From IMG/VR virus record IMGVR_UViG_3300022670_000174, positions 1 through 43,302 of that record: a stretch of DNA of 43,302 nt. One strand, given 5' to 3'. The DNA comes from a virus (lineage: Duplodnaviria; Caudoviricetes). Below are positions 1 through 43,302 of this stretch, one piece after another. The translations under genes were made by a program, and so were the position numbers. The notes under the pieces were generated by a model, which did not search any database, had not been told where the DNA came from, and saw only the letters and a list, made by a program, of their open reading frames with translations. Each line of letters begins with the position of its first letter. The stretch's first letter is position 1.

Positions 1-144
1 AAATTCTGTGGGTAGTGGTAACTCTTGTTGTTTCAAAACATATCCATTTGTGATGTAGATTGTTCAATTCTAGCCTTTGCCGCTTCAAAATAATCTTTAT
101 CTAACTCGCATCCAACCAAATCAACACCGAAATAATAACAGGCT
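1..144. repeat. Direct terminal repeat, copy 1 (identical to 43159-43302); circular-assembly overlap
   Basis: AAATTCTGTGGGTAG...AATAACAGGCT occurs at both ends and includes the 3' end of the MTase gene, so the unit genome is ~43,158 bp. Confidence 0.95.
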
Positions 145-659
145 ATTGCTATTGAGCCAGAACCTAGATGTGTATCTAATATTCTCTGGTTAGGTTCTGC
201 ATACATTAAAAGTAGCCAGTCGTATAGTCGTACTGGCTTTTGCGTAGGGTGAATTCTAAATCTGTCCGCTGAACTTTCAGAGAATGTTTTTATTACCTTA
301 TCAATACTTGTCCACGCAAGCTCTGCAGTTGCAAAGGATACATCATTGCTAAATCGCTTATCCCAAACCACCCAAGATTTACTATTCGGATTTGGCAGTC
401 TATCTATAAAATGATTTGCTCCCCATATTATCTGGTTTTTACTAACCCGTTCAAGTTCAATAAAATACTCTTTTTCTGGCGCCTGAGAATCACCACCCGC
501 AAATTTGTGATAATCTGACTTTTTATTACCTCTTCTACGCCCCATACTCACATTGACATTTATACCGTAAGGCGGATCAACAATAGCCAAATCGAATTCA
601 TTATCCTTGCATGTTTTCATATATTCCATACAGTCGATGTTATGCAATTCAATAGTCAC
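33..659 (-). CDS. DNA amino-methyltransferase (N6-adenine/N4-cytosine, beta class)
   Basis: Catalytic motif IV DPPY near the N-terminus, HPTQKP, and SAM-binding motif I variant LDTHLGSGS near the C-terminus; GTG start. Confidence 0.93.
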   Translation of the reverse strand: MTIELHNIDCMEYMKTCKDNEFDLAIVDPPYGINVNVSMGRRRGNKKSDYHKFAGGDSQAPEKEYFIELERVSKNQIIWGANHFIDRLPNPNSKSWVVWDKRFSNDVSFATAELAWTSIDKVIKTFSESSADRFRIHPTQKPVRLYDWLLLMYAEPNQRILDTHLGSGSIAIACYYFGVDLVGCELDKDYFEAAKARIEQSTSQMDMF

Positions 660-713
660 TTTATTATCCCTTTCCAGATTAAACCTAGTAATATGTAATG
701 TGATGTCATGATT

Positions 714-872
714 TTATTTAAACCGCAATATTTTAAATAGGAACAACAGCGGCAATGATACGGGTGCAAATATAAGTAAAATAACTTGTTCACCTTTCGC
801 ACCTTCGCAAGTTATACACCCCAAAGAGAATGCATAACAAAAAATAATATAATAAATTATTAACTCATTCAT
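714..872 (-). CDS. Small membrane protein (52 aa), not in ORF track
   Basis: Hand translation MNELIIYYIIFCYAFSLGCITCEGAKGEQVILLIFAPVSLPLLFLFKILRFK; two hydrophobic segments; fills the gap in a minus-strand operon. Confidence 0.55.
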   Translation of the reverse strand: MNELIIYYIIFCYAFSLGCITCEGAKGEQVILLIFAPVSLPLLFLFKILRFK

Positions 873-888
873 TTTTTATCACCTGTCA

Positions 889-1284
889 TTACAAATTAAA
901 ATTTAGACCATCCCAATAATCTGGTCTACCCGCGAATAAATTATCAAATTCGCGATCTGTATGTTCCAGTTTACTAAGTGCCCGTTCTGCTTTTGCTAAG
1001 GCAAACTCAGCATGTTGTATTTGTGATCTCTTTCGCATTTTGTATGAATGCAATGCCTCTTTTTTGGTTGGATAGCAATAACGCCTCATTGAATCCTTGG
1101 ATACCCTTCTTTGGCTTGGGTTTTTTATCCACGATTCGTTTTCCCATTCGTTAGTGACAAAATAAAAGCAACGTGTTTCTCTAACCGGATAAAACTTACT
1201 AACCTTGATTTCAAGACCGGACTCTGTTGCGTAATCTTCATACCTATAATGTATTGGCATATCACCGTTAGTAGTGCTCTTCAT
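889..1284 (-). CDS. Hypothetical phage protein
   Basis: 131-aa ORF in the operon; no family recognised. Confidence 0.7.
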   Translation of the reverse strand: MKSTTNGDMPIHYRYEDYATESGLEIKVSKFYPVRETRCFYFVTNEWENESWIKNPSQRRVSKDSMRRYCYPTKKEALHSYKMRKRSQIQHAEFALAKAERALSKLEHTDREFDNLFAGRPDYWDGLNFNL

Positions 1285-1450
1285 TGTTATCGTCCTTAAG
1301 TTTAGCTTTACAACCTAGTAATACTATTTCGAATAGTTCAGGTTTATTTTTGCACCAGTTATTTAATGTCTGGTAGCTTTGATTTGTTAATTTACTAACA
1401 ACCAATAAGTTTTTTAAACCAGATTCTTTTGCTTCTTTAGATGCTGCCAT
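1268..1450 (-). CDS. Small HTH DNA-binding protein
   Basis: GLKNLLVVSKLTNQSYQTLNNW fits a helix-turn-helix pattern; GAGG RBS upstream. Confidence 0.65.
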   Translation of the reverse strand: MAASKEAKESGLKNLLVVSKLTNQSYQTLNNWCKNKPELFEIVLLGCKAKLKDDNNEEHY

Positions 1451-1471
1451 TTTTACCTCGAGATATTATAT

Positions 1472-1999
1472 TCAAAATTCACTACCGTAAGTTATGCCGT
1501 ACCACGTATCAACAATGATGGTGTTGTTTAGTTTACCTATGCACTTTGGGTTATCGCTGATAGGATTAGAAAAATAATCACTTTCTTCGTTAAGCTTTAT
1601 GAAAACCGTTAGATTTGTGTCGGTGTGTTTTTTAAAATTATCGAAATCGGCATGTCTACGCATTGAATTATCCCATTGTGGCATTGGCGGGTAGAATGCT
1701 TGGTATGACACGCTGGATCCTTCAAAATCACTAGAGGCTAATTCGCCATTAACGGTAGTAATTCGATGAGTATTAGACGCTGGTTCAGACCAATAATCTG
1801 TATCTACTGATAAATTACCCTCAAAATCAATTGATGTTGACGTTTCAGAATATTCAGCAGTAACATATCTATTTACCGTTGCTCTGCATTCAGCAACTTT
1901 GTACATTTTTTCAGATAAACCAGCGAAAACGACAACTGTAAATAATAATCCAGAGGCAATGGCTATATATTGTGTTTTTGTTAAATTTCTAATGTTCAT
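1472..1999 (-). CDS. Membrane-anchored or exported protein (moron-like)
   Basis: N-terminal basic plus hydrophobic anchor (YIAIASGLLFTVVVFAGL); has its own predicted promoter at 2037-2064. Confidence 0.7.
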   Translation of the reverse strand: MNIRNLTKTQYIAIASGLLFTVVVFAGLSEKMYKVAECRATVNRYVTAEYSETSTSIDFEGNLSVDTDYWSEPASNTHRITTVNGELASSDFEGSSVSYQAFYPPMPQWDNSMRRHADFDNFKKHTDTNLTVFIKLNEESDYFSNPISDNPKCIGKLNNTIIVDTWYGITYGSEF

Positions 2000-2036
2000 A
2001 ATTTTATCCGATGTGGTTAATTAAGGCTACAGTACA

Positions 2037-2083
2037 ATTATATCAAACTATTTGTATTATGCAAGCAAAACACCAAACTATTT
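2037..2083 (-). promoter_or_regulatory. Sigma70-like promoter with two CAAACTATTT direct repeats (possible operators)
   Basis: Minus strand TTGCAT(2064-2059)-16 bp-TATAAT(2042-2037) with extended -10 TG; CAAACTATTT at 2044-2053 and 2074-2083. Confidence 0.7.
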
Positions 2084-2127
2084 TAACTTATATTTTACTG
2101 AGTGACACTCTACGCATATTTTTTTAG

Positions 2128-2451
2128 TCATGTTTCACACTCTATAAATGGTATTTGTTCAATTAATCCAAAAACCGGATCAGTGCCTATATATACTCGG
2201 TTGTTTTCGGTATAAATTGGTATATGCCCAACAAAAATAACAACACCTTCCTTTTCCAAAGCTAAAAATATTTTATAAATAGCTTCTTCATTTGTATTCA
2301 TACCGCACTTGTACAAATGACCATTCATTCTTTCAGTGGTATAGTCGGCATTTGAATTACCGAGCAAATCAATCATTGCTAATCGTACGTTGACCTTACT
2401 ATTTTTAGCTTTAATATATTTTTTACGAAGTGATTTAATACTCATGATCAC
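2128..2451 (-). CDS. Hypothetical protein (possibly winged-helix-like)
   Basis: 107-aa ORF; AIYKIFLALEKEGVVIFVG resembles a wHTH wing; 4-bp overlap with the upstream gene. Confidence 0.55.
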   Translation of the reverse strand: MIMSIKSLRKKYIKAKNSKVNVRLAMIDLLGNSNADYTTERMNGHLYKCGMNTNEEAIYKIFLALEKEGVVIFVGHIPIYTENNRVYIGTDPVFGLIEQIPFIECET

Positions 2452-2660
2452 TTTCTCACATTAACTAATTCACGCGTTAAATCCATACTAGCCCGTTTTG
2501 CTGAAGCTGTTTCTTTTGAACGAGCCCACGCCCATTTATCATCAATTAATACTTGCTGTGCTTCTTTGGCTTTTTTGATGAATCGCTCTGCTTCGACTAT
2601 CGAACGCTCAAGAATGTTATACATAGGGCTGTTCTCAACACATACTTTTAAAATTTGCAT
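2448..2660 (-). CDS. Hypothetical phage protein
   Basis: 70-aa helical ORF with AGGA RBS. Confidence 0.65.
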   Translation of the reverse strand: MQILKVCVENSPMYNILERSIVEAERFIKKAKEAQQVLIDDKWAWARSKETASAKRASMDLTRELVNVRK

Positions 2661-2711
2661 AATAATTTCCTTTGTTTAATTTAACTTCTTAGTAATACCA
2701 TCTTTAATCTT

Positions 2712-3218
2712 TTACCAACTAAAATTACTTGAATCTAAATATACTTGTGAGTGTCTTCTTGTTACGTCAACACCAGAATCATTAGCCGGTAAAATATCTT
2801 TGTGTGTAGCTCTGATAAATCCACGCCATTGAAAATCATTTGACATAGTTCCTCTGTGTTCGTCTTTTTGAGTAAACTTAACCCATTCCTCAGCGTTTAT
2901 TTTTCCTGTGGTTTTGAACTCAGTTAAAGGCTCGCCAGAAACCCAAAGATACATTGGTAAATCAATTCTAACTTGATCCCAATCTTGCGCGTTATTAACT
3001 CTAGGGATGTTGTCAAAATGCCAATTAGGAATACAAGCGAATTGATTAGGCATTAACATGTGAACTTTAACGTCCCATGTAAATAAATTATGATCATCAG
3101 GAAAATCTTGATAAATCATAAAGGCAACTTCAGGCATACTTTTAAGTAACTGATCCCATGAAGCTCTATGAACTCCGCAATGCTGTTTTTTCCAGTCTAA
3201 TTTTTTCATTATATTCAT
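2712..3218 (-). CDS. Putative 2OG-Fe(II) dioxygenase-like (DSBH) protein
   Basis: WHFD (HxD), distal His in EHRG and Arg in WRGFIR, in beta-strand-like context; likely start at 3218 overlapping the DnaC-like stop (TAATG). Confidence 0.55.
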   Translation of the reverse strand: MNIMKKLDWKKQHCGVHRASWDQLLKSMPEVAFMIYQDFPDDHNLFTWDVKVHMLMPNQFACIPNWHFDNIPRVNNAQDWDQVRIDLPMYLWVSGEPLTEFKTTGKINAEEWVKFTQKDEHRGTMSNDFQWRGFIRATHKDILPANDSGVDVTRRHSQVYLDSSNFSW

Positions 3219-3925
3219 TACCTGTAACTGCTCCAATTAAACGGTATCCATTGGCTGTTGTTCGACTTCAAACGGTCAAAGATTCGTTCACCTAAAATAT
3301 CTTTTACATGGTTGTGATCTAAGTTGGTCAATACACCAACTGGCTTTAAATTACCAATACGCTGATCAATAATTTGGTTGAGTATTATTTTTTCGTGATC
3401 GCTGCCTTTTTGCAGACCAATTTCATCAAGAACCAATAAATCAAAGCTTATTAATTGTTTTATAAATTCATCTTCTGAATATTCGGGGCTGTCACCGTAG
3501 CATTTTCGCATCTTGATCATTAGCTCAGTAACAGTGATCACCATGCAAGTTTTACCTTGTGCCATTAGTGAATTACATATTGCCGCCGCTAAATGATTTT
3601 TTCCTGTTCCAGTACCACCGGAGAAAATAAACCCTGTGCCTTTGTTGTAATTAAAATACTTAATGTAATTATTAGAAAAGTCCCTGGCAAAAGCTTGAAC
3701 TTGATCGGTGACAGAAAAATTTTCAATAGAGCAACTTTGATGAAGAGGTAAAATACCAGAACGCCCTATAATCGAATTTAAGGACATTTTTTTACGTCTT
3801 GATACAATGGCGTCACTCACTTCTTTTGCGCCTACTTCTCGTATTCTCATTGCGTCAGCATAGGTAAATTTGTTTTTACTCCGACCAGCCATGCGTTTTA
3901 TTTTGTCAAGCATTGATATTTTCAT
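3218..3925 (-). CDS. DnaC/IstB-like AAA+ helicase loader
   Basis: Walker A GGTGTGKN, Walker B LLVLDEIG, TNL sensor, GERIFDRL; follows the replication initiator. Confidence 0.93.
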   Translation of the reverse strand: MKISMLDKIKRMAGRSKNKFTYADAMRIREVGAKEVSDAIVSRRKKMSLNSIIGRSGILPLHQSCSIENFSVTDQVQAFARDFSNNYIKYFNYNKGTGFIFSGGTGTGKNHLAAAICNSLMAQGKTCMVITVTELMIKMRKCYGDSPEYSEDEFIKQLISFDLLVLDEIGLQKGSDHEKIILNQIIDQRIGNLKPVGVLTNLDHNHVKDILGERIFDRLKSNNSQWIPFNWSSYR

Positions 3926-4742
3926 TGTTCCAGTCCTCTGGGGCGCTAAAATCTGTATCTATGGCGTTAATATCATTTTTAGTAGATATTTTATTCATTC
4001 GAATAACTAACATATCCCAATGTTTACGAAGTTTAATAGGGCTTAAAATATTACCTTTCCAAAAATCATCAGAGTTAACCCACATAAACAAGTCGCTCAT
4101 TTCCTGATACGACTTTTTATCAACAGAACGAATTAGTCTTACAGTGTCAGCCCATTTATTAAAATTAGGCTTTTTCTGCTTTGGGTTTAATTCAACAAGT
4201 TTTTCATAAAACCATTTCGAGAATTCAACGTCTTCATCAGAAATCTTTTTATCGGGTAAACTTTGATCATCGTCGCTAACGATAGTTGGCAAAGTCTCTT
4301 GATCTTTGGTTAATGGTTCTTGGTTAGTGGTTAATGGTTCTTGGTTAGCTTTCGATTCGCTTTTTTTAGCTTTGCTTTCGGTTTCGTCTGGGTTAGCTAA
4401 ATTAACCGACTGGGTTTCTGTGGGTTTTTTAGGTCTACCACCTTTTTTTCCGTTAGCCCTTGCAGAATCAGCCCTTGAATGATATTTAATTATTTCTTCA
4501 TTAATTCTATTTTGATAATAACCATCTTCTGACTTTAAAAAGAAATCATCTAAAACCTGGGAAACTTCTTCTTTATTTTCTTGCATGCCGATCAATCTAG
4601 ATAATTTTTTAACATCCAGTGCCAAAGGTTTTTCCGTTAAATAATAATGATCGATAAGCCGTCTATAGGCTAAATCTTCAATTAGGTTTAGATGCCGAGT
4701 GTATTTTGCATAATCACCTATATTGAATTGGTAATAATGCAT
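3906..4742 (-). CDS. Replication initiator (DUF1376/YdaU-type N-terminus, lambda O position)
   Basis: MHYYQFNIGDY...AYRRLIDHYY N-terminus, NGKKGGRP linker, C-terminal DDFWKGNILSPIKLRKHWD as in O-like initiators; internal repeats. Confidence 0.85.
   Translation of the reverse strand: MHYYQFNIGDYAKYTRHLNLIEDLAYRRLIDHYYLTEKPLALDVKKLSRLIGMQENKEEVSQVLDDFFLKSEDGYYQNRINEEIIKYHSRADSARANGKKGGRPKKPTETQSVNLANPDETESKAKKSESKANQEPLTTNQEPLTKDQETLPTIVSDDDQSLPDKKISDEDVEFSKWFYEKLVELNPKQKKPNFNKWADTVRLIRSVDKKSYQEMSDLFMWVNSDDFWKGNILSPIKLRKHWDMLVIRMNKISTKNDINAIDTDFSAPEDWNNENINA
4307..4460. repeat. Iteron-like repeats / putative replication origin inside the initiator gene
   Basis: Perfect tandem 21-mer TGGTTAATGGTTCTTGGTTAG at 4307-4327 and 4328-4348; TGGGTT at 4389, 4411 and 4421; position matches lambda ori within O. 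Confidence 0.6.
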
Positions 4743-4743
4743 C

Positions 4744-5010
4744 TTATTCCCCTAATGAAATCAAATCTGATACTAATCTATCGATAGTATTGTAAATTCT
4801 GTTAGTGCCTTTTCGTGAACTGCTAACATCACTTCTGATCTGCCATGTTTTAGGTTTTTCTTTATGGCCGGTATGATTTGCAACACGGATGTATTTAATT
4901 TTGCAGTCTGTTAGGTGAATATAACAACTTCCAGTGCTTACAATAACCAACTTAGGATAAAACAAACCTAATTGTTTGGCTGTTATTTTTGCTGTTGCCA
5001 ATATGTTCAT
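4744..5010 (-). CDS. Hypothetical protein
   Basis: 88-aa ORF tightly packed between the HTH gene and the initiator. Confidence 0.65.
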   Translation of the reverse strand: MNILATAKITAKQLGLFYPKLVIVSTGSCYIHLTDCKIKYIRVANHTGHKEKPKTWQIRSDVSSSRKGTNRIYNTIDRLVSDLISLGE

Positions 5011-5011
5011 C

Positions 5012-5209
5012 TCATTCCCCTAGTGCAATAAACTCACTAACCTTCATGTTTAATATTTCACAAATACGGATCAGGCTAGATTTCTTTATTGAGCCCGTTT
5101 TTATCCAGTTTGAGACTTGTTGTTCTGATGTGCCGATTAATTCAGCGAGGGTTTTATTTCTCATTGGTGTTTTCGCCAATGCCATTTTTAGTGATATGCC
5201 TAATTTCAT
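5012..5209 (-). CDS. Cro/XRE-family HTH regulator
   Basis: NKTLAELIGTSEQQVSNWIKTG is a classic HTH_3 pattern; first gene of the replication arm. Confidence 0.85.
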   Translation of the reverse strand: MKLGISLKMALAKTPMRNKTLAELIGTSEQQVSNWIKTGSIKKSSLIRICEILNMKVSEFIALGE

Positions 5210-5241
5210 TTAGTGGGCTCCAGGATCTGTTTGATAATTAC

Positions 5242-5269
5242 ATTATACGGCCGGAATTAAATAATACAA
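5242..5269 (-). promoter_or_regulatory. Leftward early promoter
   Basis: Minus strand TTGTAT(5269-5264)-16 bp-TATAAT(5247-5242). Confidence 0.7.
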
Positions 5270-5287
5270 GTTTTTCGTGAATTAATA

Positions 5288-5315
5288 TTGATTTTATATT
5301 TTATTGTGCTATTGT
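5288..5315 (+). promoter_or_regulatory. Rightward early promoter
   Basis: TTGATT(5288-5293)-16 bp-TATTGT(5310-5315) with extended -10 TG. Confidence 0.55.
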
Positions 5316-5353
5316 TTATATCACAAACATATTAAATCCAAGAGGACAAGATT

Positions 5354-5446
5354 ATGCAACGTAAGGGTAACGCCCTAGAGAATCGTCTACTCCCAATGCC
5401 CCTTAACTGGGGTTTTTGGGTGAAAAATATAAACGGAGGTACTTAA
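5354..5446 (+). CDS. Putative 30-aa leader ORF
   Basis: AGAGGA RBS; MQRKGNALENRLLPMPLNWGFWVKNINGGT; stops 1 nt before the next ATG and spans a hairpin. Confidence 0.4.
   Translation: MQRKGNALENRLLPMPLNWGFWVKNINGGT
5392..5420 (+). terminator. Hairpin / intrinsic terminator or attenuator
   Basis: GCCCC-TTAACT-GGGGT followed by TTTT; outer CCCA/TGGG arms. Confidence 0.5.
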
Positions 5447-5447
5447 C

Positions 5448-5693
5448 ATGCAAACAACATTATTAGTTAACAACAAAAACATCACAGTCGAAACAAACGA
5501 CGGCGTTACTATTTCAGCAATCGAATTTTGTGGAAAGATGATAAGTATCGTTGATCCTGGCGCTTTTGTTTTTGCAAAGGTTTTGCAAATGCATTGGGAT
5601 CAAAAAAGACAATTAAAAATTGCATGGGCTAGTTACCAGACTCAAAGGTTATTAGATGAACAAGATGATCGTGCTCTGGAATATGCATCATGA
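5448..5693 (+). CDS. Hypothetical protein
   Basis: 81 aa, strong GGAGG RBS. Confidence 0.7.
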   Translation: MQTTLLVNNKNITVETNDGVTISAIEFCGKMISIVDPGAFVFAKVLQMHWDQKRQLKIAWASYQTQRLLDEQDDRALEYAS

Positions 5694-5806
5694 AAAAGAA
5701 AACCAATAGCGCTTTGTGGTTTATCCTGGCACTAGCGCTTTATTCATACGCTTGTCACTTGGAATACCAAGACGAATTAATTCAATACGGAATAGAAGGA
5801 AAGTAA
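5690..5806 (+). CDS. Small membrane peptide (38 aa), not in ORF track
   Basis: MKKKTNSALWFILALALYSYACHLEYQDELIQYGIEGK; ATGA overlap with the upstream stop. Confidence 0.6.
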   Translation: MKKKTNSALWFILALALYSYACHLEYQDELIQYGIEGK

Positions 5807-5807
5807 G

Positions 5808-6014
5808 ATGTCAATTGAATGGCTAAGTACCAAAATAAACCCACCTTTAGCGGATAAAGAGATAATTGCTAAAAATCCGATAAAGCCAGTTGGTCACAAT
5901 TCAGCAACAAAGAAATGTAAAATAATAAAGTTTAACAAAAGATTTAATGAAGATTTGATTGTTGAAATAATGCTTAGTGATAATTTAACACTTTGGAGTT
6001 ATACGGATGAGTAA
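5808..6014 (+). CDS. Hypothetical protein
   Basis: 68 aa, AGGA RBS, tight operon packing. Confidence 0.6.
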   Translation: MSIEWLSTKINPPLADKEIIAKNPIKPVGHNSATKKCKIIKFNKRFNEDLIVEIMLSDNLTLWSYTDE

Positions 6015-6165
6015 TTACCCCGACGACTGCCAAGGCAGTGGCGAACACTTACCCTGGAATAAGCCAGATGATGTGCCATTTTGTACAATTTGTGAAAAAT
6101 CAATATCAGAAGATGATGAGTTTTCCGATATTTGTGATGAATGTCTAGAGGAAGATGATGAATAA
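6007..6165 (+). CDS. Small acidic zinc-finger-like protein (52 aa), not in ORF track
   Basis: MSNYPDDCQGSGEHLPWNKPDDVPFCTICEKSISEDDEFSDICDECLEEDDE; two CxxC motifs; GGAG RBS. Confidence 0.65.
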   Translation: MSNYPDDCQGSGEHLPWNKPDDVPFCTICEKSISEDDEFSDICDECLEEDDE

Positions 6166-7033
6166 TTTAATTGAATACATAGGCGAGCAAGAAGGTTTAT
6201 TTATACCTGTTATTTCTGATGAATCCATCACATGGGAAAAAGAAAAGCAGTTTGCTATTCTTGCAATTGCTAACAATCCTTATTTAGAAAAAGTAGCGAA
6301 TCAAAATAGAACAGCCCTACAAGGTGCAATGATTAGTATTGCGAGTATCGGTATTAGCCTAAACCCGGCAAGTAAACATGCCGCTTTAATACCAAGAAAA
6401 GGTAAGATTTGCTTAGATATTATGTATCAGGGGCTTCAGCACTTGGCGTTATCAACGGGATCTATAGAGTTTTGCCAAACTAAGGTTGTTTATTCAAATG
6501 ACATTTACCAGAATAACGGGGTAGACAGTGAGCCAACACATAATTATAACGCATTTGCCAACAGTGAAGAGCGCGGGGAGGCAGTAGGGGTTTATTGTAC
6601 TGTAAGAACATCAACAGGGGCTTACTTAACAGAAGAGTTAAATAAAGAAGAAGTCTATAAAGCAAGGGCTTGTTCAGAGGCTTATAAAGCGTATTTAAAA
6701 GATAGCAATAAGTCTTGCCCTTGGGTTTCTAATGAATTTCAAATGTGGAGAAAAACAGCGATAAAAAGAGCATCTAGTTATTGGCCCAAAGTTGATCGAC
6801 TCAATTCTGCCATTCAATTACTGAACACTGATAACGGAGAGGGTATAAGTACTGAAAAAGATATTACCCCTAAAGTTATAGAAAATCCTATCCAAGCTTT
6901 AAAAGATATATTGATTCAGCGAGAAGCTAAAGAGTGTGATTATCTGCCGTGGCTTAATGTTGAAAAATTTGAAGACATAACCGAAGCCGCCGCAAGTGCC
7001 GCTGTAATAAAACTGGAGAATGCAAAACAATGA
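6155..7033 (+). CDS. recT: RecT-family single-strand annealing recombinase
   Basis: IGISLNP, IMYQGL, CPW...QMWRKTAIKRA motifs typical of RecT; paired with an exonuclease. Confidence 0.88.
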   Translation: MMNNLIEYIGEQEGLFIPVISDESITWEKEKQFAILAIANNPYLEKVANQNRTALQGAMISIASIGISLNPASKHAALIPRKGKICLDIMYQGLQHLALSTGSIEFCQTKVVYSNDIYQNNGVDSEPTHNYNAFANSEERGEAVGVYCTVRTSTGAYLTEELNKEEVYKARACSEAYKAYLKDSNKSCPWVSNEFQMWRKTAIKRASSYWPKVDRLNSAIQLLNTDNGEGISTEKDITPKVIENPIQALKDILIQREAKECDYLPWLNVEKFEDITEAAASAAVIKLENAKQ

Positions 7034-7770
7034 GAAATTTCATTAAAGAGCTTAAAGATATTAATCACCTTTTTGATTTCGAGACAACACTTGTTGAACA
7101 AACATCTGATGATTGGCATTTTTTAAGGTTTGCTGTATTCACGGCTAGTAATTCAAAACACTTATTTTCAACTAAGCGGGGGGCGAAAACCACTATCTAC
7201 GGAACTGATTACAATATAGCGCCACCGTCAACACTAGGTCGTAAAACTTACATGGAAGATTTGGTAGCTATTGTTGGTGCTCCTGAAGTGCCAACCGACA
7301 TAAAAGCAAAACCTTTAGCTTGGGGTAGGGATCACGAATCATCAGCAAGAGAGGCTTATAAAGCATTGACCTTTAACAGCGTTGCTGAGTTGCCATTCAT
7401 ATATAAAGATAGTTCTATGCGTGCCGGTGCTAGCCCTGACGGAATAATTCAGAATTCTAGCGGTATCGGGCTTGAGTTAAAATGCCCTTACAACAAAGGT
7501 GTCTACATTAAATTTGCAACTCAAGATAAAATAAAACATGAAGAAAGGCATCAATGTCAATTTAACATGTGGGTATCTGGGCTTGATATGTGGCACGTTG
7601 CAAAATTTGATCCTCGCATGGTTAATTGTAAAAAATTACACATGATAGAGATAGAAAGGGATGAAAATGCCATGTCTTTACTTGATGATGCTATGGGTAT
7701 TTTTACAGAAGAAATGGATCTAATGCTTAATAAGTTAGGCATGGAATTCGGCCAACAGTGGGATAAATAA
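7030..7770 (+). CDS. YqaJ/lambda-exonuclease family 5'-3' exonuclease
   Basis: EQ...W...R...TAS, WGRDHE..AR, GASPDG, ELKCP, QCQFNMWV motifs. Confidence 0.92.
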   Translation: MRNFIKELKDINHLFDFETTLVEQTSDDWHFLRFAVFTASNSKHLFSTKRGAKTTIYGTDYNIAPPSTLGRKTYMEDLVAIVGAPEVPTDIKAKPLAWGRDHESSAREAYKALTFNSVAELPFIYKDSSMRAGASPDGIIQNSSGIGLELKCPYNKGVYIKFATQDKIKHEERHQCQFNMWVSGLDMWHVAKFDPRMVNCKKLHMIEIERDENAMSLLDDAMGIFTEEMDLMLNKLGMEFGQQWDK

Positions 7771-7779
7771 GGAATAATC

Positions 7780-8853
7780 ATGGGTAATGCATTAGTAAAT
7801 ATAGAAAAAGGTAGTGAACTTACCGCTCTATCTACACAAAAAGGAATAGATAGCCTTTTAAAACGTGCTAAGGATGCGGTAAAAAATAGCGATGGCGGCA
7901 ACCTTGAAACCAAGGTAGGCAGAGCAAAAATAAGAAGTAATGCCTTCCAAGCTACCAAGTTAAAAACGTTGATGGAAAAAGAGGCAAGTAAATTAATTGC
8001 TGGCATTGAGGAAAATATAGCGCCAGAGCTAGAAAAAATAGTAAATATAAAAAAATACAGCAAAGAATTAGGTTTGGGTTTGGATAAAGTTAGGGCTGAT
8101 ACTAACGCAGAAGTAAAAGCAGTCGAGGATAAACTACAGTTAATCGAAGATGAAAAAATCAAACAGGTTGAATTAAAAGAGTTAGCAATTAAAAAAGAAA
8201 ACGATCATGAAATCGGTTTATTGCTAAACGAAAAGCTTGATCGTGATGCTGCCGAATTGAAAATCAAACTTGAAGCGGATAAAAAAGCCGAAGATGAACG
8301 CCTTGAAAAAGAACGTATCGACCGCGAAGAAAAATTAAAAATTCAGGCAGCTAAAGAGGCAACGGAGAAAGCCGAACGTCTTGCCAAAGAAGAACGTGAG
8401 CGAGTTGAAAAGGAAAAACAGAAACTTATCAATGATGCAGCGGCGGCAGAGCGTGAAAAAATCGCAGCACAAGAACGGGAAAAGTTAGCGACAGAGCAAG
8501 CGGAAAGGAACAGAATTTACCTTGAAGAAAAAGCAAAACAAGACGCTATCGACGCAGAAAACAATCGATTAGATGGTATTAAAAATGCAAAGAAGGATGC
8601 CGACAACGCTGAAAAAAAACGCTTGGCAGATGTAGAACAAGCAAAACAAGATGAAATACTAAGGCAGCAGGAAAAAATTAGAATCACCAACGAAGAAACC
8701 AGGAAGCGTGAAGCCAATAAACAATATCGGGCGAAAGTTCACAGAGGAATATTGGCAGTGTTGATTAAAAATGGCATCAGTGAAGATGATGGCAAAACAA
8801 TGATAAAACTGGCCGCGAAAGGTTTGCTTCCTCAGTTATCAATTAACTATTAA
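7780..8853 (+). CDS. Long charged coiled-coil protein (TolA-like composition)
   Basis: E/K/A-rich helical body and a conserved-looking C-terminal tail ending LSINY; function unknown. Confidence 0.75.
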   Translation: MGNALVNIEKGSELTALSTQKGIDSLLKRAKDAVKNSDGGNLETKVGRAKIRSNAFQATKLKTLMEKEASKLIAGIEENIAPELEKIVNIKKYSKELGLGLDKVRADTNAEVKAVEDKLQLIEDEKIKQVELKELAIKKENDHEIGLLLNEKLDRDAAELKIKLEADKKAEDERLEKERIDREEKLKIQAAKEATEKAERLAKEERERVEKEKQKLINDAAAAEREKIAAQEREKLATEQAERNRIYLEEKAKQDAIDAENNRLDGIKNAKKDADNAEKKRLADVEQAKQDEILRQQEKIRITNEETRKREANKQYRAKVHRGILAVLIKNGISEDDGKTMIKLAAKGLLPQLSINY

Positions 8854-8864
8854 CAGGAACCACT

Positions 8865-9107
8865 TTGAAATATTTACACAAAGGTATGGAGAGCGATAAA
8901 ACAATATCGCTCATCCTTAAACTAACAAAAATTACTAGTGATAATCTAAAAGCGGCAATATATGATCACTTTGTAAAAGATTATTCTATCAGCCAGAGTT
9001 CAGCAATAAATTGTGTTCCTCAGCCAAAATTAACAAACGCTGTAAAGAGATTGAATGAAATTGCTGAAATAGCTAATAAAATAAGTCATGCTAAATATAC
9101 TAGTTAA
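8865..9107 (+). CDS. PapB/FocB-like transcription regulator
   Basis: LILKLTKITSDNLKAAIYDHFVKDYS...KLTNAVKRL parallels the PapB-family HTH pattern; TTG start after AGGA. Confidence 0.6.
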   Translation: MKYLHKGMESDKTISLILKLTKITSDNLKAAIYDHFVKDYSISQSSAINCVPQPKLTNAVKRLNEIAEIANKISHAKYTS

Positions 9108-9130
9108 GTGGTATATATTTAACAATAAAC

Positions 9131-9167
9131 GTGGGTGTAATTAGTAAGTATAATACTAAGCACCCAC
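9131..9167 (+). promoter_or_regulatory. Imperfect palindrome containing a TATAAT box
   Basis: GTGGGTG(9131-9137)/CACCCAC(9161-9167) and TTAGTA/TACTAA arms; TATAAT at 9149-9154. Confidence 0.45.
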
Positions 9168-9187
9168 AATAACCGAATGGAGGATTT

Positions 9188-9562
9188 ATGTTTGAACAAA
9201 AATCTTTTCAACAAAGAGTTAAACCTTGGCTATTAACTTGTTTTGGAATAAAAATATCCAACGATACAACTGAGCGCAATCATCGTTTTCTTGAAGAGGC
9301 TTTAGAGTTAGTTCAAGCGTGTGGTTGTACTCAAAGTGAATCCCATCAGTTGGTTGATTATGTGTTTAATCGTCCTGTTGGTGAAAAATATCAAGAGGTT
9401 GGTGGAGTAATGGTCACGCTAGCTGCTTTATGTCTTGCACAAGTAGAAAAAATCGAGATGCACAATTGTGGTGAAATAGAGCTTGCGCGTATTTGGACTT
9501 GCGTTGAAAAAATACAGGCGAAGCAAGAAGCAAAACCAAAACATTCACCATTACCAATGTAA
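9188..9562 (+). CDS. MazG-like all-alpha NTP pyrophosphohydrolase
   Basis: RFLEEALELVQ ... QEVGGVMVTL, an EExxE...E pattern; GGAGG RBS. Confidence 0.6.
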   Translation: MFEQKSFQQRVKPWLLTCFGIKISNDTTERNHRFLEEALELVQACGCTQSESHQLVDYVFNRPVGEKYQEVGGVMVTLAALCLAQVEKIEMHNCGEIELARIWTCVEKIQAKQEAKPKHSPLPM

Positions 9563-9580
9563 TAACAGATAGGAGCATTT

Positions 9581-9730
9581 ATGAATAAATATCACCCTAT
9601 TCCATACGATTTTTTCGGCGTTAAATTGTGGGCTGTAGAGGATTCAACAGGTTATATACAAAAATATTGCGATACAAAGCAAGATGCGATAAACCACTGT
9701 GAGGAATTAAACGAAAAACAACAGATATAG
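9581..9730 (+). CDS. Hypothetical protein (49 aa), not in ORF track
   Basis: AGGAG RBS; MNKYHPIPYDFFGVKLWAVEDSTGYIQKYCDTKQDAINHCEELNEKQQI. Confidence 0.6.
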   Translation: MNKYHPIPYDFFGVKLWAVEDSTGYIQKYCDTKQDAINHCEELNEKQQI

Positions 9731-9738
9731 GAACAGCT

Positions 9739-10017
9739 ATGAAAACATTTGAATCATTTGCGTTGTCAACGATAGCTACATTAATATTATTGTCTATTTT
9801 ATTCGGGTTTGGTTTTTTTATGTCGTTTATGTATGACATTGAGGTAAAATCAAATATTGAAAATCCTGAATTTAATTTATTTATGGTCAGGTTGCTTATC
9901 GGAGTTATGTTCTTAGGTGTTATGAAAGGAGCATTGTCAATTTGGGATTTCTTTATATTTAGTTTTAAAACTTGCCAAAAATTCGACAAAAAACGGATAA
10001 AATCGCTAGGAGAATAA
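9739..10017 (+). CDS. Two-TM membrane protein
   Basis: Two hydrophobic segments and a basic C-terminal tail; AGGA RBS. Confidence 0.7.
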   Translation: MKTFESFALSTIATLILLSILFGFGFFMSFMYDIEVKSNIENPEFNLFMVRLLIGVMFLGVMKGALSIWDFFIFSFKTCQKFDKKRIKSLGE

Positions 10018-10018
10018 A

Positions 10019-10285
10019 ATGATAGTAGGCGTAGCAATAAGAAGCGAAAAAGTTATTATTATGTTGCCTAAACCAAATAGGCATTGTGATTGTTTTAGGT
10101 ATTTGGCAGAACTAGGAATTAATTGTGCAAAAAGTAAGATTGGAAGACCTGCCGAAAGTCAAGGTTTCTATACTCATACTGGGAAATATCTTAACAGGCG
10201 CCAGGTATATAAATACGTCAAGCGAATTAAACAGACTATTTGCCCCGAAGCGAATAAATATTTATTTAGTGAAGATTTATGGTAA
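10019..10285 (+). CDS. Hypothetical phage protein
   Basis: 88 aa with RH, QGFYT..G.YLNR and LFSEDLW motifs, a pattern I associate with small phage hypotheticals. Confidence 0.7.
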   Translation: MIVGVAIRSEKVIIMLPKPNRHCDCFRYLAELGINCAKSKIGRPAESQGFYTHTGKYLNRRQVYKYVKRIKQTICPEANKYLFSEDLW

Positions 10286-10320
10286 ACAAGTTAACAGATA
10301 GAAGCGCGGAGGGCGCATCA

Positions 10321-10644
10321 ATGAAAATTAAAACATTTTGGAAATTATACATAGTGGCATTTATTACACTGTTGTTTATAAGCCTGAGTACGTGCGCTAT
10401 CGAACAGGACAAAGAAAAGCATTTAGTTTCTTCATCGATAATCAGCGCAGTCATTTACCAAAAAACCAAAAGCAAGAAAAAGGCTTTTTACGGTTGTATG
10501 GCTGTTGGAGTATTAAAGGAATTAACCGACAAAAAAGTAAGCGGAAAAGATTTGTTGGCTGATATGGCCGGTTGTGCCTTGATTCCTTATGGTATTCGTT
10601 TTGTTAAAGATGGAATTAAACTACAAAGAACATGGAGATTTTAA
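10321..10644 (+). CDS. YfiM/DUF2279-like membrane protein
   Basis: Signal-like N-terminus, DKEKH...GVLKELTD...S.KDLLAD.AG motif; start reassigned to ATG 10321 (GGAGG RBS). Confidence 0.6.
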   Translation: MKIKTFWKLYIVAFITLLFISLSTCAIEQDKEKHLVSSSIISAVIYQKTKSKKKAFYGCMAVGVLKELTDKKVSGKDLLADMAGCALIPYGIRFVKDGIKLQRTWRF

Positions 10645-10645
10645 G

Positions 10646-10837
10646 ATGAGCATATACGGACACTTGCTATGCTTGGATTGTAAAGAAATGCATTGGATTA
10701 AAGATTCTGACGGCCCTTTAGATGGTGATTTAGAAAAGTCAGGGGAATTTTTAGAAAAACATAAAAACCATAAGCTTGAATACGTGCACGATGATGATAA
10801 AAGGGTGTGCTATTCAGAAGAATACAAAGATTTCTAG
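10646..10837 (+). CDS. Small Cys/His zinc-binding-like protein
   Basis: CLDCKE ... FLEKHKNH; start reassigned to ATG 10646 (GGAG RBS). Confidence 0.6.
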   Translation: MSIYGHLLCLDCKEMHWIKDSDGPLDGDLEKSGEFLEKHKNHKLEYVHDDDKRVCYSEEYKDF

Positions 10838-10848
10838 CGAGGTTTATC

Positions 10849-11442
10849 ATGGACGTACCATTAGAAGTAACAGTAACTATTGTTTATACACAGGCGGCTA
10901 TAATTGAAAACGGCAGCATAGGCGAACTATTGGTTAATCACGTAAACGATGCCTTATACGTTAACAGGCTGTCAGAAACAAAACGTTGCCCACGCTCAAG
11001 GCGAGAAGGTTGCCAAATAACAACGCGAACTTTAAAGCTTGATAAAGAATATGTTTTACAATCAGAATTCCCGACTGACTGGGTAAGGGCCAGCAGCATT
11101 GTAATAACGGCAGCATGGCACCTTGACGAAGCTTGGGCAAACGAAGCGAGCGACGTTAGTGATTCGGATATACTTGTAATTATCACCGCTGACAGCGAGA
11201 CTCAGGGCGAAACAAAATTTAACGGTTGGGCCTATGGTGGCGTTATCTGGCTTAATGGTTGGAAGTCTGTAAACACTGAACTTTTCCCGCATGAATTCGC
11301 GCACATAGCCGGGGCAAAACATACCGATGAACCAGATAGATTAATGAATCCTATTGTTACTACTGACAAAATGACATATCAGACCATGAGGTCTATAATT
11401 GAGTATTTTCGTGATCATGGTATAGTTACACCTAACCCATAA
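10849..11442 (+). CDS. Zinc metalloprotease, metzincin type
   Basis: HEFAHIAGAKH (HExxHxxGxxH) followed by a Met-turn (RLMNP); start reassigned to ATG 10849 (GAGG RBS). Confidence 0.8.
   Translation: MDVPLEVTVTIVYTQAAIIENGSIGELLVNHVNDALYVNRLSETKRCPRSRREGCQITTRTLKLDKEYVLQSEFPTDWVRASSIVITAAWHLDEAWANEASDVSDSDILVIITADSETQGETKFNGWAYGGVIWLNGWKSVNTELFPHEFAHIAGAKHTDEPDRLMNPIVTTDKMTYQTMRSIIEYFRDHGIVTPNP
11399..11426 (+). promoter_or_regulatory. Putative promoter of the late/lysis-structural operon, inside the 3' end of the protease gene
   Basis: TTGAGT(11399-11404)-16 bp-TATAGT(11421-11426) with extended -10 TG. Confidence 0.55.
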
Positions 11443-11457
11443 ACCAACGGAGTTCTC

Positions 11458-11526
11458 ATGGCTGCAAACGACGATAAAGACAAACCACCAATTCCACCAC
11501 CGCCTCCACCACCTGGCGGCGGTTAA
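11458..11526 (+). CDS. 22-aa polyproline peptide, not in ORF track
   Basis: GGAG RBS at 11449-11452; MAANDDKDKPPIPPPPPPPGGG*; prolines use mixed codons (CCA/CCG/CCT); stop 1 nt before the next ATG. Confidence 0.75.
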   Translation: MAANDDKDKPPIPPPPPPPGGG

Positions 11527-11527
11527 A

Positions 11528-12046
11528 ATGGCATTGTTAGTTATATTGGCGTTATGGTTTTTCGTTATAGCTTTATTTGCTGATCGAAGATATCGTTACA
11601 GCGCCATTATTTTACTTGTTGCCAGTGCTTGTAACGCCATCATGATTAGTGTTGGAATATTCGAACCTATGTCATATATAGAAGCTAAACAAGTATTAAT
11701 TAAATTTGATGGGGTTGTCGCTGTAGTATTAATTTCATTCTTAATCAAATACAAAAATGCAAGACGATTGTCAATTTTAGCAGTATTTGCGGTGTTTTGT
11801 CATGCAATGGTAATACATCATTTAGAAATAGGGAAGTCTGGTTTTTTCTACACGTACTATGATCAGTTAATTGTAACTATTAGTGTTCTACAAATGTTGG
11901 TGACTAAAGATGGACTTGTTAACGCTTACAAAAATGCTATTGACACATTTAATCGAAAATCAATACAAATACGAATCTGCCATATTTATTTTATATGTTA
12001 TCGTGAAGATTGGCTTGTACATCTACAAAGTGGAGCTCGCACGTGA
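11528..12046 (+). CDS. Polytopic membrane protein (~5 TM)
   Basis: Multiple hydrophobic segments; positioned for translational coupling to the polyproline ORF. Confidence 0.75.
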   Translation: MALLVILALWFFVIALFADRRYRYSAIILLVASACNAIMISVGIFEPMSYIEAKQVLIKFDGVVAVVLISFLIKYKNARRLSILAVFAVFCHAMVIHHLEIGKSGFFYTYYDQLIVTISVLQMLVTKDGLVNAYKNAIDTFNRKSIQIRICHIYFICYREDWLVHLQSGART

Positions 12047-12116
12047 ACAACTTCGTAACAACGGATTTGGCGAATGGTACCGTAAAGTCAGGCGGCGTTT
12101 TGGCCCTTGGAAGTAG
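11910..12116 (+). CDS. Overlapping single-TM protein (alternative frame)
   Basis: SAIFILYVIVKIGLYIY hydrophobic segment plus basic tail; lies entirely over neighbouring genes; weak RBS. Confidence 0.35.
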   Translation: MDLLTLTKMLLTHLIENQYKYESAIFILYVIVKIGLYIYKVELAREQLRNNGFGEWYRKVRRRFGPWK

Positions 12117-12348
12117 CATATTATCATTCGCTGATCAATACGCGGTAGGTATAGGAATATTAATAGCTTTTTTAACACTTGTAACGGGATGGATTTTTAA
12201 GTGGATAGACTATCGCCGTGATCGTAGAATCGCAGAAAACACAAAACGCATAGTAGATATTGAAAAAGTCTATAAAAAAGAAAAAGAAATTAACATTAAA
12301 CTTGAACGAAAACTAACAGCGATCGAAGAACGTCAAGAGAAGAGGTAA
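12043..12348 (+). CDS. Putative holin
   Basis: GTG start overlapping the upstream stop (GTGA) with GGAG RBS; AVGIGILIAFLTLVTGWIFKW TM followed by a highly charged tail, like HP1-type small holins. Confidence 0.6.
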   Translation: MNNFVTTDLANGTVKSGGVLALGSSILSFADQYAVGIGILIAFLTLVTGWIFKWIDYRRDRRIAENTKRIVDIEKVYKKEKEINIKLERKLTAIEERQEKR

Positions 12349-12350
12349 TC

Positions 12351-12644
12351 ATGTCATTATTCACAAGGTTAGCTGGCACTTCGGAACCTAAAATAGCTAT
12401 CCATTTATTTCACTCCCTTCTTGATGAGTCTAAACAATCTCGGATCAATGGTAATGATGCTGCTACAATAATGGATTTATCAGCGGATGAAAAAACCGAT
12501 GCAATTACTATTATTCAAAAATTATCGACAGAAAATCAGTATAGACGGTTTTTTAATTATCTCTGTCTTGGTGAACTCGGTGTCAAAACACCACATGACT
12601 ATACTGATGAGGCGCTGTTCTGGATAGCATTGGATAGCTTCTGA
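12351..12644 (+). CDS. Hypothetical protein
   Basis: 97 aa, GAGG RBS, stop overlaps the next start. Confidence 0.7.
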   Translation: MSLFTRLAGTSEPKIAIHLFHSLLDESKQSRINGNDAATIMDLSADEKTDAITIIQKLSTENQYRRFFNYLCLGELGVKTPHDYTDEALFWIALDSF

Positions 12645-14425
12645 TGGCTGATGTCAATTTTAAAGTCGTAAGAGTAGCGTTAAATACATCTACAGGCACC
12701 CAAGACATCACGATAAGTGGATTTGGCACCCCCAAAGCAGCCATATTTTACAGTGATGGTGTCTTAACAGACGATACTATAACAAATTCAACTCGCAATA
12801 GCGTTGGTTATACAGATGGCACGAACGAGGCAGTAGTTGCAAACTTCTCTCTTAATGGATTTTCTGCGAGTGACACATCAAGATTACACAGAACTGATAG
12901 TGTTATTTTGGTCATATCCCAAACAGCGGAAACTGGAAGAGCAAATTTTGATAGCTTTATAACGGACGGCGTTAGAATTGACATCACAGATGCACCACCA
13001 ACCGCTAATTTTGTTACGGTCATACTCATTAATGGTGATGATGTATCAGACGTAAAGGTTGAAACAAAGCAATTAACTACTACGTCAACTGTAATAACTA
13101 CGGTCGGTTTTGAGTCTTCGTTGGTTTTCCTTAACTCAGTGGGAATTAATGCAATAGATGGTTCAGTAGGTGGACAGGCTTTAATGTCCAATGGAATCGC
13201 CGTTAATGATGGTTCAGATTCAAATTTTGGCATATTACAATTTGACCAAGACGCACAAGGGACTTCAAATACAGGTCAATTTACGTCAAATACGGATTCA
13301 GTAGGACAATTTTTCAACAATTCACTTACTTGGGGTGGGGATGTAAATACCTACACTTCAACAGGGTTCACAATATCAACAAGCGCATCCCCTGGAGATG
13401 ATTTTGTTTCATATCTAGCTTTAAAATTTACGAATTCACCGCTAGTTGATGTATCTATCGTAGATTCGCCTACAGCAACCGGTGATAAAAGTTTTGGTTC
13501 TACGGCTTCCCAACCTGATTTTAATTTGATGATAACGGGTAACAGCACTGCATTAGACACAAATACAAGTGGGGTTGGGTTTTCTACTTTCGTCGCAGAT
13601 GCAACAAATCAGTTCGGCAATAGTTACTCAATGGAAGATGCAGCAGCTACAATGGTAGTAGATAGTATTTCTGCAAGTGGTAACTTAGTCCAATTATTTA
13701 ATGGTGTTAAAGAGTTTGAAGCAAGTTTTACAAACTTTACATCATCAGGCGCGGATTTTAATTTCTCTACTGTTGATGGCACAGCGAGAAAGTGGATATC
13801 TTTATTTATTGGTTCAGGAGCAGCATCAACAGGCGTAACAGTTAATGATCTAAGTCAATCGCAAACAATCGATCAACCAGCATTAACGCAGCACAACATT
13901 TTGGCAATAAACGATTTATCAAACGCACAAACAATCGATCAAGTTACGTTGACTCAGGTGCATATTTTATCCGTTAATAGCCTTGATGTTTCTCAAACAA
14001 TAGACCAGTTGAATTTAACGCAACAAAACGTTTTATCTGTCAATGATGCGTCGCAAAACCAAACAATCGACCAAATAAACCTAACACAGCACAATATTTT
14101 ATCAGTTGACGAGTTATTGCAATCACAAGGATTAGATGTTGTCACGTTATCAACAATAACTAGTGCTTTATTATCGATCGTAAACTTATCACAAAATCAA
14201 ACTATCGATGCTAATCAATTGGTACAGCATAGCGTTTTAAGCGTAAATGACTTATCACAAGCTCAATTAATTGATGTTGTAAATTTTGCCGGTATAGTGG
14301 TTGGATTTCTTGAGGGTGAATTATCTATCGTTTATGCGTATAATAACCAAACAATGATAACAAATGCTTTAACTGGCGAAACTAGCATAATTGAAAACTT
14401 AACGGGCGAGAGTGAAATATTATGA
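12644..14425 (+). CDS. Putative virion fibre/appendage protein with C-terminal 22-aa repeats
   Basis: S/T/G/N-rich beta-type N-terminal ~390 aa, then ~7 repeats of approximate consensus LSVNDLSQxQTIDQxxLTQxNI. Confidence 0.6.
   Translation: MADVNFKVVRVALNTSTGTQDITISGFGTPKAAIFYSDGVLTDDTITNSTRNSVGYTDGTNEAVVANFSLNGFSASDTSRLHRTDSVILVISQTAETGRANFDSFITDGVRIDITDAPPTANFVTVILINGDDVSDVKVETKQLTTTSTVITTVGFESSLVFLNSVGINAIDGSVGGQALMSNGIAVNDGSDSNFGILQFDQDAQGTSNTGQFTSNTDSVGQFFNNSLTWGGDVNTYTSTGFTISTSASPGDDFVSYLALKFTNSPLVDVSIVDSPTATGDKSFGSTASQPDFNLMITGNSTALDTNTSGVGFSTFVADATNQFGNSYSMEDAAATMVVDSISASGNLVQLFNGVKEFEASFTNFTSSGADFNFSTVDGTARKWISLFIGSGAASTGVTVNDLSQSQTIDQPALTQHNILAINDLSNAQTIDQVTLTQVHILSVNSLDVSQTIDQLNLTQQNVLSVNDASQNQTIDQINLTQHNILSVDELLQSQGLDVVTLSTITSALLSIVNLSQNQTIDANQLVQHSVLSVNDLSQAQLIDVVNFAGIVVGFLEGELSIVYAYNNQTMITNALTGETSIIENLTGESEIL
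13841..14290 (+). repeat. ~7 degenerate 66-nt (22-aa) coding repeats
   Basis: CAAACAAT(C/A)GA(T/C)CA recurs at 66-nt intervals (13862, 13928, 13994, 14060). Confidence 0.85.
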
Positions 14426-14787
14426 GCAAATCAATACCATTAACGAATATAGACTTAATGCTTGCCATTGTTGAAGGAACTGACTTGCATGTTAATTCAG
14501 CAGAACCAACAACGTTCACAGAGGCAACAACCACTTTTCAATTGGCTAGCTTCTCATTAAGCTCACCTTACACGAAAGCGAATGGTGATGTTTCAGGACG
14601 CAAAAACACTTTAGCTGCACAACTTGCAGCACTTATCGATAATACTGGCACAGCAACACATGTTTCTGTCACCACACTGACCGGAACAGTGCTTGAACTA
14701 GTAACCACTACGGTTAGTCAGTTGCTCACATCAGGCGGCACCGTGGACACATCAGCATTCGATCACGAAATTGAACAGGCGACTTAA
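14422..14787 (+). CDS. Small beta-rich virion protein (putative fibre subunit)
   Basis: LHVNSAEP, NGDVSGRK, GTATH motifs; Thr-rich; ATGA overlap with the repeat protein. Confidence 0.55.
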   Translation: MSKSIPLTNIDLMLAIVEGTDLHVNSAEPTTFTEATTTFQLASFSLSSPYTKANGDVSGRKNTLAAQLAALIDNTGTATHVSVTTLTGTVLELVTTTVSQLLTSGGTVDTSAFDHEIEQAT

Positions 14788-14789
14788 TC

Positions 14790-15014
14790 ATGACTTTACG
14801 TAAAATAGAAATATTGGAAAAAGGCGGCATCAAAGAAGGTATTCTTGAGCGTCAATTTGGTGACATTTGCTCAATTGACCACGACCTGGCAACGGCTTAT
14901 ATTCAAGCGGGTTTAGCTAAAGACGTTAAAACCGGCGAAGTGGGCAAGCGTGTCGAAGGTGTATCAAAGATAAAGATTGATAAAATTACTTCTATTATTT
15001 CGAGTAACAAGTAA
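14790..15014 (+). CDS. Hypothetical protein
   Basis: 74 aa, operon-packed. Confidence 0.65.
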   Translation: MTLRKIEILEKGGIKEGILERQFGDICSIDHDLATAYIQAGLAKDVKTGEVGKRVEGVSKIKIDKITSIISSNK

Positions 15015-15328
15015 TGTCGTTATCGCCCGATAATTCAACGGTAATAAGCCACACGGTAACAAACCCGCTACAAGAGCCTACGGAAGTAAACGACGCTACT
15101 GTGACGGTAACAATCCTTGACAGCAACGATGTTGAATTAGTTGGCGAGTCATGGCCGGTCACTTTACCTTTTGTTTCCGGCTCAAAGGGCGTGTATCGAA
15201 AAACATTTGACCCATTTGTAAACCTTATTGTTGGCGATATATATAAAATAATATTAAACGTTGTCGGCGCAGACAGCTTAAAAAGCGAATGTGAAACCAA
15301 ATGCCGCGCAACAAGTAGAATTTGTTAG
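15014..15328 (+). CDS. Small Ig-like/beta-sandwich protein
   Basis: VNDATVTVTILD...WPVTLPFVSGSKGVY...GDIYKIILNV strand pattern. Confidence 0.55.
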   Translation: MSLSPDNSTVISHTVTNPLQEPTEVNDATVTVTILDSNDVELVGESWPVTLPFVSGSKGVYRKTFDPFVNLIVGDIYKIILNVVGADSLKSECETKCRATSRIC

Positions 15329-15369
15329 TCAAATCAATAGTTTACAGTACGAATATAAACGGATGAAAC

Positions 15370-15792
15370 ATGGATAAAGAACAAACCATTTTATTTGTCA
15401 AATTAACAAAATTGCAACAACATGTGGCGATAGCAAAGCTTCATGGAGAAAACATAAGAAAAGCTTACCGAGTAGGCGGCGGAAAGGCTAAGACTGATAA
15501 TGCAACCGATAACGCAATATGCATCATGCTAAAAAATGCAAAGGTAAATGATTTTATTGTTTTCATGTCTGAAGAGGCTGTTGAAAGAGCGCTGTGCACG
15601 ACTGAAGACGTTGTAAAGGGATTACTTAAGGAAGCCACCATAGGCAAAGAAAAAGCCGACGAAACAACACCAGCAAGCAGAGTTTCAGCGTTAAAGGCTT
15701 TATCAGATTACACTGGCGGCTTTGATAACAACGTAAACAAAATAAAAGCCCAAATAGTTGAAAAATCTTTTAATGATTTCTACGATGAATAA
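15370..15792 (+). CDS. terS: Terminase small subunit
   Basis: N-terminal HTH-like AYRVGG..., C-terminal RVSALKALSDYTGGF; immediately upstream of terL. Confidence 0.8.
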   Translation: MDKEQTILFVKLTKLQQHVAIAKLHGENIRKAYRVGGGKAKTDNATDNAICIMLKNAKVNDFIVFMSEEAVERALCTTEDVVKGLLKEATIGKEKADETTPASRVSALKALSDYTGGFDNNVNKIKAQIVEKSFNDFYDE

Positions 15793-17180
15793 TGGCAACC
15801 CTAAACCCAGCATTAAGACCATTCTGGAAAACAAAGGCTGACACCAAGGTGTTAAAAGGCGGTCGAGTATCTTCTAAAACTTGGGACGCTGCCGGAATAG
15901 CAGTTTTCTTCGCTTCAAAATACACAGTTAAGTTTTTGTGTATGCGCCAATTTCAAAACAAAATAAAAGAATCCGTTTATGCAATACTAAAATTTCGAAT
16001 TGAAGAGTTTGGAATGCTAGACGAATTTGAAATATTAGCATCAGAAATAAGGCACAGGTTTACAGGTTCATCATTCCACTTCTACGGCATACACAGAGAC
16101 ATAGCAGAAATAAAGGGATTTGAGGGTGCCGATATTGGTTGGATTGAAGAGGGTGAAGGTTTAACTAAAGAGCAGTGGTCTATCATCGAACCAACACTGA
16201 GAAAAGAAGGTGCTGAATGCTGGATACTCTACAACCCCAGGCTAGTAAGTGATTTTGTCGAAACATTTAGGCACGATCCAGATAACGGTATAATCGTAAG
16301 GCATATAAATTACGACGAAAACCCTCATGTATCAAACACAATGCTCAGAAAAATAGAAAGGCTAAAAGAGTCTGATTATGATGAATACGAGCATATCTAT
16401 TTAGGTTTAGCCAAAAAAGATGATGATGATGTTGTTATTAAACGTTCATGGATAGAAGCGGCAATTGACGCTCATATCAAATTAAATATTGAAATAAAGG
16501 GAGATAAGCGAATTGGATTCGACGTTGCCGACGGTGGTAACGATTTATGTTCGCAAATACTCGTTCAGGGCATTGTTGCAATATGGGGTGAGAGCTGGAA
16601 AGGCAAGGAAGACGAATTATTAGAGAGTTGTACAAGGGTTTATAATAAAGCCGTGAATGTCCGCGCCAATGTTAAATATGATTCGATTGGTGTTGGCGCG
16701 GGTTCCGGTGCCAAGTTTAAGGAATTAAACGAAGCAAGGGCAGAAGAGGATGAAAGGCATGTGAATGTCAATTATTCAAAGTTTATTGCTGGTGCCAAAG
16801 TTGTCAATCCTAATGATGATTATATCGAGAGTGACGAAATAGGCGATAATGTAACAAATGCTGATTTCTTCGAAAACTTAAAAGCTCAGTCTTGGTGGCT
16901 TGTTGCTGATAGGTTTAGAAATACTTACAATGCAATTCAAAAAGGCCATGAATTCGAAGATCATGAATTAATAAGTATTTCCTCTACCATGCCAAACCTA
17001 GCTAATTTAATCACAGAACTTTCAACAGCAAGGCGAAAATTTAGCAAGAAAGGAAAGGTTATGGTTGAATCAAAAGAGGATTTAAAGAGAAGGGGTGTTG
17101 ATTCTCCGAACGATGCCGACTCGTTTATTATGTGTTATGCTCCACAGGAAGAAGTACCAACCGCTGGTTCAGGATTTTAG
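15792..17180 (+). CDS. terL: Terminase large subunit (PBSX/Terminase_3 type)
   Basis: Walker A GGRVSSKT, Walker B WIEEGE, YNP coupling motif, RNase H-like GFDVADGG and SPNDADS. Confidence 0.95.
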   Translation: MATLNPALRPFWKTKADTKVLKGGRVSSKTWDAAGIAVFFASKYTVKFLCMRQFQNKIKESVYAILKFRIEEFGMLDEFEILASEIRHRFTGSSFHFYGIHRDIAEIKGFEGADIGWIEEGEGLTKEQWSIIEPTLRKEGAECWILYNPRLVSDFVETFRHDPDNGIIVRHINYDENPHVSNTMLRKIERLKESDYDEYEHIYLGLAKKDDDDVVIKRSWIEAAIDAHIKLNIEIKGDKRIGFDVADGGNDLCSQILVQGIVAIWGESWKGKEDELLESCTRVYNKAVNVRANVKYDSIGVGAGSGAKFKELNEARAEEDERHVNVNYSKFIAGAKVVNPNDDYIESDEIGDNVTNADFFENLKAQSWWLVADRFRNTYNAIQKGHEFEDHELISISSTMPNLANLITELSTARRKFSKKGKVMVESKEDLKRRGVDSPNDADSFIMCYAPQEEVPTAGSGF

Positions 17181-17189
17181 GGGCGTAAA

Positions 17190-18554
17190 ATGTTTGGATT
17201 ATCTAAGCAAGAAAAAGAAGTTAAATTACAAAATCAATATCAATCTGAACTGAAAGATTTGATGATGAAAATAAACGCCGATACTGGTCGAAGCGATCTG
17301 TTTGCCAGCATCAGAAGCGGCGGCTATGATTTTTCAGATGCTTTGCATAACGTTTATTGTGATTTCGGTTATCCGGCAACGATAAACTTTTTTAATTTGT
17401 GGAATATGTATAGACGTTTTGGCCCTGCTAAAGCTGTTGTTGATATACCGCCTGATTTATGTTGGTTAACGCATCCTGAAATAAAAAGTGAAAACGCACA
17501 ATTTGATGCAGACTTCAACTTATTGGTCAAAAACACTAACTTCTGGAATCGATTAAAAGGATTAGATAAGCGCCAAAGAGTTGGTCGTTATGCTGGTTTA
17601 TTCATCCAGGCAGCAGATAACCAAAAAGCAAACAAAGAAATAAGCAGTGTTAGCGGTGTTAGTGCTATCCATAACTTAAAGCCTATCTATGAAGGACAGC
17701 TTGAAGTTTCTACAACAGAGGATGATCAAACAGATCCTAATTTTGGCAATCCAACAATGTATAATTTTATTTCCGGCACCACTGGGAATAGAAACGACAA
17801 AGCAAGCGCAGCATTTCAGATCCACCCATCAAGAATAATTATAGCCGCTGAAGGTGCGGACGATGGCAGCATTTACGGCATAAGCTCATTAGAAAGTATA
17901 TTTAATGATCTAATGGATTTGAGAAAGATTGCCGGTGCTGGTGGTGAAGGATTTTATCAAAATACTCGTAGTGCTCCTGTAATTGAAATAGGAAAAGAGT
18001 TCCAGGCACCCAAAGGAAAAGAAAAGGAAGCGCTCGAAACTGAGATAGATGATTTTCTCAGTAAGTGGCAAAAGAAATTTGTAGCTAAAGGAATGACATT
18101 TGTTTATCCAAACATATCACTAAACAACCCGAAGGAATTCGCTGAAAACTCTTGGAACAACATAAGTTCAGGCAGTCAAATACCAGCAAATGTTATCCGT
18201 GGTTCTCAAACTGGTGTATTAGCTGGCGATAAGGATAGCGCGACATTGCTAACAACAATGCAATCTAGGCGTGAAAACTATTTAACAGAATTAGTTAGGG
18301 ATACAATTGATTGGATGATAAAAAACGGCGCTTTACCAAGTGCTGAATATGAGATTGAATGGGATGATTTAGCCGATTCATCAAGTTCTGATAAAGTTGA
18401 TTTAGGCAAAAAAATGGCATCTATCAACGCAGATATGTTTCGTTCTGGTTTACCGCCAGCATTTACAGAGGATGAAATACGCGAGGCTTCAGGATTTGAA
18501 CCGGCTGATTTTGAACTGCCAACAGAAGAATTAGACGAAGATGCTGAAGAATAA
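17190..18554 (+). CDS. Portal protein (DUF1073-like)
   Basis: Follows terL, 454 aa; IHPSRII, GISSLE, GGGEGFYQN, IPANVIRGSQTG motifs. Confidence 0.88.
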   Translation: MFGLSKQEKEVKLQNQYQSELKDLMMKINADTGRSDLFASIRSGGYDFSDALHNVYCDFGYPATINFFNLWNMYRRFGPAKAVVDIPPDLCWLTHPEIKSENAQFDADFNLLVKNTNFWNRLKGLDKRQRVGRYAGLFIQAADNQKANKEISSVSGVSAIHNLKPIYEGQLEVSTTEDDQTDPNFGNPTMYNFISGTTGNRNDKASAAFQIHPSRIIIAAEGADDGSIYGISSLESIFNDLMDLRKIAGAGGEGFYQNTRSAPVIEIGKEFQAPKGKEKEALETEIDDFLSKWQKKFVAKGMTFVYPNISLNNPKEFAENSWNNISSGSQIPANVIRGSQTGVLAGDKDSATLLTTMQSRRENYLTELVRDTIDWMIKNGALPSAEYEIEWDDLADSSSSDKVDLGKKMASINADMFRSGLPPAFTEDEIREASGFEPADFELPTEELDEDAEE

Positions 18555-19470
18555 TAAAAAGGCAACGAGGCAGGAGCAAGATCCCACCGGGCAAGCGACT
18601 AACCGAAAAAAAGCCAATAGAGATAATAACCGTCGCTTAAATAATTCTGCACGTCGAGTCCTTAATATATGGAAGCGAGTTGATCCTAAAAAAACAGTCA
18701 GAAAACAGATAGTCAATGAATCAACTGATTTTTACATATACGATTTAACGGATGATGAATTATCTTTAATGTCTGAAAACATCGATATTATAATCAATGA
18801 TGAATTAGAAACCGAGTTAGAGGAAGTGCCGAACGATTGGTATTTTTCTCAATATATCGAAACAGCTACTAGAGGCGGCGTAATACAAGAAAACAATATG
18901 ATAGAGGCGATATTGACCGGCGTTGCTATTGTTTTCTTATTGGATTCTGCAATATTAAGAAGTGATAAATATCTTGAAGAACTATCAAAGGCTATTAGTC
19001 GGAACTACATACATATAAAAGGCTTATCTTCAACAACAAGCAGGCAGGTTTCCCAAGAAATATCGCGGGGAATAGATGCTGGTTTGGGAAAAAGAGCAAT
19101 ACAACGAAAAATAATTGAACGATTCGAAGTAAGTAAATCATCAAGCAAGCGCATCGTTAACACTGAGATAAACAAAGCTTACAATGATGCTAGAATGGGG
19201 CTTGTTGAGTTGTATCGTTCTCAGGGCGCGCCTTTAGCAGTCATGCATATATCCGCATTAATCCCAACAACAAGAGACCACCACGCGGCTAGGCATGGTC
19301 TGGTTTATACACCAGAAGCTCAGCGTCAATGGTGGGATGTCGATGCAAATAGAATTAATTGCCTATGTGTAGCGCAAGCTGTAAAGCTCAACAGTAGCAA
19401 TCAAATTGAAAACAAGTCGCTTCAGGATAGGATAATAGAACGCGGCAAAGAATGGTTTAAGAACCAATAA
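18541..19470 (+). CDS. Head morphogenesis protein (SPP1 gp7/Mu F family)
   Basis: QDPTGQ N-terminus, RIVNTEINKAY, TTRDHHAARHG, INCLC. Confidence 0.85.
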   Translation: MLKNNKKATRQEQDPTGQATNRKKANRDNNRRLNNSARRVLNIWKRVDPKKTVRKQIVNESTDFYIYDLTDDELSLMSENIDIIINDELETELEEVPNDWYFSQYIETATRGGVIQENNMIEAILTGVAIVFLLDSAILRSDKYLEELSKAISRNYIHIKGLSSTTSRQVSQEISRGIDAGLGKRAIQRKIIERFEVSKSSSKRIVNTEINKAYNDARMGLVELYRSQGAPLAVMHISALIPTTRDHHAARHGLVYTPEAQRQWWDVDANRINCLCVAQAVKLNSSNQIENKSLQDRIIERGKEWFKNQ

Positions 19471-19500
19471 AGTAGTTAAATGAACCAAAAAATGGTACGT

Positions 19501-19528
19501 TTGATATTAAATCAAGATAGCGTATAAT
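19501..19528 (+). promoter_or_regulatory. Promoter upstream of the protease/scaffold-capsid genes
   Basis: TTGATA(19501-19506)-16 bp-TATAAT(19523-19528) in intergenic DNA. Confidence 0.65.
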
Positions 19529-19559
19529 CTTTTTAGACTTAATGTGAAGTTACGGACTT

Positions 19560-20966
19560 ATGAAAAAGCTATTATTCTGCACACAAAAAGTAAATCGTAA
19601 GCATATCAGGCGTGAAATTAGAGACAGCGTTGAACATATAATTTTAACCTCTTTCACTTTGCCGCCTAATATTGTGATGAATGGTGGTTTATATCCCGCT
19701 GAAGAAATAGATAAATCTTTTGAAACATTAAACCGCACACCAGTAACTATTGAACATCCTGAAATTGACGGTATGTTTGTTTCTGCCAGTGATCCTGAAA
19801 CCGATATGGTATTTAGGTTCGGCATGTTCAACGAAAATGCTCGCAAACTTGACGACGGACGTATTGCTTTAGATAAAGTTATTAACGTACAAAAATTAAT
19901 GACTTTTGAGAAAGGCAAGCGGTTACTTGATCGTATTAATGAAATAGAAACAAATGATAATGCCAGGCCAATACATACAAGCGTTGGTGTTTTTCTTGAT
20001 GTAGAAGAATTGCCCGAAGCACGTAATGAAGTTAATGGAGTAGAAACAAACGCTGAATTTACTTGGATTGCTAAAGACATGATTTTTGATCATGATGCAA
20101 TCTTACTTGATAGTGTTGGCGCTTCGACTCCCGATCAAGGGACCGGAATTGGCATTAACAAGGAACGATTAAAAGTTGAACATTTTGTTGTTGATAATGG
20201 TGACGAATATTCAATACCTAAAGATTTTATTGAAAAGTCAAAATCATTACATTCAAACAAAAAAATAACATTCGCTCAGATATTCGAAGAATTACATAGA
20301 TTGATAAATCAAAACAATCAAGACGATGAACACAACTGGTTGGTTCATGAATCAGTAGATGAAGATTCCTTTGTATTTGAAACTATATCGGGCGAACTAT
20401 TTAAATCTAATTATTCCGTTGATGATAACGGAAATGTAGCTATTCAGGATACACGTATACCGGTAGAGCGTGTTGTTGAATTCAAAACTATAAATCCTAC
20501 CGATATAAACGAGGATAACGCTATGCGTGATCAAATCATTGCCGAACTTGCGAAGCTTGGAATAACGGTTAATGCCGATCTTTCAGACGACGAATTGATG
20601 GCGAAATATAACGAAGCGTTGATCGCCAATCAAGGTGATGGTGATGGCGCTGGCGGGGAAGAAATTGCTGATTTAGTGGCTAATGCAGTAAAAGTGGCAA
20701 TTAAACCGTTGACTGAAAAAATCACCGGTCTTGAAACACAACTAACATCAAATGAAGACAAAGAACTTGTAGATTTAGCAACTTTAATTGTTAACTCTAA
20801 AAAGTATCCTGAATTAGATGTTGACAATATCAAAGCTCTTGGCTTGGAAGTAGCTAAGAAAATGGCGGCTAATTGCGGTGTATCTCACGGCATTGGGTCA
20901 ACTACGCAAGTTAACAACCAAGATTCGGATGCGTTTAAAACAAACGTTGAAGATCTACCAGAATAA
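19560..20966 (+). CDS. Prohead protease/scaffold (DUF2213-like)
   Basis: VMNGGLYP, IEHP, HTSVG, DHDAILLD..GA motifs, then an acidic scaffold-like C-terminal half. Confidence 0.82.
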   Translation: MKKLLFCTQKVNRKHIRREIRDSVEHIILTSFTLPPNIVMNGGLYPAEEIDKSFETLNRTPVTIEHPEIDGMFVSASDPETDMVFRFGMFNENARKLDDGRIALDKVINVQKLMTFEKGKRLLDRINEIETNDNARPIHTSVGVFLDVEELPEARNEVNGVETNAEFTWIAKDMIFDHDAILLDSVGASTPDQGTGIGINKERLKVEHFVVDNGDEYSIPKDFIEKSKSLHSNKKITFAQIFEELHRLINQNNQDDEHNWLVHESVDEDSFVFETISGELFKSNYSVDDNGNVAIQDTRIPVERVVEFKTINPTDINEDNAMRDQIIAELAKLGITVNADLSDDELMAKYNEALIANQGDGDGAGGEEIADLVANAVKVAIKPLTEKITGLETQLTSNEDKELVDLATLIVNSKKYPELDVDNIKALGLEVAKKMAANCGVSHGIGSTTQVNNQDSDAFKTNVEDLPE

Positions 20967-20979
20967 AAGGGGCTAACTA

Positions 20980-21450
20980 ATGGCTGCTAAAGGTAAGAGA
21001 GTTATTTATGTCGGCCCTGCTGATCATGGTCACGCGGGAAAACCGTTAAATGTTGAAGGTAAAGCGTTAGGCGTTGTTCGCCCTGGTGCGTTATTGGCTC
21101 AAGCTGCAACCGGTTTAGATGAAAGCGCACAAGCCGGTATTATTTTCGGTGCTTCTAGTTTATTTGCTGATGTCGATCAGCAACGAACTAAAACCGTCGA
21201 TGATGATTGGGTCATAAGTGAAAACATGGTTGCTATTCAAGCCCGTTCAGGTGAATTTTTGAATGTTCTTGTGGCTACCAGTCAGACCATTACGAAACGC
21301 GGTACACCGTTGAGTTCTAATGCTGATGGTACGTTAAAGATCGCCGTAACACCTGCAACAGTCGGTGTTACGAGTGAAGAGATTCTAGCGTACTCCGATG
21401 AAATCATAACTACGACAGCGGTAACGCTTGTTCGTGTTAGAATAGCTTAA
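20980..21450 (+). CDS. Head decoration/cement protein
   Basis: 156 aa between scaffold and major capsid; G..LSSNADGTLK motif. Confidence 0.7.
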   Translation: MAAKGKRVIYVGPADHGHAGKPLNVEGKALGVVRPGALLAQAATGLDESAQAGIIFGASSLFADVDQQRTKTVDDDWVISENMVAIQARSGEFLNVLVATSQTITKRGTPLSSNADGTLKIAVTPATVGVTSEEILAYSDEIITTTAVTLVRVRIA

Positions 21451-21461
21451 GGGGGCTTATC

Positions 21462-22538
21462 ATGATCTTTGTTAAAAATCAAGTTGCAAAAAGTATTGCA
21501 GCACAAGGACAATTGCGAGAACGTGACGCTATTCGTAGTTGTTTTAATATTAACGAGCAACGTTTTGCTCAAGAAAACAGAGCACATGGTTTAGCGGTTA
21601 ATGCTGGTCGTATTCCTGATGAAATATTCAGAGAGTTCGACAACGTAACTGTTGAACGCATGCGCTTAGACGAAGGTGACGCGTTCTTAAATGATTTAAT
21701 GCCGCGATCACGCTCTTTACCCGTTGGTAAGTTGACGTTTGAAAATCGTCGCGCTTCTGATGCTGGTCAAGTGCAGACTTCAATGACTGGTCAAGTCGGT
21801 GTTAAGTTTGATAACGTTGATTACAGTATTGATGGAACAATCATCCCAGTACACGACAATGGTTATTCTCGCAACTGGCGTGAATTCTCAGCGGGTCAGT
21901 CTGAAGGTTTTGATATGTTGATTGATGATCAGCGTGAAAATATTTCGGCTCACCGCAACCATTTAGCAGATACTTTCCTTGATGGGTTTTTGGACGCAAA
22001 CGGTCAAACGATTGTTGTCGACGGCCGTAAATGGGAAGGTATGCGAAATGATTCGCGTGTTGTTCAAATTGATTTGGGTGCCGGTGGTGTCAATTTCGAT
22101 TTTACAGACACAACCAAAACGGGAGCTGAAATCAAGGCAGCGTTTATTGAAATACGCGATACAATGCGTATTACAAATAAATGTACTGTTGATTTGGTTT
22201 ATTATATTTCTGAAGAAATAGCGTCGAATTTTGAGCGTAAATTTTCAGCACAATATGATGCTCAAATAATCGAAGCTGAATTAGCACAATTGCGTGGCGT
22301 TGCTGCTATTAAAGTATCAAGCAAAATGGGCTCTGCTGCCGTAATTGCTGGTAATGAAATGATGGCTTTCCCAACAAGCGACCTAGTTCGTCCGCTTACT
22401 GGTATGGGTGTTTCAACAATCGCATTGCCTCGACAAGTTTATAATGCAAATTATGACTTCATTGTTGCTTCTGCAATCGGGTGGGAAGTGCGTGACGACT
22501 TCTTTGGTAATAGTTGTGCAATGAGCGCTAAGGATTAA
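21462..22538 (+). CDS. Major capsid protein
   Basis: 358 aa after scaffold and decoration genes; IPVHDNGYSRNWRE and ALPRQVYNANYDF patterns of HK97-fold coat proteins. Confidence 0.88.
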   Translation: MIFVKNQVAKSIAAQGQLRERDAIRSCFNINEQRFAQENRAHGLAVNAGRIPDEIFREFDNVTVERMRLDEGDAFLNDLMPRSRSLPVGKLTFENRRASDAGQVQTSMTGQVGVKFDNVDYSIDGTIIPVHDNGYSRNWREFSAGQSEGFDMLIDDQRENISAHRNHLADTFLDGFLDANGQTIVVDGRKWEGMRNDSRVVQIDLGAGGVNFDFTDTTKTGAEIKAAFIEIRDTMRITNKCTVDLVYYISEEIASNFERKFSAQYDAQIIEAELAQLRGVAAIKVSSKMGSAAVIAGNEMMAFPTSDLVRPLTGMGVSTIALPRQVYNANYDFIVASAIGWEVRDDFFGNSCAMSAKD

Positions 22539-22540
22539 TC

Positions 22541-22783
22541 ATGGCTAAGAAAACATTTATTGTTGCTCATCCAAAACTTATGCTTTCCTCGGAAGGTAAG
22601 CTTGTGCAAATGGAAAAAGGCGCTGAAGTTGAAATGGAAGCCAAACACGCAGCCAGTTTAGTCAAGCAAGGTAAGTTACTTACCCAAGGTGAGGCTAAGG
22701 CGTTGAGTGTTGGCAAGCCATCTAAAAAAGCTGATGTTCAAAAGGCTTCCGGTGATGGCAAAGAAAAGCCAGATGGCCCGTAA
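22541..22783 (+). CDS. Small basic head-associated hypothetical protein
   Basis: 80 aa directly after the MCP, followed by a terminator. Confidence 0.7.
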   Translation: MAKKTFIVAHPKLMLSSEGKLVQMEKGAEVEMEAKHAASLVKQGKLLTQGEAKALSVGKPSKKADVQKASGDGKEKPDGP

Positions 22784-22808
22784 TATGGCGCTTAATTAGA
22801 GTCGTTAA

Positions 22809-22836
22809 AAAGCCTATTCAATGAATGGGCTTTATT
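22809..22836 (+). terminator. Intrinsic terminator after the capsid genes
   Basis: AAAGCCTATTC-AAT-GAATGGGCTTT stem followed by ATT; flanked by A and T tracts. Confidence 0.7.
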
Positions 22837-22856
22837 AACAATTCTCAAGGATCGTA

Positions 22857-24581
22857 ATGTCTGAAACCTTATTAAATATACCTATTACAAAAGAGACATG
22901 GCTTGATGTTTATGTTCTTTTAGTTATCGATTCAGGTGTACAAATAAGCATACAGAATATCGGATGTACTGACCTGTATTATTCTATTTCATTAACAGAG
23001 CCACCAATAGATAGCGACAAATACCGGATACTCAAACGTGGTGAAATTGCAAGCTTCCCTAACCTAGATCCAAGTGTGTGGGTGTTTAGCCCCCAAGTCA
23101 ACGGACTCGTTAATGTTGAAAAAACCATAATAGATACAAGTAGAGATGTTAAAGCATCTTACGGTGCCGCTGGTGTCGCGTCACTGTTTACAGTTATTCA
23201 ACTTTCTGCTGAATATGGCATACTCGGTCAGGTATTAACTGTGGTTGATGCAACTGCCTCTGGAACTAATACCGTAGTCGATGATAAGTTTACTTGTCAA
23301 ACAGGGCTAGCTGCTGATGGTCTTGCTAGTATATTATCATTAAGGCAATTAAAAGGTAGGGCAGGTCAGGGCACACTAGCTAGGTTTGATGCAGTATTTT
23401 CAGTAGGTGTAGCAGCGAGTCAGCAAGCTGCTGGATTGATAACATCCACAAATTCATTTGTATTTGCAATTTTAGGGACAGCTTTTGGTATAGCTCACGG
23501 GCATGGTGGAACAGATGAAAACCAAGAACTTACTATTACTACACCAGCCGCAGCATCAGAAACAGCTAGTATTACCGTTGATGGGACTGCCTTTAGTGTT
23601 CCTTTAACTGCTGGAACCGTTCAGCATAACGCATTTGAAATAGCCAATAGTTTAAATGCTCAAGTCGTTAACTATGATTTTACGTCTAATGACGATCTAG
23701 TTGTTGCTCAATCTTTATTGTCCGGCCCTCAAGGTTCTTTTGCATTTACAAGTGCGACTGCTATTGCCACATGGTTTCAGCAACATGAAGGTGTTGCTCA
23801 GATAATAGATTTTATACCTCAGTCATTATGGAATAGGGATACCAGACTATTTGACTCAGACCAAGAAAAACTTGATCCTTTGAAAGGAAATATTTACCAA
23901 ATACAAATTCAACCATGGTTTGGGGCTGTAAGATTTTGGATAGAAGATTCTAAAACAGGGCAGTTTGTTTTAGTCCATGTTATTGAATTTGCTAATAAGA
24001 ATGCACTTCCAAGCTCTACAAATCCAACGTATAGAATAGGATGGCTGGTTCAAAATTTTGGCAATACATCCAATGTAACTATATCAGGATCATCGGTTTC
24101 AGGGTTCGTTGAAGGTGAGATTCAATTAAGTAAACCACCTAGATCATCTAGTAATAATCAGTTGTCGGTTGGAACAACGCTAACTAATATCATTACTATC
24201 AGAAACAGAATACATTTTGGTGGAAAAGTAAACAGGGCCGAGATTTTACCTTTGCTTTTAACCTTTTCATCCCAAGCAAATAAATCTACCTTTTTTAAAT
24301 TTTTTATTAATCCAATATTTGGTGGTGATTTAGATTTCTCATATCTAGATTTCGCAACTTCGGTATCCGAGGTAGCAACAGATGCAGTATCTGTTTCTGG
24401 TGGATTAGAAATAGGATCAGCCACTATAGAACCTAACGGTGGCGATACTATAAGGTTCAATCAAACCAACAATCTAGACAGTGTTTTATTACCCAATTCA
24501 GTGTTGACTATTGCAGCCCAGATAGCATCTGGTGCTGCTGCTGATATGCAGTCAACACTATCTTGGTCAGAGGATCTATAA
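22857..24581 (+). CDS. Large beta-rich virion protein (possible head spike/neck appendage)
   Basis: 574 aa between MCP and adaptor; ~90-aa N-terminal domain plus lectin-like beta-sandwich regions (inferred from composition). Confidence 0.55.
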   Translation: MSETLLNIPITKETWLDVYVLLVIDSGVQISIQNIGCTDLYYSISLTEPPIDSDKYRILKRGEIASFPNLDPSVWVFSPQVNGLVNVEKTIIDTSRDVKASYGAAGVASLFTVIQLSAEYGILGQVLTVVDATASGTNTVVDDKFTCQTGLAADGLASILSLRQLKGRAGQGTLARFDAVFSVGVAASQQAAGLITSTNSFVFAILGTAFGIAHGHGGTDENQELTITTPAAASETASITVDGTAFSVPLTAGTVQHNAFEIANSLNAQVVNYDFTSNDDLVVAQSLLSGPQGSFAFTSATAIATWFQQHEGVAQIIDFIPQSLWNRDTRLFDSDQEKLDPLKGNIYQIQIQPWFGAVRFWIEDSKTGQFVLVHVIEFANKNALPSSTNPTYRIGWLVQNFGNTSNVTISGSSVSGFVEGEIQLSKPPRSSSNNQLSVGTTLTNIITIRNRIHFGGKVNRAEILPLLLTFSSQANKSTFFKFFINPIFGGDLDFSYLDFATSVSEVATDAVSVSGGLEIGSATIEPNGGDTIRFNQTNNLDSVLLPNSVLTIAAQIASGAAADMQSTLSWSEDL

Positions 24582-24910
24582 TGGCGATTAGAGAAGCTTC
24601 AGTAGCCAAGGCAGCCTCTGATGCTAGCAAACCCGTGGATAACGAAATATTTAATACGCTTATTGCTTCAGCTATAGATGCAAAGATAGGTTCAGTGTCA
24701 GAAGATACAGATACTGATATTTATGTTGCCTATTTTACTTTCCCAGCTAGAATCGAGAATAAGGTCTGTCAAATTGAACAGTCTGATCGATCTTATATAA
24801 ATCTCGATGATATCGTTAATGCTTTGAAATCCAGGAGTCATCGCGTATCCTATCAAATTAAGAACCTAAGAGTAGGTATAAAAGTTCAACTTTCAGTAGC
24901 TTGGGATTAA
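24581..24910 (+). CDS. Hypothetical protein
   Basis: Start reassigned to ATG 24581 overlapping the upstream TAA; GAGGA RBS. Confidence 0.65.
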   Translation: MAIREASVAKAASDASKPVDNEIFNTLIASAIDAKIGSVSEDTDTDIYVAYFTFPARIENKVCQIEQSDRSYINLDDIVNALKSRSHRVSYQIKNLRVGIKVQLSVAWD

Positions 24911-24914
24911 TATA

Positions 24915-25307
24915 ATGAGTAGAGTAACACCAACAGAAGTCATTGCGCTAGTAGCAACAAAATTGTCTGATACAATTGTTCAGGTTTGGATTAATGCAGC
25001 AAATACGATTGTCACTGAAAATCAAGACTGTATTAGTGCCAGTAAGCTAACTCAGGTTGAATTATATTTGTCGGCTCATTTTGTGGCAATGCTAGATCCC
25101 TCAAAGAGAGGGGCTGTGACAAGCGAAGCTATACCAGATTTTAAAACCACTTATGCAAGTTCTGTTGCTATGTCAAAAGAACTAATTAACTCGACGGTAT
25201 GGGGTCAAACGGCCAATATGTTATCTGGTGGTTGTTTGGCTAGTGTTTCAAAAGAGGCAATTTCATTTGGTTCGCTTGGTGGTCGAGATGATACTTGTTT
25301 TGATTAA
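24915..25307 (+). CDS. Head-tail adaptor
   Basis: ELYLSAHF and STVWGQTA.ML..GCL motifs of gp6/DUF4054-like adaptors; position. Confidence 0.78.
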   Translation: MSRVTPTEVIALVATKLSDTIVQVWINAANTIVTENQDCISASKLTQVELYLSAHFVAMLDPSKRGAVTSEAIPDFKTTYASSVAMSKELINSTVWGQTANMLSGGCLASVSKEAISFGSLGGRDDTCFD

Positions 25308-25334
25308 AAAACCTTGCCACGATTACTGACAAGG
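25306..25334 (-). terminator. Intrinsic terminator closing the inverted cassette
   Basis: Minus strand CCTTGTCA-GTAATCG-TGGCAAGG (8-bp stem with one U.G pair) followed by a T6 tract. Confidence 0.7.
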
Positions 25335-25341
25335 CATTCTT

Positions 25342-25545
25342 TTAAGCTTCCGTTATTTCAATGAAAACTTCTTTATCTGGCGTTAAATGCGCCAGGTTAC
25401 CATTACCCACAGTGATAGATACAGTTCCGCCTTGTGACTTCTCCCAATTTTTATCGCCTTTGACCGGCTTAAGAGTAATTGAACGAACATCGCCACTAAG
25501 TAAAGTTACGTGTTCTACTTTGAATTTACATTTTACACTTTTCAT
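25342..25545 (-). CDS. Small beta-barrel (OB-like) hypothetical protein
   Basis: VKCKFKV...ITLKPV...GTVSITV...KEVFIEITEA all-beta pattern; AGGT RBS. Confidence 0.65.
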   Translation of the reverse strand: MKSVKCKFKVEHVTLLSGDVRSITLKPVKGDKNWEKSQGGTVSITVGNGNLAHLTPDKEVFIEITEA

Positions 25546-25576
25546 TTTGTTTTACCTTTTGTTGTCGGTTTAGTAA

Positions 25577-25741
25577 TTAAACCTTATTAAATAACATCAC
25601 TTCCCATTTCTGCGAACCAAGAAGTTCATCCATTTTATTTTTTAATGACTCGTATGCAGGGGATGCCCAAGAATCTTTGATAATACCACTATAAATCTTA
25701 AGACCGTCAAATGATTTTACCTTGTAAAAATACTCGTTCAT
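25577..25741 (-). CDS. Hypothetical protein (54 aa), not in ORF track
   Basis: GAGGT RBS; MNEYFYKVKSFDGLKIYSGIIKDSWASPAYESLKNKMDELLGSQKWEVMLFNKV. Confidence 0.6.
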   Translation of the reverse strand: MNEYFYKVKSFDGLKIYSGIIKDSWASPAYESLKNKMDELLGSQKWEVMLFNKV

Positions 25742-25743
25742 AA

Positions 25744-26022
25744 TTACCTCTGATACCTTTTTTTATTTGCAAATTGTCGATACCAACCATCTTCACGGTT
25801 GGATAGTGGTTTTCTTGTTTCGATTAGAGGCGTTGCTATACGTATCCTTATTTCTTGCAAAGACCTCAACTCCCCCGCGGCGATTTTAAAAGAAGATGCG
25901 AGTCTATCAAAACACTTATTCAACTCTTTAGAGATTTCTTTATATCTCGCACCTAATAATTCAGAGTCAACATTGCTGATTTTACCGCCTAATATTAATG
26001 TTCTGTATGTATTCATAATCAC
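25744..26022 (-). CDS. Hypothetical protein
   Basis: 92 aa, overlapping chain of minus-strand ORFs. Confidence 0.6.
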   Translation of the reverse strand: MIMNTYRTLILGGKISNVDSELLGARYKEISKELNKCFDRLASSFKIAAGELRSLQEIRIRIATPLIETRKPLSNREDGWYRQFANKKRYQR

Positions 26023-26300
26023 TCTACCTCGCTTGATATTCGTTTTAATAAATCTTCAGCTTTCCATTTTGATACACACAACACGTCGTGTGATGTTCCA
26101 TGTTCGACTGAAGCATGCAATTCACCCAATACCGCAACTAGTTCATCATGGTGGTTAATGGCGTGTACTATTACATCAGCTTCGTCTGAGCACATTGTGC
26201 TACAAACAAGAAGTTCATCTATATCATCAATATAATAAGAATATTTGTCGGCGTTTTTTACTTTATTTACAGGTAGCGCTATTACATCTGACATTCTCAT
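26019..26300 (-). CDS. Hypothetical protein
   Basis: 93 aa, GAGGTG RBS, ATGA overlap. Confidence 0.65.
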   Translation of the reverse strand: MRMSDVIALPVNKVKNADKYSYYIDDIDELLVCSTMCSDEADVIVHAINHHDELVAVLGELHASVEHGTSHDVLCVSKWKAEDLLKRISSEVE

Positions 26301-26826
26301 GATTTCACCTCACTAATCTTCCTCAATAACGCAATAGCAGTAAAAGCCGATCTAACACTAACCCTAACGTGTTCATCGTCTAATGATGGGTGAAGCGTGG
26401 CGGATTCCATTAATCCGTTTAGTGCTTCGAATAGTTCGTTTCGTTCTTTTTCTAAGTCGGTTTTGTTGTCACCACTCAGCATTTCCTTGGTGATTGGAAA
26501 AGTAAACCCCTCGCTAATTCCTGTTGATAAATCCAATAACAAACCACCACTAGGTTTTTCTGTTAGTTTAACCCATTCACCATTAACTAACGAAAACCAA
26601 TAACCGCCTTTCTCTTTTATTTTTGCCCAAGGATTACCAGTTCTTATAAAGTAATGAGTATGGCAGTTACTTTTTTTGGCCCTAATCCATGTGGAAAAAC
26701 GGGGGCAGAATCAACGGAGGTACATTTGTGCCCTGTTGTTATTCTGCCACCAATTAGATCTTCGTAGCTCCTGTGTCCACCAACACACATTTCATTAAGC
26801 TCCTTTTGTGATATTACTGTTTTCAT
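26297..26826 (-). pseudogene. Single ~176-aa gene split by a -1 frameshift (track ORFs 26644-26826 and 26297-26542)
   Basis: The frame of 26297-26542 stays open upstream to 26710 without a start codon and overlaps the 26644-26826 ORF in the -1 frame. Confidence 0.55.
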
Positions 26827-26987
26827 GATTTACGCTCCAATTTATCAATCTCGCCAACAAGCCAATCATGTTCGACGTGATCAACCTTTTCATACTTACG
26901 ATACGTTCTCAAAGAAACACCAATTACACGAACAAACTCGTTTAATTTATATCCATTTGCCTTTATTTTCTTGGTTAGTGTGTTCAT
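26823..26987 (-). CDS. XRE-like HTH regulator (54 aa), not in ORF track
   Basis: MNTLTKKIKANGYKLNEFVRVIGVSLRTYRKYEKVDHVEHDWLVGEIDKLERKS; GGGGA RBS; first gene of the inverted cassette. Confidence 0.7.
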   Translation of the reverse strand: MNTLTKKIKANGYKLNEFVRVIGVSLRTYRKYEKVDHVEHDWLVGEIDKLERKS

Positions 26988-27019
26988 ATATCCCCGTTAA
27001 ATTAACATCGTTATGATTC

Positions 27020-27047
27020 ATAATACACCGTTTTACATTGTTTTCAA
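27020..27047 (-). promoter_or_regulatory. Promoter of the inverted cassette
   Basis: Minus strand TTGAAA(27047-27042)-16 bp-TATTAT(27025-27020). Confidence 0.6.
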
Positions 27048-27054
27048 CTCTATT

Positions 27055-27082
27055 TTGATTTAATTCACTAAGGTGTTAAAAT
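27055..27082 (+). promoter_or_regulatory. Promoter re-initiating tail gene transcription
   Basis: TTGATT(27055-27060)-16 bp-TAAAAT(27077-27082) with extended -10 TG. Confidence 0.6.
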
Positions 27083-27102
27083 CAGATAAAAGAGGATTCA
27101 GC

Positions 27103-27471
27103 ATGGCATACGATTATTCAAGAGCGGCAGCAACAGCAGAACGGATGATAACGCATTTTGGCGGCGGTGAATCTGGCGCGCAGTTAATAAGACCAGCCGG
27201 TGAACCGGTATTCAACGAAATCACTGAAGAAATGGATATTCCAGCATCAACAACAGACAATGTTAACGCTGTAAAATCAAAGGCTGAAGATGGTTTAGTT
27301 GACGGAACTGTGATTGAAGAAAATATGTCTGTTTTCTTGCTTGATAACAATGTTGTTCCGAGTCAGGATGATAAACTTAAAATAGATGGTTTGGAGCACA
27401 GCATTGTAAGAATAATCGAAATAAAACCGGCCGATATTGTTGTTTTCTACAAATTAATAGTCATGCGTTAA
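27103..27471 (+). CDS. Head closure (stopper) protein
   Basis: MAYDYSRAAATAERMITHFG...VDGTVI...IKPADIVVFYKL; start at ATG 27103 after AGAGGA. Confidence 0.75.
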   Translation: MAYDYSRAAATAERMITHFGGGESGAQLIRPAGEPVFNEITEEMDIPASTTDNVNAVKSKAEDGLVDGTVIEENMSVFLLDNNVVPSQDDKLKIDGLEHSIVRIIEIKPADIVVFYKLIVMR

Positions 27472-27472
27472 A

Positions 27473-27904
27473 ATGGGATCATTCGGCAGGGCGGTAAATA
27501 GATTTGCTTTAACTGTAGCAAAGACCAATGAAAAAATTGTTAGGTCAACAACGATTGAATTATTTACAGGTATATTAATCCAATCACCAAAAGATACAGG
27601 TTTGTTTCAAGCAAACTGGTTTGTAACTGGTAAGTCTCCAAGTGTTAAAACAACAAAAAGCACATCGGTAAACATTGATGCCATATCAAAAAAGGTTATC
27701 TCTTTGCAAGACTGGTCTATTTTCCATTTTACAAACAACTTTCCATCTGCCAACGTTATAGAATTCGGCGGCTATCCAAATCCGGCACAAACAGGTAATA
27801 AAACAGTTAATGGTTTTTCAAAGATGGCACCTAAAGGAATGGTTAGGGTTACGATTCTCAAATTTAATGGTATAATTACCAAAAATGCCCGGAAGAATAA
27901 ATAA
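27473..27904 (+). CDS. Tail completion/neck protein (HK97 gp10-like)
   Basis: SPKDTGLFQANW, IEFG, GFSKMAPKGMV motifs. Confidence 0.8.
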   Translation: MGSFGRAVNRFALTVAKTNEKIVRSTTIELFTGILIQSPKDTGLFQANWFVTGKSPSVKTTKSTSVNIDAISKKVISLQDWSIFHFTNNFPSANVIEFGGYPNPAQTGNKTVNGFSKMAPKGMVRVTILKFNGIITKNARKNK

Positions 27905-28321
27905 ATGGCTACATATTTTGAAGACCTAACAAAAGTTTTTGATGCTTTGTTGATCCAATTCGGTCTTGATAATTCCATTGAAGTCCAGCTTGAAAACATT
28001 AAAGCACCAACAGACACAAGTAAACCTTATTTATACGGCACCCAATTCATATCAAGTACAGAGCAAGCCGACCTAAGTGTCAATGAAGTTAGAGTAGGAT
28101 TTTATCAAGTAGACGTTAATTTTGCATCCTTCAAAGGGTCAGCAAACCTTAACAGAATGGCCGATCTACTCAACGCAGCATTTAAAACGGGCCAAGAATT
28201 GATTAAAAACGATATTTGTTTAACAATAGAGTCCGTTGATATCACAAATATTGATATTGCTAATGGTTGGGCCACAAGGTCAATGACTATAAACTGGCAA
28301 GTTAACACACCGAGGATCTAG
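27905..28321 (+). CDS. Tail terminator protein
   Basis: 138 aa before the tail tube gene; GFYQVDV, ADLLNAAF pattern. Confidence 0.72.
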   Translation: MATYFEDLTKVFDALLIQFGLDNSIEVQLENIKAPTDTSKPYLYGTQFISSTEQADLSVNEVRVGFYQVDVNFASFKGSANLNRMADLLNAAFKTGQELIKNDICLTIESVDITNIDIANGWATRSMTINWQVNTPRI

Positions 28322-28324
28322 ATC

Positions 28325-29488
28325 ATGTCACAGGAACAGCCGTTTAGCGGCTCAATATCAAAACAATACTATATTGTAGAGGTTGTTTGTGGCGTAACGC
28401 CAACAAGTCCAGCCTGGACACAAATTCGAGGCACTAGCGGCGTCCCTGCTGTAGTTAAAGATGCCTTGCAGTCTAACGAGCTTGAAGGTAGCCGCGAAGT
28501 TATCGACATCTTTACCGGCAACGAACAGGTTAACGGTGAATTTGCCGTTGAGCTATCACATACCAGCCAAGACGATTTGCTTGAATCTGCGATGGGTGCC
28601 GCTTTCGTCACTGGTGGCACTGATGCCGCTTTATCAATCACAGTTCTCGCGTCTGCCAAGACATTTACTAGGTCGGCTGGTGATTTTACGTCGAATACGT
28701 CTGTCGGTGATTTGGTTCAATTTCCAGATTTAGCAGGTAATAATGCTGATCCGTTTATTGTAACCGCCGTTACAGCAACAGTTATTACTGGCGGCGGCAT
28801 TACTAAAACGTTAACCGATGAATCAACTACTAGTGATTTTGATCGCGGTGATAAATTATCAGTTGGTAGTGTATTAAAAACATTCTCTATATTGACCGAA
28901 TTAAATGGCAATGGCGGCACAACAACACAATTCTTGTTAACTACTGGTGTTCAATTTACCGGGTTTAATTATGATATTGCTGTAAATGCTATTGTTACTG
29001 GTGCTTTCCCGTTCATTGGTAGAGCAATGACAATTAGCGGCACGGCCCCAAGCGGTTCAACCTTCCCCGCAGTTGGCACAACAAAACCATTTACGGGCGT
29101 CGATGGTAAAGTCTGTGATAGTGGCGCGGTATTGGCTGGTATTACAACAATCAATATTGCCAACGACAATGATGCAAGCGCACAATTCGAGTTAGGTGAT
29201 AAGTCTGTTGAATTTGTTGAACGCGGCAACGCTTCAAATACATTCAGCGCAACGGCGTTTATGCGTGATACTGATTTACTAACAAAATATGTAGATGAAA
29301 CAGACGTTAATATTTCAGTCGTTGTGAATGGCCCGTCTGGTTCGATGTCTTTCAGCCTAGAAACTGCCAGGTTAACAAATGTTGCGCCTGATATTGGTGG
29401 CCCGGCTAGCATCACCCAAACAATTGAAGGAACCGGTAAAGGTTCATCAACGCAAAGTTCATTAATCATTCAAAGGTTATTACCATAA
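28325..29488 (+). CDS. Major tail tube protein
   Basis: 387 aa; E...GVTPTSPAW, LQSNEL..SR motifs; followed by the chaperone pair and tape measure. Confidence 0.85.
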   Translation: MSQEQPFSGSISKQYYIVEVVCGVTPTSPAWTQIRGTSGVPAVVKDALQSNELEGSREVIDIFTGNEQVNGEFAVELSHTSQDDLLESAMGAAFVTGGTDAALSITVLASAKTFTRSAGDFTSNTSVGDLVQFPDLAGNNADPFIVTAVTATVITGGGITKTLTDESTTSDFDRGDKLSVGSVLKTFSILTELNGNGGTTTQFLLTTGVQFTGFNYDIAVNAIVTGAFPFIGRAMTISGTAPSGSTFPAVGTTKPFTGVDGKVCDSGAVLAGITTINIANDNDASAQFELGDKSVEFVERGNASNTFSATAFMRDTDLLTKYVDETDVNISVVVNGPSGSMSFSLETARLTNVAPDIGGPASITQTIEGTGKGSSTQSSLIIQRLLP

Positions 29489-29910
29489 TGGCTAAAACTA
29501 AAACACCAAAATATAGCATTGAGAATTTTTTTACATCGTCTTTAAGTTCATCAGGCTCCAAACTTGCACTAACACTGCCTAGTGGAACTAAAACTGATGA
29601 ATATTTGTTAGTTATGGGTTATCACGCCGATGAAATGGAAGATTGCCGTGAAGCTGGTCAACGTGCTAGCGCTCAATTAGATAAAGATTTGGCTAAGTTG
29701 AAAGAAGGCTCTAAAGAATATATAAAATTGAAAACGGATGGGTTGATTGATATTCATACCTCAATTGCAATGGTGGCTGTTATCGGTTTTTCATTCGATA
29801 AATTCAGTAAAAAATTACTTAAAAGGCTGTTGGTGGAAAATAAAACCGCATTACCTTTTGCGGTTACTGCTCATGCAGCCAATAGCGAGAATTATTTTAA
29901 AAAAAAGTAA
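29488..29910 (+). CDS. Tail assembly chaperone (gpG-like)
   Basis: Position; ends TTT AAA AAA AAG TAA at a slippery site. Confidence 0.8.
   Translation: MAKTKTPKYSIENFFTSSLSSSGSKLALTLPSGTKTDEYLLVMGYHADEMEDCREAGQRASAQLDKDLAKLKEGSKEYIKLKTDGLIDIHTSIAMVAVIGFSFDKFSKKLLKRLLVENKTALPFAVTAHAANSENYFKKK
29896..29910 (+). other. Programmed -1 ribosomal frameshift site
   Basis: A AAA AAG heptamer at 29901-29907; the -1 frame runs open into 29919-30266. Confidence 0.8.
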
Positions 29911-29918
29911 ATGATTTT

Positions 29919-30266
29919 TTGGCTTATTGTCGATATCAAGCTGACAATAGCCGACCACATAGCGCCGGTGGCACAGAGGGCGATCATAAAAAAGCCCTAA
30001 TTGAACAGGGCTTTCTTGATCCAGAACCGGAAACAGAGTTACCAGAAGAGTTTTGGCCCATATATGATATTTATTTTGATTTAAAGTACACTAGGGCAAG
30101 CAGCGTTAGAAATGATGAAGTTATCACGGTGTTAATACCTGTTGAATCAATCACGTTTGAAATGATAACCGCATACAGTAAATTGTACGGAAGAAAATTC
30201 GAACGGTGGGAAATAGACCTGATAAGACGTGCAGACGCAACACAAAATTACTATTCGAGGTGTTAA
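29919..30266 (+). CDS. Tail assembly chaperone extension (gpT-like, made as a G-T fusion)
   Basis: -1 frame relative to gpG, no good independent RBS; ITFEMITAY...WEIDLIRRAD. Confidence 0.75.
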   Translation: MAYCRYQADNSRPHSAGGTEGDHKKALIEQGFLDPEPETELPEEFWPIYDIYFDLKYTRASSVRNDEVITVLIPVESITFEMITAYSKLYGRKFERWEIDLIRRADATQNYYSRC

Positions 30267-30269
30267 ACC

Positions 30270-32324
30270 ATGCCAGAAACAGCACGATTAACGGCGGTAG
30301 TCGAAACCAAAGGCGCTAAGGCTGCTGACAGAGATTTAAAAAAGCTTGGTAAAACAGCCGATAAAACCGAAAAGGAAGTTGTTGGACTTACCAAAAAAAC
30401 CAATAAATTAAACTCTACTTTAAAATCGACCGGCGCGGCAATCGCAGCTATTGACGGACCTCTTGGCGGTATAGCTTCACGTGTTAGCGCTGTAAACACA
30501 TTGATATCTTCCGGTGCTGCTGGTTTTGCTTTGCTTGGTGTTGGTATAACTGCTGTTTCCTTTGCTGTAATAAAGGGAACATTCGCACTTGATGCCTACG
30601 CTGTAAACCTAAAAAGAATTGAAGCAAACTTAAAAGCAACTGGCTTCGCTGCTGGTTTTACTGCTGAACAACTACTAGACCAAGCAAAGACGCTAGCCCG
30701 TGCAACGCTAACCAGCACGGAAGAAATACAGAAGGCACAAGCCGCACTTGTCACTTTTAAGTCAGTAGCGGGTGATACGTTTACTCGTGCAATTGAACTT
30801 GCTCAAGATATGGCCGAGGCTGGTTTTGGTAATTTGGCAACAAATGCCATTGGTTTAGGTCGAGCACTACAAGATCCAATTACCGGATTAACCTTATTAA
30901 CAAGGCAGGGATCACTTACCAGGGATCAGCAAAGAGAAATAGCCGACGAATTCAAACGAACGGGTGATATTGCACAGGCCCAAGGTGCGATACTTGCGGC
31001 GATTGCCGATCAAGTTGGTGGCGCTGCCGCTGCCGTTGCTGCTGGCACAATTGCGGGTGCTTTCGATACACTCACACAAGACACAGAAGAATTTACAATT
31101 TCTCTTGCCAGACTATTAGAAACTCAAGGTGCTGTGGCTTCGTTTTTCGCTACGTTATCATCGGGATTAAAATCTATTACCACTGGCGTTAATCTGGACG
31201 AAGACTTCAATAAGTTATTTTTAGAAAGGATTGAGCTATCAAAAGAGCTTGATGATGTTGGAAAAGGTCTTATTGGATCATTACAGCTTGAAGCATTTCA
31301 AGAATTAGACAGGGAGGCGCTTAGGTCGAAGATAGCAACCGTCGACGCTCAACTTGATGTAATAAAAACTAACCTTGCAGCGCAGAACGCAGCAGAACAA
31401 GTTGCTGCCGATAAGAGCGCTAAGATACAGGCAGATATTAACGCCTCAAATGTAAAATTAGCAAAAGAGCGTAACGATAAATTACAGGCAATTGAAGATA
31501 ATAAAACTGCCAAAATTGAAGCGGCAGAAGCTAAACGCGTTGAAGCACAAATGAATCGTGATGCTTCTCAATTAAATAGATTGATCGCTCTTGGTGACTC
31601 TGAACTTGACTCGATAAACAGAAAAGAAACTCAACGTTTAGATCTGTTGCGTACAATCAGAGAAAGAGAAGGTGAAGAGTTTGCCAATTTCGAACAAATA
31701 AAAACAGAAATACTAAAAGCGGGTATTGCTGATCGTGAAAGCTTAGAAGAAAAATCACAAAAAGCACAAAATGATTTAGAAGACGCTTCAAGGTCTGCGA
31801 AAATTGGATCTCAAATGGAAACATTGGGAACAATTGTGTCGCTCGCTTCTACTGGTAATAAAAAGCTGTTTGCTATTGCAAAAGCCGCCGCTATCGCTCA
31901 ATTGGCAATCGATTTGCCACGTTCAATCAGTACAGCGTTAGCATCTGCACCACCACCGTTTAACTTTGCGCTGGCTGCTGCTGTCGGCGTTGCTCATGCT
32001 GTTCAGGCTGCTGCTATATTTTCAGCCAAACCACCAGCGAGAGAGCAAGGCGGTCAATTTGCAGCGGGTCAACAATTTGTGATGAATGAGCGCGGCCAAG
32101 AAGCTGTAATATTTGATTCGCCTGGCAGGGTATTAAACGCACAACAAACGAGAAACTTGCAAAACCAAAGACCGGATGAACAAGGTGAAAGAAACTTAAA
32201 CGTATCATTTAATGTTGTAGCACCAAATAATACAAGCATTGAGGAATTCATAGTAAACCGTAGAAGTTTATTTTTCGGTATGTTTACAGATTTTATGGAT
32301 CGAAGACAGGCAGGGCTTTCATAA
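30270..32324 (+). CDS. Tail tape measure protein
   Basis: 684 aa Ala-rich helical protein; LGRALQDPITGLT, REQGG and MNERGQE motifs. Confidence 0.9.
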   Translation: MPETARLTAVVETKGAKAADRDLKKLGKTADKTEKEVVGLTKKTNKLNSTLKSTGAAIAAIDGPLGGIASRVSAVNTLISSGAAGFALLGVGITAVSFAVIKGTFALDAYAVNLKRIEANLKATGFAAGFTAEQLLDQAKTLARATLTSTEEIQKAQAALVTFKSVAGDTFTRAIELAQDMAEAGFGNLATNAIGLGRALQDPITGLTLLTRQGSLTRDQQREIADEFKRTGDIAQAQGAILAAIADQVGGAAAAVAAGTIAGAFDTLTQDTEEFTISLARLLETQGAVASFFATLSSGLKSITTGVNLDEDFNKLFLERIELSKELDDVGKGLIGSLQLEAFQELDREALRSKIATVDAQLDVIKTNLAAQNAAEQVAADKSAKIQADINASNVKLAKERNDKLQAIEDNKTAKIEAAEAKRVEAQMNRDASQLNRLIALGDSELDSINRKETQRLDLLRTIREREGEEFANFEQIKTEILKAGIADRESLEEKSQKAQNDLEDASRSAKIGSQMETLGTIVSLASTGNKKLFAIAKAAAIAQLAIDLPRSISTALASAPPPFNFALAAAVGVAHAVQAAAIFSAKPPAREQGGQFAAGQQFVMNERGQEAVIFDSPGRVLNAQQTRNLQNQRPDEQGERNLNVSFNVVAPNNTSIEEFIVNRRSLFFGMFTDFMDRRQAGLS

Positions 32325-32929
32325 TGGCAACTTTTCCGAGCGGTATAACATTCAAAAGCATCACGCTAAAAACCAAGTACAATAATTTTGCAACGGGCTC
32401 ACGTAGCTTTAAAACTATTGTTCGTGGTACACCAGCGCAACAATATGAAGTTGTATTAAGAACGTCGAATCTTAATGATGATGATTTTCGCGTTATGCAA
32501 TCATTCATTGACTCGCTTGATGGCAAACAAGGTACTTTTGATTTAGCTCTGCCAAAATATTCAATTGCTCGCGGCGTTGCCACTGGTTCACCTATCGTAA
32601 GCAGCTCAAAAGCTATCGGTGATACATCGATCCCGGTTAGCGGCTATACTGCGCTGGTTACAGGTATTGCCAAGGATGGCGATTTTATTCGGTTTGGAAA
32701 TCATTCAAAGGTTTACCAAGTAAAAATCGATGTAAATAGCGATGCCGGAGGCGAAACAACATTAACGATTAATCCTGGCTTATTGATTGCCGTACCTTCA
32801 ACAACAGCTATCACCGTAACAAACACACCGTTTAACTTTCGGTTACTTGGTGATGTTCAAGAATTTACCGCGACAACCCGCGCTAGGTTTCCAAGCCTTG
32901 AACTAATGCTTGAAGAAACATTACTATGA
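32324..32929 (+). CDS. Distal tail protein (Dit-like)
   Basis: Directly after the TMP; FIDSLDG..GTF, GDFIRFGNHSKVY, I.P.L motifs. Confidence 0.7.
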   Translation: MATFPSGITFKSITLKTKYNNFATGSRSFKTIVRGTPAQQYEVVLRTSNLNDDDFRVMQSFIDSLDGKQGTFDLALPKYSIARGVATGSPIVSSSKAIGDTSIPVSGYTALVTGIAKDGDFIRFGNHSKVYQVKIDVNSDAGGETTLTINPGLLIAVPSTTAITVTNTPFNFRLLGDVQEFTATTRARFPSLELMLEETLL

Positions 32930-33477
32930 TCACATTACCAGCGGGTATTCAAGCGGCGATATTAACCGATCACATTTTTGCCCATTTGATTAAACTGGAT
33001 CTAACACCTACACCAATTTTTTTAACCGAAGCAAACCATTCGATTTCTTTCGGTGGTGACACGTATCTTGGAAACGGTATATTGTCAGTTATTGAAGCGG
33101 TTAATTTAAGATCTGAAGTTTCAACGGGTGAATTAAGGATAGAATTTTCTGGTGCTGATCAAACAATCATTCAATCTGTTTTAGCCAATCAACAAATAAA
33201 CCGCATTGTTACGATAAATAAAGCGTTTTTGAATGGCTCGACAATCATTGATACACCTATTGAGATATGGTCAGGGCTGATAACGGGTCATAGTATTGCA
33301 GACGAGCGAGGTGGTGAGGCAACCATACAATTAACCGTTGCTAGTGAATGGGCAGATTTTGAAAAAACAATTGGCAGACGCACCACATTAGCGAGTCAAC
33401 AAAAGTTTTTCCCCAATGATAAAGGTTTTGAATTCGCCGGTGAAACGGCAAAAGAGATTAAATGGGGCGTTAAATAA
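32926..33477 (+). CDS. Tail tip/baseplate hub protein (DUF2163/gpL-like)
   Basis: SQQKFFPNDKGFEF...IKWG C-terminus; position. Confidence 0.7.
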   Translation: MITLPAGIQAAILTDHIFAHLIKLDLTPTPIFLTEANHSISFGGDTYLGNGILSVIEAVNLRSEVSTGELRIEFSGADQTIIQSVLANQQINRIVTINKAFLNGSTIIDTPIEIWSGLITGHSIADERGGEATIQLTVASEWADFEKTIGRRTTLASQQKFFPNDKGFEFAGETAKEIKWGVK

Positions 33478-36400
33478 TGGGTTTTCTAAGTAAGCTAATA
33501 AAGTTTATTTTTAAGCTTGAGAGAAAGCTATTAAAATCATTCTTACCGGAAGAGGCTGAAACAGGTGTTCGCCTTGAAAAAAGCGGCACCGATCATAATA
33601 TCCCCGTTGTTTACGGAATTCGTAGAGTTCCAGCAATAAAAGTATTTAAACAAACTAGCGATTCTGACGCGGGATCTAAAAATGAAAACCTATGGATTGT
33701 TTGTGTATTTTGTGAAGGTGAAGTTGACGAAATAGAAGAAATATTTTTCAACGATATCAGCGAAAACGTAAAGCCATCTGAATTTTTAAATATTTTTAGA
33801 TTTACCGGTACTGATGCGCAAGTTGCCAATCCTGAATTAATATCAGAATTTCCAGTTCAATGGACATCAGCCCACAAATTAAGTGGTATTTGTTATGCTG
33901 TCATTCAGTTAATACAAAATAAAGATAATGATGTTTGGCAAGGTGAGCCAACAATCACAGCCAGAATACGAGGCAAGAAAGTTCTTGATGTTAGAACGGA
34001 CACAACCGCATATAGCACAAATCCGTCATTGTGTATTTATGATTACCTTATCAATTCTCGTTATGGTAAAACTGTTGCAACGGATAGAATAATTACACAA
34101 TCGTTTAAGGATGAAGCGGATTTATCAGAAACCCAAGAAGAGTATACCGAAACTGAAACAACTTTTGTGCTTGAGCCACCCGATTTTAGAACTTTTGAAA
34201 CGTTCACAAGCATTGTTGTTAAACAGAAAGATTTATTTACCTGTAATGTTGTTCTCGATACATCAGCAACCGTTTTATCAAACATCAATATTTTGCTATC
34301 GGGTATCCGTGGCATTATGCCATCAAGCGCCGGTAAGTTACGATTACAAATTGAAAACGCTGGTTCGTCTGTTTTTTCATTTAACGATGATAATATTGTC
34401 GGAGAAATAACGTCGGGTAGCGCCGGTAAAAACAATCGGTTTAATCGTGTTATTGTTAGATTTTCAAACGAACTTAAAAAATTCGAAGCTGATGAAGTAA
34501 TATTTCCGGCCCCTGGTAGCGCACTTGAGACAACATGGTTAACAGAAGATAATACGGTTGTACTTGAGAAGTCCTTCACTTTTGCCACGATAACAAATAC
34601 AGCAGAAGCTTTGCAGATGGCTGAAGTTGTTGCAAGGCGTTCGCGTGAGGATTTAACCGCATCATTTAAAGCGTTACCTGAAGCATTTGCACTTGAACCG
34701 GGTGATATTATCGACATTACCAACGATACGAGAGGATGGATTGCTAAACCATTCAGAATTGTATCGATAGGGCAAGATTACGATGGCTTAATTGATTTAC
34801 AATTTATCGAACATCAAAATTCTATTTATCCGTGGGCAGTTACTGATACAACAGAAGACATACCAGATACATTTTTAACCAGCCCTCAAGATATTTTAAC
34901 GACTGTTGGATTGACTTTTGTCGCGTTAATAGATGATTCTGATTTGCAATTTGAAATAACTTGGACTGATCCATTAAATTCGATGGTGACTCAGCACAGG
35001 TTTGAAGTGTTCGAAACAAGCGGGCCTCCTGTATTGATACAAGAGGGCGTTGTTACTGATAATAAAGTTCAATTTTCTGATTTTGTTGCTGGAACATATC
35101 AAATAAAGGTTTATGCTAAAAATGCTAGCTTTGAAGCAGATCCAGCGCTATTAAACTTATCGTTGATATTGCCAATTATACCGGATTCAATAACTGTTAC
35201 CCCAGGCATATTTGACATAACCGCTGTTCCCCAATTGTCAGGGGCAACTATTGGCGATCAGTTTGAATTCGCATTAGATACCACATCGCCAATTTTAGGC
35301 TTAGGTAAATCAATTGTATTCGCATCATTAGATCCAAACACTGAACATACTGTTTTTGCAAGGACTGTAAACGCATTAGGTAGATCAGCATTTGCTAGCC
35401 AGGTCGTAACAACGCTTTCTAGTGATGTTATTGTTGTTTTGATTGAATCAGAATGGCAAGACCAACTAGATCAAATACCTCGCATTTGGGATGAATTAGT
35501 TAGTGATATAGGCCAAATATTCGGTGACGGTTTAATAGATGCTGATGGCATAGTCAACCGTGACAAAATCAAGGAAGAAACAACGTTAAGAACGGAATCT
35601 ATAGCGGAAACAGACGCGACACTTGCTGAAGCACAAGTTGAATTAGACACACTAAACGACACGACAATACCGGTATTGAATGCACGTTTATTTGATGCTG
35701 AACAAGATTTAATTGTTGCTGAAGCCGACATAGTCACACTTAACACTGTTACTATTCCGGCGATAACCGCTGATATAAATACGATCAACACTGTTACTAT
35801 TCCGGCGATAACAGCCGACATAGATACTATCAACAACGTAACAATTCCAGCGATAACTGCTGACATTACGGATTTGGAAGATAAATTTCCAATCGGTACA
35901 ACTGACATATCGGATAACGCTATTTCAACGCCAAAACTTCAGGCTAATAGCGTAACAGCCGCTAAAATAGTGGCCCTAACAATTACAGCGTCAGAGATTG
36001 CAGCCCTAACTATTACGGGCGCAAAAATAGCCGCTTTAACGATAACAGCCGCAAACATAGCTGCATTAACAATATCAGCAGATAAGATAGTCGCACTTAC
36101 AATAACGGGCGATAAGATTGCAGCCTTAACGATATCAGGCGATAAGATTATTGCTAATACTATTTCAGCAGCTAAGATTGTCGCTAACACAATCACAGCC
36201 GCCGAGATTGCAGCCGATACAATTTCAGTTAATGAAATGGCAGCAAACAGTATTGGCACGTCTGAATTAATAGCAACAGCCGTCACAGCAAATGAAATTG
36301 CAGCAAATACTATTGTTGCTGGTAATATCGCAGCCTTAACAATTACTGCCGCTGAGATTTCAGCTAATGCAATAACAGCATCAAAAATACTTGCGGGCGC

Positions 36401-36980
36401 AATACTCACTGATAAACTTGGCGCCAATCAGGTAACAGCGGCAAAAATTGCAGCGTTGACCATAACAGCAAATGAGATAGCGGCCTTAACTATTACCGGT
36501 GCAAAAATACAAGGCACAACAATAACAGGCGATAAGATTGTTGCCAACACGTTAACGGCTACACAGATTGATGTTGATAACCTATTTGCTGAAGATATCA
36601 CGGCAACCGGCACCATAGACGGGGCAATAGTAATTGGCGCTGTTGTCAGGACAAAAGACACTGGTGGCGGTGAATTTGGCACTAAAGTTCAAATGGAGGA
36701 CGGAGAATTATGGGCAGGCCCTGGCGCTATAGGTGCAGCCGGTACCGAATGGAAAATAACTAGCGGGATAATTACCGCGTTGAGCGCTGTGTTCAGTAAT
36801 ACTAGTGCTGTTGGCCCAAGAGTCGATATTGTTTCTCCTAATGCGACCGCCTTACGAGTAAATAACGAAATAACAATGACGGGCGAAGCATTTGCTAAAC
36901 GCGATTCAGCCGGAACAACAGACGATATTTCTGTTATTATAAACGACTTAAGTGCTGCAATATTGGCGTTACAGCCATAA
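33477..36980 (+). CDS. Central tail tip/host-specificity protein (gpJ-like) with repeat stalk
   Basis: IPVVYG, CEGEV, NPSLCIYDYL...RYG, LEPGDII, FN3-like segments, then 15-aa and 10-aa repeats. Confidence 0.88.
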   Translation: MGFLSKLIKFIFKLERKLLKSFLPEEAETGVRLEKSGTDHNIPVVYGIRRVPAIKVFKQTSDSDAGSKNENLWIVCVFCEGEVDEIEEIFFNDISENVKPSEFLNIFRFTGTDAQVANPELISEFPVQWTSAHKLSGICYAVIQLIQNKDNDVWQGEPTITARIRGKKVLDVRTDTTAYSTNPSLCIYDYLINSRYGKTVATDRIITQSFKDEADLSETQEEYTETETTFVLEPPDFRTFETFTSIVVKQKDLFTCNVVLDTSATVLSNINILLSGIRGIMPSSAGKLRLQIENAGSSVFSFNDDNIVGEITSGSAGKNNRFNRVIVRFSNELKKFEADEVIFPAPGSALETTWLTEDNTVVLEKSFTFATITNTAEALQMAEVVARRSREDLTASFKALPEAFALEPGDIIDITNDTRGWIAKPFRIVSIGQDYDGLIDLQFIEHQNSIYPWAVTDTTEDIPDTFLTSPQDILTTVGLTFVALIDDSDLQFEITWTDPLNSMVTQHRFEVFETSGPPVLIQEGVVTDNKVQFSDFVAGTYQIKVYAKNASFEADPALLNLSLILPIIPDSITVTPGIFDITAVPQLSGATIGDQFEFALDTTSPILGLGKSIVFASLDPNTEHTVFARTVNALGRSAFASQVVTTLSSDVIVVLIESEWQDQLDQIPRIWDELVSDIGQIFGDGLIDADGIVNRDKIKEETTLRTESIAETDATLAEAQVELDTLNDTTIPVLNARLFDAEQDLIVAEADIVTLNTVTIPAITADINTINTVTIPAITADIDTINNVTIPAITADITDLEDKFPIGTTDISDNAISTPKLQANSVTAAKIVALTITASEIAALTITGAKIAALTITAANIAALTISADKIVALTITGDKIAALTISGDKIIANTISAAKIVANTITAAEIAADTISVNEMAANSIGTSELIATAVTANEIAANTIVAGNIAALTITAAEISANAITASKILAGAILTDKLGANQVTAAKIAALTITANEIAALTITGAKIQGTTITGDKIVANTLTATQIDVDNLFAEDITATGTIDGAIVIGAVVRTKDTGGGEFGTKVQMEDGELWAGPGAIGAAGTEWKITSGIITALSAVFSNTSAVGPRVDIVSPNATALRVNNEITMTGEAFAKRDSAGTTDDISVIINDLSAAILALQP
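35722..35865 (+). repeat. Three 45-nt (15-aa) tandem coding repeats ADIxTxNTVTIPAIT
   Basis: AACACTGTTACTATTCCGGCGATAAC is identical at 35742 and 35787; third copy diverged. Confidence 0.85.
35895..36600 (+). repeat. About 20+ decapeptide repeats (consensus ITAxKIAALT)
   Basis: Visible in translation from IGTTDISDNA to IVANTLTATQI. Confidence 0.9.
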
Positions 36981-36995
36981 CAAGAGGATTTAAAA

Positions 36996-38543
36996 ATGGC
37001 TTCAGGATTTGTAGTTGGCACAGCATCAGTAAATAATGGTTCTAAAATCGTTACGCTTGATGGTGGCGTTGATGCTTCTCAGGTTACTAGCGGTACGGCT
37101 GTTTTTATTGGTGATCCTACATTCCCACCAGTTGAAGCGATTAGCGGCACGGTTGGACAAATAACTTTACGTGAAAATTGGCCCAATGCTAGCCAAACCA
37201 GCGAACCATTCACCACGATTTATACAATTGAGGGCTTGCGTGACGCGGTTCAGAAAGCAAGTGATACCTCGGCTAATATGCTGGCTATTACGAGTAGTTT
37301 CGAGGACTTATTAACAAGCACCGATCCATCAATAGACATCACGATTAACGAAGTTGTAACGCCGTTTACGCCTTATCAATTTTTAGTTGACCAATTTGAA
37401 GCAAGCCAAGTTTTGTTGGATGCTGCAATTATACCGTTGAGTAAATCAAAACTTGATAATCCGCTATTGCACATACTAAAGAAAAACAAACTTGAAGACA
37501 CAATAGCTGGCTCTATAACTTGGACGCGAGCGGATGCAGGAACATTTGTTGATCGTTACGACATTGTACAAGTGGGCGTTATTGACACGCCAAGGGAAGA
37601 AAAAGAAGGGTATTTAATTGAAGGAGCTAGCCGAAACGAGGCTTTATGGGCTCGTGATTTATCTAACGCGGTTTGGGTTAAAACAAATATAACAGCAGTT
37701 AAAGACGCAATTGGCCATGATGGAATTGCAAGCTCCGCATCTACACTGACCGCAAACGCCATTAATGGAACGGTATTTCAACCAATAACACTTGGATCGG
37801 CAGAAAGAACATTTTCTTTCGATGTACGAAGAAAAACCGGAACAGGAACTATTGAAATAACGGACGATGGCGGATCGACTTTTACCGATATCACAAGCTT
37901 ACTGAATTCAGTTTCTTATACTAGGGTTTCTGTTACCACGACTCAGGCTAACCCATCTATAGGGTTTAGAATGGCAATCACCACGGATGAAATAGAGGTT
38001 GATTATGGTCAAATTGAACCGTTAGCTTCTGCCAGTTCAAGAATACCAACAACGACGGTTGCGGCTGTGCGTGGCAGGGACGATATCGCAGTGACATTTA
38101 ATAACAATGTTGACCCAAGTAATGGCACTGTTTTTATTAAGTACAATTACGGGGCTAATGCAAATGCTCAGTCTGTATTGCAAATAGTAAAAACATCGGC
38201 AGTAAACACCGAAAGGTTGTTAATAGCTGCCAATGCGCTCGGAACGTTAGACCAATATATTGTAACGTCTGGTGGTGTTACACAGGTTTCAAGCACCCCC
38301 TCAATACTATTGAACCAAGAACAAAGCGTGACACTGGTATATGGTGATTCATCGGCTATATACCGGAACGGTCTGCCCTTATCGACGGCGGCAGGCACGG
38401 TCCCCCCAGAAGGTTTAGACTTAATTAACATAGGCAAGTCAACACTAGGTGCAGTCTTCGACTTTTATGGCCACATTAACGAGTTGAGAATATACGATTT
38501 TGCACTTAACGCCGACCAAGTTAAATTTTTAGGCGGTTCGTAA
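36996..38543 (+). CDS. Tail fibre/receptor-binding protein with LamG/concanavalin-like C-terminus
   Basis: GTASVNNGSKIVT N-terminus, WTRA...PR...GYLIEGASRN, GHINELRIYDFAL. Confidence 0.78.
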   Translation: MASGFVVGTASVNNGSKIVTLDGGVDASQVTSGTAVFIGDPTFPPVEAISGTVGQITLRENWPNASQTSEPFTTIYTIEGLRDAVQKASDTSANMLAITSSFEDLLTSTDPSIDITINEVVTPFTPYQFLVDQFEASQVLLDAAIIPLSKSKLDNPLLHILKKNKLEDTIAGSITWTRADAGTFVDRYDIVQVGVIDTPREEKEGYLIEGASRNEALWARDLSNAVWVKTNITAVKDAIGHDGIASSASTLTANAINGTVFQPITLGSAERTFSFDVRRKTGTGTIEITDDGGSTFTDITSLLNSVSYTRVSVTTTQANPSIGFRMAITTDEIEVDYGQIEPLASASSRIPTTTVAAVRGRDDIAVTFNNNVDPSNGTVFIKYNYGANANAQSVLQIVKTSAVNTERLLIAANALGTLDQYIVTSGGVTQVSSTPSILLNQEQSVTLVYGDSSAIYRNGLPLSTAAGTVPPEGLDLINIGKSTLGAVFDFYGHINELRIYDFALNADQVKFLGGS

Positions 38544-38638
38544 TGAATAAGTTACAAATAACATTAGAACTAGCGCAAGCGGGGGTATTATTTGCCCCGG
38601 CTTCGTTCCTTACGGCTTCAATGGAAGAGTTAGCATGA
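38543..38638 (+). CDS. 31-aa ORF, possibly a truncated gene remnant
   Basis: MNKLQITLELAQAGVLFAPASFLTASMEELA; overlaps both neighbours (TAATG, ATGA). Confidence 0.45.
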   Translation: MNKLQITLELAQAGVLFAPASFLTASMEELA

Positions 38639-38988
38639 CAAAACTTAGCGGTACTTATTATAATAAAGAAGAGTTTACTTATTATTCTAAGCGATACAAT
38701 AAACGCATTACTGTTTTGTTTGATGAAAAGTCTGATGGTGCTAGCGGGGCTTTTGATATTGATTCTGATTCTTGGTGGGTTCATGACACAGCTAAAAAAT
38801 ACCAAGTGTGGGATGATGGTTCAAAGATAACGAATTGGCAAGCTAGTTTTGTTATTTATGACTTACTGTTAAAGGAAGATTATTATATCAGGGCTAGAAC
38901 TTGGTTTATCACTACATTAGCATGGGGTTCAATCGTTAAGAAAAACCCCCTTGCTAAGATACCTGAAAACTTACATAAATATAATTAA
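38635..38988 (+). CDS. DUF1353-like protein
   Basis: SDGAS...WWVHD motif; after the tail fibre gene. Confidence 0.6.
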   Translation: MTKLSGTYYNKEEFTYYSKRYNKRITVLFDEKSDGASGAFDIDSDSWWVHDTAKKYQVWDDGSKITNWQASFVIYDLLLKEDYYIRARTWFITTLAWGSIVKKNPLAKIPENLHKYN

Positions 38989-39227
38989 AGTTCGTTAGCC
39001 GTGTCGTTAAGCGTCGAACACATTTTGTTATATAATTCCCTTAATTCCTTCGTGGGAAACTTCCTTTTTATTGAACCCACAGAATATACGTCGCACATGC
39101 CTTTTATCGACCCGTTAACCAAGGCATCGTTAGCATCTGCACCCTTAGCGATTATGCTTCCTAATCCTGCACAGCCTGATATAAACAATACAAATAACAA
39201 CATCATTACTTTTTTCACATTAACCAC
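38985..39227 (-). CDS. Lipoprotein (possible spanin component)
   Basis: Basic N-terminus, hydrophobic core, lipobox ISGC; directly downstream of the lysin candidate. Confidence 0.65.
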   Translation of the reverse strand: MVNVKKVMMLLFVLFISGCAGLGSIIAKGADANDALVNGSIKGMCDVYSVGSIKRKFPTKELRELYNKMCSTLNDTANEL

Positions 39228-39228
39228 C

Positions 39229-39642
39229 TTAATTCCTAATAATTTGAAGTTTAAATTCTTTACCGTTCAATTCATCCATTAAGTCATTAAACGTCACACC
39301 ACTATGTAAAACTGCTCTAACTCCTTTTAGAACGCCAAATTTGTTGCCAACAATAATACAACCTTGAGTATGGCTAACAAGATTCCCTTTATGAATTAAA
39401 ATGTGTGTTCTTGTTGCCGGACCATGAAGTCTCACGCCCTTATCGTTTAGCGAGTGCAAATAGTACGTTTCACCAAAACGAGGGCTTACAATCGGTTTGA
39501 CGGCGTAATTACCAGCGGGAACACATGAAATATTTGGCTTATTGTTTAGCCAGGGTCTTTCGAGTGTATAACAAACAAATCGATCGCCATCGTAAAGCTT
39601 TCCCCATGTTCCTACATTATCGCTAAATGTAATTAGTTTCAT
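39229..39642 (-). CDS. DUF5675 family protein, candidate endolysin (YkuD/L,D-transpeptidase-like His/Cys motif)
   Basis: T.GKLY...CYTLERPW..N...ISCVPAGNY and RTHILIHKGN...TQGCIIVG. Confidence 0.78.
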   Translation of the reverse strand: MKLITFSDNVGTWGKLYDGDRFVCYTLERPWLNNKPNISCVPAGNYAVKPIVSPRFGETYYLHSLNDKGVRLHGPATRTHILIHKGNLVSHTQGCIIVGNKFGVLKGVRAVLHSGVTFNDLMDELNGKEFKLQIIRN

Positions 39643-39659
39643 AATATTCCTTAATTGGA

Positions 39660-39726
39660 TTAGACGACCGGCAGATTGTCTCAGTTCGCTGTAGACATCA
39701 TTGAGAACGTTAAGCCAGCCGTCTAA
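39660..39726 (-). promoter_or_regulatory. Structured RNA element upstream of the lysin candidate
   Basis: Minus strand TTAGACGGCTGGC pairs with GCCGGTCGTCTAA (13 bp, two G.U), enclosing an inner TCTCA/TGAGA stem. Confidence 0.55.
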
Positions 39727-40003
39727 ATTCTTTAATCTTTAATCTTATTTTATCATAAACGTGTACATAGTCCGTATTGCAAAAACAACCAACTAATTCA
39801 CTACCCTCTATTGGTTGTTTTATATATTTTTGCCCAAGCACAGTATCAGCAAATATAGCCCACACATCACCGTTAGTTTTAACAAAGACAGCTATTCTAT
39901 TATGATCCCTAGCGTATGCAATTCTACCCATTAAATCCAAATTGCTAATTGGATCGTCTATTTCAAAGTTGATATTATCAATACAACCGTAACCACTCTT
40001 CAT
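39710..40003 (-). CDS. Hypothetical protein
   Basis: Start reassigned to ATG 40003 (MKSGYG...), overlapping the stop of a small upstream ORF. Confidence 0.6.
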   Translation of the reverse strand: MKSGYGCIDNINFEIDDPISNLDLMGRIAYARDHNRIAVFVKTNGDVWAIFADTVLGQKYIKQPIEGSELVGCFCNTDYVHVYDKIRLKIKEFRRLA

Positions 40004-40119
40004 GAGAAGTAACCAGATAGCGTATAAATACACCAATTACCAAGGAAGAACTGAGCAGCACACAAACAAAAACCTAGTACTGATATAAATGTAACCAACT
40101 CCCAAAAATCATCATTCAT
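40000..40119 (-). CDS. Small membrane peptide (39 aa), not in ORF track
   Basis: MNDDFWELVTFISVLGFCLCAAQFFLGNWCIYTLSGYFS; ATGA overlap. Confidence 0.45.
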   Translation of the reverse strand: MNDDFWELVTFISVLGFCLCAAQFFLGNWCIYTLSGYFS

Positions 40120-40144
40120 GTTGATACCCAATTAGGTTAGAAAA

Positions 40145-40477
40145 CTAAATTTTATCGTATAGTGAAAACGATATAAATTCACTACCTTTTTCAACTATCT
40201 CTTTTTCTACAATTAATTTAAAAATCATTTTATCATTGAATTTGTATTTCTTTTCCAAACAATCAATAAAACACTTAAGCGGATTATCTATGTCCGATTT
40301 TTCGCATGAAAAACCAAAGGTAACTTCTAACGTAAGCTTATTTTTAGATACTTTTAATGGCGGCAATATATACATCATTTCGGTGATGTAATATTTATAT
40401 TTTTTGGTCTTGAACCGCTTTCCTTGCCAAGCTAGATTTACAGAAAGTGCCTTAATGTTTATTTTAAACATAATCAA
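40145..40477 (-). CDS. rusA: RusA-family Holliday junction resolvase
   Basis: LSVN..W, SDIDNPLK..ID.L, FND motifs. Confidence 0.85.
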   Translation of the reverse strand: MIMFKINIKALSVNLAWQGKRFKTKKYKYYITEMMYILPPLKVSKNKLTLEVTFGFSCEKSDIDNPLKCFIDCLEKKYKFNDKMIFKLIVEKEIVEKGSEFISFSLYDKI

Positions 40478-40854
40478 GCCCTTGTATCCATGATAGCGTT
40501 ATGCACTTCATCTGGTGGAACAGCATAACCATCAACACACATAGCGGCGTACATTTCATCAAATATAGATCTCTGACTGCCGAATCTATCAGTAAATCTA
40601 TGTTTAAAATGGGTAACGTTGTCAGGGTGATCACTTAAAACTTTGTGTAATTCTGTTGGCACAGGAATAATAAACCAGTGACCAATAGCAACCTTATTGT
40701 GCTTTGCGCTTCTGCCAAGCGCGTGATGCAACTCAAATGGCGAGTCATGATACTTATCACCATAAATAAGATACAACCCTTGATCACTAGCGAATTCCGC
40801 AATATCAGACATCCACTTTCTTTGTTTTGTATTTGCGTTTTTACTTTTTGCCAT
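40474..40854 (-). CDS. Ref/DUF968-like HNH-related protein
   Basis: ELHH...GHWFIIPV...H...H...F..RFGSQ; lacks the usual Cys pairs; start reassigned to ATG 40854. Confidence 0.5.
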   Translation of the reverse strand: MAKSKNANTKQRKWMSDIAEFASDQGLYLIYGDKYHDSPFELHHALGRSAKHNKVAIGHWFIIPVPTELHKVLSDHPDNVTHFKHRFTDRFGSQRSIFDEMYAAMCVDGYAVPPDEVHNAIMDTRA

Positions 40855-41080
40855 TATCGTGCGCCTTTTTGTTTTTGAGAGCATGATAATAAACTAAATT
40901 AGCCGCTCGCCTTGCTGCATTTTCTTTTTTGATTTCGTTTGGTTCGTTTTTATATGCTTCTTGAAAAGCTAAACTGGCACTAGAAACAATTTGTTTGTAC
41001 AGGTAAGCTCCAAGCTCTTTCCTACAACGTTGATGAAATTTCTTATCATCTCTATTTGCTATGCTTCTGTAACTAATCAT
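40841..41080 (-). CDS. Hypothetical basic protein
   Basis: 79 aa, overlapping operon packing. Confidence 0.6.
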   Translation of the reverse strand: MISYRSIANRDDKKFHQRCRKELGAYLYKQIVSSASLAFQEAYKNEPNEIKKENAARRAANLVYYHALKNKKAHDNGKK

Positions 41081-41664
41081 GTGAAACTCAACAAGTTATT
41101 TGCTGCCTCTTCTGCTTGACATTCACTTACAAATACCCGGCTTAAAACAAAGTGCCAACAAACATTAAAAACAGCTTTATAAAGTTGACTAAACTCTATT
41201 TCGTCCATACTGGCAAAGCTTATTGATCTAGCTTCTTTGATTATTCCCCCAGGTACAGCTATTTCATCATAGTAACCAGCTTCAATAGTTAACCATTTTC
41301 GGAACGGTTCAAAGGCTTTTTCGATAGTTTGGATTGTTGCCCGGCGTTCTTGGCTTTCTGCTCGCATAAATTCACGACCATAGTCGATAAAAAAACCATT
41401 ATTATTATTGTAATTATCAAGCGTCATGAATATTTTTGTGGCAATTCGTTTTTCGTCTTCCGTTAACACACCGCTTGATGGTTCGTAATAATCAAATGTC
41501 AAATTCAAAAGAGCAAAGAACTTTCTAAGAAATTTCGGGTTGCGTATTTGTTTAAAGCTACCGGCGATAATAGCGCCAAGCCTCCATTTATCATAAATGT
41601 CCTTGTCGTGCTCAGTGTGAGGCACTAACCCGGCATTTGTTTTGATAAAAGATAACTCGGCCAT
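41077..41664 (-). CDS. DUF1367 family (NinB-like) protein
   Basis: RNPKFLRKFFALL, FRKWLTIEAGYYD, RSISFASMDEIEF..LY motifs. Confidence 0.85.
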   Translation of the reverse strand: MAELSFIKTNAGLVPHTEHDKDIYDKWRLGAIIAGSFKQIRNPKFLRKFFALLNLTFDYYEPSSGVLTEDEKRIATKIFMTLDNYNNNNGFFIDYGREFMRAESQERRATIQTIEKAFEPFRKWLTIEAGYYDEIAVPGGIIKEARSISFASMDEIEFSQLYKAVFNVCWHFVLSRVFVSECQAEEAANNLLSFT

Positions 41665-41694
41665 TACTTACGCGCCTTTATTATTAGTAAAGAG

Positions 41695-41853
41695 CTAAAC
41701 ATCTTCAATCTTAGCTTTCTTTACATAATTAAAATTATTGGCCCACAAAAACATAACAACTCCGACAATTATTTTTATATCTCCGATTAAATAACACCCA
41801 ATAGCCGATATAGTTAATTGCATGATTATGATTGTAGCCTTTGTTTTGTTCAT
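41695..41853 (-). CDS. Small membrane protein (52 aa), not in ORF track
   Basis: GGAG RBS within the 21-bp repeat; MNKTKATIIIMQLTISAIGCYLIGDIKIIVGVVMFLWANNF... Confidence 0.6.
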   Translation of the reverse strand: MNKTKATIIIMQLTISAIGCYLIGDIKIIVGVVMFLWANNFNYVKKAKIEDV

Positions 41854-41859
41854 TCTTCT

Positions 41860-41880
41860 TTCTCCAATTCGCTAGTTAAT
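41860..41880. repeat. 21-bp direct repeat, copy 1
   Basis: TTCTCCAATTCGCTAGTTAAT, identical to 42424-42444. Confidence 0.9.
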
Positions 41881-41892
41881 AAAAATTACTTG

Positions 41893-42252
41893 CTACTCAT
41901 TACTAGTAATCCTTTCAAGTTGAAACTTCAGATAATTAATTAAGAACGGCTTTAACAAATTAGAATGAATTTCTACCTTGTTGTGTTTCCATAAATACAA
42001 TTCAACTTCGTTAATTAATTTATCAATTGATTCAGCTTTAATTAAATTGTTCGCTTTTACACAGTCAGGACAATCGATTGAATCAAGTATATTGCCAATC
42101 ATTCCGTGACCATCGCACATTTGACAAACCCTGATTCTATATGATTCATTCTCGCGCTCTAACTTCTCAACCTTAGCAACCAATTCAAAAACCGGAACAT
42201 CAAGCAATTGGCCGCAACAACTGTCCTTTATTATTTCGCTTGCTTTAGTCAT
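41893..42252 (-). CDS. Hypothetical protein with DnaJ-like zinc-finger motif
   Basis: CQMCDGHG ... CPDC. Confidence 0.65.
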   Translation of the reverse strand: MTKASEIIKDSCCGQLLDVPVFELVAKVEKLERENESYRIRVCQMCDGHGMIGNILDSIDCPDCVKANNLIKAESIDKLINEVELYLWKHNKVEIHSNLLKPFLINYLKFQLERITSNE

Positions 42253-42275
42253 AGCTTTATACCTTAATTACAGTG

Positions 42276-42419
42276 TTATTTTGTTTTAACTGAGTTTGCA
42301 TTTAGCATTATTAAAAACCCCCAACCCCAATAACCATCTGTAAATGCAGCCAACCCAACGACACATACAGCACATGCGACAATAGTTATCATGTTTTCTA
42401 TAAATGCGTACTTGTACAT
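42276..42419 (-). CDS. Small membrane protein (47 aa), not in ORF track
   Basis: GGAG RBS within the 21-bp repeat; MYKYAFIENMITIVACAVCVVGLAAFTDGYWGWGFLIMLNANSVKTK. Confidence 0.6.
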   Translation of the reverse strand: MYKYAFIENMITIVACAVCVVGLAAFTDGYWGWGFLIMLNANSVKTK

Positions 42420-42423
42420 TTCC

Positions 42424-42444
42424 TTCTCCAATTCGCTAGTTAAT
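42424..42444. repeat. 21-bp direct repeat, copy 2
   Basis: Identical to 41860-41880. Confidence 0.9.
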
Positions 42445-42628
42445 TATATTTGTAATGCTTATATTCTTTAAAAATCTTAGCTAACTTAAAGGCACCCATC
42501 GACATACATTGGTACTTATATAACCTAAAAAGTCTTTTAATTTTACATGGTTTAGGTGCCGTTCTAGCTTGCCTATGCTTTTTTAAAGTAGACTTTATTT
42601 CCACAGTTAAATTGTCAGAATAGCTCAT
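42440..42628 (-). CDS. Hypothetical basic protein
   Basis: 62 aa, ATGA overlap with the upstream small ORF. Confidence 0.55.
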   Translation of the reverse strand: MSYSDNLTVEIKSTLKKHRQARTAPKPCKIKRLFRLYKYQCMSMGAFKLAKIFKEYKHYKYN

Positions 42629-42750
42629 ACCACACCACCCATTTTACCCATATAAGCCAATAACAAAATCGCGGAAAAAACAACAACTAAAATAAAAACT
42701 GTTTCTATTGTTACGTCAGCGTGATTCTTTCTCTTTTGTTGTCGTTTCAT
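42625..42750 (-). CDS. Small membrane peptide (41 aa), not in ORF track
   Basis: MKRQQKRKNHADVTIETVFILVVVFSAILLLAYMGKMGGVV. Confidence 0.55.
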   Translation of the reverse strand: MKRQQKRKNHADVTIETVFILVVVFSAILLLAYMGKMGGVV

Positions 42751-42765
42751 AGTGATCACCATTAG

Positions 42766-43020
42766 TTAATCCCTTGGTAAATCCATCCAATATTGAACGT
42801 ACTTGGTGTTGTATTCACCAAAATTACTCATGTATCTCTTTTTTGAATCTGGTGCTGGTTCATACATGTCACATAAAGGCGTAAACCGTTGCGTTATCCT
42901 GTGTTGCTCACTTTCGAATACACCAAGACAATAACGGAATTCCTCAACGGTAAAGTCGTTAGTGCCAATTACATGACCCATCATAGTTTCAAAACATCTT
43001 ATTTTGTCGCCAACTTTCAT
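42766..43020 (-). CDS. Hypothetical phage protein
   Basis: 84 aa, AGGA RBS. Confidence 0.7.
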   Translation of the reverse strand: MKVGDKIRCFETMMGHVIGTNDFTVEEFRYCLGVFESEQHRITQRFTPLCDMYEPAPDSKKRYMSNFGEYNTKYVQYWMDLPRD

Positions 43021-43032
43021 TTTACTTTCCTT

Positions 43033-43194
43033 TTACCAGGACTCTAACCCTTTTTCGATTCTATACTCGTTCCACTTACTAACCATATTGCTTGCCACAT
43101 CAATAGCATTTTTTAAATTTGGAAGTTCACGCTTTAACTGTTCCGCTGTGATCATTTCAAATTCTGTGGGTAGTGGTAACTCTTGTTGTTTCAA
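43033..43194 (-). CDS. Small hypothetical protein directly downstream of the MTase across the circular junction
   Basis: TTG start overlapping the MTase TGA (or an internal ATG); ...EMITAEQLKRELPNLKNAIDVASNMVSKWNEYRIEKGLESW. Confidence 0.45.
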   Translation of the reverse strand: MKQQELPLPTEFEMITAEQLKRELPNLKNAIDVASNMVSKWNEYRIEKGLESW

Positions 43195-43302
43195 AACATA
43201 TCCATTTGTGATGTAGATTGTTCAATTCTAGCCTTTGCCGCTTCAAAATAATCTTTATCTAACTCGCATCCAACCAAATCAACACCGAAATAATAACAGG
43301 CT
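43159..43302. repeat. Direct terminal repeat, copy 2
   Basis: Identical to 1-144. Confidence 0.95.

Follow-up and report, generated by a model that had tools for sequence, protein, structure and literature searches.

Comparison of sequences points to a three-gene cassette conserved in marine phages, which is composed of a micro-ORF, a gene of a predicted 5-TM protein and a holin-like gene, and which was studied here in the window, i.e., the whole 43,302-nucleotide stretch of phage DNA that was analyzed. The cassette is real and conserved, and apparently undescribed. The first-pass annotation of this DNA knew of no phage system of such form, and a literature search, the coverage of which mostly stops short of subscription papers, likewise found no published description. 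The timing of lysis sets phage yield, and few holin regulators are known; to our knowledge, none of the holin regulators compared here has a dedicated micropeptide. Two genes of the cassette are unnamed and its anatomy is fixed over at least 33 divergent versions, and in the best reading it would represent a novel form of holin regulation. Look-alikes of the cassette sit in cultured phages, which brings the question within reach of simple genetics.

Phage Genome and Collection of Homologues

The record is complete, with direct terminal repeats at its ends, and has a GC content of 38%. Replication and recombination genes are followed in the window by terminase, portal, head and tail genes, and no integrase was found among the 62 window proteins scanned. 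The host is probably a marine gammaproteobacterium, since among cultured phages Vibrio phage 1.210.O has the closest terminase (70%) and a Colwellia MAG contains one relative of the cassette.

Single-sequence and word-based searches with the 5-TM protein returned the protein itself or nothing, and a search of viral contigs with the holin-like protein gave nothing. A phmmer search of 1.84 billion representatives yielded 86 homologues of the 5-TM protein (26–45% identity), and 68 near-full-length homologues were aligned with the window protein (alignment A3, 69 sequences). With a 16-sequence core (A4), 20 viral, 59 metagenome and 2 genome loci were retrieved, the nearest being 40–43% identical to the window protein; since the YDELI and FAxxCHxM motifs were the criterion of selection, the set leans to the family core. 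Sixty-six of 82 loci (the window and duplicates counted) contained the 5′ end of the gene with at least 100 nt upstream and were eligible, and 16 were dropped. The eligible loci gave 52 distinct peptides after identical copies were taken out and three picks were corrected by hand; L236, where the automatic pick was wrong, was omitted, and it too carries a micro-ORF. A thinned set comprised 33 representatives with less than 60% identity. Searching the whole records of 36 relatives of the terminase or of neighbouring genes added nothing to the profile, as the 6 sequences obtained were part of it. A scan with a poly-Pro DNA pattern was set aside, as most of its 120 loci were frames that had arisen by chance and lacked a coupled multi-TM gene. 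In L029 and L085 an unrelated 20-aa ORF, with a Lys run and eight Pro at its end, is separated by 2 nt from a long ORF, which in L029 has 335 aa.

The Micro-ORF and Its Conservation

The micro-ORF of the window phage (11458–11526, + strand) encodes 22 aa, MAANDDKDKPPIPPPPPPPGGG, from the ATG at 11458 to the stop codon that ends at 11526, and is preceded by the Shine-Dalgarno (SD) sequence GGAG (11449–11452, + strand). The peptide contains nine Pro, including a run of seven, encoded by six CCA, two CCT and one CCG; the GC content of the micro-ORF is 55% vs. 38% for the genome, and its run of at least four Pro is the only one across the six frames of the window. The stop codon is separated by 1 nt from the start of the 172-aa 5-TM gene. 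The GGAG, the prolines with their mixed codons, the high GC content and the 1-nt gap had all been described at first pass and were verified in the sequence. In the family register discussed below, the window peptide has Ala2, Lys9 and Pro10 and no early Gly, and continues into a lineage-specific poly-Pro/Gly tail.

An SD-led micro-ORF abuts the start of the 5-TM gene in 66 of 66 eligible loci. The check proposed in the first-pass annotation, to inspect the 100 bp upstream of homologues for short Pro-rich ORFs, was thus answered in its first half, whereas the Pro-rich character did not hold, PP being missing from 29 of the 52 homologous peptides. The peptides are 11–46 aa long. When the upstream DNA was base-shuffled, any such ORF appeared in a mean of 3.7 loci vs. 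52 observed among 52, and a hydrophilic SD-led ORF in a mean of 0.33 (maximum 2) vs. 51 observed. The micro-ORF is usually missed by annotation, and it is unannotated in the records of Vibrio phage 1.210.O and Klebsiella phage JD001.

Conservation is concentrated at the N-terminus and is very low beyond residue 10. Residue 2 is Ala in 30 peptides, Pro in 13, Ser in 4, Gly in 2 and Thr, Val or Phe in one each; it is small in 51/52 peptides as compared with 13/51 5-TM proteins, 4/45 holin-like proteins and 21/35 window genes. Methionine aminopeptidase removes Met before a small residue 2. Gly occurs within positions 2–7 in 47/52 peptides, and Lys stands at position 8 in 28 and at position 9 in 28. 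Pro10 is found in 37/52, vs. a shuffle mean of 8.5 and maximum of 18. The thinned set of 33 keeps the small residue 2 in 32 and Pro10 in 21. Beyond this register the tail varies freely in length (1–36) and charge (−8 to +12), being poly-Pro in the window phage and Lys-, Asp/Glu- or repeat-rich in relatives. Residues 2–10 themselves range in charge from −2 to +5, and the YDEL motif of the 5-TM protein does not change in step, across loci that were collected by that motif. No signal sequence or hydrophobic leader was found in the peptides.

That the micro-ORF is selected as a peptide, as had been suggested from its proline codons and GC content, is borne out by the kept N-terminal motif and by a bias that acts on amino acids rather than on RNA. 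In the peptide codons T has a frequency of 4% at position 1, 7% at position 2 and 31% at four-fold sites, the last being 36% in the 5-TM genes; since T is avoided at positions 1 and 2 and tolerated at four-fold sites, selection acts on the amino acids, and an explanation of the micro-ORF composition at the RNA level was ruled out by the same pattern. Fourteen peptide pairs differ by 48 synonymous and 74 non-synonymous codons, and the six closest by 11 and 7; judged from these codons, the peptide is constrained yet fast-evolving.

Proline Run and Junction Hairpin

PP is absent also from 16 of the 33 representatives under 60% identity. Among all 52 peptides PPP occurs in six and a run of at least four Pro in three, and three peptides have no Pro, the examples being MATRKGGKKRK (L238) and MASRGKGKKRK (L247). 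As far as aligned peptides can tell, the proline run is a variable tail and not a conserved core. At the junction of the window cassette a hairpin is predicted (11499–11523, + strand; −14.6 kcal/mol), in which the Pro codons pair with Gly codons and hide the SD-like GGCGGT of the 5-TM gene. It is the strongest of the 52, it follows from any Pro-then-Gly coding, and 52% of 400 synonymous recodings are equally stable. When the 43-nt junction was folded throughout the family, a hairpin of −8 kcal/mol or lower was obtained in 2/52 loci, with a median of −0.7.

The first-pass annotation had read the prolines as a stall sensor that ties lysis or late gene expression to EF-P or Pro-tRNA of the host. 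Its appeal lies in the run of seven Pro and the PPG of the window phage, in strong XPP/PPX motifs of 8/52 peptides, and in the hairpin, which a ribosome on the Pro codons would open. A stall sensor, however, would depend on stalling motifs that are conserved and on an output that is fixed, and as neither is present it is disfavoured: strong motifs are missing from 44/52 peptides, to which the counts for PP and for Pro-free peptides are added, and the hairpin is neither conserved nor tuned by codon choice. The EF-P sensor thus fails as a mechanism of the family because polyproline is not conserved, and we leave it only the slimmest of chances. A side effect of EF-P on the window phage alone could exist.

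The Predicted 5-TM Membrane Protein

The 172-aa protein (11528–12046, + strand) is predicted to be 5-TM on the basis of its 86 homologues, alignment A3 and an AlphaFold2 model, in which five helices and a long C-terminal helix are seen (pLDDT 93). In the model of a second subfamily the helices are arranged similarly. The charges of the loops alternate, giving a predicted N-out/C-in topology. Of the polar residues conserved among the 69 members, D61 is kept in 57, C91 in 51, H92 in 60, Y108 in 58, Y111 in 65, D112 in 46, E113 in 60 and Q122 in 63; H92 is replaced by Asn in 7/69, E113 by Gln in the window phage, and no polar residue is invariant. In the predicted topology these residues face the outward half. 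Since none is invariant and the window phage has Gln113, a binding surface would suit them better than a catalytic site.

No member of the 69 matches PHROGs, PADLOC or NCBIfam, and none has a Pfam match above the curated cut-off (four single matches, E 0.002 or worse). The best hit among solved structures is a designed bundle (Z 10.2, rmsd 3.9, 121 aligned), otherwise generic bundles were obtained, and Foldseek gave no match with E below 0.001. WcaD, the top named Atlas match (0.95), was not accepted, with only 145 shared features and 29 of 30 matches unnamed; for the second subfamily all named Atlas matches were under 0.85.

Upstream of the cassette, an HExxH metallopeptidase-like gene (10849–11442, + strand; Pfam Peptidase_M10 under the cut-off) is found in the window. 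Neighbours could be read upstream in 39 of the 52 loci, and HExxH occurs in one of the 39, that of the window; the putative metalloprotease is therefore placed by gene order as a neighbour outside the cassette. The second inference of the first-pass annotation, a peptide precursor handled by the membrane protein and/or the metalloprotease, thus stands in part: selection on the N-terminal motif fits a peptide product that works with the membrane protein, while the metalloprotease and catalysis find no backing in the single HExxH and in the lack of an invariant catalytic residue. In an enzymatic form of this inference, cleavage and export of the peptide would fall to the 5-TM protein or the metalloprotease, after the manner of AgrB and AgrD. 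Conserved Cys91-His92 and Asp/Glu of the 5-TM protein would agree with it, and cleavage might take place at the fixed Lys-Pro register. Cys91, His92 and Glu113 are nevertheless all variable, no AgrB or protease family match was found among the 69 members, and the peptides have no amphipathic leader, so that we judge cleavage and export very unlikely.

The Holin-Like Gene and Neighbouring Genes

The third gene (12043–12348, + strand) encodes 101 aa from a GTG start that overlaps the stop codon of the 5-TM gene by 4 nt (GTGA), an overlap that had been noted before and was verified. Its product matches PHROG 20 and 4237 (“holin”; E 2e-6 and 2e-5), and combines a weakly hydrophobic segment at the N-terminus with one strong TM segment and a coiled-coil-like C-terminal tail; it may be a holin of the pinholin type. 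The gene is conserved as a family and starts at −4 over the stop of the 5-TM gene in 43/52 loci. Matches to holins in PHROGs are found for 3/45 members and for 42/45 there are none; Pfam gives 2/45, at a non-significant E of 0.004. The third-gene profile was run against sequences of solved structures and only coiled-coil noise was returned. In L201 (616–1407) the third gene extends to 263 aa before a terminase-like gene, which may be a read-through, a fusion or an assembly error.

Downstream of the cassette the window contains unnamed proteins and then terminase, with no endolysin, and in relatives it is mostly virion-like or terminase genes, not endolysin, that follow. Between the cassette and terminase lies a pair at 12644–14787, coding for a 593-aa protein (about six short repeats near the C-terminus) and then a conserved 121-aa protein with 10 related loci; neither has a family match. 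The genes immediately upstream (n = 39) are NinG in 8 loci, M15 peptidases in 4 (one under the cut-off), amidases in 3, DUF5675 in 2, GTA holin in 2 and RusA in 1, with no match in 19; endolysin-like or holin genes thus stand there in 11/39. In L223, L245 and others a GTA_holin_3TM gene lies directly 5′ of the cassette promoter, which gives a second holin to some carriers.

A DUF5675 protein (39229–39642, − strand; Pfam E 1e-25), a candidate endolysin of this phage, is encoded 27 kb from the cassette on the opposite strand; in 38985–39642 (− strand) a small lipoprotein-like gene comes after its gene. In L211 a gene that looks like this small one is found immediately 5′ of the cassette, and therefore the lysis functions of the window phage seem to be split between two operons. 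The cluster of a membrane protein and a holin that was first proposed for the window is retained as to the coupled holin-like gene; no endolysin lies downstream and the candidate is distant.

These surroundings also bear on a reading in which lysis timing is not involved and one of the two proteins, 5-TM or third, acts as a membrane toxin or a superinfection-exclusion factor, with the peptide as antidote or cofactor and a promoter of host type. Such a promoter, a sigma-70-type extended −10, could fire early, the small-first coupled order resembles toxin-antitoxin pairs, the cassette is often apart from endolysin, and the holin matches are weak. Against it, PADLOC recognizes 0/69 members, the cassette heads virion genes or adjoins lysis genes, and the order of the three genes is kept throughout, and we regard it as rather improbable.

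Promoter and Translational Coupling

The extended −10 motif TG-n-TATAGT (11418–11426, + strand), the predicted transcript start motif, matches the consensus in 9/12 positions with TG present and ends 31 nt before the ATG. A promoter at 11399–11426 had been proposed at first pass. Its extended −10 part is conserved: TGnTAnnnT was found upstream in 42/47 homologous loci (shuffles: mean 3.6, maximum 10), and in 38 of the 42 carriers it ends 26–35 nt before the ATG of the micro-ORF. The consensus match as such does not single out the site, since it is one of 15 such matches vs. 16.2 expected. A PapB-like transcription regulator (8865–9107; PHROG 10566, Pfam under the cut-off) is a candidate controller of this promoter.

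The leader SD is stronger than that of the 5-TM gene in 50/52 loci, with medians of −5.9 and −1.3 kcal/mol. The 5-TM gene had been said to have no clear RBS of its own; this is true of the relatives and wrong for the window copy, in which the SD-like GGCGGT (11518–11523) forms a duplex of −5.7 kcal/mol as compared with −6.1 for the leader. The gap between the leader stop and the start of the 5-TM gene ranges from −7 to +19 and lies within −4 to +6 in 45/52. Since the leader SD is the stronger one in nearly all loci and the junction is unstructured in the family, translational coupling is the likely route to the 5-TM gene.

The same SD asymmetry and tight stop-start spacing would be expected if the micro-ORF were a pure translational leader, in which the peptide has no role and an RBS followed by hard-to-translate Lys, Asp/Glu, Pro and Gly codons throttles the ribosomes that go downstream. 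The composition of the peptides (29% Lys, 16% Pro and 8% Gly, with hydrophobic residues and Cys nearly absent) and the loss of conservation past residue 10 agree with it, and Pro10 lies at a fixed distance from the start, as in arrest peptides. Between Pro10 and the stop there are, however, 1–36 codons, and conserved RNA structure is lacking (2/52), so that attenuation would be left with no fixed target; the near-absolute small residue 2 is likewise unnecessary for coupling. We consider a pure leader unlikely, though it deserves serious attention.

Look-Alike Cassettes in Other Phages

The order of a micro-ORF, a multi-TM gene of 140–185 aa and a holin-like or coiled-coil-TM gene is also present in Vibrio phage 1.210.O. 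It was seen in 6 loci, picked by hydropathy from 64 loci related by terminase or neighbouring genes, as well as in Edwardsiella phage PEi21 (through a BFVD row) and Klebsiella phage JD001. In PEi21 and JD001 it stands back to back with genes of lysozyme-type endolysins. The PEi21 5-TM protein matches 77 phage records, of which, beyond PEi21, the JD001 locus was examined and among which is an Escherichia phage. The top BFVD rows are uncharacterised phage proteins of 139–178 aa (E 0.002 or worse).

Homology of the look-alike 5-TM proteins to the window family is, on sequence grounds, unproven. The window protein scored 4.2 bits against profile A2, where shuffles reach 8.2; hhalign of the A3 family with look-alike 5-TM proteins gave probabilities of 15% and 2.5%; and the A3 profile found L136 and L127 at 12–13 bits, the others (7 of 9) being not significant. 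The third-gene profile scored 12.6 bits with the PEi21 third gene and 8.7 bits with that of JD001. The JD001 and L127 peptides have a bulky residue 2, so the N-terminal motif with its small residue 2 is a property of the A3 family. Some of these micro-ORFs are built of repeats and look like a multiplied short motif, with four repeats in L127 (3867–3948), three in PEi21 (L274: 27644–27769) and two in JD001 (L275: about 1880–1996).

Proposed Mechanism

The explanation that we favour, although we give it slightly less than an even chance, is that of a holin regulator tuned by a peptide. The constant companion of the peptide is the 5-TM protein, the constant companion of which is the holin-like protein, and this leads to the proposal. 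The leader would deliver ribosomes to the 5-TM gene; its peptide would lose the initiator Met, residue 2 being small, and would act through its first ~9 residues, the tail being free, as a partner of the 5-TM protein; the latter would restrain the holin-like protein and in this way the timing of lysis would be set. A leader that serves coupling only would need no fixed register, and a peptide product with a working N-terminus and a free tail fits best. The high variability of the peptide, the 42/45 third genes with no PHROG holin match and the rarity of endolysin downstream are counted against this explanation, as are the separate GTA-type holin of 2/39 relatives and the failure to detect homology with ArrA (see below).

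The main weakness is one of topology. The peptide has no signal sequence and the conserved polar residues of the 5-TM protein are predicted to be outward, so contact between the two would require either exit of the peptide from the cytoplasm or another binding site. Release of the peptide at lysis would solve this conflict between a cytoplasmic peptide and an outward surface. In a more far-reaching version, which seems to us improbable, the Met-less peptide is a signal between infected cells that is produced in large amounts from the strong leader, is spilled at lysis (or carried by virions), binds the outward pocket of the 5-TM protein of infected neighbours and delays or triggers the holin-like protein there. 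If true, it would mean peptide-based, density-dependent timing of lysis in phages of Gram-negative bacteria, which is categorically new and has possibly spread from marine phages to those of Edwardsiella and Klebsiella.

Comparison with Known Systems

The lysis-inhibition locus of ICP1 contains the antiholin ArrA together with the holin TeaA and gp139 (PMC7182436), and ArrA is the closest precedent in function for the role proposed here. In our sequence and hydropathy analysis the locus resembles the cassette in a multi-TM protein of ~150 aa beside a TM-plus-coiled-coil gene, an extended −10 motif and occurrence in vibriophages. Unlike in the cassette, gp139 comes first, so the order is reversed, the holin is GTA_holin_3TM, and no micro-ORF was found in 4/4 ArrA loci examined. 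ArrA scored at most 3.9 bits with the HMM of the 5-TM family, and hhalign gave 11 vs. a shuffled maximum of 23.5, for a 4-sequence ArrA profile and families that are both hydrophobic and divergent. An unannotated 150-aa ArrA homologue was noticed in L279 (about 892–1345 of NC_020843.1), with the gp139–arrA order of ICP1.

In phage T4 the antiholin RI acts on the holin T, and it would be alike, if the proposal for the cassette holds, as a holin regulator with an outward-facing sensing part (10.1101/2025.11.12.688109; PMC13577005). RI has one TM/signal segment, T has a large periplasmic domain and no peptide gene is mentioned (10.1101/2025.11.12.688109; PMC13577005), and the signal is DNA according to the title of a paper cited in PMC13577005. 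Pinholins of phage 21 and LambdaSo can need extra membrane factors, e.g., Lcc6, which differs from the 5-TM protein by its 65 aa, one TM and location elsewhere (10.1101/2024.01.23.576932). The third gene is like pinholins in its two N-terminal hydrophobic segments (one weak) and its length of ~90–120 aa, and unlike them in its long coiled-coil-like tail and weak holin matches.

Salmonella mgtL and mgtP are leader ORFs with Pro codons, and like the micro-ORF they are short and open a transcript in which a membrane-protein gene comes next. In the cassette, in contrast, neither Pro runs nor leader RNA structure is conserved, and the leader abuts the next start codon. Genes of small peptides also stay next to those of their dedicated partners in AgrD with AgrB and AgrC and in the arbitrium pair AimP and AimR. 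Compared with Agr, the cassette has no amphipathic leader, nearly no ring-forming Cys and no kinase, and its hosts are probably Gram-negative; compared with arbitrium, it has no signal-bearing pro-peptide and no TPR receptor, its partner being a 5-TM protein that is coupled to a holin-like gene.
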